A stretch of DNA of 64,000 nucleotides, taken from contig OZ244852.1 in the NCBI GenBank assembly GCA_965220965.1, positions 2,336,001-2,400,000 of the forward strand. Reading direction: 5' to 3'. Each line of letters opens with the position of its first letter. The stretch's first letter is position 1. Origin of the DNA: Candidatus Marinacidobacterium sp. Its GTDB lineage: Bacteria > Acidobacteriota > Vicinamibacteria > Marinacidobacterales > Marinacidobacteraceae. This document shows positions 1 through 64,000 of the stretch, in pieces. The notes below the pieces were generated by a model that did no database searches, had not been told where the DNA came from, and saw only the letters and a list, made by a program, of their open reading frames with translations. The position numbers were made by a program, and so were the translations under genes.

Positions 1-1098
1 CAGCGCGTCCGTCGGGCTCAGCCCGATCCCCACCATGACGGCGAATTCCCGCGCCGCCGTCCCATGCGGGAAGATCGTGTCCGAGCCGAACGCCACCGGG
101 ACACCCGCGGAGAATGCGGCCCCGATCCGCCGGTCGCGCTCCTCGATCAGCTCCCGCGCCTTCTGGATGCTCTCGCGGGGGAAGCCGATCGCCTCGCCCT
201 CCTCGAGAATGTAGTTCATGACGTAGAGGGTGGGCACCATCGGGACGCCGCGCTCGATGAAGAGCCGGATCCCTTCCTCGTCCACCAGGGTGGCGTGCTC
301 CACCGAGTCCACGCCCGCCCGGAGCGCGGTGTTGATCCCGGCGGCCCCGTGGGCGTGAACGGTGATCTTCTTCTGATGGCGGTGGACCTCCTCCACCGCG
401 GCGCGCACCTCCTCCTCGGTGTAGGTGCTGACGTTCGGGTTGTCGCCGGCGGACATCACCCCGCCGGTCATCATGAGCTTGATCCAGTCTGCGCCGAATT
501 TGAACTCCCGCCGGATCTCGAGTCGCAGGCCCTCGGGGCCGTCGGCGATCCGCGTCGGCGTCTCGATATGGAGGTCGGACATCAGGTTGTTGAAGTCCCC
601 GTGCCCCCCGGTCGCCGAGATCGCGTGCGGCGCGACGAGCAGCCGGGGACCGATGTGGTCGCCGCGGGCGATCGCGTTCCGGAGGTCGACAGTGGCGTAA
701 TAGCCGTCGAATTCCCCCGGGCTGCGGAGCGTCGTGAACCCCGCCTGGAGCATCTCCTGCGCGTTCTTCAGGGCGTCGAGCGCCCGGGCGGCGCTCGAAC
801 GGTTCATGTCGAGGGCAGTCAGCGTGTCGGGGTTGATCGTGAGGTGGGCGTGGAGGTCGATGAGCCCGGGTAGACAGGTCAGACCGGAGAGGTCCACGAC
901 CTCCCCGCCGGACCCGCCCGCAGGTTCCACCGCGGTGATCCGGCCGCCCGCCACCACCACATCCGCGGCGCCCCCGGCGCTTTCGCCGTCGAAGAGCGCG
1001 CCGCACCGGAGGCGCGTCTCCTGCGCCGCCGCCGGGGCTGCGACGAGCGCCGCCGCCGCCGCGAGGATCGCCGGAAAGGGAACGGGGATGCGTTTCAT
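1..1098 (-). CDS. Exported metal-dependent amidohydrolase (Xaa-Pro dipeptidase-like subgroup), 3' end runs off the window
   Basis: Not in the ORF track; translated by hand from ATG 1098: MKRIPVPFPAILAAAAALVAAPAAAQ signal peptide, PGLIDLHAH, GADWIK, VHAHG, SVEH, FGSD motifs. ATGA overlap with the upstream gene. Confidence 0.9.
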   Translation of the reverse strand, partial: MKRIPVPFPAILAAAAALVAAPAAAQETRLRCGALFDGESAGGAADVVVAGGRITAVEPAGGSGGEVVDLSGLTCLPGLIDLHAHLTINPDTLTALDMNRSSAARALDALKNAQEMLQAGFTTLRSPGEFDGYYATVDLRNAIARGDHIGPRLLVAPHAISATGGHGDFNNLMSDLHIETPTRIADGPEGLRLEIRREFKFGADWIKLMMTGGVMSAGDNPNVSTYTEEEVRAAVEEVHRHQKKITVHAHGAAGINTALRAGVDSVEHATLVDEEGIRLFIERGVPMVPTLYVMNYILEEGEAIGFPRESIQKARELIEERDRRIGAAFSAGVPVAFGSDTIFPHGTAAREFAVMVGIGLSPTDAL

Positions 1099-2795
1099 TC
1101 CGCCTCCGCCATGCTGCAGCGGCGGGGGTCGCCGCAGCCGCGACGGTCGCCGTCCGCATCGAGGTGGATCCCCTCGAAGGATCCGTGATGCCAGTTCCAG
1201 GGGTTCACGACGTCGAAGCGGATCCCGCGGGCCGCCACCGCCTCGCGGACCGCCTCCGGGAAGTCGGCCTCGATCAGCACGGCCCCGGGAGTCGTGAGGG
1301 ATGGCCCTCCGAAGCGGGGCCGGTTCACCGATTCGCCCACCGGAACCCCGAATTGCAGAACGTTCAGGCTGTTCTGCAGGCAGTTCTGGAGCAGGCTCAC
1401 GCTCGGCGAGCCGGAGGCCATGACCGGGCGGTCGTCGCGGAAGATGATGTTGGGCGCGACGTAGGCCGAGATCCGGTGGCCGGGACGCGGCATGACGCGG
1501 AGGAAGTGGGCCCCCGCGGCGCAGATGCTGACCCCTTCGGCGAACAGGCCGTTGCTCCAGGGATAGGACATGCAGGAGTGGAGGATGGTGGCCACGTTCC
1601 CGTCGGCGTCGACCACGGTGACGTGGTTGCTTCCGGCGGGAGGCGGCGGCTCGCCCGCCGGCGCCACCGGATGGCCCATCTGGAGGAGGTCGAACCGCAT
1701 CCGCGCGTAGTCCTTCGAGAGGATCGTCTCGAGCGGCAGCGGGTGGCTCTCCGGATCGTTCTGGCGACCCCCCTCGGAATAGACGAGGTGGCTCACCCGG
1801 ACCATCTGGAGCAGGCTCTCGGCCGACTCCGTCGGAGGGCCGAGCCGTTCCAGATCGAGGAACTCCAGCATGTGGAGCATCTCGATCAGGTGCGTGCCCC
1901 CATTGTCGGGGGGCGGCGACCCGGCGATCTTCAGGCCGCGGTAGTCGCCCCACGCCGGCTCCTGCCAGCGAGGTTCCCAGCGGGCGAAGTCGTCGGGGGT
2001 CAGGACGCCTCCGGCGGCCTGGACCACATCGCACACCCGGCGCGCGAAGTCGCCCCGGTAGAAGTAGTCGTTCCCCTCTTCGGCGAGCCGCTCGAGCGTG
2101 TCGGCGGCCCGCTTCTGGTAGAGCATCGCGCCGGGACGCGGCACGGCGCCCCCGTCGAAGAAGATCTCCCGGCCGGCGGCGGTCCTCCCGATCTTCTCCG
2201 ACTGGATGAAGATCTCGCCCCACAGGAAGGGGTGGGTCTCGAACCCGTCGCGGGCGTAGGCGATCGCTCCGGCCATCAGATCCTTGCGGGGAAGGCTCCC
2301 GTGGCGATCGTGCGCCGCCTCGAAGCCGCCCCACCAGCCCGGGACCGCCACCCCGCGTCCGGTGGCGAGGTCGTGCGCCCCGAAACCGGGCAGCGGCGCC
2401 ATCGGGGTGTTCACGTTCCCGTTGACGTAGGTCGTCTCGCCGGTTGCGGCGTCGTGGTAGAGCTGCGACAGGCACCCGGTGATCGTCGTCATGTGCGGCT
2501 CGACCACCGTCTGGGTGATCGAGGCGGCGAGCGCCGCGTCGCAGGCGTTTCCGCCGCGGCGGAGCACCTCGACCGCCTCGCGGGTGGCGAGCGGGTGCGA
2601 GGTGATCGCCATCCCGCCCCGACCTTCGGCGGGAGACTTCCGGCCGAAGTGGGCCAGATCGATCAGACGGCGCCGCTCGGCGGCGTCGGGGAGCGTCGCG
2701 GCCCCGGCGGCGGTCCGCGGCGTGGCGAAGGCCGCCCCGGCGAGACCGGCGCCGGCGCTCTGGAGAAAGCGGCGGCGGGTGGGAGACGTTGCCAT
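1095..2795 (-). CDS. Gamma-glutamyltransferase-family Ntn hydrolase, Tat-exported, atypical active site
   Basis: TRRRFL Tat motif; GGNACDAA, VAVPG, PPPDNGG and HVTVVDADGN motifs of the GGT fold. Confidence 0.9.
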   Translation of the reverse strand: MATSPTRRRFLQSAGAGLAGAAFATPRTAAGAATLPDAAERRRLIDLAHFGRKSPAEGRGGMAITSHPLATREAVEVLRRGGNACDAALAASITQTVVEPHMTTITGCLSQLYHDAATGETTYVNGNVNTPMAPLPGFGAHDLATGRGVAVPGWWGGFEAAHDRHGSLPRKDLMAGAIAYARDGFETHPFLWGEIFIQSEKIGRTAAGREIFFDGGAVPRPGAMLYQKRAADTLERLAEEGNDYFYRGDFARRVCDVVQAAGGVLTPDDFARWEPRWQEPAWGDYRGLKIAGSPPPDNGGTHLIEMLHMLEFLDLERLGPPTESAESLLQMVRVSHLVYSEGGRQNDPESHPLPLETILSKDYARMRFDLLQMGHPVAPAGEPPPPAGSNHVTVVDADGNVATILHSCMSYPWSNGLFAEGVSICAAGAHFLRVMPRPGHRISAYVAPNIIFRDDRPVMASGSPSVSLLQNCLQNSLNVLQFGVPVGESVNRPRFGGPSLTTPGAVLIEADFPEAVREAVAARGIRFDVVNPWNWHHGSFEGIHLDADGDRRGCGDPRRCSMAEAE

Positions 2796-2902
2796 CGGGG
2801 AACCTCCGGGGAAGCGAAGCTACCAGACGGTCGCGGATCCGGGCGCCGGGATGCGGCTGCGCCCGTCGGTAGACTGCCCACCGCCCGAAAGGCGGCCCCC
2901 CC

Positions 2903-5218
2903 TTGACGATCAACACCCAGAGCATCGGAGACCGGGTCCGAAGGCGCGAGGACCCCCGGCTGGTCACCGGAGCGGCGCACTACACCGCGGACATCGATCT
3001 TCCCGGAGCGCTCCATCTGGCGCTGGTGCGCAGTCCCTATCCCCACGCCGAAATCGTCGGGATCGAAACCGCGGACGCGGCGGCCATGCCGGGCGTGCGC
3101 GGGGTCTTCACCGGCGCCGACATCCTCCCGACGCTGAAGTCACCGTTCCCGGTCGCGAGATCGCCGCAGGGCGGGGCGTTCGAGTGGCTGCACCTGCCCG
3201 GCTCGGGCCCGATCGCCGAGGACCGGGTGCGGATGGTCGGGGACCCGGTGGCCGTCGTGGTGGCGGAGACCGCGCGGCAGGCGGTCGATGCCGCGGCCGC
3301 CGTGTGGGTCGACTACAACGCGCGGACCGGCGCGGGAGACTGCGAGGCGGCGCTCGCCGCCGACGCGGAACGCCTCTTCGCCGGCGTCCCCGGCAACCGG
3401 GCCTTTCGCTGGGAGCTGCCCCCGGCGCGCGAGCCGGACCCGGCGCCGGTCGAGGTCGTCCAGGACTTCCGGATCCAGCGGCTCATTCCGATGGCGATGG
3501 AGCCCCGGGCGGTGGCGGCTCAGCCCGACGGAGAACGGGTCACGCTCTGGACCTCGACGCAGTCGGCGCACCGGGTCAAGGCGAGCGTGGCGAAGATCCT
3601 CGGGATCGACGCGGAGCGGATCCGGTGCGTCGCACCCGAGGTCGGGGGCGGCTTCGGCGCGAAGGCCAACCTCTATCCGGAGGAGGTCCTCGTCCCCTGG
3701 GTCGCGCTGCGGTTCGGCGTCCCGGCTCGCTGGACGGCGACCCGCACCGAGGACTTCCAGACCACCAGCCACGGGCGGAACCTCTTCGCCCGCGTTGCGG
3801 TGCGCGCCGGAGAGGACGGCCGCATCCGCCACTGCGATGTGGACATGCGCTTCGACTGCGGCGCGTGGTTCAGCCGCCCGGGGCCGACGACCCCCTCGCT
3901 GACCGGGGCCATGATCGTCGGCCCCTACGACATCGCCACCGCGTCCGCCCGCGCCGACGGCGCATTCACCACCACCGCGCCGAACGAGCCCTACCGGGGC
4001 TCCGGACGCCCGGAGGCAACCTACCTGATCGAGCGCACGCTCGACGTCCTCGCCGGACGGCTGGGGCTCGACCCGGCGGAGATCCGCCGCCGGAACCTGA
4101 TCCCGGAAGACCGGTTCCCCTACCAGACGGCCACCGGGCTCACCTACGACACCGGCGCCTACCACCGGGCGCTCGACCTCGCGCTGGAGGCGGGGGACTA
4201 CGCCGGTCTGCGCGCCGAGCAGGCGCGCCGCCTCAAAGAAGGCGGCCCGCCGCTCGGGATCGGACTCGCCTGCTACGTGGAGATCTGCGGGTTCGGTCCC
4301 TGGGAGGCCGGAGGAGTCACCGTGGAGGCTGATGGATCGGTCACGGTCCGCAGCGGCACGTCACCCCACGGACAGGGTCACGAAACCGCGTGGGCGCAGA
4401 TCGTGGCCGACCAGTTGGGGGTCTCCGCCGAAGACGTCACCGTGCTCCACGGGGACACCGACGAGTGCCCGCGCGGGATCGGCACCTTCGGGAGCCGGAG
4501 CGCCCCGGTGGGCGGCTCGGCGGTGTTCGCGAACGCCGCCACGGTGCGCGAACGGGCCCGCGAGCTCGCGGCGCAACTGCTCGAGGCCGCGCCCGAGGAC
4601 CTCCGGTTCGAGGCTGGGCGTTACTTCGTCGCCGGCTCCCCGGCCCGCGCTGTGGGCTGGGAGGAACTCGCCGCCTACGCCGCTTCGGACGACTCCCCGG
4701 AGGATGCGGCCGACGCGCTCACCGCGGACACCGACTTCCGCCCGCCGTCCGACACGTTCCCCTTCGGCTCCCACCTGTGCGCCGTCGAGCTCGACCCGGA
4801 CACCGGCGCCATCCGGATCCTCCGCTACATCTCGGTGGACGACTGCGGCCGGGTGATCAACCCGCTGCTCGCCGAGGGGCAGGTCCACGGGGGGCTCGCC
4901 CAGGGCATCTCGCAGGCGCTCTTCGAGGACGCGGTCTACGACGCGGAGGGCAACCTGCTCACCGGGAGCCTTCTCGAATACGCCGTTCCCCGCGCCGACA
5001 TGCTGCCCGGCTATGAGCTCCACCGCACGGTCACCCCGACGCCGGTGAACCCTCTGGGCGCGAAGGGCATCGGGGAAGCGGCGACGATCGGGTCCACCCC
5101 CGCGGTCACGAACGCGGTCCTCGACGCGCTGCGCCCCTTCGGGGTCGAGCATCTCGACACCCCGCTCACGCCGGAGAAGATCTGGCGCACGATGCGCGAG
5201 GGGCCTGGCCAGTCCTGA
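2903..5218 (+). CDS. Xanthine dehydrogenase/CoxL-family molybdopterin-binding large subunit (not form I CODH)
   Basis: RREDPRLVTG, VGGGFGAK, PYRGSGRPE, GQGHET, GTFGSRS, AKGIGE motifs; TTG start. Confidence 0.93.
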   Translation: MTINTQSIGDRVRRREDPRLVTGAAHYTADIDLPGALHLALVRSPYPHAEIVGIETADAAAMPGVRGVFTGADILPTLKSPFPVARSPQGGAFEWLHLPGSGPIAEDRVRMVGDPVAVVVAETARQAVDAAAAVWVDYNARTGAGDCEAALAADAERLFAGVPGNRAFRWELPPAREPDPAPVEVVQDFRIQRLIPMAMEPRAVAAQPDGERVTLWTSTQSAHRVKASVAKILGIDAERIRCVAPEVGGGFGAKANLYPEEVLVPWVALRFGVPARWTATRTEDFQTTSHGRNLFARVAVRAGEDGRIRHCDVDMRFDCGAWFSRPGPTTPSLTGAMIVGPYDIATASARADGAFTTTAPNEPYRGSGRPEATYLIERTLDVLAGRLGLDPAEIRRRNLIPEDRFPYQTATGLTYDTGAYHRALDLALEAGDYAGLRAEQARRLKEGGPPLGIGLACYVEICGFGPWEAGGVTVEADGSVTVRSGTSPHGQGHETAWAQIVADQLGVSAEDVTVLHGDTDECPRGIGTFGSRSAPVGGSAVFANAATVRERARELAAQLLEAAPEDLRFEAGRYFVAGSPARAVGWEELAAYAASDDSPEDAADALTADTDFRPPSDTFPFGSHLCAVELDPDTGAIRILRYISVDDCGRVINPLLAEGQVHGGLAQGISQALFEDAVYDAEGNLLTGSLLEYAVPRADMLPGYELHRTVTPTPVNPLGAKGIGEAATIGSTPAVTNAVLDALRPFGVEHLDTPLTPEKIWRTMREGPGQS

Positions 5219-5256
5219 CAGCGGCGCCGCACAATGGGCGCGATGGAGGTTCTTCC

Positions 5257-5781
5257 ATGACCTGTTCTTCCTCCCGGGCCCGGCGCGTGTCCGTCATCGC
5301 GGCCGCGGCGTCGGTCGTGATCTGGGCCGCAGCGGCCCGCTCTTCCACCTCGGGAACGCCTCCCGATGTCGCCTCGCTCCAGACCACCTTCGAGTCCTCG
5401 GTCGCGGCGCTGAACTCGGGGAACCTCGACGCATTCCTCGACACGGTCCACGAGGAAGCGCTCTCGTTCTACGCCTGCGGGCCGACCTCCGGCAAGCAGG
5501 GACGGGAGGCCTGCGCCATCGACTGGGGCCTCTTCTTCAACAACACGACCGGCGCCGAGTTCCGGACGAGCAACGAGCAGTACCGGATCATCGGGGGAAC
5601 CGGGATCGCCTATGGCGAGTACGAGCTCTCCGTCCTTTACGACGGGAAGGAGCGGATGACCGTCCACGAGGGCCGCTACACGATGACCTACATCCACTCC
5701 GGCGACCGCTGGCGGATCATCATGCAGCACAACACCCCGGCGGGAGACGACCCGCAGCCGGTGCGGAACCTGCGGAGGTAG
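5257..5781 (+). CDS. Exported NTF2-like (DUF4440/SnoaL-like) protein
   Basis: GGAGG RBS, N-terminal hydrophobic segment, C-terminal GRYTMTY...WRIIMQHNT typical of NTF2-like folds. Confidence 0.7.
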   Translation: MTCSSSRARRVSVIAAAASVVIWAAAARSSTSGTPPDVASLQTTFESSVAALNSGNLDAFLDTVHEEALSFYACGPTSGKQGREACAIDWGLFFNNTTGAEFRTSNEQYRIIGGTGIAYGEYELSVLYDGKERMTVHEGRYTMTYIHSGDRWRIIMQHNTPAGDDPQPVRNLRR

Positions 5782-5794
5782 CCCGGGCGGAGAA

Positions 5795-7084
5795 TCAGCC
5801 CGTCGGCTCGCGTGGCGGGTGAACCCGCCCGTCGCGCACCACCAGCCGGACCTCCCCGAGGGCCCGGACATCCTGGCCGGGATCTCCGCCAACGACGACC
5901 AGATCGGCGGCGTACCCGGGGGCGAGCGTCCCGATCTCGTCGGACATTCCGAGCGATTCCGCCGCCAGCGAGGTGAGGGCCACGATCAGGTCCTCCGGCG
6001 GCTGGCCCCCCTGCTCCACCCGGGCGAACGCCTCGCGGATGTTCTGGCCGTGGGCGCCCGCGACCGCGTCCGTCCCGAAGACGACCCGCAGCCCCGGGGT
6101 GGCGAGGGCCTTCCGGAAGACCTCCATCCGTCCCTCGATGTTCGACTCCATCAGCGCGAATCCCTCCTCGGTGTAGTTGCCGATCCCGAGGTAGCGCTCC
6201 TTCTGTTCGAGGTAGTTCGCGACGATCAGGTAGGTGTTCGGGTCGAAGAACAGGCCCTTCCCGGCGAGCAGGTCGAGAGTGGCCTGGTCGAGCAGCGAAC
6301 CGTGCTCGATCGTGGTGCAGCCGGCCTCCGCCGCCCGGCTCGCGCTCACCGGCCCGTGGGCGTGCACGAGCGTCCGGAGGCCGAGCTCGCTCGCCGCGCC
6401 GCAGGCGGCGTCGAGCTGTTCCTGGGTCAGCGTCGGAGCGCCCCCGTCGCGGCTGCTGGCGGAGGCGAAGATCTTGATCGCGTCGGCCCCCGCCTCCGCC
6501 ATCCGGCGAACCTCGGCGTCCATCGCCTCCGGGCCTCCGGTGCGATCCGAGAGCGAGCCGAGCGAGGTGATGATCCGGGGGCCGGGAACGACGCCGCGCG
6601 CCACCGCGTCGCGCACCGGCCCGTCGACCGGGCTCCCGAGGCTCTGGACCGTGGTGAACCCGGCCTCCAGCATCCGAACGCCGTTCTCGACCGCGTGGAG
6701 CGCGCTCTCTTCCGGGGGCGCGCCCCGCGCGAGGCGTCCGTCCTCCCCGAAGTGCCAGTCGAGGTGGATGTGGGTGTCGATGAAGCCCGGCAGGATCGAA
6801 GCGCCGGGGAAGTCGAGTCGTCGGCCGCCGGTCGGAAGGTCCTTCGCTGGCGCCACCGCTTCGATCCGGCCGTCGCGCACCGCGACGCCGTAGCCCTCGA
6901 AGACCTCGCCACGACCGTCGAACACCCGGTCCGCGGTGATGACGAGAACGTCGGGGCCCGCTTCGGTCGCTTCCTGCGGAGCCTCCGGCGACACGCCTCC
7001 GCAGCCGGCGGACCAGACCGCGAGCGCCGCTCCCGCCAGGCGGAGCCCCGCGGTCTCCGCTCTTCGCCTCGCGCCGATCGTCAT
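5795..7084 (-). CDS. Amidohydrolase family lipoprotein
   Basis: SAGC lipobox-like motif; PGFIDTHIH, DAIK, VHAHG, TIEHG, FGTD motifs. Confidence 0.9.
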   Translation of the reverse strand: MTIGARRRAETAGLRLAGAALAVWSAGCGGVSPEAPQEATEAGPDVLVITADRVFDGRGEVFEGYGVAVRDGRIEAVAPAKDLPTGGRRLDFPGASILPGFIDTHIHLDWHFGEDGRLARGAPPEESALHAVENGVRMLEAGFTTVQSLGSPVDGPVRDAVARGVVPGPRIITSLGSLSDRTGGPEAMDAEVRRMAEAGADAIKIFASASSRDGGAPTLTQEQLDAACGAASELGLRTLVHAHGPVSASRAAEAGCTTIEHGSLLDQATLDLLAGKGLFFDPNTYLIVANYLEQKERYLGIGNYTEEGFALMESNIEGRMEVFRKALATPGLRVVFGTDAVAGAHGQNIREAFARVEQGGQPPEDLIVALTSLAAESLGMSDEIGTLAPGYAADLVVVGGDPGQDVRALGEVRLVVRDGRVHPPREPTG

Positions 7085-7142
7085 GCGCGGAGTATCCCGC
7101 TTCGGGCGGAGTCCGTGGATTCCTGCGTTGTAATCGTGTGAT

Positions 7143-7163
7143 TCCTACGATGCTATCGTAGGA
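7143..7163. promoter_or_regulatory. Perfect palindrome TCCTACGAT-N3-ATCGTAGGA overlapping a TAGGAT -10 element; candidate operator
   Basis: 9-bp arms read directly, ending 8 nt before ATG 7172. Confidence 0.65.
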
Positions 7164-7171
7164 TTTGACCA

Positions 7172-8341
7172 ATGTGGATTCCGCGGCGGATCGAACCGCT
7201 GCTTCGGGAACGGGTGGCCACCCGCCCGGTGGTCCTGCTGACCGGAGCGCGACAGACCGGCAAGACCAGCCTGGTGCGGCGGCTGTTCCCCGACCACGAC
7301 TTCGTCACGCTGGACCTGCCGAGCGAGGCGGAACAGGCGGAGCGGGACCCGGCCAGCTTCCTGGCGCGGCGCCCGCCGCCGCTCATCGTGGACGAGGTCC
7401 AGTACGCCCCCGGGCTGTTCCGTCATCTCAAGGTCGCGGTGGACCGGGACCGGTCGAGTTGCGGTCGCTTCATCCTCACCGGGTCGCAACCGCTGCGGCT
7501 CATGGCGTCAGGCGCCGACGCGCTCGCCGGCCGGGTGGACATCGTGGAGCTGGAGCCGCTCTCGTTCGCCGAGGCGAAGGCCGCCCGGCCCGAACTCACG
7601 CCCGAGGACTTCCTCGTGCGCGGCGGCTTTCCCGAGCTCCATGCCAACCCCCGGATCGAGTCGCGCGGTTTCCTGCAGTCGTACGTCGCGACCTACCTGG
7701 AGCGGGATCTGCGGCAGCTCCTCCGGGTCGCGCGGCTACGGGACCACGAGCGTTTCCTGCGGGCGCTCGCACTGCGCTCGGCCCAGCTTCTGAACCGGGC
7801 CGACCTGGCGCGCGACGTGGGGATCAGCGGTTCGACCGCCGGGGCGTGGCTGTCGGTTCTCGAGGCGTCCCACCAGACCGCGCTTCTCGAGCCGTGGTTC
7901 GGCAACCCGACGAGTTCGCTGGTGAAGCGGGCGAAGATCTTCCTTCGCGATGCCGGGCTGACCGCGTTCCTTTGCGGGATCCACACCGTCGATGCGCTGA
8001 CGGCGTCGCCGCTGGCGGGCGCCCTCTGGGAGACCCTGGTGTGCTCGGAGATCCGACGCGGCCAACTGAACCGGAGCGGGGGGTGGAACCTCCACTTCTA
8101 CCGGGACCGGGCGGGAGAAGCGGACTTCCTCGTCCACCAGGCGGGCCGCTTCCATCTCGGGGACGCGAAGTGGACCGAACTCCCCGGACCCCGGGACGCC
8201 CGCGCCCTGCGGAAGGTGGCGGCGCGACTTCCCGAGGGGAGCGTCGCGAGTCAGACGCTGTTCTGCCGCGCCCCGAATGCGTTTCCCATTGACGAACACG
8301 TGGCGGTGGTTCCGCTCGGGGAGATCGCCTTCCCGCCCTGA
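7172..8341 (+). CDS. AAA_14 ATPase with DUF4143 domain
   Basis: GARQTGKT Walker A, IVDEVQ Walker B, ILTGS, RGGFPE, TYLERD, EADF..DAK restriction-fold-like C-terminus. Confidence 0.92.
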   Translation: MWIPRRIEPLLRERVATRPVVLLTGARQTGKTSLVRRLFPDHDFVTLDLPSEAEQAERDPASFLARRPPPLIVDEVQYAPGLFRHLKVAVDRDRSSCGRFILTGSQPLRLMASGADALAGRVDIVELEPLSFAEAKAARPELTPEDFLVRGGFPELHANPRIESRGFLQSYVATYLERDLRQLLRVARLRDHERFLRALALRSAQLLNRADLARDVGISGSTAGAWLSVLEASHQTALLEPWFGNPTSSLVKRAKIFLRDAGLTAFLCGIHTVDALTASPLAGALWETLVCSEIRRGQLNRSGGWNLHFYRDRAGEADFLVHQAGRFHLGDAKWTELPGPRDARALRKVAARLPEGSVASQTLFCRAPNAFPIDEHVAVVPLGEIAFPP

Positions 8342-8358
8342 GTCAGACCTCGCGGAAA

Positions 8359-8985
8359 CGCGGCTCAGCCGGGCGGCGCGGTCAGGTCGGCGCCCCGGCT
8401 TCGAGCCCCCAGCGCTCCCAGCCGGGGGCCGGGCCGCGGGCGAAGAGCTCGATGCGGGGCTGGTGCGGGAACATCGCCTCGATCCGGCGGCGGACCTCCT
8501 CCGGTTTCGTGGAGTGGGGGCCGCGTCCCTCACGCACCAGTTGGCGCACGTTCCTCGCGCCGCGGGGCGTCGGGATCCGCCCCCGGCGGAAGACGAGGCA
8601 GAGCTCGCACTGGCTCAGCGTGTAGTGGCCGGGGTTCACCCGGCCCTTGTCCCAGACGAAGGCGACCGTGGCCCACGCGAAACCCCAGGCCTTTCCGAGC
8701 CGGATCGCCTGATCGAGGTGGGGGCTGGTGGCCCAGAGGAACAGGAGGCAGTCCGGGGCGGCGATGCGTTGGACGGGCAGCGCTTCGAGCGCGCCCAGCG
8801 GGACCGTCGGGTAGTGGCGGACCGCGCCGCCGGTGTCCTGGCTCCCGGGTCCGGCGTGCTGAAGCTGGCCGCGGTAGTCCCAGGGGGGGTCGGCGTAGAT
8901 GACCCCGAAGCGCCGGTCGGGGAGCGGCGGGAACGGAGCGCCGGAGTCCGCCGTCACGGGCGCAGCGGCGGCGCGGCTCAGCCGG
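8359..8985. repeat. 14-bp direct repeat CGCGGCTCAGCCGG (8359-8372 and 8972-8985) flanking the MT-A70 gene
   Basis: Exact match read from sequence; the right copy contains the stop codon of the PLP-lyase gene. Confidence 0.6.
8382..8957 (-). CDS. MT-A70 family adenine methyltransferase
   Basis: IYADPPW catalytic motif, LFLWAT, WGF, HSTKP, RIELFAR. Confidence 0.92.
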   Translation of the reverse strand: MTADSGAPFPPLPDRRFGVIYADPPWDYRGQLQHAGPGSQDTGGAVRHYPTVPLGALEALPVQRIAAPDCLLFLWATSPHLDQAIRLGKAWGFAWATVAFVWDKGRVNPGHYTLSQCELCLVFRRGRIPTPRGARNVRQLVREGRGPHSTKPEEVRRRIEAMFPHQPRIELFARGPAPGWERWGLEAGAPT

Positions 8986-10153
8986 AGGCGGCGGCGAGCG
9001 CCCGCGAGAAGTCGGCGACCAGGTCCTCCGCCGACTCAACTCCGGTCGAAAAGCGCATGAGTCCCTCGCCGATCCCCTGCCCGGCGCGCTCCTCGGCGGA
9101 GAGACCGCTGTGGATCGCCGCCGCCGGCCGCACGATGAGCGACTCCACGCCGCCGAGGCTCGCCGCGACGACCGGGAGTTCGAGCGCCGCGGCGAACCGC
9201 TCCGCCGGCTCGGCGCCGCCCTTCATCACGAAGGCGATCATCCCGCCGAAGCCGCCGTCGAGGAGGCGGGCGGCGCGGTCGTGCTGCGGGTGGGAGGCGA
9301 GTCCCGGGTAATGGACGCGCTCCACTTCGGCGCGGGACTCGAGGAACCGCGCGAGCGCGAGCGCGTTCGCCGACTGGCGCCGCACCCGCAGGCCGATCGT
9401 CTTGAGGCCGCGCTCGAGCAGAACGCAGGCGTGCGGATCGAGCGAACCCCCGAGGTGATCGAGCATCAGCTTGATGCGCCGCACCCGCTCGGCGCTTCCT
9501 GAGATCGAGCCGGCGACGAGGTCGTTGTGCCCGTTCATGTACTTGGTGGCGCTCTCCATTACGAGGTCGAAGCCGCGTTCGGCGGGCCGGAAGAGCACCG
9601 GGCTCGCGAAGGTGTTGTCGATGAACGAGACGAGGCCGTGTCGCCGCGCGAAGGCCGGGACCGCTTCGAGGTCAGCCATCTGGACGAGCGGGTTCGTGAG
9701 CGTCTCGACGTAGATCATCCGCGTCTTCGGCGTGAGGGCGGCTGCCCAGGAGTCCGGATCCTGCGGGTCGATCCGGGTGTGGGTGATCCCGAACCGGGGC
9801 AGGTCATGCGCGAGGAAGTTGGCGGTTCCCCCGTAGACGACATCCTGGACGAGCAGGTGGTCGCCGGCGCTCAGGAAGGTGAGGATGGCCCCCGAGATGG
9901 CGGCCATCCCGCTGCCGGTGACGAGCGAGGCCTCGGCGCCCTCGAGCGAGGCGATCCGTTCGTGGAGGACGACGTGGTTCGGGCTGTTCGACAGCCGGAG
10001 GTATCCGACATCGTGGTACTCCTCGCCGTGGTACTCGAAGTTTGCCGTGGCGAAGACCGGCGTCGAGACCGCGCCGAGCGGCCGCGGCTTGAGCGCGCCC
10101 TGGTGGACGGCGCGGGTGTCAAGGGAGGATGGGTTCGAATCGGATGGGGGCAT
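8978..10153 (-). CDS. Cys/Met metabolism PLP enzyme (cystathionine/methionine gamma-lyase family)
   Basis: SGMAAI, ETLTNP, DNTFASP, SATKYMNGH (PLP lysine), SLGGVESL. Confidence 0.92.
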   Translation of the reverse strand: MPPSDSNPSSLDTRAVHQGALKPRPLGAVSTPVFATANFEYHGEEYHDVGYLRLSNSPNHVVLHERIASLEGAEASLVTGSGMAAISGAILTFLSAGDHLLVQDVVYGGTANFLAHDLPRFGITHTRIDPQDPDSWAAALTPKTRMIYVETLTNPLVQMADLEAVPAFARRHGLVSFIDNTFASPVLFRPAERGFDLVMESATKYMNGHNDLVAGSISGSAERVRRIKLMLDHLGGSLDPHACVLLERGLKTIGLRVRRQSANALALARFLESRAEVERVHYPGLASHPQHDRAARLLDGGFGGMIAFVMKGGAEPAERFAAALELPVVAASLGGVESLIVRPAAAIHSGLSAEERAGQGIGEGLMRFSTGVESAEDLVADFSRALAAASG

Positions 10154-10164
10154 GCGGTGGCCTG

Positions 10165-10578
10165 TCAGTCAGGAGAGTTCGGCCGGGTTTCGTTTGCTTC
10201 GGGAACCGGAGCCTCGTAGGCGGCCGCCATCCTCGGATTCTCGACGAGCTCTACCCGGACGACGCCCCGGAACGACGGCGGCAGGCCGCGAGCGATGCTC
10301 CGGTGGATGTGGCGGGCGAGGAACTCGGTCGTGGTGTTCTCGCCGGGGAAGATCCCGTCGAGGTCGGCGAAGCGGAGCGGCGCGAGGACCTCGCCGAGCG
10401 CGCGCTCCGCCCAGTTCAGGTCGAGAAGCACGTTGTTCTCGTCGAGCGACGGGCCCCGGATTTCCACGATGACCTCGTACGTGGCCCCGTGATGGCCCTC
10501 GGCGGGACCGAACAGCGAGCCCCGCAGCGTGTGCGCGCACATGAAGTGGTCCCGGATCCGGATGCTGTAGTGGGCCAC
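10165..10578 (-). CDS. 6-pyruvoyl/6-carboxy-tetrahydropterin synthase (QueD-like) family protein
   Basis: HFMCAH, HGATY, NTTTEFLA and C-terminal E..A.Y T-fold motifs. Confidence 0.8.
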   Translation of the reverse strand: MAHYSIRIRDHFMCAHTLRGSLFGPAEGHHGATYEVIVEIRGPSLDENNVLLDLNWAERALGEVLAPLRFADLDGIFPGENTTTEFLARHIHRSIARGLPPSFRGVVRVELVENPRMAAAYEAPVPEANETRPNSPD

Positions 10579-10647
10579 GGCGGAGCCGGAGAATAACCGG
10601 GCGTGCGGCGCCCCGGACGCCGGGAACGCCCGCGTAGACTCCGCCCC

Positions 10648-11463
10648 ATGACGGAACGCTCCTGGGACCCCGAAGCGATCGCCGATGAGGTCGAGGCCGC
10701 CCGGCGCGCGGGCGGCCGGCTTGTCCCGTTCACCGACCGGTTTCCTGACTTCGACCTCGAGGCCGCCTACCAGGTCTCGGGGATCCTCGCCTGCCGCCGG
10801 GCGGCGACCTCACGGCTCGTGGGCCGCAAGATCGGGTTCACGAACAAGGCGACCTGGGAAGGGGCCGGACTCGCCCAGCCGGTCTGGGCGACGCTCTTCG
10901 CGGACACGGTGTTCCGGACCGGAGTGGACGCCTTCCCGGATGTCTCGATGGCCGGGACGGTGGAACCGAAGATCGAGTGCGAGGTCGTACTCACGCTCCG
11001 GTCGACGCCCGCTCCCGGCGCCCGCGGAGCGGAGGCCGCCCGCTCCGTCGCGGAGGTCGGCCTCGGCTTCGAGGTCGCGGACGCCCCCTTCCCGGGCTGG
11101 AAGATGCATCCCGCCGACGCGGTGGCGACCGGCGGCATCCACCACGCCCTCGCCGTGGGGCCGATGGTCCCGGCGGGGGACCCGGAACGGTTGTCGGAGA
11201 CCCTCGCCGCGCTCACCATCGTGATGACCTGCAACTTCGACCACGCGGCCGACGGCGCCGGACGGCTGGTCATGGGGAACCCGCTCGATGCGCTCGGAGC
11301 GCTGGCCGACATGGCGGCAGCCCGGGGGGCCCCGCTCCAGCCTGGGGAGATCGTCACCACCGGGACGCTCACGCCGCCGCTCGACTGCGCCGCCACCGAG
11401 TTCTACCGGAGCGAAGCAGCGGACGAGGTCCTCCCGGCCGCGGGCATCTCGCTCGTCGCCTAG
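10648..11463 (+). CDS. FAA-hydrolase family 2-keto-4-pentenoate hydratase-like protein
   Basis: GRKIGFTN, KIECEV, GNPL, GEIVTTGT; ATG 10648 lies 7 nt after TAGACT. Confidence 0.85.
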   Translation: MTERSWDPEAIADEVEAARRAGGRLVPFTDRFPDFDLEAAYQVSGILACRRAATSRLVGRKIGFTNKATWEGAGLAQPVWATLFADTVFRTGVDAFPDVSMAGTVEPKIECEVVLTLRSTPAPGARGAEAARSVAEVGLGFEVADAPFPGWKMHPADAVATGGIHHALAVGPMVPAGDPERLSETLAALTIVMTCNFDHAADGAGRLVMGNPLDALGALADMAAARGAPLQPGEIVTTGTLTPPLDCAATEFYRSEAADEVLPAAGISLVA

Positions 11464-11645
11464 CAGCCCGTTGACAAGGTCCCGCGGCGTTCGAGCGGCG
11501 ATGCATCCCGCCCGAACCGCGCCCCTTCGGGGCGCTCGTCGTTGCGTTTCGGTCGGAATATTCCCGATATTCCTCCCTCACGCGCCTTGTCGGCCGGGCG
11601 CCTCACCGCTCTCGGCGCTGCACGCGACCTTATCAACGGACTGCT
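11462..11645. mobile_element. MITE / non-autonomous inverted-repeat element (~185 bp)
   Basis: 20-bp terminal inverted repeats AGCAGCCCGTTGACAAGGTC / GACCTTATCAACGGACTGCT (2 mismatches), nested internal hairpins, no transposase, between convergent genes. Confidence 0.75.
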
Positions 11646-11675
11646 CGCCGCCACCCCCGGGGGAGGTGGGCCCGC

Positions 11676-12425
11676 TCACCGGCTGCGGGGTGGGGGGTTC
11701 TTCGACGGTGGACGGCTCGGCCGCAGTTCGATCCGGCTGGCGAGCGCCTGACCGCGGGTCGAGAAGACCGCAAGGACGGCCTCCGCAACATCCTCCGCGG
11801 AGAGCTTCCAGTCCTCTCCATCGCCGGGGGTGCGGCCCGCGAAGCCGGTCGCCACGCTCCCCGGCATGACCGTGGAGACGCGGACGCCGCGGTCGCGCAG
11901 GTCCAGCATGAGCGCTTCGGTCATCCCCAGCAGCCCGAACTTGGACGCGTTGTAGGCGGCTCCACCGCGGAACGGATGGCGGCCGGCGAGGCTGCCGATG
12001 TTCACGATGGTCCCGCCCGCGGCCTCGAGAAGCGGCAGGCAGGCGTGGATCACCGCGAAGGCGCCGATCAGGTTCGCCTCCACGACGGTGCGGAACTCGG
12101 CAAGCGTGAGTTCCGGGGCGGGCCGGTAGATCCCGATCCCGGCGTTGTTCACCAGCAGATCGAGCCCGCCCGCCCGCTCCCCGACGAAATCGGCGAGCGC
12201 GGCGACGGATTGCTCGTCCCGGACATCGCAGCCGGTTCCGAACGCCCGCCCGGGGCCGGAGGCGGTCATTTCCGCCGCCAGGTCTTCGGCGTCCGTCCGC
12301 CGCGTCCCGGTCAGGAAGACACTTGCCCCCCGCGCCACCAGCGCGGCGGCCACCGCCCGCCCGATCCCCCGGGTCCCGCCGGTGACGAGAGCGACCTTGC
12401 CATCAAGGGTCTGGCGCCGGGTCAC
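11676..12425 (-). CDS. Short-chain dehydrogenase/reductase
   Basis: TGGTRGIG, NNAG, YNASK. Confidence 0.93.
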   Translation of the reverse strand: MTRRQTLDGKVALVTGGTRGIGRAVAAALVARGASVFLTGTRRTDAEDLAAEMTASGPGRAFGTGCDVRDEQSVAALADFVGERAGGLDLLVNNAGIGIYRPAPELTLAEFRTVVEANLIGAFAVIHACLPLLEAAGGTIVNIGSLAGRHPFRGGAAYNASKFGLLGMTEALMLDLRDRGVRVSTVMPGSVATGFAGRTPGDGEDWKLSAEDVAEAVLAVFSTRGQALASRIELRPSRPPSKNPPPRSR

Positions 12426-12505
12426 GAGCCGCCATCGTAACGACGAAGGGGAAGGGCCAGTAACAGGTCATCTTGACCGAATCCGCTAAAGTGCGGCTTT
12501 CCGAG

Positions 12506-13651
12506 ATGCGCGCCGAGGTCAGGGCCTACCCGGAGGCGGTTCGAGCGAACCTCGTCCACCTCCGGAAGGACCGCGGCCTCTCCCAGGCGGCGCTGGCCGA
12601 GCGCGCCGGACTGGCGCGTAGCGCCATCGGCCGGATCGAGCGGGGACAGGCCGGGCCGCGCGGCCGCACGCTCTCGTCGCTGGCGACGGCTCTCGGCGTT
12701 CCGGTGACCGATCTCCTGCGTCAAAGACGCACGCTTCACGCGGTGCGTTTCCGCTCCCGCAAGCGACTCCCCGGCCGCGCCGCCATCCTGGACGCGGTCG
12801 CCACGTGGCTCGACGACTACCTGGAGCTCGAACCGGATCCGCCGCCATGCTCGTTGCTGGAGGCCCTTGCCGGCCTCGCCCTGGACGAGCCCGAACAGGC
12901 CGCGGCGGCCGCCCGGAGGGAGATGGGTCTGGACGACCGCTCCCCGATACGCGACATCTGCGGCCTGTTCGAGACGCAGGGCCTCAAGGTCCTCGTGCTC
13001 CGGCGACAGAGCGACGCGTTCTTCGGGCTCTCGGTCGGCGAGGCGGACGGGGGACCAGCAGTGGTCGTGAACGCCTGGGAGCGAATTGCGGTCGAGCGCT
13101 GGATCTTCAGCGCGGCGCACGAGTTGGGCCACCTCCTGCTTCATCCGGCGGATTTCGACGGAGACCAGGACGCCGAATCGGGCCAGACCGAACGCGAGGC
13201 CGACGCCTTCGCCGCGGCGTTTCTCATGCCGGAGCCGGCGTTCGCCGCAGCCTGGGACCGCACCCGCGGGCATGACCTCATCACCAGGGTCCTCAAGGTG
13301 AAGCGCCTCTTCCGAGTGAGCTACCGGACGGTCCTCCACCGCCTGGTGTCGACGGAGCGAGCTTCGGGGGACATCTGGCCGAGGTTCCAGTCGATCTACC
13401 GGGCCCGTACCGGCGGAACCCTCCGGAAGGCGGACGAACCGGAGCCTCTCCACCGGTCGGAATTCGCCTGGAGCTGGAGCCGCTCGGGGGAACCCGGCGG
13501 CCTCGAGCCTTACGACTTCGTGGAGGACCGGCTGGCGGGGCTCGTGCGGTCCGCCGTCGAAGACGGAAGAATCACTCTCTCCCGCGCCGCCGCGATGCTG
13601 AACCTTGACCTGACCGAGATGCGAGACCGGGCCCGGGCCTGGACCACCTGA
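12506..13651 (+). CDS. XRE-family HTH fused to ImmA/IrrE zinc metallopeptidase
   Basis: GLSQAALAERAGLARSAIGRIERG HTH; FSAAHELGH HExxH; EADAFAAAFLMP. Start could be 12473, 12491 or 12506. Confidence 0.92.
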   Translation: MRAEVRAYPEAVRANLVHLRKDRGLSQAALAERAGLARSAIGRIERGQAGPRGRTLSSLATALGVPVTDLLRQRRTLHAVRFRSRKRLPGRAAILDAVATWLDDYLELEPDPPPCSLLEALAGLALDEPEQAAAAARREMGLDDRSPIRDICGLFETQGLKVLVLRRQSDAFFGLSVGEADGGPAVVVNAWERIAVERWIFSAAHELGHLLLHPADFDGDQDAESGQTEREADAFAAAFLMPEPAFAAAWDRTRGHDLITRVLKVKRLFRVSYRTVLHRLVSTERASGDIWPRFQSIYRARTGGTLRKADEPEPLHRSEFAWSWSRSGEPGGLEPYDFVEDRLAGLVRSAVEDGRITLSRAAAMLNLDLTEMRDRARAWTT

Positions 13652-13664
13652 CCCGGTAACCCCC

Positions 13665-14168
13665 GTGGCCGGCCTCGTGCTGGACGCGAATGTCCTGATC
13701 GACTACGAGGAGGCCGACCGGGAGATCCTCCGGCGCGCCAGCGCGCACTGGGGCCGCCTCGTCGTTACGGAAGCGGTCCTTCGCGAGGTTCGCCGACTCG
13801 ACCAGGGAGCGTGCGTCGAACTGGGGATCGAAGTCCTGACGCTGACCGACGAACAGGCGATTCGCGCGGCCCGCATGGCCGGTCAGGCTCGAGCGATATC
13901 GGACTCCGATGCGACATGCCTTCTCGCCGCTCTGGACCTGGGCCTTACGTGCGTGACGAACGACAAGCCGCTGCGCGTCCAGTGCGAGGAACACGGCGCG
14001 CCCGTCCTGTGGGGTCTGGAACTGGCGCTCAAGCTGGTCCGCGCCGGCGAGATCCGGGGAGTTCGCGCGGAGGAGGCGGGGCGGCGCATCCACCAGTCCA
14101 ATCCGCACATCACCGAGGAACTGCTGCTGCGCTACCTGAATCGTCTCCGGAACCTGGGCCCCGGTTGA
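13665..14168 (+). CDS. PIN-domain protein (DUF3368-like)
   Basis: VLDANVLID, EAVLREV, SDSD and VTND acidic PIN pattern; 13 nt downstream of the XRE-IrrE gene. Confidence 0.75.
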   Translation: MAGLVLDANVLIDYEEADREILRRASAHWGRLVVTEAVLREVRRLDQGACVELGIEVLTLTDEQAIRAARMAGQARAISDSDATCLLAALDLGLTCVTNDKPLRVQCEEHGAPVLWGLELALKLVRAGEIRGVRAEEAGRRIHQSNPHITEELLLRYLNRLRNLGPG

Positions 14169-14181
14169 GCGCGCCGACCCA

Positions 14182-17100
14182 TCACCGACGCGGCGGAGTC
14201 GTCCCCCGCGTCCGGATCGGGTCCGCCGGGCGGGGCGGGAGCGGGCGGGGATCCTCCTCCATCCGCCGCAGGACCTCCTCGATGGCCCGGTCGAGCTGGG
14301 GGTCGCCTCCTTCGATGACCGACTTCGGGTCGTTGTCGACCTCGATGTCGGGGTCCACGCCGTAGCCCTCGATGACCCACTCGCCCTCGGCGGAGGCGAA
14401 GCCGAACTCGGGGACGTTCACCGTGCCGCCATCGAGCAGCGTTCCCCGGTTCGTGATCCCGATGACCCCTCCCCAGCTCCGCTTGCCGATCAGCGGGCCG
14501 AGGCCCGCCTGCCGGAACATCGCCGGGAAGATGTCCCCGTCGGAGCCCGAGTTTTCGTCCAGCAGGCAGACGAGGTGCGGCGGGGGGACGACCCCGGGAT
14601 AGGTGCTCGCCGCCTCGCTGGTCCGCGAGTAGCCGAGCGCCAGCACCTCGCGCCGGAAGCGCTCGATGAGCATCTGGGAGATGTTCCCGCCGCCGTTCCC
14701 GCGAACGTCCACGATCATGCCCTCGCGGCGGACCTGGCTGTAGTACCACTTGATGAACTCGCGGATCCCGTTCGCGCCCATGTCCGGGATGTGGAGGTAG
14801 CCGACCCGGCCGCCGGTGGCTTCCTCGACCCGGCGGCGGCGCTCCTCGATCTGGTTCAGGTAGATCAGCGGGTCCTCGTCGCCGACCGGCTGGAAGCGCG
14901 CGCGGCGCGCGCCCTCGAGGGTTGGCTCGGCGTTGACGGTGAACTCGATCGGGCGGTCCGCCTTGTGGAGGAGCTGCCGGTAGGGGCTCTCGTCCCGCTG
15001 CAGCGGGACGCCGTCGATCGCGAGCAGGAAGTCGCCTTCCGAGACGTTCACGCCGACCTCGGTCAGCGGGGCGCGGTAGCGGGACTCCTCGTTGTGGCCC
15101 CGGAAGATCCGGGTGATCCGGTAGGCCCCGGCGTCGTCGTCCCAGCGGAACCGGGCGCCCGGGAACGCGGCGCCGGGCCGGTCGGGGACCTCGAAGTCCC
15201 CCCCGGCGATGTAGGCGTGGGAGACGTTCAGCTCACCGATCATCTCGCTGATCAGGTAGTTCAGGTCGGACCGGTGCTCGACGTGCGGCAGAAGCGCCCG
15301 GTAGCGGACGCGGAGGTCGTCCCAGTCGTGGCCGTGGAGGTTCTCCACGTAGAAGAAATCCCGGAACCGCCGCCACACGGCGTCGAAGATCTGCGCCCAC
15401 TCGGCCTTCGGGTCGCGGTCCGTCTCGAGGCTGGCGGTGGAGACCGCCTTGCCCGAGCCCGAGGCGCCGGTCCCGATGGGGTAGAGCTGGAAGCCGCTCC
15501 CCTGCCGGACGAGAACCTGCTTCCCGTCCTGGCTGGTCGCGTAGCCGGAGATGCCGGTGGCGAGCGTTCCCTCTTCGCGCTCGTTCAGGTCGAAGACGCG
15601 GAGCTCGGGGGGACGCGCCGGTCCCCGGCCGTAGAAGAAGGCCGCGGTGCGGGCGTAGAGCAGGAAGCCGTCGACCGCGCTGAGCCCGGCGTAGTTGTCC
15701 TCGCCGACCGGGACGCGCATGACGCGGTCCTGGAGGCCGTCGAAGTCGATGACGAGCGCGTCCGCGTCGGAGTCCTCATCCGGCTCCGCTTCCCCGGCGG
15801 CGTCTTCGCCAGCGGGCGCCGGCTCCTCGTCGCTCTCGGGCGGAAACAGGTGCGGGACATCGGGACGGAGCGCCACCGCATAGAGGCCGCTTTCCCGGTC
15901 GAGCGCGTAGTTCCACTCGAACTCGGCGATCTGCGGCTGGAACATGCGGTCGCTCAGGTAGAACAGGTAGTTCCCGTCGGCGCCCCAGGCGGGCGAGAAC
16001 TCGTTGAAGTAGGGACCGGTGACGCGGCGGAACTCGCCGTCTCCGGCCGACCAGATCCAGATCGAGGAGAACCCGCCCTCATCCTGGAGGCTCATCGCCA
16101 GGTGGCCGCCGCGCGGCGACCAGACGTAGTCGTTCACCTGACCGTGTCGTTCGTCAGCGGCCTCGACGACCGTCCGGTCGGCCACCGTGACCACGAAGAC
16201 CCGACCTTCCTTGTCGCTGAACGCGATCTTCTCGCTGTCGGGCGACCAGACCGGGCGGTAGCGCATCGCGAAGCCGCGCTCGGTGAGCTGGACCGGCTCG
16301 CCGCCCTCCTGCGGGATCCAGTAGAGCTCCTCCTCCCCGGTGGCGTCCGAGAGATAGGCGATCTTCGTTCCGTCCGGCGACCAGGCCGGCCACTTTTCGT
16401 GCGCGTCGGGCGAGGGCTGGAGCGTCCGCGTCACGCCGTTCTCCACCGGAACCGAGAACAGCTCCCCGCGGGCGGCCACCACGACCCGCTTCCCGGTGGG
16501 CGAGAGGTCGTACTGCTCGATGTTCCGGGCGGCGGAAACCCGCGACGGACGGCTGTGGAGACCGTCGGTGGGCACGGTGATCGGGATCTCGCGGGGAGCA
16601 GCCTCCGAGCCGGTGTCCAGAAGGTGCAGGACGCCGGCCTGCTCGAAGACGATGCGGCCGTCGGGGGCGGCCCCCGGCCAGCGGACATCCCAGGTGTCGG
16701 AACCGGTCCTGGCGCGGGTCTCGCCGGTCGCCGGGTCGAACGCATAGAGGTTGTTCGTCCCGCTGCGGTCCGAGGTGAAGAAGATCGTGTCCCCGATCCA
16801 CATCGGGTCCCGGTCGGAGTGCGGGTCGTCGGTGACCCGGGTCAGCTCGCGGCTGGCCAGGTCGAAGATGTAGAGATCCTGCGCCCAGCCCCCGGCGTAG
16901 CGCTTCCAGGCGCGGAAGTCCCGGAAGAGCGGCGAGTAGAGGATCCGCCCGCCATCGGGCGACCACGCTCCGGCCCCGGCGCGCGGCATCGGGAGCGGGG
17001 TCGGGAGGCCGCCCTCCCGCGAAACCTGGAACAGACGGCCCTCGGCGACGCCGACGCCGTCACGCAGCGAACGGAAGAGGATGCGGGCGCCGTCGGGCGA

Positions 17101-17466
17101 CCAGTCGTAGACGATGTTGTCGTAGCCCCAGCGGGTGGGCAGCGGGCCGGTGGCCGGGTAGAAGGTGAGCTGCTTCGGCGCGCCGCCGCCCGCCGGGATG
17201 ACGTAGACCTGCTCGTCGCCGTCGTACTGGCCCGTGAAGGCGATTTCGCTCCCGTCGGGAGAGAACCGGGGAAACAGCTCGAGACCCGGGTGCGAGGTCA
17301 GCCGCACCGCGGTCCCGCCGGACGCGGAGGCGGTCCAGAGGTCGCCGGCGTAGGTGAAGACGACCCGGTCGCCGTGGAGATCGGGGAAGCGCAGCAGCCG
17401 GGTCTGCGACGCGGCGGAAGCCGCCGTCAGCAGCGCGGCGAGGAGGACGAGGAGGCGAAAGCGCAT
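14182..17466 (-). CDS. Tricorn-type S41 protease
   Basis: Signal peptide MRFRLLVLLAALL then TRLLRFP; PD40 repeats, ELNVSH, VRGNGGG, GSDGD, GKRSWGG. The ORF track extends it upstream artefactually. Confidence 0.95.
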   Translation of the reverse strand: MRFRLLVLLAALLTAASAASQTRLLRFPDLHGDRVVFTYAGDLWTASASGGTAVRLTSHPGLELFPRFSPDGSEIAFTGQYDGDEQVYVIPAGGGAPKQLTFYPATGPLPTRWGYDNIVYDWSPDGARILFRSLRDGVGVAEGRLFQVSREGGLPTPLPMPRAGAGAWSPDGGRILYSPLFRDFRAWKRYAGGWAQDLYIFDLASRELTRVTDDPHSDRDPMWIGDTIFFTSDRSGTNNLYAFDPATGETRARTGSDTWDVRWPGAAPDGRIVFEQAGVLHLLDTGSEAAPREIPITVPTDGLHSRPSRVSAARNIEQYDLSPTGKRVVVAARGELFSVPVENGVTRTLQPSPDAHEKWPAWSPDGTKIAYLSDATGEEELYWIPQEGGEPVQLTERGFAMRYRPVWSPDSEKIAFSDKEGRVFVVTVADRTVVEAADERHGQVNDYVWSPRGGHLAMSLQDEGGFSSIWIWSAGDGEFRRVTGPYFNEFSPAWGADGNYLFYLSDRMFQPQIAEFEWNYALDRESGLYAVALRPDVPHLFPPESDEEPAPAGEDAAGEAEPDEDSDADALVIDFDGLQDRVMRVPVGEDNYAGLSAVDGFLLYARTAAFFYGRGPARPPELRVFDLNEREEGTLATGISGYATSQDGKQVLVRQGSGFQLYPIGTGASGSGKAVSTASLETDRDPKAEWAQIFDAVWRRFRDFFYVENLHGHDWDDLRVRYRALLPHVEHRSDLNYLISEMIGELNVSHAYIAGGDFEVPDRPGAAFPGARFRWDDDAGAYRITRIFRGHNEESRYRAPLTEVGVNVSEGDFLLAIDGVPLQRDESPYRQLLHKADRPIEFTVNAEPTLEGARRARFQPVGDEDPLIYLNQIEERRRRVEEATGGRVGYLHIPDMGANGIREFIKWYYSQVRREGMIVDVRGNGGGNISQMLIERFRREVLALGYSRTSEAASTYPGVVPPPHLVCLLDENSGSDGDIFPAMFRQAGLGPLIGKRSWGGVIGITNRGTLLDGGTVNVPEFGFASAEGEWVIEGYGVDPDIEVDNDPKSVIEGGDPQLDRAIEEVLRRMEEDPRPLPPRPADPIRTRGTTPPRR

Positions 17467-17686
17467 TGGGGGATCCGAAGGAGACTGGAGAAGAAGGGAA
17501 GGAAGAAGGAAACGTGGGGGTCGCGGCGGTGTTCCGCGAAGGCGGGGCGCAGGCCGGAGGATACGGGCGGCCGAAGGTGAGTCGGGCGTAGGCTGCGCGA
17601 GCGCCCGTTGGTCCGATGGAATCCTCGCCGCTCGCGCAGTGGAGGGGCCGTGCTGATGAGGGGCGCGTGATCGACCCGGTCCCGTC

Positions 17687-17992
17687 ATGAACTCCAGGAT
17701 CCCCGTCCCCCACGACCGGATCGCGACGTTCTGCCGGGCCAACGGCATCCGGCGGTTCTCTCTGTTCGGGTCCGTCCTGCGAGAGGACTTCGGCGCTGAC
17801 AGCGATGTCGATGTCCTTGTGGAGTTCGCTCCCGGGGTGCGCTTCGGACTGCTGGGACTCGCCCGAATGGAGCGCGAGCTCGGTGACATTCTGGGGCGCA
17901 AGGCGGATCTTCACGCGCCCGGTTGGCTGAAGGAATGGATGCGGCGCGAGGTGCTGAACACGGCGGAGCTGATCCATGAATCGCCGGAATGA
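17687..17992 (+). CDS. Minimal nucleotidyltransferase (MntA-type antitoxin)
   Basis: LFGSVLREDFGADSDVDVLVEF and LGRKADL motifs; 101 aa. Confidence 0.9.
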   Translation: MNSRIPVPHDRIATFCRANGIRRFSLFGSVLREDFGADSDVDVLVEFAPGVRFGLLGLARMERELGDILGRKADLHAPGWLKEWMRREVLNTAELIHESPE

Positions 17993-18023
17993 CCGGGCGT
18001 CGCCAGTAACCGAGCTTCAGTGA
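17976..18023 (+). pseudogene. Possible N-terminal remnant of a HEPN/DUF86 toxin gene
   Basis: ATG overlaps the MNT end where the partner normally starts; reads MNRRNDRASPVTELQ then stop. Confidence 0.4.
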
Positions 18024-18139
18024 GCCGGGAGTCTCCGGCGAACGCCCGCATCCGGGCCGCTGCGGCGCGCTGGCATGGGCGTATGCTCGGGGAGCGCCCC
18101 GGCCGCGGTTGAGTCCGGGAGGACTGGAGGTCAGAGACG

Positions 18140-19273
18140 ATGTTGCGACGGTCGTTCCTCGGATTGCTCGCCGGGTCCGGCGGGCTGCTGACGACGCGCG
18201 GAGGGCTCGGCGCGCCCGCGCCCGACGCCGGTCCGTTCGAAGCGTCCCCGTCCGGGCAAACCGCCGCGGCGCCGCGCGACCCGGCGATCACCGAGCTCTA
18301 CCGCCGCTCCGTCGTCATCGACTCGCTGGCGGTGGGCTACGAGTGGGACGACGTCGAGTACGACGCGGTCGACCGGTCCGGATACACCGGGATCCAGACG
18401 ACGCTGCCCAGCTCGAACTTCCCGGTCGCCGTCCGGGCGCTCGCCGAGTGGCGCCAGCGGATCCGGGAGAACCCCGACAAGCTGGTCCAGGCGACGAAGG
18501 CGCAGCACATCCGCGACGCCAAGGCCTCCGGCCGGATGGCGGTCGTCTTCGGGTTCCAGAACGCCACGATGCTCGAGGGCGTCCTCGCGAACCTGGACCC
18601 GCTCTACGAGCTCGGAACCCGCTGCATCCAGTTGACCTACAACTCGCAGAACCGGCTGGGCAGCGGGTGCACCGAGCGGGTCGACGGGGGGCTCTCCGAT
18701 TTCGGGGTGGAGGTCGTGGAACGGATGAACGAACTCGGGATCGTGGTGGATCTGTCGCACTGCGGGCGCCAGACCTCGATGGACGGGATCGTCGTCTCGA
18801 ACCGCCCGGCGGCGTTCACCCACACCTTCTGCGAGACGCTCTATCCCGATCACCCGCGCGCCAAGACGGACGCCCAGATCCGGGCCATGTCGGAGAAGGG
18901 CGGCGTCACCGGGATCGCGAGTCTCGGCTACTTCGTCGGACCCGACCCGGACACCTCGATCGACGACTACGTCGACCACATTCTCCACGCAGTGAACGTC
19001 GGCGGCATCGAACATGTCGGCATCTGCACCGACCACGCGATCCGCGGGCTGCGGTCCTGGGCGACCCGGGAGAACTGGTACGAGCCGCGCCTGAGGAGCT
19101 TCAAGCCGAGCTACCGGGTCCGCTGGCCTCCCTTCATCGAGGGCCTCGACGAGCCCGAGCGGTTCCTCAACGTGGCGCACGTTCTCCACCAGCGGGGCAT
19201 GGCGGAAGCGGACATCACCCGCATCCTGGGAGAGAACTGGCTCCGCTATTTCGGGGAGATTTTCGGGGGGTAG
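18140..19273 (+). CDS. M19 membrane-dipeptidase-like protein, Tat-exported
   Basis: RRSFL Tat motif; QLTYN, GLSDFG..VV.RMNELGIVVDLSH, RAKTD, EHVGICTD, ILGENW. Confidence 0.9.
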   Translation: MLRRSFLGLLAGSGGLLTTRGGLGAPAPDAGPFEASPSGQTAAAPRDPAITELYRRSVVIDSLAVGYEWDDVEYDAVDRSGYTGIQTTLPSSNFPVAVRALAEWRQRIRENPDKLVQATKAQHIRDAKASGRMAVVFGFQNATMLEGVLANLDPLYELGTRCIQLTYNSQNRLGSGCTERVDGGLSDFGVEVVERMNELGIVVDLSHCGRQTSMDGIVVSNRPAAFTHTFCETLYPDHPRAKTDAQIRAMSEKGGVTGIASLGYFVGPDPDTSIDDYVDHILHAVNVGGIEHVGICTDHAIRGLRSWATRENWYEPRLRSFKPSYRVRWPPFIEGLDEPERFLNVAHVLHQRGMAEADITRILGENWLRYFGEIFGG

Positions 19274-19310
19274 ACGGGGAGCGGGCGGTTACCGCCACGG
19301 ATCCGGCGCC

Positions 19311-20372
19311 ATGGCGCACATCACTGCCTTCCACGCCCACCGCTATCGCGGCATCAGCGGGCTCCGGGTGGACGACATCGCCCGGTTCAACGTCCTGACC
19401 GGGCCGAACGGAGTCGGCAAGACAGCGCTGCTGGAGGCGATCTGGCTCTTTCACGGCCGACGCGACCCAACGAGACTGTGGTCGCCGACGGTTCAGCGAT
19501 CCGCGAAGCCAGTCATCGACCCGGTCGCGACGCTGGCGAAGCCCCCGCTCCACCTCTCGGGCGCCGAGGCGAACGAAACCCATGAGTGGCAGGTGTCCTT
19601 CGAGGCGACTCCAATCGCGCCGTCTCCGGGATTCGAGAAGCCGCCTGCCACGAACGGCGCGGACTCCGTGGAGCCGTCGTTCCTGCAGAGGCCGCCCCGG
19701 GGCTCGCTCCGATGTGTCCTGGACGAGTCTGAGACCAACGGAGATCGCGCGCTCATGGAGGTGCGCAACGACTTCATATCGATCCCCCGGCCGCAGCCTG
19801 ATGGGCGACGTGCGTGGCTTCAGACCGCGGCCACCTACCACGACGTTGAGAAATCCGCCGTGGACAGGTTCTCCAGGTTGCTTGAACTCGGGCGCGAGCC
19901 AGAGCTGATGGGCGCGCTCCGGATGATCCTTCCTATCGTTGACGACCTGGCAATCGTCACGGCGCGGAATCGAGATCCCTACATCCTGGCAACGACGACC
20001 CACGGGGAACGGTTGCCGCTTCAGGCGCTCGGCCAGGGAATGATGCTCCTCTTCCGCACCCTCATCGCGATGCATGAGGCAGCCGGTGGCCTGCTCCTGA
20101 TTGACGAGATCGAGGGCGGGATCCATCACGAGACCCTGGAGCGTCTGTGGCGGCGACTGCGAGTCCTCGGCGGCGAGAGAGATGTCCAGGTGTTCGCCGC
20201 GACCCACAGCCTCGAATGCGTGGACGCGGCGATCCGCGCCTTTGAGGACGCCCCGGAGGATCTGGCCGTCCATTCGATCCGTCCGCCATCCGCGTCAAAG
20301 CCCCTGCGCGTTGTGACCCAGCGCGGCGAGGGTCTTCTGGCCGCCCGCGAACTGAACCTGGAACTGAGGTGA
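19311..20372 (+). CDS. AAA_15/AAA_21 ABC-type ATPase (defence/TA-associated)
   Basis: GPNGVGKT, LGQG signature, LLIDEIEGGIH, QVFAATHS; codon usage visibly less GC-biased. Confidence 0.85.
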   Translation: MAHITAFHAHRYRGISGLRVDDIARFNVLTGPNGVGKTALLEAIWLFHGRRDPTRLWSPTVQRSAKPVIDPVATLAKPPLHLSGAEANETHEWQVSFEATPIAPSPGFEKPPATNGADSVEPSFLQRPPRGSLRCVLDESETNGDRALMEVRNDFISIPRPQPDGRRAWLQTAATYHDVEKSAVDRFSRLLELGREPELMGALRMILPIVDDLAIVTARNRDPYILATTTHGERLPLQALGQGMMLLFRTLIAMHEAAGGLLLIDEIEGGIHHETLERLWRRLRVLGGERDVQVFAATHSLECVDAAIRAFEDAPEDLAVHSIRPPSASKPLRVVTQRGEGLLAARELNLELR

Positions 20373-20415
20373 GGCGCCAGCAGGACCCGCCTGCGGCTGT
20401 CTCCCGATCCTGCGG

Positions 20416-21372
20416 GTGTTCCGTCGCCCGACCGGCCCGAAAGCTCAGAACGACGGACAGCGACTCGCCGTGATCCTCGACGGGGGGCTCGCCACCGAGC
20501 TGGAGGCGGACGGGTTCGACCTGAACCATCCGCTGTGGTCTGGCAGGCTGCTGCTCGAGGCGCCGGAGGCCATCGAGGCGGCGCACCACCGCTTCCTCGA
20601 GGCGGGCGCGGACTGCGTGATCTCGGCGTCCTACCAGGTGAGCTTCGAGGGGTTCCTGCGTCTGGGCCGGTCCCTTAACGAGGCGGAGCGGGCGCTCGTC
20701 CGCTCCGTCCGGCTGGCGCGGGCGGCGCGCGACCGGTTCTGGGCGGATCCGACGGTTCGAGCGGGTCGGCGTCGGCCGCTGGTGGCGGCGAGCGTCGGGC
20801 CCTACGGCGCGTTCCTGGCTGACGGATCCGAGTACCGCGGCGATTACGGCGTAGAGGACGACAAACTCGCCGACTTCCACCGGCGGCGGCTCGCCGTGCT
20901 CGCCGGCGCCGGCCCGGACCTGCTCGCGGTCGAGACGATCCCGTCGGCCGGGGAGGCGCGGGTGCTCGCTCGCCTGCTCGAGGAGGCGCCCGAGGGCCCG
21001 CCCGCCTGGATGGCGTTCTCCTGCCGGGATGGCGGCCGCCTCGCCGACGGGACCCCGGTGGAGGACATCGCGGCCGACGTCGCGACCAGCCCGAGGATCC
21101 GCTGGGTGGGCGTCAACTGCACCCCGCCGCGATTCCTGGCGGACCTGATCCCGAAGTTCCGCAGCGCGAGCGGGAAGCCGGTCGTCGCCTACCCCAACGG
21201 AGACGGGCGCTGGGATCCGGTCTCGAAGACGTGGGAGACACCGCCCCGGACCACGAACCTCGCGGCGCTCGCCCGGGAGTGGCGGCGGCTGGGCGCGGCT
21301 GTGGTCGGCGGCTGCTGCCGGGTCGGCCCGGCGGACATCCGGGCGATGCGCGCGGCCGTGGCCCGGATGTAG
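20416..21372 (+). CDS. mmuM: Homocysteine S-methyltransferase
   Basis: LDGGLATELE, PLWS, SVGPYGA.LADGSEY, GVNC, GGCCR zinc ligands. Confidence 0.92.
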   Translation: MFRRPTGPKAQNDGQRLAVILDGGLATELEADGFDLNHPLWSGRLLLEAPEAIEAAHHRFLEAGADCVISASYQVSFEGFLRLGRSLNEAERALVRSVRLARAARDRFWADPTVRAGRRRPLVAASVGPYGAFLADGSEYRGDYGVEDDKLADFHRRRLAVLAGAGPDLLAVETIPSAGEARVLARLLEEAPEGPPAWMAFSCRDGGRLADGTPVEDIAADVATSPRIRWVGVNCTPPRFLADLIPKFRSASGKPVVAYPNGDGRWDPVSKTWETPPRTTNLAALAREWRRLGAAVVGGCCRVGPADIRAMRAAVARM

Positions 21373-21424
21373 AGTCGGATCGGCTCGGAAACCTCGAGGG
21401 ACCAACGGACCCGAGGACGCGGGG

Positions 21425-21652
21425 ATGCTGATCAGGACGCTGTTCGCACGACTCTGGGGGAGCTTCGCCCGCCGCGCTCCCAAGGATGAATCCGTCCGCC
21501 GCCTGGCGCACGCAAAGCGTCTCCGGGCCGGGCGTCGCCCCAAGCCATCGGCAGCGTTCGCCCGCTACTTCGGGGCGAAGCATGGCATCGAGCTTCCCCG
21601 GGCCCGCTACCGCTTCCGGCCACTGACATTCTCCGACGACCCGGAACGCTGA
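21425..21652 (+). CDS. Small hypothetical protein; C-terminus resembles FitA-like antitoxin tails
   Basis: 75 aa; FGAKHGIELPR...RPLTFSD resembles antitoxin C-termini from memory only. Confidence 0.35.
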   Translation: MLIRTLFARLWGSFARRAPKDESVRRLAHAKRLRAGRRPKPSAAFARYFGAKHGIELPRARYRFRPLTFSDDPER

Positions 21653-21694
21653 CCGGCGGTGGCGCCGTCGAGCCGGCCACGAGCGCGACGCGGT

Positions 21695-21750
21695 GGCGAT
21701 ATATCCTTGTCAAACACGAGATGTGATGTGGTTTTTCAAGGTACATCGCC
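21695..21750. promoter_or_regulatory. Imperfect AT-rich inverted repeat upstream of the second AAA/DUF4143 gene
   Basis: GGCGAT..CCTTG..AAACAC versus GTGGTTTTTCAAGG..ATCGCC. Confidence 0.5.
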
Positions 21751-22891
21751 CGGTCTGATTCCGCGGGCCGCGGTCACCCAGGTTCGGCGGGCGCTTCAGC
21801 GGAGCCCCGTCGCCCTGCTGATCGGGCCGCGGCAGTGCGGCAAGACAACGCTCGCGCGTCAGCTCGTGGTCCCGGACTCGGCGAACTACTTCGACCTCGA
21901 GGACCCGTTGAGCCTCGCCCGGCTGGACCAGCCGATGACCGCGCTGGAGCGTCTCGAGGGGCTCGTGGTCCTCGATGAGATCCAGCGCCGGCCGGAGCTC
22001 TTCCCCATCCTGCGGGTCCTCGTGGACCGGGAAGGCGCGCCGACGCCGTTTCTGGTGCTGGGAAGCGCCGGCCCCGAGCTGCTCCGACAGAGTTCCGAGT
22101 CACTCGCCGGGCGGATCGAGATCATTGAGCTTTCTGGCCTTCAGATCGCGGAGGTCGGCCCGGAGCGGCTCGACTCGCTCTGGCTGCGGGGCGGATTCCC
22201 CCGGTCGTTCCTGGCGGAGAGCGACGAGGACAGCCTGGCCTGGCGGCGGTCCTACCTTCGCGCCTTCGTCGAGCGCGACCTCCCGGCGTTCGGGGTGCGG
22301 ACGCCGCCCACGACGCTTCACCGGCTGCTGCTCATGCTGACGGCCTATCACGGGCAGATCGTGAACCTCGCGGCGATCTCCGGAGCCATCGGGATACCGG
22401 AATCGACGATCCGTCGCACCCTGGATCTGCTGGAGCACCTCTTCCTGATCCGGCAGTTGCGGCCCTGGCGCGAGAACCTGCGAAAGCGCCAGGTGAAGCG
22501 GCCGAAGCTCTACATCCGCGACCCGGGCGTACTCCACCACCTTCTGGGACTCGCCACCATGGACCGGCTCCTTGCGGATCCCCGGCTGGGGGCCTCGTGG
22601 GAGGGCTTCCTCCTGGAGAAGGTGCTGGCCGAAGCGGCGCCCAACCAGGCGTACTTCTGGGGCACGCACGCCGGCGCCGAACTGGACCTGCTGCTCCTGA
22701 CGCGGGGCCGCCGGGTCGGGGTCGAGATCAAGTGGGCCGATGCGCCTCGTCGCACCCGGTCGATGACCACCGCGCTGGCCGACCTGCGCCTCGATCATCT
22801 CTTCGTCGTCTACCCCGGTGAGCGTCGCTACCAGATCAGTGACCGCGTTACCGCCCTTCCGGCGCGGGAGCCATTCCCGACCACCGAATGA
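21728..22891 (+). CDS. AAA_14 ATPase with DUF4143 domain (second, divergent copy)
   Basis: GPRQCGKTT, VLDEIQ, SESLAGR, RGGFP, ELDL...VEIK. Start uncertain (GTG 21728 or CTG 21755). Confidence 0.92.
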   Translation: MVFQGTSPGLIPRAAVTQVRRALQRSPVALLIGPRQCGKTTLARQLVVPDSANYFDLEDPLSLARLDQPMTALERLEGLVVLDEIQRRPELFPILRVLVDREGAPTPFLVLGSAGPELLRQSSESLAGRIEIIELSGLQIAEVGPERLDSLWLRGGFPRSFLAESDEDSLAWRRSYLRAFVERDLPAFGVRTPPTTLHRLLLMLTAYHGQIVNLAAISGAIGIPESTIRRTLDLLEHLFLIRQLRPWRENLRKRQVKRPKLYIRDPGVLHHLLGLATMDRLLADPRLGASWEGFLLEKVLAEAAPNQAYFWGTHAGAELDLLLLTRGRRVGVEIKWADAPRRTRSMTTALADLRLDHLFVVYPGERRYQISDRVTALPAREPFPTTE

Positions 22892-24039
22892 CTGAGCTCC
22901 TGAACCCGGAAGGGCGCGCCTCGTCCGCTTCCGTCGGCATGGCGATTCTGGTGTTGCTCTCAGCGACGCCGGCCCCCGCGCAAATGCGCTTCCTGGGAAC
23001 GCCCCTCGAGGAGGAGGGGGCGACGAGCGCCGGGGTGAGCCTCGGTGATCTGGACGGCGACGGCGACCTCGACATCGTGCTCGCGAAGGGGCGGCACTGG
23101 CCGCTCGAGAACCTCGTCCTGGTGAACGACGGATCGGGGAGGTTCGATGAGCGCCATCCGGTGGGCGGGGGCCCTGACCGGACCTACACCGCGGCGCTCG
23201 CCGACCTCGACGGGGACGGGAACCTCGACCTGGTCGTCGGCAACGACCAGCCGGACGGCAAACGGATCCATCGGGGCGACGGAAACGCGAGGTTCCGGCT
23301 CGCCGGAACGTTTGGCGACCCGGCCTGGCCCACCCGGAACCTCACCGTCAGCGACCTCGACGGCGATGGGCGGCCGGATCTGGTCGTCGCGAACCGGGGC
23401 GGACCGGAGCGCTCGGCGAACGCCGTCTGTCCAAGCGACGGAAGCGGGAGCTTCCCTGGCTGCATCGAGCTCTCCGGGGAGTCGGCGACGACGATCGCGG
23501 CGGGCGACCTGACCGGCGACGGGTTCCCCGACCTGTTCGTCCCGCACCGCGACGGTGGCCAGAGCTTCCTGTTCCCGAACGACGGGTCCGGGAACTTCAC
23601 CGAACGCCGCCCGGTGGGGCCGGAGCAATCGGCGACGCGGGCGGTGACGGTCGGAGACTTCGACGGGGATGGCTGGCTCGACCTCGCGGCCGGCGACGAG
23701 ACCCACGGCGGACTGCGGATCTTCCGGAACCGGGGCGGCGGGGCGTTCGACGACGGCCGGCCGGTCGGGGATCCCGGGGACCGGGTCTACTCGCTCGCCG
23801 CCGCCGACCTCGACCGGGACGGGGACCTCGAGCTGATCGTCGGCAACCGGGACACCCCCGGCGCGGTCCTCTGGAACGACGAGGCGGGCGCCAAGTGGAC
23901 GCTCACCCGCTTCGGCGACGCCGCCGGGGCGATCTACGGGCTGGCCACCGGCGATCTCGATGGAGACGGCCTCCGCGAGATCGCTGCCGCGCGCTCCGGC
24001 GCGCCGAACATGGTCTACCGGATCCGCGGAATCCGCTGA
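22888..24039 (+). CDS. FG-GAP/VCBS repeat beta-propeller protein, exported
   Basis: Seven DxDGDG-like repeats; signal-like segment MAILVLLSATPAPAQ. Confidence 0.85.
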   Translation: MTELLNPEGRASSASVGMAILVLLSATPAPAQMRFLGTPLEEEGATSAGVSLGDLDGDGDLDIVLAKGRHWPLENLVLVNDGSGRFDERHPVGGGPDRTYTAALADLDGDGNLDLVVGNDQPDGKRIHRGDGNARFRLAGTFGDPAWPTRNLTVSDLDGDGRPDLVVANRGGPERSANAVCPSDGSGSFPGCIELSGESATTIAAGDLTGDGFPDLFVPHRDGGQSFLFPNDGSGNFTERRPVGPEQSATRAVTVGDFDGDGWLDLAAGDETHGGLRIFRNRGGGAFDDGRPVGDPGDRVYSLAAADLDRDGDLELIVGNRDTPGAVLWNDEAGAKWTLTRFGDAAGAIYGLATGDLDGDGLREIAAARSGAPNMVYRIRGIR

Positions 24040-24158
24040 CGGTCCCGGCAGGTCAAGCGATCAATCCGGTCGCCATGCGCGGCGGGGCGCAGATGTGGGC
24101 GAGACACGCCGAGACTAGGCCAGGAAACCGGCCTCGACGAGGGATTGGCTCGGATCGA

Positions 24159-26123
24159 TTACCGCTCGCGCGATTCCCAGGCTTCCGCGCCGAAGAACGT
24201 GATCCCGTCGACCTCGAACCAGAACGGTCCGAGCTCGTCCTCCCCCCGGCGCGACAGGTAGAAGCCGCCGCAGGCCTCGCCGGACCAGGCGTCGGCGTCC
24301 GGCGCCCCGATCGGCCCAAGCCGGTCGGACCCAAGCTCCACCGGGCGCCAGGCCTCGGTCACGTCGATCTCGCTTCCGTACTCGACCCCGCCGCAGCGGA
24401 TCGTGAGCTGGAACGGGCGGCTGCCACGGGCGTGGAGCCGGACTCCGCCGAGGTCTGCGAGGCGCACCGGGGCCGCCCCGCGGTCGAAGGGCTGGTACAT
24501 CTGCGCCAGCGGACCACGCTCGGCCCCGGCGATGAGCTCTCCCTCGACCCGGACCGCGGTCGCGCTCCCCGCCGCGCCGCCCTCGACCAGGCTCAGCCCG
24601 ACCCGGGACACGCCGTTCGTGAACGTCTGCCACCGGACCCCGGTGTTGCTGAAGAGGTCGCCGTCCTCGAAGTCGTCCAGCTCGAGCGCGGCGCCTGGCC
24701 CGAGCGCCTCCGGGAACGGGTCCGTCCCGCTTCCCGCCAGCGGCCCCGCAGCCGTCCCGGCCGCGCCCTCGACCGCCGCCACCAGCCGGTCGGTCGTCCG
24801 GATCAGGAACTGGCCATCGGAGATCGCCGGCGTGGAGAGCGTCACCCCGCCCATCGGGTTCTGCGCGAGGAGCTCGTACTCCCGGCCCGCCCGCACCACG
24901 AAAATGTCCCCGTCCTCGCTGGCGAGATAGATCCGGCCATCGGCGGCGACCGGGGAGGCGGTGTAGGCCCCGCCCCGACGGGCGATCCGCTGGCGGTAGA
25001 CCCGCTCGCCGGTGTCCGCCTCGAACGCGGTCAGCACCCCGCCGGTGGAGACCACGTAGAGCAGCCCGCGGTAGGCCAGCGGGGAGGACATGTAGGGCCC
25101 GTAGCGCGGCGAACTCCAGGCGACGTGGGCGTTCGAGGTCGTCCCCTCGGCGAGCGAGATGTCTCCCTCCGCGTCGGCCCGGATCGCGAAGATCGGCCGG
25201 AAGCGGTACCCGCTCGTCAGATAGATGAGTCCGTCGCTGACGATCGGCGTCGGCGTCGTGTTGAACGAACTGCCCGACATCCGCCAGAGCTCGGCGCCGG
25301 TCCGGACGTCGTAGCCGTGCATCGTCCCGGCGCCGTTCGTGATGACCTGCGTCCGGCCCGCTTCCGAGTGGACCGTCGGCGTCCCGAACGAGGAGATCAG
25401 GTCGCGTTCGACCCGCCACGCCTCCTCACCGGTCGCCTTGTCGAAGGCCGCCAGGAACGAACCCTCCTGCTGGTCGGCGAGCACCAGGACGAGGTCCTCC
25501 CAGAGCACCGGCGAGCTGGCGGCGGCCCATTCGTAGCTGTCGTCGTAGCTCGCCCCGGCGTTGATCGGGCCGAGCTCGACCTCCCACTGGAGGTTGCCGT
25601 CGATGTCGAAGGCGGACAGTCCACCGGTCGCGACGAGCACGACGACGACCTCGCCGTCGGTCGCCGGCGTCGCCGAGGCATAGCTGTTCTTGGGATGGCG
25701 CTGGATCACCGGGACTCCGGCGGTGACCTCCCGCGACCAGAGGAACGCCCCGGCGTCGCGGTCCACCGCGTGGACGAACCAGCGGTTCCGCTCCCGGTCG
25801 GTCCGGCGATCGATCCGCCCGTCGGTCCCGTAGCGGAAAACCGGGTCCGGGTCGTCGCTCACCGCCGAGGTCACGAAGATCCGGTTCCCCCAGACGACCG
25901 GACTCGAGTGCCCGAGGCCCGGGACCTCGACGCTCCAGGCGATGTTGTGGCCGGTCTCGGCGTTCCACTCGGTGGGGGCCCGTTCGCCGTCGGCGACGCC
26001 GGAGGCGGCGGGACCGCGGAAGGACGGCCAGGGCGAGCGGGCCGGGCCGGCGTCCTGCCCGAGGGCGGCGGAAGCCGCAACCAGCCCGGCGAGGCACAGG
26101 AAGAAGACGGGGAACCGGCGCAT
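24159..26123 (-). CDS. PQQ-like beta-propeller protein with C-terminal CIA30/CBM11-like domain
   Basis: Signal peptide, WPSFRG, GHSSPVVWG, ASPVAADG, STPAISDG; C-terminal DDFEDG..W and F.FEVD.I.F. Confidence 0.8.
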   Translation of the reverse strand: MRRFPVFFLCLAGLVAASAALGQDAGPARSPWPSFRGPAASGVADGERAPTEWNAETGHNIAWSVEVPGLGHSSPVVWGNRIFVTSAVSDDPDPVFRYGTDGRIDRRTDRERNRWFVHAVDRDAGAFLWSREVTAGVPVIQRHPKNSYASATPATDGEVVVVLVATGGLSAFDIDGNLQWEVELGPINAGASYDDSYEWAAASSPVLWEDLVLVLADQQEGSFLAAFDKATGEEAWRVERDLISSFGTPTVHSEAGRTQVITNGAGTMHGYDVRTGAELWRMSGSSFNTTPTPIVSDGLIYLTSGYRFRPIFAIRADAEGDISLAEGTTSNAHVAWSSPRYGPYMSSPLAYRGLLYVVSTGGVLTAFEADTGERVYRQRIARRGGAYTASPVAADGRIYLASEDGDIFVVRAGREYELLAQNPMGGVTLSTPAISDGQFLIRTTDRLVAAVEGAAGTAAGPLAGSGTDPFPEALGPGAALELDDFEDGDLFSNTGVRWQTFTNGVSRVGLSLVEGGAAGSATAVRVEGELIAGAERGPLAQMYQPFDRGAAPVRLADLGGVRLHARGSRPFQLTIRCGGVEYGSEIDVTEAWRPVELGSDRLGPIGAPDADAWSGEACGGFYLSRRGEDELGPFWFEVDGITFFGAEAWESRER

Positions 26124-26277
26124 GGCGGGCGGACGAACCGCCGGAGCAATCGTATCGGTCTCGCCGCGCCGCGCTTTGACAGCGGCGGGCGCGCCCGCGT
26201 ATCGTCGAATCGTTGCGACCGACGCCGGCGGCGGCGCTTCAGAGGCCCTCGCCGGCCCCTGTCCGAAGGAGACCGCC

Positions 26278-27942
26278 ATGACCCGCCTTTCCCGGCTTCC
26301 GGGCCTCATCGCCCTGTTCGCCCTCGCGCTCACCGCCTTCGCCTGTGGCGGAGGGGCCGACATGGAGGCGGACCCCGCGCCGCTCTCCGCCGAACTCGGC
26401 ATCCGCGCCTCGGGGGACACCGAGCTGAGCCCCGACATGGAGCGGATCCCCGATGAGCTCCGGCAGGTCTTCGACTACATCGACGCGAACGTGGACGACC
26501 ACGTGATGAACCTGCGCCGCTGGATCCAGCAGCCCAGCATCTCGAACTCCGGCGAGGGCATCCAGGAGTCGGCGCAGATGGTGAAGGGCTTCTTCGACCA
26601 GCTCGGCTGCCAGGTCTCCGAGGTCCACGACATCCCGATGACCGAGTGGGGCCAGCCGGGCAACCCGGTCGTCTACGCGAACTGCGACTACGGGAAGGAG
26701 CAGACGCTGCTCATCTACTGGATGTACGACACGATGCCGATCACCCAGCCGGAGGCCTGGGTCTACCCGCCGTTCGACGGGGAACTGACCGAGTTCGGTC
26801 CGTTCCAGAAGGTGATGATCGGGCGCGGGGCCACGAACTCGAAGGGGCCCCAGATGGTCATGTGGAACGCGATGCACTCGATCTACGAAGTCACCGGCTC
26901 CATGCCGGTGAACCTGATCTTCATCGCCGAGGGCGACGAGGAGCGCATGTCGATCGGCCTCCGCCAGTTCGTCCGCGAGAACCCCGAGCTCTTCCGGGCC
27001 GCGGATGCGATGTACCGCACCGGACGGCAGGCGCGCTCCGGCGCGGCCGGGTTCTCGGGCGGCTCCGAGGGGTGCGTCTACATCGAGCTGACCACCAGCG
27101 GGGCGAGCTGGGGCCGGGGGCCGGTGGCCTCGAACATCCACGGCGCGCACAAGCGGTCCACCGACGCTCCGGCGCTGCGGCACATCAAGATGCTGTCCAG
27201 CCTCATCTCGGATGACGGGAACACCGTGCTCGTGCCTGGCTTCTACGAGGGCGCCGACCCGCTCAGCGAGGCCGAGGAGGCGATGTTCCTCCGCGCCGCC
27301 GAGAACCTCGACCTGACGATCGCCGCCGAGAACATCGGCGTCGCCCGCTTCATGACGGACGATCCGCTCCAGCACCTCAAGAACGCGCGCTACGGAATCT
27401 CCTTCAACATGGACGGCGTGTGGGCCGGGAACATGTATCCCGGCGGGGCGGGGGCGATCCTGCCGAACCGGATCACCTCGAAGCACAACATGCGCTACGT
27501 CCCGGGCATGGACGGGCTCGAACTCGTCCAGAAGATCCGCGACTACCTCGACGCGCAGGGCTACGAGGACGTCGAGCTGACGATCATCGGGGATGTCCCC
27601 TGGTCGAAGAGCAGCTACGACAACGAGCTCGCCGAGGCGGTGACCCGGATGTTCGACGTGTTCGGGGTCCGCTACCGCGAGCCGATCCAGGAGGAGTCCA
27701 TCCTCGGCGGCTACTGGCCCGCCTACCTGTTCAGCGGCCGGGACAACGAACTCCCCGGCGGCACCGACCTCGCGATGCCGATCGTCGGCGGCGCGATGGG
27801 CCACGGCGGAGGCGCCCACGCCGCGAACGAGTTCTGGGTCATCGAGGGCGCCGGCCGGGTCTACGGGATGGCGGGGGCCGAGAAGTCGGTCGCCACCGTC
27901 CTCTACTCCTACGCCGGCCACCTGCTCGACCCGGCCGAGTAG
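26278..27942 (+). CDS. M20 family peptidase/deacylase lipoprotein with atypical metal ligands
   Basis: AFAC lipobox; QPSIS, GNPVV, YDTMP, GRGATNSKG, EGDEE, HAANE. Confidence 0.88.
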   Translation: MTRLSRLPGLIALFALALTAFACGGGADMEADPAPLSAELGIRASGDTELSPDMERIPDELRQVFDYIDANVDDHVMNLRRWIQQPSISNSGEGIQESAQMVKGFFDQLGCQVSEVHDIPMTEWGQPGNPVVYANCDYGKEQTLLIYWMYDTMPITQPEAWVYPPFDGELTEFGPFQKVMIGRGATNSKGPQMVMWNAMHSIYEVTGSMPVNLIFIAEGDEERMSIGLRQFVRENPELFRAADAMYRTGRQARSGAAGFSGGSEGCVYIELTTSGASWGRGPVASNIHGAHKRSTDAPALRHIKMLSSLISDDGNTVLVPGFYEGADPLSEAEEAMFLRAAENLDLTIAAENIGVARFMTDDPLQHLKNARYGISFNMDGVWAGNMYPGGAGAILPNRITSKHNMRYVPGMDGLELVQKIRDYLDAQGYEDVELTIIGDVPWSKSSYDNELAEAVTRMFDVFGVRYREPIQEESILGGYWPAYLFSGRDNELPGGTDLAMPIVGGAMGHGGGAHAANEFWVIEGAGRVYGMAGAEKSVATVLYSYAGHLLDPAE

Positions 27943-27962
27943 ACCCCGGTTCGAGCCGCGCC

Positions 27963-29657
27963 ATGGACTCTTCCGAACGGAGCGCCCGCTCCCGGCGCAA
28001 CTTCCTCGCCTGGTGCTCCGGCGCCGGGCTCGGCGGGACGCTGTTCCCCGGCGCGCTGTGGGGCTGCATGCAGCGGGAGGGCGCGGAGCGCGTCAACCCC
28101 CGGATGATGCGGGAGGCCGCCGCCCTCGCCGGGCTCGAGTTCACCGACGAGGAATACGAGCTCATGGTGGACGAGGCGAACAAGAACTTCGACCACTACG
28201 AGGAGATGCGCCAGATCCCGCTCGACAACGCGGTCCCGCCGCCGCTCTATTTCAACCCGGTCGTCCCGGGGATGACCTTCGACCGGGAGGCCCGCGAGCT
28301 CCGGCGGAGCGCGGCGCCCGACGTGTCCCGGCCCGACGACCTCGAGGAGGCGGCCTTCTGGCCGCTGACCCACCTCGCGCGGCTCGTCGAGACCCGGCAG
28401 GTCACCGCGCTCGAGCTCACCGAGATGTACCTGGCGCGGCTCGAACGGCTGAACCCGGTCCTGAACTGCGTGGTGACGCTCACGGCGGAACGGGCGCGCG
28501 AGCAGGCGCGCGAAGCCGACGAGGAGATCGCCGCCGGGGACTACCGTGGTCCGCTCCACGGGATCCCGTGGGGCGCGAAGGACATCATCGCGGTCCGCGG
28601 CTACCGGACCACGTGGGGCGCCGGGCCGTTCGAGAACCAGGTGCTTGACCTCGACGCCGCCGTCGTCGAGCGCCTCGACGCCGCCGGGGCGATCCTCGTC
28701 GCCAAGCTCACCACCGGCGAGCTGGCCTTCGGGGACCGCTGGTTCGGAGGCCGCACGAACAACCCCTGGAACCCGGAGGAGGGCTCGAGCGGGTCCTCGG
28801 CGGGGTCGGGCTCGGCGGCCGGCGGCGGTCTCGTCGGGTTCGCCATCGGGACCGACACCGGCGGCTCGATCCTCTCGCCCTCGGTGCGCTGCGGCGTGGT
28901 CGGCCTCCGCCCCACGTTCGGCCGGGTGAGCCGCCACGGGGTCATGGCCGCCGGCTACTCGCTCGACAAGATCGGGCCGATGACCCGGACCGCGGAAGAC
29001 AACGCGCTCGTTCTCCACGCGATCGCCGGCCCGGACGACCGCGATCTCGCGGTGGTCCGGGACGTCCCGTTCTCCTGGGACGGGACCGCTTCGGGACGCG
29101 ATCTCCGGATCGGCTACGTCGAGTCCGCGTTCGACGACCCCGAGTCGCCGGAGGACGAGGAGACGCTCGCCCACGCCCGGCGGACGCTTGAGACGCTGCG
29201 CGGACTCGGCTACGACCTGACCCCGGTCGAGCTTCCGGCGAACCGGCTGACCTACTTCATCGAGTATGTCGAGCGGTCGGCCGGCTTCGATCAGTTCGCC
29301 CGTGAGCGGCGCGACCAGGACCTCGTCCGGCAGCGGCACCGCGGCGAGCTGCGGGCCTCGCATCTGGTCCCGGCGGTCGAGTACCTCCAGGCGAACCGCA
29401 TCCGACGGCTCAACATGGAGGAAGTCGCCGTCGCGCTCGCCGACCTCGACGCCGTCGTCTCCCCGTGGCGGGCGATCAACGCGGTGACGAGCATGACCGG
29501 GCACCCGGTCGTGACCGTGCCGAACGGGTTCGCCGAGGACGGGACGCCCACCGGGATCGCGCTCCTGGGGCAGATCTACGGCGAGGAGCGTCTCCTGCTC
29601 GCCGCGAAGATCCTGCAGGACGCGACGGACTTCCACCTCCGCCACCCGGATCTCTGA
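27963..29657 (+). CDS. Amidase signature family enzyme, Tat-exported
   Basis: SRRNFL; GPLHGIPWGAKD, SSGSSAGS, GTDTGGSI. Confidence 0.93.
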   Translation: MDSSERSARSRRNFLAWCSGAGLGGTLFPGALWGCMQREGAERVNPRMMREAAALAGLEFTDEEYELMVDEANKNFDHYEEMRQIPLDNAVPPPLYFNPVVPGMTFDREARELRRSAAPDVSRPDDLEEAAFWPLTHLARLVETRQVTALELTEMYLARLERLNPVLNCVVTLTAERAREQAREADEEIAAGDYRGPLHGIPWGAKDIIAVRGYRTTWGAGPFENQVLDLDAAVVERLDAAGAILVAKLTTGELAFGDRWFGGRTNNPWNPEEGSSGSSAGSGSAAGGGLVGFAIGTDTGGSILSPSVRCGVVGLRPTFGRVSRHGVMAAGYSLDKIGPMTRTAEDNALVLHAIAGPDDRDLAVVRDVPFSWDGTASGRDLRIGYVESAFDDPESPEDEETLAHARRTLETLRGLGYDLTPVELPANRLTYFIEYVERSAGFDQFARERRDQDLVRQRHRGELRASHLVPAVEYLQANRIRRLNMEEVAVALADLDAVVSPWRAINAVTSMTGHPVVTVPNGFAEDGTPTGIALLGQIYGEERLLLAAKILQDATDFHLRHPDL

Positions 29658-29698
29658 GGGCGGGCCGCATCGGTCGCTACGCCTCCCAGGCGCAGGCG

Positions 29699-30751
29699 TC
29701 AGGTCGTGCGAGTCGGTCCAGGCAGCTCCAGTCTGGAGTGCGAGAACTTGTAGACCCCTCTGTCTCGCTTTCCCTCTGGCGGATGACATCGGAGGCTCCA
29801 GGCCTCCTGGAGCGACTTCACCTGTCTCGGTAGGCGCACCTCTCCAACGAGATTCTGCTGCGCCATCGCCTTGATCCTGTTCCCGATTCCGGAAGTGTGC
29901 CTCTCATGCCACCGCTCAAACACGGACTCGTGCCAGGTCCACGGTTGCTGCGACAGCGTCACGAGCCCCCTGATGATCCGTGCGAAGACGCGGGTTCCGA
30001 TCCGCACGCGCGGACGGCCGGACTCGCGGTCGCGAGCCGTATACCGCAACCATGACATGTTGCGGCGCTGTCCCTTGGGTAGGTCGCTGGGGTAGTAGAC
30101 AGAATCCGCTTTCTTCAGGAAATCAGGAAACGTCTTCCACGGCATTTTGGAAAACGCGATCGGTTGGCTTGAGGCCGGCTTGTGTTCGCCAACGTGATCT
30201 TGGGTCAACTCGGCTCCATCCTGGATGAACGTGTGCGTCTCCTCCCGGAATGGCGTGTCGGATGGCGAGAGCACGGAACCGATCGTCTGCTTTCCCTGGA
30301 CAATATCGATCACGCCTCCATGTAGGGACTCCAGATAGAGGTCTTCGAGCGCATCCTCCATCTGCGGCTTGTCCGCCTCCCGAAGCAGTCTTTTGTGGAG
30401 GTGCGTCAGGTTGTGGCTCTGGCGGTCGTTCGCCAGGTCCTCGCGTGAGACCCCCGGATACTCCCGACCGGGGATCCGATCGACGCTTTGCGCGTAAACG
30501 AGCTGCAGGGCCAGTTCGAGGGCGCGACCACCGTGGTACGCGCTGAGGTCTTCGCACTCGTGCCGCTGAGCAAGCAGGCGAATCGTGTCTTCGCCACCGG
30601 CGCCGGGCGCGGCGCGGCCTACTCCGTAGGCCAAGGTCCATGACTTGGCCTCCAGAAGGAACATCTGTTCCAGTTGGGCCTGCACGCTCTCCTCAAGCGC
30701 CAGGAGCTGATCGGAGCCAGCCTTTCCTGGGGGGGTCGCCCAGAACTTCAT
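29699..30751 (-). CDS. Hypothetical protein, possibly HEPN-like, atypical composition
   Basis: 350-aa ORF with GAGG RBS and visibly lower GC; ALELAL and SHNL motifs. Confidence 0.6.
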   Translation of the reverse strand: MKFWATPPGKAGSDQLLALEESVQAQLEQMFLLEAKSWTLAYGVGRAAPGAGGEDTIRLLAQRHECEDLSAYHGGRALELALQLVYAQSVDRIPGREYPGVSREDLANDRQSHNLTHLHKRLLREADKPQMEDALEDLYLESLHGGVIDIVQGKQTIGSVLSPSDTPFREETHTFIQDGAELTQDHVGEHKPASSQPIAFSKMPWKTFPDFLKKADSVYYPSDLPKGQRRNMSWLRYTARDRESGRPRVRIGTRVFARIIRGLVTLSQQPWTWHESVFERWHERHTSGIGNRIKAMAQQNLVGEVRLPRQVKSLQEAWSLRCHPPEGKRDRGVYKFSHSRLELPGPTRTT

Positions 30752-30809
30752 TCAGAACCTCACCGCGCGGCGCGGTTGGTTGCCTCCTGACACATCGAGG
30801 CGCGGTCGG

Positions 30810-33014
30810 TCAGGGAAGCTCCGCCAGCGCCCCCTCGGCGGCGTTCCGCAGCACGTTCCGGGGCGACGCCATCCCGGCGGCTTCCTCGAGGACGCTTCGC
30901 ACGGCCGGATCTCCGGTCGCCCCGAGCGCGGTGAGCGCCGCCGCCCGCGCGCGGTAGCTGGTGTCCTCCCGGAAACGCGCGATCAGGAACTCCGGGTCGG
31001 CCGCGCCGCCGAGACGCGCCACCGCCTCGGTGCGCACATCGGACTTCGCGTCGCCGGTGGCGGCCTGGCGCAAAACAGCGTGGTCCGCCGGGTCTTCCGG
31101 GTCGAGCCCGGCGACCGCCGCCTGCCGCACTGACCAGAACGGATCCCCGGCGGCGACCTCGCGCAGGACCGCCCGCGCCTCGCCGTCGCCGAGCGCTCCC
31201 AGCGCCTCGGCGGCGCGGCGCCGTCCGACGGAGTCGTCATCCAGGATCTGGGCCGCCCACTCCTCGAAGCTCTTGGCGAAGCGGATCTCGCCGGGCAGCA
31301 CGTCGTCGGCGTCGAACCGCACGTAGAGGGGCCGGGAGGCGGCCGGATAGCGGACCGTCGCTTCCCGCTCCTCGAGCAGGAAGGGGTGGGTCTCTTCCCC
31401 CTCCCCGGTCACGACCCGGACGGTCAGCGGGGCCCGGTAGGCGAGGGGAACGGTCCCGAGACTCGCCGCCTCGGTCTGGACCTGCCGCACGCTCAGTTCG
31501 ACGCTCCCATCGGACCACTCGCTCTCCAGTTCGAGGATCGGGTGCCCCGGGCGGCGGAGCCACATGTCCACGAACCAGCGGATGTCCCCGCCGCCGGCCT
31601 CGGCGAAGGCGGCGATGAAGTCCTCAGTGTCCACCGGCTGGAACGCGTGCTTCTCGAGGAAATGCTCGATCGAGTCGTGGAAGGCCTCGGGGCCGGTGAT
31701 GTGGCGCAGCAGGTGGATCAGCGCGGCGCCCTTGGGATAGGTGTGGGAGTCGAAGTTGTCGTTCGGGCGGATCCAGCGGTTCGAGACGACCGGGCGAAGG
31801 ACGGTGCGCGCCTGCCGGAAATAGGACTGGCGCTTCCGGCGCATGTTCTCGGCCGCCTCGTCGGGACCCAGTTCCTCCGCGTGCCAGCGGTACTCGGACC
31901 AGGTCGCGAAGCTCTCGCTGAGCCAGGTCTCACCCCAGTCGCGGTAGGAGACCAGGTTCCCCCACCAGTGGTGCGCGGCCTCATGCGCCACCAGCCCGTG
32001 ACTCGGGAAGTCCTGCTCGGCGGCCTCGTCGTGGATCGTGCTCTGCCCGAGCACGGTGGCGGTCGTGCTCTCGGCGCCGCCTCCGATCCCGGGGATCGTC
32101 ACCTGGTCGTACTTGTTCCAGGGGTACGGGACGCCGTACTCCTCCTCGAAGAAGGCCATCATCGCCGGGGTCTTGTGGAAGCTGCGGTCCGCGTCCTCCA
32201 CGTCCTTCGGGTAGACCCAGTAGTTCACCGGAATGTCGCCGTGGCTGTCCTCGATCACCTCGTAGGGCCCGGCGGCGAGAACCGAGAGGTACGTCGGGTG
32301 GGGCTCGTCGAGCCGCCAGTGGTGCGTCCGGGTCCCAGGACGCGGGCCCTCCTCGATACCGACGAGCCGGCCGTTCGAGAGAACTCTCCAGTCCTCGCGC
32401 ACGGTGGCGAGGAGCTCGAACGTGGCCCGGTCCGAGGGGTGGTCGACCGAGGGGTACCAGTGCCGCGCGCCCTCCGGGAAGGACAGCGTGTTGATGAGCT
32501 CGGGATTGGCGTCGGTGGGGGCCTTGAAGTCGAGCCCGAGGTCGTAGCTGGCGGGCATCCCGTAGCGGGTGGCGTCCACGTCGATCCCGGTCCCGCCGTA
32601 GTCCACCTCGATCTCGAGTTCTTCGCCCTGGGGCAGCACCTCGGCGAGTTCGATGGCGAGCGTCCCGCCTTCGTGGCGGAAGTCGAGTTCCGCGCCCTCC
32701 GCGCGAACCGCCCGCACTTCGAAGGTCTCCGCGTCGAGCGCGAGCGAGCTCAGGTCTTCCTCGGCGCGAAGCTGGATGCGCGCCGTTCCCTCGAGCCCCT
32801 TCGTCGTCTCGTCGAGGTCGAGGGCGACCCGGTAGTGGAGCACGTCGAACGGCTCGTCCCGCAGCGCCCGCTCCGGATAGTGGGTGAGATCCTCGAGCGC
32901 GGACTCTGCTGGGGGCGGCGGTTCGGGGGCGCAAGCCAGCGCCCCGGCGAGCGCGGCGGCGAGCAGGGCGCCCGCCAGGGGAAGCTGGCGGCGGAGGCCT
33001 TCGAGGCGGTTCAT
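30810..33014 (-). CDS. M1 aminopeptidase lipoprotein with C-terminal HEAT repeats
   Basis: ALAC lipobox; GGAES, HEAAH(x18)E (WLSES), TYPKGA; ATGA overlap with the TonB receptor gene. Confidence 0.93.
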   Translation of the reverse strand: MNRLEGLRRQLPLAGALLAAALAGALACAPEPPPPAESALEDLTHYPERALRDEPFDVLHYRVALDLDETTKGLEGTARIQLRAEEDLSSLALDAETFEVRAVRAEGAELDFRHEGGTLAIELAEVLPQGEELEIEVDYGGTGIDVDATRYGMPASYDLGLDFKAPTDANPELINTLSFPEGARHWYPSVDHPSDRATFELLATVREDWRVLSNGRLVGIEEGPRPGTRTHHWRLDEPHPTYLSVLAAGPYEVIEDSHGDIPVNYWVYPKDVEDADRSFHKTPAMMAFFEEEYGVPYPWNKYDQVTIPGIGGGAESTTATVLGQSTIHDEAAEQDFPSHGLVAHEAAHHWWGNLVSYRDWGETWLSESFATWSEYRWHAEELGPDEAAENMRRKRQSYFRQARTVLRPVVSNRWIRPNDNFDSHTYPKGAALIHLLRHITGPEAFHDSIEHFLEKHAFQPVDTEDFIAAFAEAGGGDIRWFVDMWLRRPGHPILELESEWSDGSVELSVRQVQTEAASLGTVPLAYRAPLTVRVVTGEGEETHPFLLEEREATVRYPAASRPLYVRFDADDVLPGEIRFAKSFEEWAAQILDDDSVGRRRAAEALGALGDGEARAVLREVAAGDPFWSVRQAAVAGLDPEDPADHAVLRQAATGDAKSDVRTEAVARLGGAADPEFLIARFREDTSYRARAAALTALGATGDPAVRSVLEEAAGMASPRNVLRNAAEGALAELP

Positions 33015-34951
33015 CGGGAGAGGTCGAAGTCCACGCCGATGTGGACCGCTCTGGGGGTGCCCAGCGTCTCGATCGGAGTGCGCGCCGAGATGATCTCGGC
33101 GTCGAGCAGGTTTTCGCCGGCGGCGAACACCGTGACCTGCGAGCTCAGCGGGAAGGCGACCCGGAGCCCCACCGAGACGAAGCTCGCCATCGGGAGCTCG
33201 TTCCGGTCGTCCTCGAACTGCTCCGACTGGAACCGGACGTCCCCGCGAACCACGGCCGGCCCGCGCCAGACGATGCCCGCCGAGCCTTGGTGGAGGGGAA
33301 CCTGGGGGATCCGCAGCCCGGTCTCCTCGACCTCGGTTGCGGATAGCAGGTAGGCGGCGAAGAACTCGAGGTCGGCGGCGGGGAACGCCCAGATCTCGGC
33401 CTCCGCGCCCCGAGCCGTCGCGCGTCCGATGTTCTGGCGCTGGCGGAAGACGCCCTGGTCGTTCACTTCGAGCGTTACGTTCCCCACCGTGTCGCGCAGC
33501 GAATTCCACCAGCCGTTGGCGCGCACCATCCAGCGGGCGTCGGGGTGGAAGTCCACGCCGGCCTCGGCGCCGTAGAGCGTCTCCTCGCCGAGCGCATCGT
33601 TCGCCGCGACCCGGACATTCCCCACCCGGAACGGCCGGTAGAGCTCGTTCAGCGAGGGCGCGCGGAACCCGCGGTAGGCGGAGGCGCGCAGCGTGGCTGC
33701 GGAGGACGCCCGGTAGCGAAGCCCGAGGCGGGGGTTCACGCTCGCCTTCGTCCCGGCGTTCTCCCACAAGTCGAGCCGGCCGTCGGCGGTGAGTTCGAGG
33801 TTGGTCGCGAGCTCGAGCCGCTGCTGGACGAATGCGCCCAGCCGGTTCTGGATGTGCTCGTCCCACGAGGACCGGATCCAGTCGGCGCCGGCCTGGAGCC
33901 CTTCGCCGAGCCGGGCCGAGAACGACCCGCCCAGACCCGAGTACTCGTACATCTGCTGCGAGGTGGGGATCTCGCGGTCCCGCCCGGCCAGGATCCGGGA
34001 GAAGTCGCTGTTCAGGCGCGAACTCTGGCCAAAGGCGCGCAGGTCCCAGCGGTCCCCGGTGACGCCGCCCTCCACGAAGACCATGCGCGAGTCGTTCACC
34101 TGGATGGGCGTGCCGTTCCGGCGATCCTCGGAGTAGTAGTTGACCGCCACGTGAGCCCGGCCGGCGGTCGCGCGGCCCACCAGCGAGCTGAAGTCCACCC
34201 CGGCTGGCTCGTCGACCGCGCCCCGCTCCGCTTCCCGGATGCGGTGGTAACCGTCGCTGTTCAGGATCCGGGCCGCGCCGATGACGGAAACGTCCCCGGC
34301 CGAGTGCGAGGCGAGCACCTCGCCGTCACGGATGCCGAAGCTCCCGAACCGGCCCCGCGCGCGGAGAACCCCCGGCTCCGGCTGGCGGGAAAGCAACTGG
34401 ATCGTGCCTCCGAGCGCCGAGCTCCCGTAGAGCGGGCTGGCGGCGCCGCGGGCGACCTCGGCGCGGTCCAGATAGAGCGTCGGCAGCCGGTTCCAGTACA
34501 CCCAGTTCCCGAACGGGTCGTTCATCGGGACGCCGTCCCACAGGACGAGCGTGCGGCTCGCCCCGCTGGGCCCGATCCCGCGCAGGGAGACGCCGGTCGT
34601 CGTGGGATGGGAGATGAAGCTGGTGTTCCGGCGGAAGAGGCCGAACCCCGGAACCCGGGAGAGCGCCTCGTCCATGAGCATCCCGGGAGACTCGGCGAGC
34701 GCCTCGCCGCTCACCGGGGTCACGAACGCGGCGGCGTCGCGGAGCGGTTCCTCGTTGCGGCTCGCGGTGACGACGACCGTCTCGGAGTGCGCCGGGCGGG
34801 CGTCTTCCTCGTCCTCCGATGCTTCGTCCTGGACTCTCTCTTCCGGATCGTCCTCGGCAGAGAGAGCCGGCGATGGCGCCAGCATGACCGCGAGGAGCGG
34901 CAGCGCCAGAAGGGCGCGCGCCGCCCGGACCCGAAGGGGGGGTGTCGTCAT
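33011..34951 (-). CDS. TonB-dependent receptor
   Basis: ETVVVTASR TonB box, SLRG, LWDGVP.ND, RGAAS.LYGS.ALGGTI, FRAPSL.ELY, ENLLD. Confidence 0.93.
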   Translation of the reverse strand: MTTPPLRVRAARALLALPLLAVMLAPSPALSAEDDPEERVQDEASEDEEDARPAHSETVVVTASRNEEPLRDAAAFVTPVSGEALAESPGMLMDEALSRVPGFGLFRRNTSFISHPTTTGVSLRGIGPSGASRTLVLWDGVPMNDPFGNWVYWNRLPTLYLDRAEVARGAASPLYGSSALGGTIQLLSRQPEPGVLRARGRFGSFGIRDGEVLASHSAGDVSVIGAARILNSDGYHRIREAERGAVDEPAGVDFSSLVGRATAGRAHVAVNYYSEDRRNGTPIQVNDSRMVFVEGGVTGDRWDLRAFGQSSRLNSDFSRILAGRDREIPTSQQMYEYSGLGGSFSARLGEGLQAGADWIRSSWDEHIQNRLGAFVQQRLELATNLELTADGRLDLWENAGTKASVNPRLGLRYRASSAATLRASAYRGFRAPSLNELYRPFRVGNVRVAANDALGEETLYGAEAGVDFHPDARWMVRANGWWNSLRDTVGNVTLEVNDQGVFRQRQNIGRATARGAEAEIWAFPAADLEFFAAYLLSATEVEETGLRIPQVPLHQGSAGIVWRGPAVVRGDVRFQSEQFEDDRNELPMASFVSVGLRVAFPLSSQVTVFAAGENLLDAEIISARTPIETLGTPRAVHIGVDFDLSR

Positions 34952-35036
34952 TGCGAAGCAGGATATATCGGGCGGAATCGGCTCCAACCCGACGAGGAAC
35001 CGGTCCGCGAGGCCCCGACCAACTTTCGCGGGAACC

Positions 35037-35668
35037 TCAACCGTTCCGGGGTTGCTTCCAGAGCCGGACTACGAACCGGTCGTCGTCTTCCTCCAGGTCC
35101 GGCTCCGTTCCGTTGTGGCGCCGCATGGAAGCGATGATCCGGTTGCGAACGCCCATGCCGAAGTGCTCGATGTAGCCGTAGTCCCGAAGGATCTCCTTGA
35201 GCAGCTCGTTGCGCGCCACCCGGACGACGCCCTCCCGCATCTTGTCGACGGTGACGCCGTTCGGAAGCCGGCCAGGGGAAATCACCTCGAGCCGGTCCCC
35301 ATAGATCGACACCTCGATATCCGTTCCCTCGCGCGCGTCCGTGTCGTACCCCTTCTCTTCCCCGGAGAACGCCACCGCGGTCACGCCCGCCTGCGGCAGG
35401 CGACGGTTCGGGTTGTCCCCAAACAGCAACAGGCCCGCGACCGAAGCGCGCGGATCGCCGGACGACCCGACGAGCAGGTCCGAGTTGAACAGGAGGCGGC
35501 GCCAACTCTCGCCGTGTCCCGCGCCGGCGCGGAGCGCTTCAGCACGTCCCGGTAGTAGTTCTCCACACGGTCCATGGCGAAACTCCTGGGGCCGGTGTCC
35601 TGAACACCGCGAGGCTCGTACCGGATGAGAAGGGGAGCCTGAGGCTCGAGCGATTCGGCCAAGTTCAT
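35037..35668 (-). pseudogene. Decayed AlbA_2/HATPase_c_4 (RecG C-terminal-like) gene
   Basis: Frameshift near 35520; AGLLLFG..P.R joined directly to DRLEVISPG.LP, RN, G.G motifs; N-terminal domain and the NA..HRDY segment are missing. Confidence 0.75.
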
Positions 35669-36444
35669 GGCGCCGGATCCTTCCCGGAATGCTCGGGCGC
35701 GGTCCGCGATCCGAACTGGTCGATGAACCGCCGGATGAGGTCGTCGGCGCCGAGCGGAGGGATCGCGGCGCGGAGCGCCTCGAGATCGGGATACCCGGTG
35801 AGCGCGATGTAGCGGGGATAGTTCGCGAGCCGGGCGATCAGGTCCTCTCTCCCGAGCTCCGGGTGGAACTGGGTCCCGTAGATCGGCCGGTCGCGGAACC
35901 GGAAGGCCTGGTTCTCGACCGCCTCTGTGGAGGCCAGACAGACGGCGCCGTCCGGGAGCCGCGTCACGGTGTCCTCGTGGCCGATCACGGCGGGGAACCG
36001 GTCGCCGGCCCCGCCGAACACCGGGTCCCGACGGCCCGCATCGGTGAGCCGGAGTTCGCGGAAGCCGACCTCCACGTAGCGGCGCTCCTGGACGACTTCC
36101 CCGCCGAGCGCCCGCGCCAGCGCCTGGAACCCCCAGCAGGACCCGAACGTGGGCCCGGCGCGCTCGTAGAGCCGCTCCATCGTGTGCTGGACATCGTCGT
36201 TCCAGTGCCGCACGACCGAGTAATCGCCGCTGCCGCCGATGAACACGAGTTCGGCCTCGTCCAGAAGCGCCTCCGGGGGGCGTCCCCGGACGAGACTGAA
36301 GACGGCGAGCTCCCGTTCGGGAATCCCGAGGAACCCGGCGAAGACCCGGCGTTCCTGCGGCCCCATCGGGTCGTCCGGCTCGCGCGCCTGAAGGAGCAGA
36401 CAGCGCGGCCCGGAGTCCGCCTGGTCCGGCGACAGCCTCGTCAT
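35665..36444 (-). CDS. Class I glutamine amidotransferase (GMP synthase-like, stand-alone)
   Basis: GSCWGFQ nucleophile, HED, QFHPE. Confidence 0.9.
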   Translation of the reverse strand: MTRLSPDQADSGPRCLLLQAREPDDPMGPQERRVFAGFLGIPERELAVFSLVRGRPPEALLDEAELVFIGGSGDYSVVRHWNDDVQHTMERLYERAGPTFGSCWGFQALARALGGEVVQERRYVEVGFRELRLTDAGRRDPVFGGAGDRFPAVIGHEDTVTRLPDGAVCLASTEAVENQAFRFRDRPIYGTQFHPELGREDLIARLANYPRYIALTGYPDLEALRAAIPPLGADDLIRRFIDQFGSRTAPEHSGKDPAP

Positions 36445-36520
36445 GGAACGCAGCGGCCGACCCCGGCCCTTGGCCGCACCCATCCGGCGCGACGCGCCGC
36501 CCCGGGTCGCCGAGGCCTGA

Positions 36521-37210
36521 CTATAGACGGCGCAGGACGGAGCTCTGGAGTTCCTCCCGCCAGACGAGCTTCACCCCGGCGGCGGTGATCTCGTGCCGTT
36601 GCTCCGAGCCCTCGACGAAGCGGCTCCCGCTCCCGACGATGAGCCTGGTCCGGTCGCCCTCCCCTTCGAGATGAAAGCGGAACAACCCGCCGGTTCCCAG
36701 CGCCCGGAACCACATGACGGGTTCCGACAGCTCGAGCAGGGGCTCGAGTTCCGGCAGACGGAGACGATGACGCCGGAGCAGGTCGTCGCTCGCCCGGTCG
36801 CGGATCAGGTCATGGAAGCGCCGCTGGAGCGCCAGCAGCAGCGGAAGGGAAACCTCGTGGCGCACCTTCGGCGTCAGCACGGAGACGAGGTGGGAGTGTT
36901 CGCGCCGCTGGGCCACCTCGAGCGCGCGCTCGCCGCGCGCGGTCCGGAGCATCCGCCAGGCCCCCCGGGAGACGAGCCCCTCGGCCACATCCGCCGGGGC
37001 GCCATGCCACGCCGCCTGGTGGAGAGGCGCGTACCAGGAGGCGCCGCCCGGCCGAGGCCAGTTCACCCCCTCCGGCTCCTCGTCGAGCAGCCGGAAGACC
37101 CGGGACCAGTCGGCGTCCCGGGCGGCGTCGGCGAGAGCCTGCCCCCGCTCCCCGCGATGCCTCGGGTCCGTGATCCCGGGCCAGGATGGAATGACCGGGT
37201 TGTTTGCCAT
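36521..37210 (-). CDS. Ankyrin-repeat-containing protein
   Basis: APLHQAAWHG...LVSRGA...GERALEVA ankyrin pattern plus an unknown C-terminal domain. Confidence 0.75.
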   Translation of the reverse strand: MANNPVIPSWPGITDPRHRGERGQALADAARDADWSRVFRLLDEEPEGVNWPRPGGASWYAPLHQAAWHGAPADVAEGLVSRGAWRMLRTARGERALEVAQRREHSHLVSVLTPKVRHEVSLPLLLALQRRFHDLIRDRASDDLLRRHRLRLPELEPLLELSEPVMWFRALGTGGLFRFHLEGEGDRTRLIVGSGSRFVEGSEQRHEITAAGVKLVWREELQSSVLRRL

Positions 37211-37292
37211 GACGACACAGATGCTGGCGCCACCACCGGACAGGAGCCGTCACACCTACGGCGGCCGGACGCATGGCGCCGGCGCCGGACCT

Positions 37293-38807
37293 CTACTCCG
37301 AGGTGTAGCGCCCGAGCAGCGCCTTGCCGGGGTAGACGCCCTCGATCAGCGATCCGTCGCGGACGACCGGAACGCCGTCCACGATGACGTGGGCGACGCC
37401 TTCGGAGTAGGTCAGGTCGTCCTCGAAGTTCGCCGTGTCGATGATGGTGTCGGGGTCGAAGACGGTGATGTCGGCGATCGCGCCGATCTGGATCCGCCCC
37501 TTGCGGCGCATGATCGGGGCGATTTCCTGGAGCCGCTCGGCGGGCATGAGGGTCATCTTGCGGATGGCCTCCTTCAGCGTCAGGACGCGCTGATCCCGCA
37601 CGTAGCGCCCGAGGACGCGGGAGAAGGTTCCCGCCGTCCGGGGGTGCGCCCCCGGGGCGTAGGGCATCCCGTCGGAAGCCACGATCACCAGCGGGTCCCG
37701 CATCGCCATCTCGATGAACTCGGGCTTCATCATGTGCATGATCACGGTGCCGCCCTCGGCGTGGAACAACTCGAAGGTCTCCTGCGTGAGGCGCTCGCCG
37801 GTGTCCTGCCACTGGATGTCGCCGTAGGTCATCCCGAGCTTCTCCTGCCAGCCCTCGTCGAAGATGGCCGACGAGATCCCGGTGGACGCCGCGGTGTAGG
37901 GATACGCCTCGGTCGTGACGTCCACGCCCGCCGCGCGCGCCCCGCGGATCAGTCCCAAGGTGACCGGGAGGTGGTGGAGGCTCGAACTGTTCAGGTGGAC
38001 GATGTGGAGCGGCGCTCCGGTGGCGGTCGCGTTGGCGATGACCTCCTGGATCGCCGAAACAGCCATGTCCCGGACGTGCGTATAGATCGGGACATCGAGC
38101 TCGGCCGCCAGCTCGAAGATCCGGTAGATCTCGGTGTGCGTCGCGCCCGGGTAGTACTGGTGCGGCATCCCGATCCCGAGCCCTCCGGCGCGGAGCTCGG
38201 CGGTGATCGCCTCGCGCAGGGCCTCGAGCCCCTCGGGCGTCACCTCGGCGTAGTTGGCCGTCCGGAGGAGCTGGGCGTGTTCGAGGACGAGTTCCGCCCC
38301 GGTGCTCTCGGCGTCGAGGAGTTCGGCGGCCTGCTCCGCCACCCCGGGGATCCCAAGCAGCCGGAGCCCGCCGTGGGAAACCGAGGCCCCGTAGTGGACG
38401 ATCGCGTTGCCGGCCCGGCTCTCGACGAAGCGGGCGACCCGGGGGACGCCTCCCTCGAGCTCGAGCGCCGTCGTCACGCCGTCCATCGCCTGGAAGCGGT
38501 TCGCCTCGACGGACTGGCCGTGCACATGGAGATCGATGAAGCCCGGGCTCACGACGTGGTCGGAAGCGTCCAGCAGCGCGCCCCCCTGCTTCAGCCGGTT
38601 CGTGAGGACTTCGCGCGAAATCGCCACGATCTCGTTCCGCACGACGCCAACGTCACGGACGGCGTCGAGCCCGGTCTCCGGGTCGATGACCCGTCCCCCG
38701 GTGATCACGAGGTCGAGATCCCGCTCCTGGGCGGCGGCGCTGGCGAACGCGAATCCGGCCAAGACGACGGAGAGGGCGAGCGAAAGGCGAAGTCTCGGGG
38801 CGAACAT
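37293..38807 (-). CDS. N-acyl-D-amino-acid deacylase family amidohydrolase, exported
   Basis: Signal peptide; PGFIDLHVH, DGVTT, YPYTA, ASDG, HPR.AGTF, ADITVFD. Confidence 0.9.
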   Translation of the reverse strand: MFAPRLRLSLALSVVLAGFAFASAAAQERDLDLVITGGRVIDPETGLDAVRDVGVVRNEIVAISREVLTNRLKQGGALLDASDHVVSPGFIDLHVHGQSVEANRFQAMDGVTTALELEGGVPRVARFVESRAGNAIVHYGASVSHGGLRLLGIPGVAEQAAELLDAESTGAELVLEHAQLLRTANYAEVTPEGLEALREAITAELRAGGLGIGMPHQYYPGATHTEIYRIFELAAELDVPIYTHVRDMAVSAIQEVIANATATGAPLHIVHLNSSSLHHLPVTLGLIRGARAAGVDVTTEAYPYTAASTGISSAIFDEGWQEKLGMTYGDIQWQDTGERLTQETFELFHAEGGTVIMHMMKPEFIEMAMRDPLVIVASDGMPYAPGAHPRTAGTFSRVLGRYVRDQRVLTLKEAIRKMTLMPAERLQEIAPIMRRKGRIQIGAIADITVFDPDTIIDTANFEDDLTYSEGVAHVIVDGVPVVRDGSLIEGVYPGKALLGRYTSE

Positions 38808-38904
38808 GGGGCGGGCCTCCTTCATCAGCGGGACGGAACCGGCCGATTCTCCCAGATTCATCGGGACGGTCGGGCCAGTCGCGGCGGCTGAACCGCCGCC
38901 CGCG

Positions 38905-40680
38905 TCAGCGGGGGATGACCGGGAGGATGACCCGCGAGGGGTGGGCGGCGTCGTGGTAGACCGTGTTCGTCGCGACGATCCCGGGACGGTCCTCCATCAT
39001 CTCCTTCCCGGTGTTGCCGTTGGGGTACCACTTGGGGAAGCTGGAGCTGGTGACCGAAAGCCGGATGCGCTGGCCGGGCTGGAAGACGTTCGACACCGGG
39101 TAGAGCTCGATCTCGTAGGGGACGATCTCTCCGGGGGTCAGCAGGGCCGGCGCCTCGTCGCCCTCGCGGTAGCGGGCCCGGAGGATCATCTGGCGGAGCA
39201 ACTGGGAGTAGCCCGATGCGTGGACCGCGGTCAGGGTGACGACCCAGTCGGTGTCCACCGCCGAGGACGCGGCGTACATCTGGACCCGCGGGAAGCCGGT
39301 GACCTCGAGGGGCGCCTCCAGCGGATCCGAGGTGAAGGTGAGGCTCAGGCGGTCCGCCGCCCGGTGGTCCTGCGCCCCTCGGGGCGCGACGAAGAGATCC
39401 CCGCCGATCGTGCGGACCGGGCGCGCCGGGTCGTACTCGTAGGAGGTCGGCGGTTCGTCCGCCTCGGGCGTCTCGGGGGTGAGCCGACCGTCGTTCAGCG
39501 AGTCCGCCGAACCACTTCGGCCCCCGCGGAAGTACCAGCTCCGCTCTTCCTGGCGAGCGAGGGGGAACTCCTGTTCGTCCCGCCAGACGTTGTCCCCCAT
39601 CACGTAGAGGCGGACCGGCGGCTCCTCCATGATCCCGTTGTCGTGCCCCTTGAGGTGGTGGTCGAACCACCGCAGCCGGAGCGCGAGATGGTCCAGCGTC
39701 GAGCCGGGGAAGCTCAGGTCGCCCACCCGATCGTCCGCGGTGGGCGGCCAGCCGTGGATCCAGGGGCCGACGATCAGCTTCTGCCGGCCGCGGGCCCGCG
39801 GACCGCCGACCTGGCCGATCCGGTCGAAGTGGCGCACCGTCCCATGGATGTGGCGGTCGTACCAGCCGCCGAGGTGGTAGACCGGAACGTCGAAGTCCTC
39901 GTAACGCTCGTCCACCGCGAGCGCCCGCCAGTAGTCGTTGTAGTACGGGTTCCCGACGAGGTCGTTGTACATGTCCGAGAACATGCTCGCGGTGAAGTCG
40001 TCGCCGACTTCGGTGTGTTCGTCGTACCAGGAGAACCAGGAGTCCGCCGTACCCAGGTAGCCGCGGTGGCCGGGAGCGTTGGCGCGGAGCGGTTTGACCA
40101 TCTCGCGCTGCGTGAGCAGCCAGGTCGGCAGCACCATGTGGAGCGCCCCGCCCTGCCAGAAAATGTCGCGGTAGCTGTTCGCGGCGTACTGCGAACAGAA
40201 CATCGCCTCGAGATGCGGCGGTCGGGTGGGGGCGGTCAGGAGCTGGTTCGCGCAGGTGAACGAGAGGCCGTGGGACCCCACCTTGCCGGTCGACGCCGGA
40301 TGCCGGGCGGCCCACTCGATCGTGTCGTGGCCGTCTTGCCGCTCGCCCCACGCCTGGTCGCGAAGCCAGGTGTACTCCCCCTCCGACCGGTAACGACCCC
40401 GTTCGTCCTGGACCATCGCGATGTAGCCGCGGGCCGCGAAGTACTCGGCGGCGCGGTTCGCGCAATCCCCCTTGTTGTAAGGCGTCCGCTCGACGAGGAC
40501 CGGAAACGGGCCGGGGCCTTGCCCCCGCGGGAGGTAGACGTCGGTCGCGAGCCGGACGCCGTCGCGCATCGGCGCCATGACCTCCTCGCAGGTCCACGAC
40601 TGCGCCCCCGCGACCGCGGGCAAGGCGAGGGTGAACAGCGCGGCGCGCCAGAACCAGGGGCGGGAGAACCGGGACAACAT
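38905..40680 (-). CDS. CocE/NonD family hydrolase
   Basis: MRDGVRLATD, RTPY, D.RGRY.SEG, GLSF, GWYD, GPW.H. Confidence 0.93.
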   Translation of the reverse strand: MLSRFSRPWFWRAALFTLALPAVAGAQSWTCEEVMAPMRDGVRLATDVYLPRGQGPGPFPVLVERTPYNKGDCANRAAEYFAARGYIAMVQDERGRYRSEGEYTWLRDQAWGERQDGHDTIEWAARHPASTGKVGSHGLSFTCANQLLTAPTRPPHLEAMFCSQYAANSYRDIFWQGGALHMVLPTWLLTQREMVKPLRANAPGHRGYLGTADSWFSWYDEHTEVGDDFTASMFSDMYNDLVGNPYYNDYWRALAVDERYEDFDVPVYHLGGWYDRHIHGTVRHFDRIGQVGGPRARGRQKLIVGPWIHGWPPTADDRVGDLSFPGSTLDHLALRLRWFDHHLKGHDNGIMEEPPVRLYVMGDNVWRDEQEFPLARQEERSWYFRGGRSGSADSLNDGRLTPETPEADEPPTSYEYDPARPVRTIGGDLFVAPRGAQDHRAADRLSLTFTSDPLEAPLEVTGFPRVQMYAASSAVDTDWVVTLTAVHASGYSQLLRQMILRARYREGDEAPALLTPGEIVPYEIELYPVSNVFQPGQRIRLSVTSSSFPKWYPNGNTGKEMMEDRPGIVATNTVYHDAAHPSRVILPVIPR

Positions 40681-40774
40681 GAGCGGCGCCTCCTTGCGGC
40701 GGGCCGCCATGTTCCCACGGTCGGGGCCTCCGCGGCGCCAGCGCTCCGGATGGCGCTCCCGACGACGACCCGGG

Positions 40775-40850
40775 TGGCGCGCCCTGAGGGATTCGAACCC
40801 CCGGCCTACAGGTTCGTAGCCTGTTGCTCTCTCCACTGAGCTAAGGGCGC
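40775..40850 (-). tRNA. tRNA-Arg(ACG)
   Basis: GCGCCCTTAGCTCAGTGGAGAGAGCAACAGGCTACGAACCTGTAGGCCGGGGGTTCGAATCCCTCAGGGCGCGCCA; cloverleaf with encoded CCA. Confidence 0.97.
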
Positions 40851-40937
40851 GTGCGACGCGGGACCCAAGCCGCGCTCCCCGATGCGTGGACGGGATCGGC
40901 GGCTGCTCTTCGGCGCCGGACCCGAACGCCCTCCCGC

Positions 40938-41012
40938 TGGTACCGCTACGGGGATTCGAACCCCGGTTTGATGGCTGAGAACCACCCGTCCTAACCCCTA
41001 GACGATAGCGGC
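40938..41012 (-). tRNA. tRNA-Glu(CTC)
   Basis: GCCGCTATCGTCTAGGGGTTAGGACGGGTGGTTCTCAGCCATCAAACCGGGGTTCGAATCCCCGTAGCGGTACCA. Confidence 0.97.
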
Positions 41013-41912
41013 ATCGGCGGGAGGGACCACGGATCGTAACACGCCGTTCGCCCTTCGGCCGGTCGCGCCGCCCCCGCGCTCGATCCGGACGACGGTCCCG
41101 AGGCCCCAGTCCTGGATCGTGGGGGCCCGGAGGTCGGGGGCGCCGCGACGCCCGCCCCCCTCGGGCGTCAGGCGCACCAGAACGCGCGCCCGGGAACGCG
41201 AAGGGAGGAACCGGGCCAGCAGCAGGCCCTTTCCGAGGACGGCGTGGGGCGTCTCGAACACGACCCGGGAGGCCCCCGCCGCCGCGGCCGCGTCGAGCGC
41301 GCCTTCCGCCAGCGCCGCGGTGACGTCCACCTGCTCCGGTTCGGGAGGCGCGATCCAGTCCACGGCTTCGAGGACGCCGACGGCGGCCCAGGCGAGCGCG
41401 GCGTCCGCGACCGGAGCGCCGTCCCGCAACACCTGCGCTCCGCAGGCGCGGGGCCCGGCCGCCGTCAGTTCGCAGGCCACGCGAAAGCCTGGAACAAGTC
41501 GGACGCGGAGCCTTCGGGCGGCGGCGGACCCGAGCGGGCGCGGGATCGCCTCCAGTCCCGTCCGGGCGCGGCGACCGGGCAGCAGCGCTGCGGTCAGCGC
41601 GCGGCGCAGCCGGCCGGGCCGCACCGGGGCGGAGAAGCGGGGCAGCGGGCCGGCGTCCTCGAAACCGAGCGCCCGGAGGTCGGCGTAGAGGTCAGCCTCG
41701 ACGACCGGAAGGACGACGACCGCGTTCCCGGCGGCGCGCGCCCAGCGGGAGAGCCGCAGCAGATCGTCCCGGCGCGCCGCGCCGCCGGCGATGGCGCACG
41801 CCGTCAGAAGCTCCGCCGGTGCGTCAGGGCGCCAGCTCAGCGGCGACGCCGAGAGCGCCGGGCGTCCCGGCTCGGCGCCCCCTTCGCCCGACGAGCCGTC
41901 CCCCGCGCTCAC
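40998..41912 (-). CDS. Hypothetical protein (possibly degenerate GNAT-like)
   Basis: GTGA overlap with the pspC stop; LYADLRALGF and LLLARF segments resemble GNAT C-termini; stop lies inside tRNA-Glu. Confidence 0.5.
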   Translation of the reverse strand: MSAGDGSSGEGGAEPGRPALSASPLSWRPDAPAELLTACAIAGGAARRDDLLRLSRWARAAGNAVVVLPVVEADLYADLRALGFEDAGPLPRFSAPVRPGRLRRALTAALLPGRRARTGLEAIPRPLGSAAARRLRVRLVPGFRVACELTAAGPRACGAQVLRDGAPVADAALAWAAVGVLEAVDWIAPPEPEQVDVTAALAEGALDAAAAAGASRVVFETPHAVLGKGLLLARFLPSRSRARVLVRLTPEGGGRRGAPDLRAPTIQDWGLGTVVRIERGGGATGRRANGVLRSVVPPADAAIV

Positions 41913-42100
41913 TCCTCGGCGGGCGCCATCAGAATCGCGAGGATCAGGTAGACCAGGATGCCGGGAAAGGCCGCCGAGCAGACGCTCACGAGGACGAAGA
42001 GCACGCGCAGGAGCGTGCGGTCGATGCTCCACCAGTCGGCGAGACCGGCGCAGACGCCGAGCAGCATGCGCCCCTGCATCGGGCGAACGAGCTGGGTCAT
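41909..42100 (-). CDS. pspC: PspC domain protein
   Basis: RMLLGVCAGLA, D.TLLRVLFV, YLILAILM; GGAG RBS. Confidence 0.9.
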   Translation of the reverse strand: MTQLVRPMQGRMLLGVCAGLADWWSIDRTLLRVLFVLVSVCSAAFPGILVYLILAILMAPAEE

Positions 42101-42140
42101 GGATGTCTCCTCCGTGCGGCGACGGTCTGGAAGGGGCGGG

Positions 42141-42968
42141 TCAGGCCAGCGCTGACATCAGGACCGCCAGGAGGCTGGCGGCGAGCAGGACGAGCGCCCA
42201 CAGGCCATGGCGTCCGCGTTCCTGGCTGAAGACGCCGAAGCGCGAGGCGACCCAGTAGCCGCCGGCGAAGCCTCCGAGGTGGGCGGCGTTGTCGATGCCG
42301 GGGATGAGGAGCCCGAACACCGCCAGAAAGATGACGTAGCGCCAGATCATCCGGGCGAACGCCGAACTCGTCCGGCGGCCGACGTAGAGCAGCGCGCCGA
42401 GCAGGCCGCACACCGAGGCCGAGGCCCCCACCGTGAAGCCGGCGCCGCCGAGTCCGGGAATCGGGATGGACGCCGCCCCGAGGAACGACGACAGCAGGAA
42501 CCCGCTCATCGCCGCCACCTGGTAGATCACCAGGGTTCGCGCCGGCCCGAACTCCTGGCTGACGGCCGGGAACAGGTTCCACAGCCAGTACATGTTGAAC
42601 AGGATGTGGAGCAGCCCCCCGTGGAGCCACCCGGCGCTGAACACCGTGTACCACTTGCCGGCGGCGAACACCGGAAGCGCTCCGGAGGCGCCGAGCAGGT
42701 AGAGCACCTGACCGTCCGGACTCAGGAAGCCGAGAAACCCCCCAACCCCGATCCGGGCGCCGCTGAGGAGAAGCGCCAGCCCGAAGAGGACGGCGTTCGC
42801 GCCAATGAGCGCGGTCTGGACCGCCGGGCCGTCGAACCGCAGCATCGAGGCGAACCCGAACATCCCCGGATTGCGCCGCCCGCAGGACAGGCACTCCTCG
42901 TCCCGCACCCCGACGAGCTGGCCGCAACCCGGACACAGGACCGAGCCGGACCGCTGCCGTCCGATCAT
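42141..42968 (-). CDS. Rhomboid intramembrane serine protease with N-terminal zinc ribbon
   Basis: CPGC..CLSC, HILFNM, VGAS, NAAHLGG. Confidence 0.92.
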   Translation of the reverse strand: MIGRQRSGSVLCPGCGQLVGVRDEECLSCGRRNPGMFGFASMLRFDGPAVQTALIGANAVLFGLALLLSGARIGVGGFLGFLSPDGQVLYLLGASGALPVFAAGKWYTVFSAGWLHGGLLHILFNMYWLWNLFPAVSQEFGPARTLVIYQVAAMSGFLLSSFLGAASIPIPGLGGAGFTVGASASVCGLLGALLYVGRRTSSAFARMIWRYVIFLAVFGLLIPGIDNAAHLGGFAGGYWVASRFGVFSQERGRHGLWALVLLAASLLAVLMSALA

Positions 42969-42976
42969 CGCGCCTC

Positions 42977-44098
42977 CTATTCTGCCACGGCGTCATCGTC
43001 GAAATAGTCGCGCACCGCCGCGACGACGCGGTCCGCTTCGGCCTCGGTGATGCCGGGGTGGAAGGGCAGGCTGACGACCTCGTCGGCCGCCCGGATCGCC
43101 TCGGGAAAGGCCTCCTCCGGCGTCGCGCCCTGGGTCCGGAACGCCGGCTGCAGCGGAAGCGGAACCGGGTAGTGGATCAGCGTCTCCACGCCGGCGGCGT
43201 GGAGGCTCGAGCGGAGCGCGTCGCGCCTCGGGCTCCTCAGGACGAACAGGTGGCGGGCGCTCTCGTCGGACCGGTCGGCGGCGACGAGCCCGACGGGAAG
43301 CCCCCCGAGACCCTCCCGATACCGGCGGGCGAGGCGGCGACGGGCGCGCAGCCCGGCGTCCAGTCGGGCGAGCCGGACCGAGAGCACCGCCGCCTGGAGC
43401 TCGTCGAGGCGGCTGTTCCAACCGGGCCAGCCGTGCGCGTGACGGGCGATCTGCCCTCCGTTCCGGAAGCGGCGCACCCGACGGGCGATGTCGTCATCAT
43501 CGGTCGCGACGAGTCCCGCGTCGCCGAGCGCCCCCAGGTTCTTCGTGGGGTAGAAGCTGAACGCTGCCGCCAGCCCGAGCCCGCCGACCGGGCGGCCGCC
43601 GAAACGCGCCCCGTGCGCCTGACTCGCGTCCTCGATGACCGGCACGCCATGGGCCCGCGCCGCGTCGAGGACTCGGTCGAAGCGCGGCGGGGCGGAGCCG
43701 TAGAGGTGCACCGGAACGACCGCCCGGAACCGTCCGGTGGCGATCGCGGCTTCGGCCGCGGTCGCATCCATCCCGAGGGAGTGCGGCTCCACGTCGCAGA
43801 ACGCGACGGCGGCGCCGGTCCGCCGGATGCCCACACCGGTGTAACCCGCCGAGAACGCCGAAGTGAGGACGCGGTCCCCGGGCCCGACCCCGGCAGCGAC
43901 GAGCGCGAGGGTGATCGCGTCGGTCCCGGAAGCGACGCCCACCGCGTGGCGCACCCCCACCGCCTCGGCGAACGCGGACTCGAACGCTTCGACCTCGGGG
44001 CCCAGCACGTAGCGGCCCGAGGCGAGCACGCGCTGGATCGCCTCCCGGACGGCGGGGTCATCCGCAGCCTCGAGCCGCGCGAACCGGACGGATTCCAC
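42977..44098 (-). CDS. DegT/DnrJ/EryC1/StrS aminotransferase
   Basis: SGTDA, PVHLYG, EDASQAHGA, SFYPTKNLGALGD, NSRLDELQA. Confidence 0.93.
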   Translation of the reverse strand: MESVRFARLEAADDPAVREAIQRVLASGRYVLGPEVEAFESAFAEAVGVRHAVGVASGTDAITLALVAAGVGPGDRVLTSAFSAGYTGVGIRRTGAAVAFCDVEPHSLGMDATAAEAAIATGRFRAVVPVHLYGSAPPRFDRVLDAARAHGVPVIEDASQAHGARFGGRPVGGLGLAAAFSFYPTKNLGALGDAGLVATDDDDIARRVRRFRNGGQIARHAHGWPGWNSRLDELQAAVLSVRLARLDAGLRARRRLARRYREGLGGLPVGLVAADRSDESARHLFVLRSPRRDALRSSLHAAGVETLIHYPVPLPLQPAFRTQGATPEEAFPEAIRAADEVVSLPFHPGITEAEADRVVAAVRDYFDDDAVAE

Positions 44099-44103
44099 AG
44101 CCT

Positions 44104-45117
44104 CTATTTCGTCGGCGGCCCCCCGGCGGTTCCCGCCAGGCGGCGGAAGGCCCTCACCGTGTGGCGCAGGCCATCCCGGAGGGACACCGACGGCGCCCAG
44201 GCGAGGTCCCGCCGGATCCGCGACGCGTCGCAGTGGATTCCTCCGACGGCGATCGCGCGATCCGTTGCGGCGAGCGGGAACGTGCTCACCCGGAGCGGCG
44301 CCCCCACGGCGTCGAACACCGCTTCGGCGAACTCGAGGAGTGTCACCGGAGCCCCGCCCAGGTTCCAGACGCCGGAGGGCGCCCCGGGGCGGCCGGCCAG
44401 CAGGAGCGCTTCGACGACCTCGTCCACGTGGAGCGGGTCCCGCAGCAGATCCGGGTCGCCGAAGAGGTGGATCTCCTCGCCGCGGAGCGCGCGCTCCAGG
44501 AAGGCGCCGCTGAACCCGGCGCCCGGCCCGTCGAGCGGCTGGCCGGGGCCATAGGTGTTCGTGAGGCGCAGCGCCGCACAGCCGCCGTCTTCCGGAGCGA
44601 GCAGCCGCAGAAGGTGTTCCGCGGCCTCCTTGTGGACCGAGTGGACATCGGGAGGCCGCACAGGGTGATCCTCGTTCACCGGGAGGGACTCGGCGGCGCC
44701 GTAGAGCTGGCGCGTGCTCGCCAGCACGACCCGGGTCGAACCGCCCACCGAGCGCATGACGCCGAGGAGCCCCATGACGTTGTCCTCGAAGTCGGCGACC
44801 GGGTTCTCCATGCTGGCGCGGTGGCCGTTCGCCGCGGCGAGATGGAAGACGACTTCGGCTTCCCGCAGCAGGTTCCTCGCTGCGCCGGGTCGCGCGAGGT
44901 CGGCGCGGTGAAACCTGGCGCCCTTGGGCGCCCCGGAGAGTCCGGCGCGATCCACCCCGGTCACCGCGGTCCCGGCCCTCGCCAGCGCGGCGAGCAACCG
45001 CCGCCCGATGAACCCGGCGGCCCCGGTCACCACGACCTCCCGGCTGCGGAAGCCGGCGGCCGCCGCGGTCACCCGCTCGCCGACCCCGGCGGGGGAAGAC
45101 GGAGGCCCGGGATCCAC
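44104..45117 (-). CDS. NAD-dependent epimerase/dehydratase
   Basis: TGAAGFIG, ASTRQLYG, H.VHK in place of YxxxK, RLTNTYGP; GTG start 7 nt after TACGCT. Confidence 0.88.
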   Translation of the reverse strand: MDPGPPSSPAGVGERVTAAAAGFRSREVVVTGAAGFIGRRLLAALARAGTAVTGVDRAGLSGAPKGARFHRADLARPGAARNLLREAEVVFHLAAANGHRASMENPVADFEDNVMGLLGVMRSVGGSTRVVLASTRQLYGAAESLPVNEDHPVRPPDVHSVHKEAAEHLLRLLAPEDGGCAALRLTNTYGPGQPLDGPGAGFSGAFLERALRGEEIHLFGDPDLLRDPLHVDEVVEALLLAGRPGAPSGVWNLGGAPVTLLEFAEAVFDAVGAPLRVSTFPLAATDRAIAVGGIHCDASRIRRDLAWAPSVSLRDGLRHTVRAFRRLAGTAGGPPTK

Positions 45118-45170
45118 GGCGGGGAGCGTACCGGTCTCCCGGGCGCCGCTACGCTCCGCGCCGTGGACCC
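45110..45170. promoter_or_regulatory. Mirror-symmetric divergent promoter pair (21-bp inverted repeat, 19-bp spacer)
   Basis: Both strands read TACGCTCC[C/G]CGCCGTGGA[T/C]CC, each containing a -10-like hexamer and the GTG start. Confidence 0.65.
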
Positions 45171-45888
45171 ACGCGACCGTCCCGAAGCCCGCCCGGGCGC
45201 GCTGTTCGTGGTGGCCACCCCCATCGGGAACCTTGAAGATCTGTCGCCGCGGGCGGCCCGGGTGCTCGCCGAGGTCCCCCGGATCGCGTGCGAGGACACC
45301 CGGGTGACCGGCAGGCTCCGGGCGCGCTTCGGCTTCACCGCGCGGCTCGTCTCGCTCCATGAACACAACGAGCGCGACCGCGTTCCCCGCCTCGTGCAGG
45401 GGCTTCTCGCCGGCGAGGATCTCGCGCTCGTCACCGACGCCGGAACCCCGCTGATTTCGGATCCCGGCTACCGGCTCGTGCGGGCCGCCCGGGCCGCGGG
45501 GGTTCCGGTGCGGACGGCGCCGGGGCCATCCGCGGTCACGGCGGCGCTTTCCGTGTCGGGCCTCCCCACCGACGCCTTCACGTTCCTGGGGTTTCCGCCG
45601 CCGCGGGCCGGCGGGCGCCGCAAGCGGTTCCTCGAGCGGGCCGCCAACGCGGCCGGGTCGCTCGTGATGTTCGAATCGGCCCGTCGGGCCGCCCGCCTGC
45701 TCGACGAACTCGCCGAGACTCTGGGGCCCCGCGAGGCCTCCCTGTCGCGGGAGATGACCAAGCTCCACGAGGAACACTGGGCGGGCCTGCTGCCCGAACT
45801 CGCCGAGCGGGCGCGGCGCGAGCCCCCCCGCGGAGAGGTCACGCTGGTAGTGGCGCCGGAGGGCCGCCGGAGGGCTTCCCCGGCGTAG
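45163..45888 (+). CDS. rsmI: 16S rRNA C1402 2'-O-methyltransferase
   Basis: VATPIGNLED, CEDTR, DAGTPLISDPG, REMTKLHEE, RGEVT. Confidence 0.95.
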   Translation: MDPRDRPEARPGALFVVATPIGNLEDLSPRAARVLAEVPRIACEDTRVTGRLRARFGFTARLVSLHEHNERDRVPRLVQGLLAGEDLALVTDAGTPLISDPGYRLVRAARAAGVPVRTAPGPSAVTAALSVSGLPTDAFTFLGFPPPRAGGRRKRFLERAANAAGSLVMFESARRAARLLDELAETLGPREASLSREMTKLHEEHWAGLLPELAERARREPPRGEVTLVVAPEGRRRASPA

Positions 45889-46061
45889 AATTTCCCGGTC
45901 AGGGGGCTTCGACGGGCGGCGAATCACCGACCGCCAGGCATCCGTCCCGGAAGCGGTCGCCGCGGGCGCGGCGAGCCCTTCCCGGGTCTTCCCCCGGACC
46001 CTCCCCTTTCTCACCTTCCCGTGAGGTCCCGGATCACTGCCGGCCGGGCGTCAGGAGATTC

Positions 46062-47231
46062 ATGAACTTCCTCCTTCTCTGCTCCGAGGGCCCCGCGGGG
46101 CGGGATCTCCCCTGGCGGGGGACCACGGTGGCGGAAGCCGCCGCCCGGGCCGCCGCGCCGCTCGTTTCGGACGGCGCGGTCGCGCTCGTGGTCGGCGCCC
46201 CCGCCCCGGATGTCCGACTCCCCGACGGTTTCGAGACCGCCACCCCGAAGGAGGCCGCCGCCCGGCTCCGGGCTCTCCCGGAGGGATCTTCGGGACTCGC
46301 GCTCGCCGCCGGGGTCTGCGATCCGCCGCTCGACCGGCTCGGCGGCCTGATCGAGGGCGTCACCGCCGAACGGCCGGCGCCGCTGCTGAATCAGGCCGGC
46401 CACCTGATCGCCGTCGGCTGGACCGCAGCAGCCCTCGCCGATGCGGTCGCGCCAACGTTCGACGAAACCGTCTCCGGCGTGGAGCTGCCCCGCCGCGCGA
46501 ATCGCGTCCTCGGCGTCGTCCGGATCTCGGGCGCGGCGAGCTGGTCGGAAGCCCTGTTGACCGATCGGCGGCGCACCGCCCGCAACCTCCTTCAGGCGGG
46601 GGTTCTCGTCGAGGATCCCGACACGCTGTGGGCCGACGCGACCTGCCGGATCGAGCCGGGGGCGCGCATCGGACCCTCGGTCATGCTGCTGGGAAGCACC
46701 AGCGTCGCCGCCGGCGCCGAGGTGTCGGCCTTCTGCCGACTGGAGAACACCGAGGTCCGGGCCGGGGCGCGGGTCCTGACCCACACCACGATCTCCGACA
46801 GCGTCATCGGCCGCGAAGCGAAGGTGGGACCCTTCGCCCACATCCGGCCGAACACCCGGCTCGAGCCGGGCGCCTTCGCCGGCGCCTTCACCGAGACCAA
46901 GAACGCCGTGCTCGGGAGGAACTCCGCGCTGCCGCATCTCTCCTACCTCGGAGACGCCGAGGTGGCCCACCGGGTGAACCTGGGCGCGGGGACGATCACC
47001 TGCAACTACGACGGCCGGGGCAAGCACAAGACGGTGATCGAGGCCGGGGCGTTCGTCGGCAGCAACGCGATCCTGGTGGCGCCGGTCCGGATCGGACGCC
47101 GGGCCTTCGTCGCCGCCGGATCCGTCATCGTGGAGGATGTCCCGGATGAGGCGATGGCGATCGCGCGGGGCCGGCAGGCGGTGAAACCGGGACGGGCCGC
47201 GGGACGCTTCGAGGGAGCGGACGAGGTCTGA
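46062..47231 (+). CDS. glmU: GlmU-like protein: intact acetyltransferase beta-helix, degenerate uridyltransferase domain
   Basis: VGPFAHIRP, HLSYLGDA, NLGAGTITCNYDG, FVGSN present; LAAG.GTRM..PK motif absent and the N-domain shortened. Confidence 0.85.
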   Translation: MNFLLLCSEGPAGRDLPWRGTTVAEAAARAAAPLVSDGAVALVVGAPAPDVRLPDGFETATPKEAAARLRALPEGSSGLALAAGVCDPPLDRLGGLIEGVTAERPAPLLNQAGHLIAVGWTAAALADAVAPTFDETVSGVELPRRANRVLGVVRISGAASWSEALLTDRRRTARNLLQAGVLVEDPDTLWADATCRIEPGARIGPSVMLLGSTSVAAGAEVSAFCRLENTEVRAGARVLTHTTISDSVIGREAKVGPFAHIRPNTRLEPGAFAGAFTETKNAVLGRNSALPHLSYLGDAEVAHRVNLGAGTITCNYDGRGKHKTVIEAGAFVGSNAILVAPVRIGRRAFVAAGSVIVEDVPDEAMAIARGRQAVKPGRAAGRFEGADEV

Positions 47232-47271
47232 GCGCGAGACCCCGGACCCGACCCGCAAACGGCGCATCAGG

Positions 47272-48366
47272 GTGACGCCCCTCCCGCCGGCCGAGCGGAC
47301 CGCGCTCTGGTCCGAGATCCGGGAGCAGCCGGCGGCGGCGCGCCGCGCCCTCGAGAAGCTCGCCGCTGGCGCAACCGCGCGCCGGGCCGCGCTCGCCGGG
47401 CGCCTCGGCGGGGAGGTCGTGCTGACCGGCGCCGGGACCAGTCGCCACGCGGCGGAGGCGGCGGCCGCGACCTGGCGCCGGGATCTGGGACTCGCGGCGC
47501 GCGCCGCCGCAGTCACCGGGTTCGACGCCGCCGGCGAGAAGCCCTCGGCCATCGTCGCCATCACCCAGTCGGGGGCGACCGGAAGCGTTCTCCGACTCCT
47601 CCGCGAAGCCGGGCGACAGTCCGTCTTCCGGGTGGTCGTCACGAACGCCCCCGAGAGCGAGGCGGCGGAGCGCGCCGACCTGACGCTCGTGACGCCGGCC
47701 GGACCGGAGCGGGCGATCCCCGCCACGAAGTCGTTCACGAGCGCGCTGGTCGCCCTGCTCGCGCTCGGCCGGGACTGGGCGGCGGCCGGGGGGACAGCGC
47801 CCGCGGCGCGACTCGAGGCCGCGGACCGCGTCGCCGCGGCGGCCCCCGGGCTGCTGGCGGCGGCGGTGGCGCAGGACGACCGCATCTCCCGCTTCGGAAG
47901 CGCGGCGGCGCGCCCGGGTCCGTGGTTCTTCCTCGGGGGCGCCGGGCTCCGCCCGCTGGCGCGGGAAGGAGCGCTCAAGATGGCGGAGACGGCGGTCGTC
48001 CCGGCGATGGAGCTTCCGGCGGGCGAACTGGCTCACGGCCCGGCGGCGCTCCTCACGCCGGAGACGCCGGTGGTCGTGGTCTCCGGGGACGCGAGGCCGG
48101 GACCCGCCGAGGCCCGATCCCTCGAGGCCGCGCGGTCCGCCGGCGCTCCGGTGGTCCGGATCGCGCCCGGGCCGGCGCCCGCTCGGCCCGCGGCGCGCGA
48201 GACCGGTGTGGATCTTCCGGCGCCCGCGGAGGCGGTCGGGGCCCCGGCCGCGCTCGCGTTCTTCGCGGCGCCGCTGCTCCAGCTTCTCGCCTTCCACACC
48301 GGCCGCCAGCTCGGCAGGGACGTGGACCGGCCCCCGCGTCTCGGCAAGGCGGTCGGCGATGACTGA
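47272..48366 (+). CDS. Double-SIS GlmS-like isomerase/deaminase lacking the glutaminase domain
   Basis: GTS.HA, TQSGAT, GPE.AIPATKSF, EGALK..E, GELAHGP, DVD.P.RLGKAV; no N-terminal CG Ntn domain. Confidence 0.85.
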   Translation: MTPLPPAERTALWSEIREQPAAARRALEKLAAGATARRAALAGRLGGEVVLTGAGTSRHAAEAAAATWRRDLGLAARAAAVTGFDAAGEKPSAIVAITQSGATGSVLRLLREAGRQSVFRVVVTNAPESEAAERADLTLVTPAGPERAIPATKSFTSALVALLALGRDWAAAGGTAPAARLEAADRVAAAAPGLLAAAVAQDDRISRFGSAAARPGPWFFLGGAGLRPLAREGALKMAETAVVPAMELPAGELAHGPAALLTPETPVVVVSGDARPGPAEARSLEAARSAGAPVVRIAPGPAPARPAARETGVDLPAPAEAVGAPAALAFFAAPLLQLLAFHTGRQLGRDVDRPPRLGKAVGDD

Positions 48367-50563
48367 AGACGCCGCCCCGGGGCGCGACGGTCGACTTCGC
48401 GAGGTTCTCGAGGGACTGAACCCGTCGCAGCGGGCGGCGGTGACGGCCCCGGCCGGACCGATCCTCGTCTTCGCCGGCGCCGGCTCCGGCAAGACCCGCG
48501 TCATCACCCGCCGGATCGCCTGGCTCGTGCTGGAGGAGGGCGCGCGTCCCGACTCGATCCTGGCGGTGACCTTCACGAACAAGGCCGCCCGCGAAATGCG
48601 CGACCGCGTGGAGTCGCTGAGCCGGGGAGCGGCCGCGCTCGAAGACGCGTCCCGCCCCTGGGTCTCGACCTTCCACGCCTTCGCGCTGGCGCTGCTTCGC
48701 CAGTTCAGCCTTGCGGCCGGGCTGCCCACCGGGTTCCCCGTCCTCGGCGCCTCCGAGAGCCGCCTCCTGCTCCGCCGGACCGCCCGGCGCCTCGGGGTGA
48801 ACGACGACCAGATCCCGCTGCGCGCGCTGGTGTCCGGGGTCTCGGCGCTGAGGAACGCCACCGCCGCCGGCGTCGAATGGCGCGGACCGCGCCTTCCGGA
48901 GCGCCGACGGACGGTGGTCGAGGTCGCGGAGGCCTATGAGGAAGAACTGCAGGCCCTCGGGTCGGTCGACTTCGACGACCTGCAGATCCGGGCCCTCGGA
49001 CTGCTCAACGCGCACGAAGACGCGCGCCGGTTCCTGGCCCGCCGGGCCCGCCGGGTGCTGGTGGACGAGTACCAGGACACCAGCCCGCTCCAGCACCTCC
49101 TGCTGAGGAAGCTGGCGCCCCACCGCGACGTGTTTGCGGTCGGGGATGACGACCAGTCCATCTACTCGTTCCGCGGCGCCGACTACCGGAACATCCTCCG
49201 CTTCGAGGAGGACTTCCCCGGCGCCCGGGTCTTCCGTCTGGAAGAGAACTACCGCTCGACCGCGGCGATCCTCGAGGCCGCAAACGCGGTGATCCGGCGG
49301 AACCGGGAGCGGGCCGGGAAGACCCTCCGCGCGATCGGCGACAAGGGCGCCCCGGTGCGGTTCCGGGCTCACGGGAGCGAGACGGACGAGGCCCGGAAGA
49401 TTGCGGCGGACATCCTCGGCTGGGGCGACGCCCGCGGCTCGGTTGCGGTGCTCGTGCGGACGAGGGCCCAGACCCGCGCCTTCGAGGAGGCCTTTGCGGT
49501 CAGACGCATCCCGCACTTCGTGATCGGGGGCCTGCGGTTCTACGAGCGCCGCGAAGTCCTCGACGCCATCGCCTGGGTCCGGGTTGGCGCGCGCGATCGC
49601 GACGACGACGCCTTCCGCCGGGCCCTCGGGTCCCCGGCCCGGGGCGTCGGCCCCCAGTCCCTCGCGCGCATCGCCGAGGCGGCGGGGCTCGAGAAGGTTT
49701 CACTCCTCGAAGCCGCTCGCCGGCTCTCATCCGACCGCGCTTTCGGAGGGCGTCCCGCCACCGGGCTCCGGACCTTCCTCGCCGCCGTCGCGGCGGTCAG
49801 CAAGGCGGCGGAGCTGGGGCCCGAGGCGGCGGTCCGCGCCGCGGTCGAGACCAGCGGCCTCGGGGAGAGCGTCGCCGAGGACCCCGAACGGACGGAGAAC
49901 CTCGCTTCGCTCCGGTCCGCCGCCCGCGAATGGGACGCGGCGAACGGTCCCCGGGAGGGCGGCGACGCCGACGACGCGCCGGGGTCGGGGAGGGCCCGCG
50001 TCGTCGCCTTCCTCGACCAGGTGAGCCTGCTCGCCGCCGAAGACCTCGCCCCGCAGGGGGGCGCGGCGTCCGGGCCGCCGCCGGTGCTCATCATGACCGT
50101 CCACGCCGCCAAGGGCCTCGAGTTCGACCGGGTATTCCTGGCGGGGCTCTGGGAAGGCCTGTTTCCGCACTCGCTTTCGCTCGATTCGCACGCGGGCATC
50201 GAGGAGGAGCGGCGTCTCTTCTATGTGGGCATGACCCGCGCCCGCCGGGAGCTGTTCCTCTCCGCGGCGCCGGGGACGATGGCCTTTCGTCCCCAGGGCG
50301 GGGGCGTCTCGCGATTCCTCCGCGACATCCCGGGGGCGCTGGTGGAGGCTTCCGGACAACCTGCGAGGCCGCCGTCCGCGCGGCGACGCCCGGCGGCCGT
50401 CGTCGCCGGGCTTCGCCGGGGCCAGCGGGTGCACCACCCGAGGTTCGGCGAGGGGAGGGTCGAATCGGTGGACCCGGCCGCCGGCCGCGTCACCGTGGTC
50501 TTTCCCGGGTGGGGCCGGAAGCGCCTCGTGCCGGAGTACGCCCGCCTGCGGATCGTGCGCTGA
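48359..50563 (+). CDS. uvrD: UvrD/PcrA helicase
   Basis: AGAGSGKT, TFTNKAA, VDEYQD, GDDDQSIYSFRGA, NYRS, TVHAAKGLEF, EEERRLFYVGMTRA, C-terminal HPRFGEG. Confidence 0.95.
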   Translation: MTEDAAPGRDGRLREVLEGLNPSQRAAVTAPAGPILVFAGAGSGKTRVITRRIAWLVLEEGARPDSILAVTFTNKAAREMRDRVESLSRGAAALEDASRPWVSTFHAFALALLRQFSLAAGLPTGFPVLGASESRLLLRRTARRLGVNDDQIPLRALVSGVSALRNATAAGVEWRGPRLPERRRTVVEVAEAYEEELQALGSVDFDDLQIRALGLLNAHEDARRFLARRARRVLVDEYQDTSPLQHLLLRKLAPHRDVFAVGDDDQSIYSFRGADYRNILRFEEDFPGARVFRLEENYRSTAAILEAANAVIRRNRERAGKTLRAIGDKGAPVRFRAHGSETDEARKIAADILGWGDARGSVAVLVRTRAQTRAFEEAFAVRRIPHFVIGGLRFYERREVLDAIAWVRVGARDRDDDAFRRALGSPARGVGPQSLARIAEAAGLEKVSLLEAARRLSSDRAFGGRPATGLRTFLAAVAAVSKAAELGPEAAVRAAVETSGLGESVAEDPERTENLASLRSAAREWDAANGPREGGDADDAPGSGRARVVAFLDQVSLLAAEDLAPQGGAASGPPPVLIMTVHAAKGLEFDRVFLAGLWEGLFPHSLSLDSHAGIEEERRLFYVGMTRARRELFLSAAPGTMAFRPQGGGVSRFLRDIPGALVEASGQPARPPSARRRPAAVVAGLRRGQRVHHPRFGEGRVESVDPAAGRVTVVFPGWGRKRLVPEYARLRIVR

Positions 50564-50581
50564 GCAGCCCGTGGGGAGGGG

Positions 50582-51142
50582 CTACCCGGTCTTCCCGGCC
50601 AGCTCGGCGAGCCGGTAGACAGCCACCAGCGGGACCCCCACCGACGCCAGCCGCGCGGCCGCGCCCGCTTCGCGGTCCACCAGCGCGAGCGCGCCCATGA
50701 CCTCGAAGCCGGCCTCCCGCGCCGCTTCGACGGCGCGAAGGGTCGAGCCCCCGGTCGTCGCGGTGTCCTCGAGGATCACCGCAGGACCCGACGGCGCCTC
50801 CACACCCTCGACGAGGCGGCCGCGCCCGTGCCCCTTCCCCTCCTTCCGCACGAAGAACCCGTGGAGCTCCCGCCCCGCGGCGCCGGCGGCGCCGGCCAGC
50901 GCGGTGGCCAGGGGGATGGCGCCCGCCGCCATCCCTCCGACCGCGGCCGGCGCCCACCCCGCGTCGTCAAGCGCGGCAAGAAGCACGCGGCCGAGAAGGG
51001 GGACGGCGTCGGCGCGCATCACGGTGAGCCGAGCGTCCAGGTAAACGCTGGAAGTTCCGCCGTGGGCAAGCCGGAACTCGCCGAATCGCAAGGACTCCCG
51101 CCGCAACAGCGCGGCGAGCGCCGCGCGGTCGACGGCGCTCAC
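50582..51142 (-). CDS. pyrE: Orotate phosphoribosyltransferase
   Basis: GEFRL, YLDAR, RKE.KGHG, LEDTATTGGS. Confidence 0.93.
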   Translation of the reverse strand: MSAVDRAALAALLRRESLRFGEFRLAHGGTSSVYLDARLTVMRADAVPLLGRVLLAALDDAGWAPAAVGGMAAGAIPLATALAGAAGAAGRELHGFFVRKEGKGHGRGRLVEGVEAPSGPAVILEDTATTGGSTLRAVEAAREAGFEVMGALALVDREAGAAARLASVGVPLVAVYRLAELAGKTG

Positions 51143-51882
51143 CCGGGGCCGGCGCCGGGAACCGGCGGGGGCGACTCGCCCGCGTCCACGGACTCGATCG
51201 CCGCCACCACCCAGCGGGACGCGATCGCGTTCCCGAACTGGTTCGTCAGGTCGTAGCGGATCAGGACGAACCGGTAGTCCTGCTCCCCGTTCACCCGGAC
51301 GCGCAGCTCCTTCTCGGTGACGGTTCCTTCGAGATAGTCCACCGGAGCGTCCCGCAGCAGGCTGCGCCGGGCGCGGCGGCGCTCCTCCTCGAGAGCCATC
51401 TGGACCTCGGCGAGCGCCCGCCGCACCTCGGTCCGATCACCCTGATGCGTTTCCCACTCCTCCTCGATCGCCGCGAGCCGTCCTCCCAGAGACCCCTCGG
51501 GCCGAACCTCGCGGCGTTCGGCGATCGCCCGGATGGAGGCCTGGTTCGCGGAGCGGAAGCTGGAGAAGACCTGGAACTGTTCGTCCCGCAGGCGGGTCGC
51601 CTCGCGCTCTTCGTCGAGGAGCTGCGGGACCCGGTAGGGGCCGCTGGTGGGCTCCGAGACCTCGAGGAGTTCCCAGGAAGCGGGCGGGTCTCCCGGGAAG
51701 GAGACCATCGAGAGGCCGGCGAAGGTGTTCCGGTCCTCCTGCCCGAGCGCCCGGAAGAACTGCTCCAGGAGGGTCTGCTCCGGCGACCCGGAGCAGGCGA
51801 ACGAAACGAGCGCGAGCGTCGCCAGGACGGGACGAAGCGTCGCCCGCGCGACCGGCTGGCCCGATCGGCGCCCACCCGTCAC
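51139..51882 (-). CDS. Hypothetical lipoprotein with central coiled coil
   Basis: SFAC lipobox; GTGA overlaps with gyrA and pyrE. Confidence 0.75.
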   Translation of the reverse strand: MTGGRRSGQPVARATLRPVLATLALVSFACSGSPEQTLLEQFFRALGQEDRNTFAGLSMVSFPGDPPASWELLEVSEPTSGPYRVPQLLDEEREATRLRDEQFQVFSSFRSANQASIRAIAERREVRPEGSLGGRLAAIEEEWETHQGDRTEVRRALAEVQMALEEERRRARRSLLRDAPVDYLEGTVTEKELRVRVNGEQDYRFVLIRYDLTNQFGNAIASRWVVAAIESVDAGESPPPVPGAGPG

Positions 51883-54593
51883 GGCGTCGCGTCCCCGGGC
51901 TCCACCGCGCCGTTCCCGGGCGTCCGGGAGCCCTGCCCGTTCTCCTGCGGGTCGCCGCCCGCGGGCTCCGATTCCGGTATCCGGGAGAGGGCCACCACCT
52001 CGTCGTTGTCCCGGACCCGGACCGCCCGGACTCCCTGCGTGATGCGGCCGAGTTCGGGGAACTCGTCCACCCGGGTCCGCACCGCCTTCCCTGCGGCGGT
52101 GATGACGAGCAGGTCCTCGCCGGGCCGGACCCACACCGTGGCCACCTCGGGGCCGTTGCGCTCCGAGGTCTGGATGTTCCGCAGGCCCTGACCTCCCCGG
52201 CCCTGCGGCCGGTAGAGATCCAGCCGGCTCCGCTTGCCGAAGCCGTGGCGGGTCACCGTCAGAAGCGAGCCGCGCTCGCCGGAGGCGGCGGCGTCCGCGT
52301 CCACCACGACGAGGCTGACCACCTCGTCACCCGGTCGCAGCGTGATCCCCCGGACCCCGGCGGCGACGCGACCCATCGGCCGGACATCGCTCTCGGGGAA
52401 ACGGATCGCCTTGCCGCCCCGGGTCGTGAGCACGATCTCGCCGGAGCCCCGCGTCAGGACCGCGGCGAGGAGCTCGTCGTCCTCGCGGATGCGAACCGCC
52501 CGCAGCCCGCTCGCGCGCAGGTTCCGGTACTGCTCGAAAGGCGTCCGCTTGACCTGCCCCCGCCGCGTCGCGGTGAGCAGGAAGAGGCCCGAGGAGGTCT
52601 CGCCGGCCTCCACTCCTTCGGGTAGCGGCACCACGGCGACGACTTTCCGTTCGCGGGGCAGGCGAAGCAGGTTCACGATCGCCCGGCCGGTTCCCGCCTT
52701 CCCGGCCTCGGGGAGTTCAAATCCCTTGAGGCGGTAGATGACTCCCTCGTCGGTCAGGAAGAGGATGCTCAGGTGAGTGTTCCCCACAATGAGGTCGCGG
52801 ATGGCGTCGCCCTCGCGGATCCCGGCCCCCAGGTGCCCGGTCCCGCCGCGGGACTGGGCGCGGTATTCGTCGAGGGGCGTCCGCTTGATGTAGCCCGCCT
52901 GCGTCACCGAAACCGCGATGTCCTCGACCGGGATCAGCTCTTCGATCGTGATGTCGGTCGTCCCCTCGGCGATCTCGGTGCGCCGGTCGTTCCCGTACTT
53001 CTTCGCGGCCGCCACCGCCTCTTCGCGCACGATGGCGTCGATCCGGCTCGCGCTGCCCAGGATGTCGGAGAGCTCGAGGATCCGGGCGTCGAGCTGGGCG
53101 ATCTCGGCTTCGATCTTCTCCCGCTCCATCTGGGTGAGCCGCTGCAGACGCATGTCCAGGATGGCCTGCGCCTGCGCTTCCGAGAGCCCGGTGGCCGCCG
53201 TATCGATCGGCCCGTTCCCGGCGCGCGTCATGAGTTCCCGGTCCACCCGATGACGCGGCTGCAGCTCGCGCTGGAGCCGGGCTCGCGCCGTCTTCGGATC
53301 CGGCGAGCTGCGGATCCACCCGATGACCTCGTCGAGCCGGTCGACCGCGGCCGCAAGACCCTCGAGGATGTGGAGCCGCTCCTCGCAGCGCTCGAGTTCG
53401 AAGCGGACCCGCCTTCGCACGACGTCGCGCCGGAAGGCCAGGAAGTCGCGCAGCATCCCGAGCAGCGAGTACCGCTTCGGCCGGCCGCCGGAGATGGCGA
53501 GCAGGTTCACGCCGAAGGAGCTCTGGAGCGCGGTGTGCCGGTAGAGGTTGTTCAGGACGACCTGCGGCTCCTCGCCCCGCTTCAGGTCGATGACGACCCG
53601 CATCCCGCGCCGGTCCGACTCGTCGCGGAGATCCCGGATCCCGGTGATCCGCTTGTCCTTGACCAGGTCGGCGATCTTCTCGATCAGGCGCGCCTTGTTC
53701 ACCTGGTAGGGGATCTCGGACACCACGATCCGGTCCATGCCCTTCGCGGTCGTCTCGAAGTCGCAGACCGCGCGCACCTGGACCACGCCGCGCCCCGTCC
53801 GGTAGGCGGACACGATGCCGCGGCGGCCGTGGATGCGGCCCCCGGTCGGAAAGTCCGGGCCCGGCACGATCTGGAGGAGCTCACGATCCAGCTCCTCGTC
53901 CGGCGCGTTGGCGCGGTCGATGAGATGGACGAGCGCGGCGGTGACTTCCCGGAGGTTGTGGGGCGGAATCTTGGTCGCCATGCCCACCGCGATCCCGTCC
54001 GAGCCGTTCACCAGCAGGTTCGGAATGACGGTGGGAAGAACCTGGGGCTCCAGCGTCTTGCCGTCGAAGTTGGGCGAGAACGGGACGGTCTCCCGGTCGA
54101 TGTCCTCCATCATCGCGGTGGAGAACGGCGTCAGCCGGGCCTCGGTGTAGCGGTAGGCGGCGGCGGGATCGCCGTCGACCGAACCGAAGTTGCCCTTGCC
54201 GTCGATCAGCGGGTGCCGCAGATTGAAGGCCTGGGCCATGCGGACCAGGGTGTCGTAGACCGGGCCATCTCCGTGCGGGTGGTACTTCTTCAGCACCTCG
54301 CCCACGATCCCGGCGCACTTCGACCACGCCCGGGAGGGGAGCAGGCCCTCGCGGAACATCGCGTAGAGCACGCGGCGCTGGCCGGGCTTCAGCCCGTCGC
54401 GGACATCGGGGAGCGCCCGCCCGATGATCACCGACATGGCGTAGTCCAGATAGGACTGCTTCATCTCGGCCTCGATGTGCTCGACGCGCCGGAAGCGCGC
54501 CCGCCCACCGAGCGAGCCGGGGTCGGAGATCCCTCCGTTTCCGGGGGAACCGGGTTCCATCTCGGGGAGGGAGCCCGGGTGCGGGTCAGCCAT
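51879..54593 (-). CDS. gyrA: DNA gyrase subunit A
   Basis: [25 protein letters not shown] catalytic Tyr, GyrA-box QSRGGTG. Confidence 0.98.
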
Positions 54594-54606
54594 GCTCAGG
54601 CCGGAC

Positions 54607-58257
<3,651 letters not shown>

Positions 58258-58661
58258 GGGCGCGCTCTCAAGGAAGCAGGCAGAAGGCGAACGGGAGGTC
58301 GGATTTCAACAACCGGACCGGACCGTTCGAGCGGGATTTCGTTTCCCGGAAGGAAGCGTTCGCAACAGACGCTGGAGTGGCTGGAATTATAGTGTTTTTG
58401 TAGGCCTGTTGAAAGTGCCGAGACACGACATAAGTCGTTCATTTCAGGATAGGAGAAGGGCCATACGGGACTGCCGGGAGTCTGTGGGCCGCCGGACGGC
58501 CGCGTGCCGGGAACGAGGGACCCGAAAGAGGGCGCGCGCCGGGCCCTCTCACTCGACAGGGAATGCGAGGCGTTCCGGCAGGTTTTCGGCGGGCTTTCGA
58601 CAGCGCCGGGGCGCCTGGCGCCCACAGCTCACGCCCTACCGACCCCGCTCGGGCGGGCGGG
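58258..58661. other. Probable oriC (dnaA-dnaN intergenic region) with box-GGCC-trio unwinding motif
   Basis: AT-rich patch; minus strand CTTTCAACA-GGCC-TAC AAA AAC at 58415-58394; further TTTC[A/G]ACA-like boxes at 58303 and 58594. Confidence 0.8.
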
Positions 58662-60044
58662 TCAGCGGAACTGCCGAAGAAGGCGCTGGACCAGGCGGTC
58701 GAGGCCGGGATCGCGGTGGCGCTGGTGCTCCACGCGCTGGATCCCGTAGGTGACCGTGGAGTGGTTCCTGCGGAACGAGGCGCCCATCTCCACGAGGGTC
58801 CGCCCGGTGACTTTGCGCGCGACGTACATCGCCACATGGCGCGCCAGGGCGAGTTCGAGGGTCCGGGAGGAACCGATCAGGCGCACTGGCGGAACCCCGA
58901 ACATGGTGGCGACCGCGGCGATCACCTCCTCGACGGTGACGCGGGGCGCCGCCGGAGCGGGAGCTTCCTCGATGACCCGGTCCACGATTCCCATCGTGAC
59001 GGCCTGGCTTCCCTCGGTGCGGGCCAGCGCCAGGACGCGGGAGAGCGCTCCCTCGAGCCCGCGCGGGCTTTTTTCGAGCGCGGATGCGATCTTCTCTGCG
59101 GCGCCGTCGGGAAGCGAAACCTCGCGAGCCTTCGCCCTGCGGCGGAGGATGTCCACCCGGGTCTTCCACTCGGGCGGCCCCATGTCGGTGACCAGACCGC
59201 TCTCCAGCCGGCTGCGGATCCTCGGATCGAGGTTCTCGATGTCGTTGGGATGGGCGTTCGCCGAGATGACCACCGGCCTCCCGCGTTCGACCAGCCCGGT
59301 GAGCGCATGGAAGAACTCCTCCGCGGAACGGCCGAAGCGCGCCAGCCCGGCCACGAACTGAAGATCGTCCACCACGAGCGCGTCGAGCTGTTGGCATGCC
59401 TCGCGGAACGCATAGAGCGCGTTTGTGCGGACCGCGTTCACGACCTGGCGGCCGAAGGACTCGCCGCGCGCATAGAGGACCCGGGGCCGACGGTTCCCCT
59501 CGCGAAGTCGCCAGGTGATGGCCTGGAGAAGGTGGGTCTTTCCGACTCCGACGTCTCCATGGATCAGCAGCGGCGTGAAGGGCGTGCCCGGAGCCCCGGG
59601 ATCGCTCACCGCCAGCGCCGCGGCCCTGGCGCACTGGTTCGCTGCGCCGCTCACGAAGGTCTCGAAGGTGTAGGCCGGCGAGAGGGCGTCGCTGCGGGTT
59701 GCGGCGCCTGCGGGCGCTTCCGCGACTGCGGTGGACCGACCGCCGGAACCCCGGCCGGCGACGACGGAGGGGAGATCAGCCACCAGACAGCGAACCGAGG
59801 CGGCGTGGCTCCCGGCGGCGCGAAGCGCTTCGAGGAGGCGCGCCTCGTAGCGTCCCTCGAGGTGGGTGGCGAAGGTGGAGTTCGGAACGAGGAGCCGAAC
59901 CTCGCTGTCCGCGTCGCCGAGCCAGCGCGCCGGCTCGATCCAGGTGCGGAACTCCCGCTCCGGAACGCGCCGCCGGAGGTCCTTCAGCGCGTCGTCCCAT
60001 AGGGAACTTCGAGAGGTTCGTTGGCTTGCAAGAGTTGGCGTCAA
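58662..60044 (-). CDS. dnaA: Chromosomal replication initiator
   Basis: F.TWI, YTFETFV.G.AN, GVGKTHLL, VDDLQF, RSR, R.LEGAL, RNHSTV; TTG start. Confidence 0.96.
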   Translation of the reverse strand: MTPTLASQRTSRSSLWDDALKDLRRRVPEREFRTWIEPARWLGDADSEVRLLVPNSTFATHLEGRYEARLLEALRAAGSHAASVRCLVADLPSVVAGRGSGGRSTAVAEAPAGAATRSDALSPAYTFETFVSGAANQCARAAALAVSDPGAPGTPFTPLLIHGDVGVGKTHLLQAITWRLREGNRRPRVLYARGESFGRQVVNAVRTNALYAFREACQQLDALVVDDLQFVAGLARFGRSAEEFFHALTGLVERGRPVVISANAHPNDIENLDPRIRSRLESGLVTDMGPPEWKTRVDILRRRAKAREVSLPDGAAEKIASALEKSPRGLEGALSRVLALARTEGSQAVTMGIVDRVIEEAPAPAAPRVTVEEVIAAVATMFGVPPVRLIGSSRTLELALARHVAMYVARKVTGRTLVEMGASFRRNHSTVTYGIQRVEHQRHRDPGLDRLVQRLLRQFR

Positions 60045-60496
60045 GGTCTTGATAAAAGGGGCAACAGGTGGGGTCCGCCGAGCGCGGAAGCGCGCGGAGC
60101 GAACGGCGTTTCGGCGCCCCTGGCCGGAAGCCCGGGGAGGGAGCCGGAGATCCAGCCGCGGGCCGCGGGGCGACGCGGCGCACCCTGGCCGGAGACCGCC
60201 TCCCGCCGGCGCCGATCCGGGACTCCTCCTCCCTCGCGAGGAGGGGGCGTTCCCGGAGGAAGCGCGGGAATCTAGTCGCCGTCATCGGTCCGCGCGACCC
60301 GGCGTCCGGGCCGTCGTCCCGGCTGTCACCGTAAGTTCTTACTCCGTCAAAGCATTGCCCGATCCGGGGCCGAAACCGGGTCCTCGGGCGCGTTCCAACG
60401 ATACGCGGCGCGGCGTCGACTCCGGGCGAGTGGAATCGGAGCCGCCGCTAACGGAAAGGAGGGTGGGCAAATCCGGGCCGCGGCGGCGCCCCGTGC

Positions 60497-60526
60497 TTGA
60501 CCGCAAGCGATTCGTACCTGTAGACT
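60497..60526 (+). promoter_or_regulatory. Sigma70-type promoter of the rpmH operon
   Basis: TTGACC-N18-TAGACT. Confidence 0.6.
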
Positions 60527-60623
60527 GGATTGCTTTCCGCTGACCCGGGCGAGGGCGAGACCATCTCGCTGACGGGTTCCGGCGGACCCAACGATTTTTC
60601 ATCGGGTTGGAGTACCAGGTCTC

Positions 60624-60758
60624 GTGAAGCGGACGTTTCAGCCAAACCGGCGACGGAGGAAGCGGAAGCACGGCTTCCGCGCGCGGATGAGCACGCCGGG
60701 CGGGCGTGCGGTGCTGGCGCGGCGGCGCCGGCGTGGGCGTCGGCGTCTGTCGGCCTGA
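60624..60758 (+). CDS. rpmH: 50S ribosomal protein L34
   Basis: Hand translation [44 protein letters not shown]. Confidence 0.97.
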
Positions 60759-61225
60759 AGTCCCCGCCCCGGTCCCGCCCCTCGAAGCCCGGCCCGCCGG
60801 GGTCTTCGCTACGCCGTTCCGGTGGGGTCGGGTTCCGCCCGCCGGATCAGCGGCTGCGGCGCCCGAACCGGGTGCGAAGGCCAGCCGAGTTCCGGAGCGT
60901 GATGGAGCGTGGCGCCCGCGGCGGGGCGCGCTGGGTGGTGGCCCTCTTCCTGCCTGGCGAACCGGGAGGCGGCCGTCTGGGAGTCGTGGCGAGCCGACGG
61001 GTCGGCGGCTCGGTGGCGAGGTCCCGCGCGAAGCGCCGGCTGCGCGAGTTCTATCGACGGTCGGGCTGGCGACCGGCGGGTGACCTGGTGCTGGTGGCGC
61101 GGTCCGGGATCAGCGACGCTCCCTGGGGCGCGCTCCAGCAGGCTTGCAGCCTCGCCATCCGAAGGGCGGTGACGCCCTCTCCCGGTCGGGACCGGCGTCG
61201 CCGGCGCGACCGGCCAGACCCATGA
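60755..61225 (+). CDS. rnpA: RNase P protein component (start uncertain, CTG 60755 proposed)
   Basis: [31 protein letters not shown] (RNR motif variant), DLVLVAR. Confidence 0.9.
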
Positions 61226-61512
61226 GCAACCCGATGCCGCTGAGCCTGCGTCGGCCGATCCGCCTCGGCCCGGGCGTCGCGGTCGTGCTCGTGGGTGGCA
61301 TCCACGTCTACCGGGCGCTGCTCTCGCCCGTCCTTGGCGGGATGTGCCGCTTTACTCCTTCCTGTTCCCACTTCGCCGAGGAGGCGATCCGGCTGCACGG
61401 TCCGTGGCGCGGCGTTGCGCTGGCGGCGCGACGGCTGCTGCGCTGTCGACCCTTTGGCGGTCGTGGTTACGATCCGGTGCCCCGCCGCCCGGAACCACAC
61501 CGGTCGAGCTGA
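61222..61512 (+). CDS. yidD: Membrane protein insertion efficiency factor
   Basis: CRFTPSCS, RLLRC.PF..GYDPVP. Confidence 0.93.
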   Translation: MSNPMPLSLRRPIRLGPGVAVVLVGGIHVYRALLSPVLGGMCRFTPSCSHFAEEAIRLHGPWRGVALAARRLLRCRPFGGRGYDPVPRRPEPHRSS

Positions 61513-61561
61513 AACCAGCCGGGCTCTTGACCGGCTGCGCTGATACCAAGGAATCCAGGTC

Positions 61562-63373
61562 ATGGAACGACGCGTTCTCCTCGCGTTCCTGTTGTCGTTC
61601 ATCGTCTTTCTGCTCTTTGTCCGGTTCTTCAGTCCGGACGTCCCTCCACCGGAGGAAACGGGAGACCTCGCCGCGGTCGAATCCGCCGAGGCGCCTGTCC
61701 AGTCGCCGTCGCTGTTGCCGACCGCCCCCGCCGCCGCTCCTGCGGCGGAAGTTGCGGAAGAGGCCCCCGGACAGACCGTCGAGCCGCGCGCGGCCGAGCA
61801 GGAACAGCGGATCACGGTGGCCACCCGGCTCTTCGAGGCCGAGTTCACGAACCGGGGGGCGCGGCTTCTCGGCCTTCAGCTGAACGAGCACACCGATGGG
61901 GCCGGAGATCCCTACCAGACGGTCCCGCAGGGTGACGAGCTGGTCGAGAGCGTGCGGCCGCTGGATGTGCTACTTCCCGCGGATCCCTCGCCGCTGCGGC
62001 TCCGGAGCGCGCTCTACGAGGTGACCGTCGACGGGCTGGCGCAGACCGGCCCGGTCCGGCTCGACCTCCGCGACGGCGAGTCCCGGGAGATCGCGTTCCA
62101 CCTCGCGACCTCCGACGGTCTCGAGGTCGTCAAGACGCTGCGGATCACCGGCGGCGACTACCGCATGGAGGCGCAGGTTACGGCGCAGCGCGGCGGGGCG
62201 GAGCAGGCCAAGGAGATCCTCTACGGCCCCGGGATCGGCAACGAGACCACCACCGGCACCTACGTGATCGCCGATCAGGGGGTGATCCGGACGGGCGCGG
62301 AGACGCTGCTGTTCTCCCTTGGGGATGTCCGCGAGGGGACGGCGGAGAGTCTCTCGGCGCGCGGCGTCGGAGTGAGCTCCCACTACTTCGCCGGACTGCT
62401 GGTCGCCCGGCCGGGGCAGCGCTACGAGGGGCGGCTGGAGACGCTTCTCCTTCCGTGGGACAGCTTCGCCGCCGTTTCGGAAGAGGCCTCGGGAGGGGAG
62501 CGGGAAGTCATCGTCGCGCGACTCGTCTCGGCGGGACCCGCCGAGTTCACGCTCTTCGCCGGACCGAAGCAGGTGGAAGTCCTGGACGAACTGGGCATGG
62601 ACATCGTGGACTTCGGATTCTGGAGCTTCCTCGCGATTCCCATCCGGGCGGTCCTGATGTGGTCGCACGACTTCCTCGGCAACTACGGCTGGGCGATCGT
62701 GCTCGTGACGCTCCTGATCAGCGTGCTGCTCGCGCCGCTCAAGCACTACAGCTACGTCTCGATCCGGGGCATGCAGAAGATCAGCCCCCAGGTCAAGCGG
62801 ATCCAGGAGAAGTACCGCGGCCTGAAGCCGACGGATCCGCGCCGCGGGGAAATGAACCAGGAGATGGCGGCGCTCTATCGGGAGCACGGCGTGTCGCCCA
62901 TCGGCGGATGCCTGCCGATGCTCCTGATGATCCCGTTCTTCTTCGCCTTCTACCGGCTGCTGGTCGCCTCGGTGGAGCTTCGCCACGCCCCCTGGGTGCT
63001 CTGGATCCAGGACCTGTCGACCGAGGACCCGTACTTCATCCTGCCGGTGATGATGGGCGCCAGCCAGCTCTTCATGCAGCGCATGACGACGACCCAGGCC
63101 GAAGGGATCCAGGCGAAGATCATGCAGTTCCTGCCGGTCGTCTTCGTGCTGATCCTCGCGTGGGCGCCCTCCGGGCTCGTGCTCTACTGGTTCGCCAACA
63201 ACGTGTTCTCGATGGGGCAGCAGATCGTCACCCAGCGGATCATGGACCGGCGGGAGGCGGCGGCGAAGGAGGCCGGGGACCCCGACAAGGCGATCGCGCG
63301 GACCAAGCCGGCGCGCGCCGCGGCATCCGGCGGGGAGGGCGCTCGCAAGGGCGGCCGGCGGCGCCGACGCTGA
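61562..63373 (+). CDS. yidC: Membrane protein insertase
   Basis: MERR.LLA, GPK, DFG, NYGWAI, GGCLP, ELRHAP..WI.DLS..DP, PSGLVLYW. Confidence 0.97.
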   Translation: MERRVLLAFLLSFIVFLLFVRFFSPDVPPPEETGDLAAVESAEAPVQSPSLLPTAPAAAPAAEVAEEAPGQTVEPRAAEQEQRITVATRLFEAEFTNRGARLLGLQLNEHTDGAGDPYQTVPQGDELVESVRPLDVLLPADPSPLRLRSALYEVTVDGLAQTGPVRLDLRDGESREIAFHLATSDGLEVVKTLRITGGDYRMEAQVTAQRGGAEQAKEILYGPGIGNETTTGTYVIADQGVIRTGAETLLFSLGDVREGTAESLSARGVGVSSHYFAGLLVARPGQRYEGRLETLLLPWDSFAAVSEEASGGEREVIVARLVSAGPAEFTLFAGPKQVEVLDELGMDIVDFGFWSFLAIPIRAVLMWSHDFLGNYGWAIVLVTLLISVLLAPLKHYSYVSIRGMQKISPQVKRIQEKYRGLKPTDPRRGEMNQEMAALYREHGVSPIGGCLPMLLMIPFFFAFYRLLVASVELRHAPWVLWIQDLSTEDPYFILPVMMGASQLFMQRMTTTQAEGIQAKIMQFLPVVFVLILAWAPSGLVLYWFANNVFSMGQQIVTQRIMDRREAAAKEAGDPDKAIARTKPARAAASGGEGARKGGRRRRR

Positions 63374-64000
63374 GCGGCGACTCCGGCGAGGCCAGCGGCG
63401 ATCCGCTGGGCGCAGCGCTCGCCGCCTCCACCCCGCCGATCCCCCCGGAAGCGGAAGAACCCCTCCGCGAGCTCTTCCGGCTCGTTCGCTCCTGGCGAGG
63501 CCGCGGCATCACCGGATTCCGGACCGAGGAAGCTCTCGCCGGGGGTTACTTCGCCGAGGCGCTCGGTCTCCGGGCGCATCTGCCGGCGGACGGGCCGCGC
63601 CTGGATATCGGAAGCGGGGGCGGAACGCCTGCGCTTCCGCTCGCCGTCGTGGAGCGCGCGGCGGGAACCGGCGGGCCGTGGACCCTGCTCGAGCCGCGGC
63701 GGCAGGCGGCCGCGTTCCTCGGCGTCGCGGTCGAGGCTCTCGGGCTCGATGGGCGGGTGCGGATCGTGCGGGAACGACTCGGCGAGCACCTGAGTCGCCC
63801 GTCGGCTCAGGAACTCCTCGAATCGACCGTCGCGGTCACCCTTCGCGCCGTGCGGCTCAGCCGCCGCGAGTGGCGGGGCCTGGCGGCCGGGCTGTCCGTC
63901 CACGGGCGGGTGGTCTGGCCGACGACCGCCGGAGCGCGCGAGCGCGCGGATTTGCCGAAGGGCGCCTTCGAGGAAGAGGCGCATGACGCGGCCCGCGGCA
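63370..64000 (+). CDS. rsmG: 16S rRNA m7G527 methyltransferase RsmG-like, partial
   Basis: Hand translation from CTG 63370: LDIGSGGGTPALPLA, TLLEPR...AFL, VTLRAV; typical position after yidC. Confidence 0.8.
   Translation, partial: MSGDSGEASGDPLGAALAASTPPIPPEAEEPLRELFRLVRSWRGRGITGFRTEEALAGGYFAEALGLRAHLPADGPRLDIGSGGGTPALPLAVVERAAGTGGPWTLLEPRRQAAAFLGVAVEALGLDGRVRIVRERLGEHLSRPSAQELLESTVAVTLRAVRLSRREWRGLAAGLSVHGRVVWPTTAGARERADLPKGAFEEEAHDAARG

Follow-up and report, generated by a model that had tools for sequence, protein, structure and literature searches.

A GlmU-like protein with a vestigial N-terminal domain and a GlmS isomerase half point to a probably rewired UDP-GlcNAc route in an uncultured family of Acidobacteriota

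INTRODUCTION

The enzymes GlmS, GlmM, and GlmU are regarded as essential and almost universal in bacteria, and also as targets for antibiotics. In a 64,000-nucleotide stretch of the Candidatus Marinacidobacterium sp. genome (contig OZ244852.1; here called the window), two adjacent genes take the place of glmU and glmS, and each appears to encode only one half of the enzyme after which it would be named. Are these genes decaying, have they been turned to amino-sugar salvage, or do they belong to a rewired but working route to UDP-GlcNAc?

RESULTS

Organization of the locus

The spacer between the two open reading frames (ORFs) (Table 1) is 41 nt and therefore leaves no space for a glutaminase remnant upstream of the SIS gene, whose end is overlapped by the helicase ATG by 8 nt according to our reading of the sequence. 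Open frames are weak evidence for genes here because the GC content is 75%; stronger evidence is provided by the AGGAGA ribosome-binding site together with dN/dS values below 1, and the presence of this site ahead of the ATG supports translation of the vestigial N-terminal domain. In an Rfam scan of the whole window at gathering thresholds, neither a glmS ribozyme nor any other known RNA was detected before the operon, the only matches being two tRNAs (40778-41012). Between positions 44000 and 51000, promoter-like sites were absent and a single terminator-like site was found, a number not above that in shuffled sequences, both scans being uninformative at such a GC content.

Table 1. Coordinates of the locus features in the window
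Feature	Position	Strand	Description
rsmI-like methyltransferase gene, upstream	45202..45888	+	TP_methylase (PF00590), residues 348-548 of ORF 44161-45888; the start given is that of the Pfam match, not a called start codon
Ribosome-binding site AGGAGA	46053-46058	+	Just before the ATG of the GlmU-like gene; sequence reading
GlmU-like ORF	46062-47231	+	389 aa; coordinates identical to those of the original prediction
Vestigial N-domain of the GlmU-like protein (aa 1-152)	46062..46517	+	Nucleotidyltransferase-like fold (model); uridyltransferase motifs absent
Long helical arm joining both GlmU domains (about aa 153-188)	46518..46625	+	Model and alignment
Left-handed beta-helix GlcN-1-P N-acetyltransferase domain, predicted intact	46626..47231	+	Pfam, glmU profile, invariant columns
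SIS-only ORF	47272-48366	+	364 aa; double-SIS, GlmS isomerase half
uvrD/pcrA-type helicase gene	48359..50563	+	UvrD-helicase and UvrD_C domains

The GlmU-like protein

Hexapep (4e-21) was the only Pfam family identified in the GlmU-like protein. The NCBIfam glmU profile (TIGR01173) matched residues 168 to 378, which correspond to profile positions 236 to 446 of 452 (5e-71), with a score of 239.9 bits that lies below the cut-off (366.85). The motif HLSYLGD is located at residues 292 to 298 and NYDG at residues 315 to 318. The invariant columns of a 31-sequence alignment include R262, E278, K280, H292, Y295, N306, N315, K321, S334, and R369; with the offset of +71 between the GlmU-like protein and E. 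coli GlmU (query 167 to 377 aligned to chain 238 to 448), these are presumably the E. coli acetyltransferase residues R333, E349, K351, H363, Y366, N377, N386, K392, S405, and R440. Solved GlmU C-domains are 37% to 49% identical to that of the GlmU-like protein, in which the dN/dS was 0.05 to 0.20 (12 pairs). A helix predicted at residues 158 to 178 matches the position of the helical arm in the alignment with canonical GlmU, and W161, A164, and G180 are nearly invariant in the 31-sequence alignment. Sequence comparison confirms that the gene is predicted to encode an intact acetyltransferase half. In a search for related loci with the GlmU-like protein, the best 80 of 588 matches were all to the C-domain and in other lineages, with no close relatives among them.

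The protein resembles bacterial bifunctional GlmU (1hv9 of E. coli and 1hm0 of S. pneumoniae) in its order of N-domain, helical arm, and left-handed beta-helix and in the ancestral glmU-glmS gene position, and the whole model aligns to residues 2 to 450 of solved GlmUs (Z about 31 to 32). In contrast to bifunctional GlmU, its N-domain comprises ~150 rather than ~230 amino acids (~70 to 80 residues shorter), with the sugar-binding subdomain missing and without any uridyltransferase motif: no NTP_transferase family was found by Pfam at an E value of <=0.01, and GxGTRM...PK, QxxQLGTGHA, GYGR, E..NTG, and EYYLTD are absent from the N-terminal ~150 aa in an alignment with canonical GlmUs. The AF2 model of the N-domain alone had a pLDDT of 92.4, and when it was used in a fold search, the top 50 of 48,161 chains were nearly all nucleotidyltransferases or their relatives, including IspD (Z 12.1) and GlmU N-domains (Z 9.4 to 9.9 with 141 to 143 residues aligned; 1hm0, Z 9.9, 141 residues). 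The dN/dS of the N-domain was 0.16 to 0.43 (12 pairs), and across the order no conserved polar residue was observed in it, the columns conserved at >=80% in residues 2 to 160 being limited to G, V, A, L, and P. An N-domain profile built from 28 sequences detected only 18 proteins at an E value of <=1e-3 (8 of them at <=1e-10) among 1.84 billion representatives, and none of the 18 was listed with a nucleotidyltransferase-length match; the link to nucleotidyltransferases thus comes from the fold comparison and not from the sequence profile. On the basis of the model, we regard it as confirmed that the N-domain keeps a nucleotidyltransferase-like (GT-A-like) fold without the uridyltransferase motifs.

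The SIS-only protein

In the SIS-only protein, Pfam identified SIS domains and no glutaminase domain. Its best family match is the glmS profile (TIGR01135), to which it aligns at positions 255 to 604 of 607 with 155.5 bits, below the cut-off of 418.05; in all family members the protein starts at profile position ~253 to 255. Like GlmS (TIGR01135; 1moq/3ooj), it has both SIS subdomains, the phosphate loop, and a glmU-adjacent gene: in residue-level alignments to E. coli GlmS (3ooj/1moq), T98-Q-S-G-A-T103 lies opposite S347 to T352, and the equivalents of K485, E488, H504, and the C-tail K603 are all kept. Unlike GlmS, it is devoid of the Ntn glutaminase domain, shows only ~30% identity to full-length GlmS, and is placed on a long branch. 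In a 37-row tree, built without the SIS rows L144, L145, and L146 (which were distant or partial), the SIS-only clade was monophyletic and family-specific (support 100/100, to be read with a long-branch warning) on a very long branch (1.41), evolving faster than full-length GlmS. Such a branch could reflect changed function or relaxed constraint, and the tree may be compatible with either in-situ truncation or paralogue replacement as the origin of the gene. The dN/dS of the gene was 0.19 to 0.33 (12 pairs). Matches to NagB-II (NF046059, 51.3 bits; cut-off, 430) and GlmD (NF041128, 40.7 bits; cut-off, 580) were weak and below cut-off, and the solved NagB-II 8eol was also among the matches. A fructosamine deglycase of the FrlB type was considered and rejected, no such family being present among the 12 NCBIfam matches.

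The original prediction, that this GlmU has kept its acetyltransferase motifs and lost the uridyltransferase signature from a short N terminus and that the next gene retains the GlmS isomerase residues with no Ntn domain, is borne out by these profile scans and alignments. The structural model agrees with it in that the nucleotidyltransferase-like fold of the N-domain is accompanied by an absence of the motifs in the alignment. The SIS-only gene is accordingly confirmed, at the level of sequence, as a putative double-SIS GlmS isomerase half with its catalytic residues kept and the glutaminase domain absent.

Distribution in the family and order

The order sample comprised 41 genomes, 25 from the family of the window (including the genome of the window itself, G000, which is 94% complete in 2 contigs) and 16 from two sister families. 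The family is described as uncultured, soil-type Acidobacteria, and the closest relatives that have a name carry the label Vicinamibacteria. The genome of the window yielded neither a full-length glmU nor a full-length glmS. Of 24 family genomes, 23 match the GlmU-like gene over its full length and without internal stops, and the vestigial N-domain is present throughout the order (41/41), the GlmU match being limited to profile positions ~205 to 451; the TIGR01173 cut-off was passed by none of the 41 genomes. The SIS-only gene is specific to the family of the window, where it occurs in 22 of 25 genomes. Full-length glmS was detected in four family genomes (G006, G008 [fragments], G021, and G024 of 25). 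Two of these, G006 and G008, have no SIS-only gene, and the helicase gene directly follows glmU there; G017 has neither SIS-only gene nor full-length glmS. In all 16 sister-family genomes, full-length glmS adjoins glmU (in G033 as two contig-end fragments).

The two losses had originally been read as a paired change. This does not hold: the vestigial N-domain coexists with a normal glmS in 16/16 sister-family genomes, and since the dead N-domain is order-wide and the glutaminase loss is confined to one family, the losses are separate events. With dN/dS below 0.45 throughout the N-domain, the C-domain, and the SIS gene (12 pairs), neither gene is decaying, and both are conserved as judged by sequence.

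Other steps of the amino-sugar pathway

Canonical GlmM scored over the cut-off in 16/16 sister-family genomes versus 0/25 genomes of the family of the window, indicating from sequence that this family has also lost it. The only phosphohexomutase found was a PMM/PGM or archaeal-GlmM-like enzyme. The genome of the window does contain MurA (407 bits, over the cut-off), and no match to the accessory uridyltransferase GlmR/YvcK (PF01933) was obtained there.

The same genome encodes an ST0452-like nucleotidyltransferase of 380 aa (G000:C1:1565218-1566357), found in 39/41 order genomes (63% to 83% identity within the family). As far as these searches reach, it is restricted to the order: at an E value of <=1e-45, with 7 candidates scored per genome, it was detected in only 2 of 251 phylum-sample genomes and was not detected in G098 and G229, which belong to the same class and have a partial GlmU. 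Its best solved relative is ST0452 of Sulfolobus tokodaii (5z09, 2e-20), and as in ST0452 and archaeal GlmU, a nucleotidyltransferase domain is combined with a beta-helix. Its Arg and Lys (of PKP) align with the catalytic Arg and Lys of ST0452, and conservation of R, PKP, GT, NGDD, and EKP extends over 7 sequences, which represent all three families, and a ManC-like outgroup. It differs from ST0452 in its signature (G-x-S-x-R-T instead of G-x-G-x-R-L), in a Pro where ST0452 carries the Asp of the W-M-D-I-G motif, and in that the alignment ends at chain residue 305, before the acetyltransferase region. On the Arch_glmU profile (TIGR03992), it scored 160.4 bits (cut-off, 292.1; profile positions 2 to 307 of 393), and no H-x-S-Y-x-GD acetyltransferase motif was seen in its beta-helix tail.

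Three further nucleotidyltransferases were identified in the genome of the window: a ManC-like protein, a MurU/ManC-like protein, and a PF01704 protein resembling UDP-glucose pyrophosphorylases. The ManC-like protein, encoded beside the only mutase (PMM/PGM), scored 161.4 bits on Arch_glmU and best as a mannose-1-P guanylyltransferase (229 bits). ManC-like enzymes occur in 62 of 251 phylum-sample genomes (E <=1e-45, 7 candidates per genome), including 22/22 of the same class, and 20 of these 22 also carry a normal GlmU (E value of 1e-138 or better). The PF01704 protein (349 bits) is found in 24/24 family genomes versus 1/16 sister-family genomes. It matched UDP-glucose pyrophosphorylases of trypanosomatids (327 bits) and, at E <=1e-5, no structure of UAP1, and it probably makes UDP-glucose, since no GalU-like gene is found among the three PF00483 matches of the genome. 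The idea of a NagU/UAP1 enzyme was set aside: the PF01704 gene exists, but judging by its solved relatives it is probably closer to the UDP-glucose pyrophosphorylases.

DISCUSSION

Proposed route

With each enzyme reduced to one working half, the family probably uses a rewired route that combines ammonia with a separate uridyltransferase, and on balance we favor the view that UDP-GlcNAc synthesis has been rewired throughout this family and still works. The SIS-only protein, a GlmS isomerase without glutaminase, would aminate fructose-6-P with free ammonia to GlcN-6-P, a step that we consider somewhat better supported than not by gene content and context; the reaction would be of the GlmD/NagB-II type, run in the biosynthetic direction. 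The PMM/PGM or archaeal-GlmM-like mutase may then convert GlcN-6-P to GlcN-1-P. The beta-helix of the GlmU-like protein very probably acetylates GlcN-1-P, with the N-domain as a dead uridyltransferase remnant retained as a folded structural appendage. A scaffold or regulatory role for the N-domain, as put forward in the original prediction, is hypothetical; no polar residue in it is conserved across the order. For the last step, the chances are about even that the ST0452-like nucleotidyltransferase uridylylates GlcNAc-1-P, in which case a pair of two-domain paralogues would share the two GlmU activities, the inactive half of one being the active half of the other. E. coli GlmS is not known to use exogenous ammonia; if it truly cannot, a GlmS-derived isomerase may be a poor ammonia-dependent synthase. 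A bolder version, in which all cell-wall amino sugar derives from free ammonia and the dead domains of the reciprocal half-dead GlmU and ST0452-like paralogues form a GlcNAc-1-P-channelling complex, is improbable.

Alternative readings

The original prediction left open either ammonia-dependent synthesis with a separate uridyltransferase or salvage; the former fits better, and the latter has lost ground. The SIS-only protein as a catabolic GlcN-6-P deaminase of the GlmD/NagB-II type, in cells that acquire amino sugars from outside, is unlikely, even though it shares its architecture with known deaminases, matches NagB-II, GlmD, and 8eol weakly, and belongs to a family with small genomes (2.7 to 4.9 Mb), and characterised SIS-only enzymes are reported to be deaminases (PMC10201695). 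NagB-I (E <=1e-8) and NagA (E <=1e-20; 35 of up to 81 first-look candidates scored per genome) were detected in 0/24 family genomes; the SIS-only gene shares an operon with a biosynthetic acetyltransferase, its neighbors being rsmI, glmU-like, and uvrD and none of them nag catabolic or transport genes; and its distribution within the family complements that of full-length glmS, which is present in two of the genomes without it. Ammonia-dependent synthesis fits better than salvage because of these three observations. The protein is also far nearer to GlmS than to either deaminase. Moreover, a pure deaminase would drain GlcN phosphates, which are evidently needed because purifying selection acts strongly (dN/dS about 0.1) on the conserved GlcN-1-P acetyltransferase. 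Many amidotransferases exist as two-subunit forms, and the SIS-only protein might on this general precedent still draw on glutamine, with the glutaminase as a subunit encoded elsewhere. However, the only class II (GlmS-type, Ntn) glutaminase domain in the genome of the window is that of PurF, a 480-aa gene beside purL, and no partner gene lies between or beside the glmU-like and SIS genes, making a split GlmS very improbable.

That the uridyltransferase is the ManC-like, the MurU/ManC-like, or the eukaryote-type PF01704 protein rather than the ST0452-like one is possible, with a likelihood well short of even. The ManC-like protein is level with the ST0452-like protein on Arch_glmU and adjoins the only mutase, PF01704 is nearly confined to the family within the order sample, and a NagU/UAP1-like enzyme of the PF01704 type is stated in a preprint to fill this role in S. 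aureus. Set against this, ManC-like enzymes are widespread alongside normal GlmU and score best as guanylyltransferases, and the PF01704 protein, besides its probable role in making UDP-glucose, is missing from nearly all members of the sister families that share the dead GlmU N-domain. A short N-domain that still uridylylates through a noncanonical active site, leaving the protein bifunctional, would agree with the confidently modelled core fold and the purifying selection, but it is highly implausible given the loss of every signature motif and of the sugar-binding subdomain, the absence of any Pfam or NCBIfam nucleotidyltransferase match, the nonpolar conserved columns, and the outcome of the N-domain profile search. 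Finally, at such a GC content long spurious ORFs arise in all frames, but it is scarcely conceivable that the genes are artifacts of this kind or decaying remnants, as they are full-length and stop-free in nearly all family genomes, with dN/dS of 0.05 to 0.43, invariant catalytic columns, and a strong ribosome-binding site.

Relation to known systems

Neither truncated forms of GlmU nor deaminases of the SIS-only kind are new. Each half of a truncated GlmU is reported to be active by itself (PMC10087520; PMC4358021), a stand-alone GlcNAc-1-P uridyltransferase has been described from Capnocytophaga, and acetyltransferase-only GlmU forms are reported with NagU in PVC bacteria (bioRxiv 10.64898/2026.06.23.733835). 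The rewired route proposed here resembles the PVC forms and E. coli GlmU del78 (PMC4358021) in that the GlmU would act as an acetyltransferase only, with uridylylation by a separate enzyme. It differs from both in that the motif-less N-domain is retained, folded, and selected, and from the PVC case in that no UAP1/NagU-type enzyme is evident. The main text of the NagU preprint makes no mention of Acidobacteriota, and a limited literature search found no publication on an acidobacterial GlmU with a vestigial domain. With GlmD of Thermococcus and Pyrococcus and NagB-II of Shewanella (8eol and 3hba), the SIS-only protein has in common the isomerase-domain-only architecture, the catalytic Glu/His/Ser reported for SIS-fold deaminases (PMC10201695), and, by prediction, reversible chemistry with free ammonia; the weakness of the matches, the lack of a nag catabolic context, and the proposed biosynthetic direction set it apart. 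Pyrococcus GlmD has been used in ammonium-grown yeast to raise glucosamine yield (PMC12385614).

Implications

Most of the family genomes searched gave no canonical GlmS, GlmM, or GlmU, yet the genome of the window encodes MurA. The family offers a natural test case for whether a GlmS-type isomerase domain can be the sole ammonia-dependent source of GlcN-6-P, for why a catalytically dead domain is retained for so long, and for how the GlmU activities re-partition between paralogues. The automatic names "GlmU" and "glutamine--fructose-6-phosphate aminotransferase" overstate the capabilities of the two gene products, and such misannotation has consequences for how the metabolism of abundant soil bacteria, nitrogen economy included, is modelled.

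Gene order at the locus

The window (70 to 75% G+C) lies at G000:C1:2336001-2400000 in its own genome, here G000 (3.25 Mb in two contigs, 94% complete). The glmU-like gene and the SIS-only gene are the second and third of four consecutive plus-strand genes. An AGGAGA ribosome-binding site just before the glmU-like ATG makes it very likely that the N-terminal region of the product is translated. The spacer between the glmU-like and SIS genes is 41 nt, and the last codons and stop of the SIS gene are overlapped by the helicase ATG (48359 to 48366; ATGACTGA), an overlap which suggests that a cell wall precursor gene is translationally coupled to a DNA repair helicase.

Coordinates of the operon (window positions) and of related genes elsewhere in G000
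Feature	Position	Strand	Remarks
rsmI-like methyltransferase gene	ends 45888	+	first of four genes
AGGAGA ribosome-binding site	46053-46058	+	just 5' of glmU-like ATG
glmU-like gene	46062-47231	+	second gene
SIS gene	47272-48366	+	third gene
uvrD/pcrA helicase gene	ATG at 48359	+	fourth gene
PF01704 UDP-sugar pyrophosphorylase, eukaryote type	G000:C1:923819-924967		349 bits; outside window; locus L149:1345-2736
Mutase and adjoining ManC-like nucleotidyltransferase	G000:C1:994135-996656		outside window; loci L007, L132
ManC-like nucleotidyltransferase	G000:C1:995514-996656		adjoins mutase; 229 bits to mycobacterial mannose-1-P guanylyltransferase model
ST0452-like nucleotidyltransferase, 380 aa	G000:C1:1565218-1566357		best-matching family archaeal GlmU at 160.4 bits over profile positions 2-307 of 393
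MurU/ManC-like nucleotidyltransferase	around G000:C1:1599196-1599618		PF00483

Upstream of the operon, divergent minus-strand genes for a DegT/DnrJ/EryC1-type sugar aminotransferase (42977 to 44098) and an NAD-dependent epimerase/dehydratase (from 44104) form a cluster at 42977 to 45100 that may serve amino-sugar modification; a rhomboid protease gene is located at 42141 to 42968. Two minus-strand tRNA genes (40778 to 41012) are the sole Rfam gathering-level matches in the 64 kb. Between positions 41000 and 52000 (~75% GC), ORFs of 100 to 650 aa occur in nearly every frame, so ORF length alone is no evidence for a gene in this genome; a 655-aa ORF lies antisense to glmU (46011 to 47978, minus strand).

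GlmU-like protein

The original prediction had described one half of GlmU next to one half of GlmS, and this observation was right. Pfam identified only hexapeptide repeats in the GlmU-like protein, the NCBIfam glmU model covers only residues 168 to 378 (profile positions 236 to 446 of 452; 239.9 bits versus a cut-off of 366.85), and the alignment with solved GlmUs starts only at about residue 165. In a 31-sequence alignment, every one of the 47 invariant columns lies at or beyond residue 186, including R262, E278, K280, H292, Y295, N306, N315, K321, S334, and R369. With an offset of +71, these coincide with the acetyltransferase residues of E. coli GlmU. The acetyltransferase half is intact, and the assignment of the protein as an acetyltransferase-only GlmU is well supported.

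The uridyltransferase motifs GxGTRM...PK, QxxQLGTGHA, GYGR, E..NTG, and EYYLTD are absent from the first ~150 residues in an alignment with canonical GlmUs from other loci, which also shows the N-domain (residues 1 to 152) to fall ~70 to 80 residues short of the normal length of a uridyltransferase domain. The AlphaFold2 model of the whole protein (pLDDT, 89) superposes over residues 1 to 374 on solved GlmUs (Z, ~31 to 32; 31.5 for the C-domain by itself). A separate model of the N-domain (pLDDT, 92.4), compared without Foldseek against 48,161 chains, matched IspD (Z, 12.1) and the GlmU N-domains (Z, 9.4 to 9.9; 141 to 143 residues aligned), as well as MobA, CMP-sugar synthetases, and similar enzymes. 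The N-domain fold is thus a pared-down nucleotidyltransferase core that has lost its site. Across the order, the columns of residues 2 to 160 that are at least 80% conserved are limited to G, V, A, L, and P, and the N-domain profile retrieved only 18 proteins from 1.84 billion representatives. The 377-aa GlmU of Acanthopleuribacter pedis (L082:5599-6729) also has a short N-domain lacking the motifs.

Conservation and selection

The comparison set consisted of G000 and 40 relatives, covering the window's family (25 genomes) and two sister families (16 genomes, one of them, G033, unpublished). In all 41 genomes, the glmU model matches only positions ~205 to 451 and in none does it exceed the cut-off, indicating that the dead N-domain is found order-wide. 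In the sister families, full-length glmS (800 to 842 bits) is directly beside glmU in 16/16 genomes, as two contig-end fragments in G033, and the SIS-only gene is beside glmU in 22 of the 25 genomes of the window's family. The earlier interpretation was largely right but ran two separate evolutionary events together.

Full-length glmS is found away from glmU in four of the family's 25 genomes: G006 (G006:C1:2476952-2478781), G021 (G021:C1:1111391-1113223), G024 (G024:C17:1451350-1453182), and, as fragments, G008. G006 and G008 have no SIS-only gene, and the helicase gene directly follows glmU there. In the tree, the full-length glmS sequences of the family branch outside the sister-family glmS clade with long branches (0.73 and 1.18), and these few genes may have been acquired secondarily. 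Neither the glmU-like gene nor the SIS gene was found in G017 (91% complete, 90 contigs), probably due to an assembly gap.

The glmU-like gene is full-length and free of stops in 23/24 same-family genomes (54 to 77% identity), and 12 pairwise comparisons gave dN/dS values of 0.16 to 0.43 for the N-domain, 0.05 to 0.20 for the acetyltransferase domain, and 0.19 to 0.33 for the SIS protein. The N-domain is relaxed, yet still under purifying selection, and the two genes are not a decaying copy.

SIS-only protein

Pfam identified only SIS domains in the third gene product, and the glmS model covers profile positions 255 to 604 of 607 (155.5 bits versus a cut-off of 418). The GlmS catalytic residues are common to the SIS-fold GlcN-6-P deaminases NagB-II and GlmD (PMC10201695). 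The SIS protein shares with E. coli GlmS (3ooj) the phosphate loop (TQSGAT opposite S347-T352), K485, E488, H504, and the C-tail K603, and it is far nearer to the glmS model than to NagB-II (51.3 bits) or GlmD (40.7 bits). The SIS-only proteins form a single clade (support, 100/100) with a long branch (1.41), separate from a second SIS-only paralogue carried by the sister families; the gene may derive from in-situ truncation or from a replacement. About 56 clusters in a large protein collection are at least 43% identical to the SIS protein; its next relatives are other SIS-only proteins of ~375 aa (~33% identity) and full-length GlmS (~30%).

UDP-GlcNAc pathway and uridyltransferase candidates

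MurA exceeds its cut-off in G000, which means that UDP-GlcNAc is needed. The sole class-II glutaminase domain in G000 is that of PurF. NagB-I was found in 0/24 family genomes at an E value of ≤1e-8, as was NagA at ≤1e-20 among the only 35 candidates scored per genome, and GlmR had no match in G000. Canonical GlmM exceeds its cut-off in 16/16 sister-family genomes versus 0/25 family genomes; the only phosphohexomutase of the family is of the PMM/PGM type (173 to 197 bits in the canonical GlmM search, 24/25 genomes), and the G000 copy reaches 343 bits against PMM/PGM and 285 bits against archaeal GlmM.

Stand-alone halves of GlmU have precedents. Truncated halves of GlmU are each active on their own (PMC10087520). 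In Capnocytophaga, whose own GlcNAc-1-P uridyltransferase is a stand-alone protein, the acetyltransferase function was provided by E. coli GlmU minus its first 77 residues (PMC4358021). A June 2026 preprint (bioRxiv 10.64898/2026.06.23.733835) shows that S. aureus depends on the UAP1-like NagU and reports some PVC bacteria in which the encoded GlmU consists of the C-terminal acetyltransferase part alone; its main text makes no mention of Acidobacteria. Among 251 Acidobacteriota genomes (including the unpublished G088, G186, and G063), GlmU exceeded the cut-off in 200, gave only a partial match in 36 (best E values from 1e-40 to about 1e-104, short of the cut-off), and had no match at ≤1e-40 in 15, so partial GlmUs are not rare in the phylum. 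Several families of this sample have two GlmU matches per genome, which may represent split GlmUs.

G000 encodes three PF00483 nucleotidyltransferases, among which GalU was not seen. The PF01704 gene occurs in 24/24 genomes of the family, 1/16 of the sister families, and 0/14 controls. The best solved relatives of its product are the Leishmania and Trypanosoma UDP-glucose pyrophosphorylases (327 bits) and not UAP1, and the protein probably replaces GalU. The lone sister-family copy (G035:C22:557537-558759) is in two overlapping pieces (profile positions 4 to 280 and 277 to 411), which may reflect a frameshift or pseudogenization. In the phylum sample (E value of ≤1e-45), the ManC-like enzyme occurs in 62/251 genomes, including 22/22 of the same class, 20 of which have a normal GlmU (E value of 1e-138 or better). 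The 380-aa protein, whose best solved relative is ST0452, occurs in only 2/251 genomes of that sample, whereas within the order 39/41 genomes carry it (24/24, 6/8, and 8/8 by family). The catalytic Arg, PKP, GT, NGDD, and EKP are kept across families, and no acetyltransferase motif was seen in its tail in the alignments. Because it is distributed in the same way as the dead GlmU N-domain, the ST0452-like protein is the preferred candidate for the uridyltransferase.

Pyrococcus GlmD has served to increase the glucosamine yield in ammonium-grown yeast (PMC12385614). The genes present, their synteny, and their phyletic distribution lead us to infer that the ST0452-like protein would be the uridyltransferase partner of the GlmU-like protein and that the SIS protein would have a biosynthetic, ammonia-using role.
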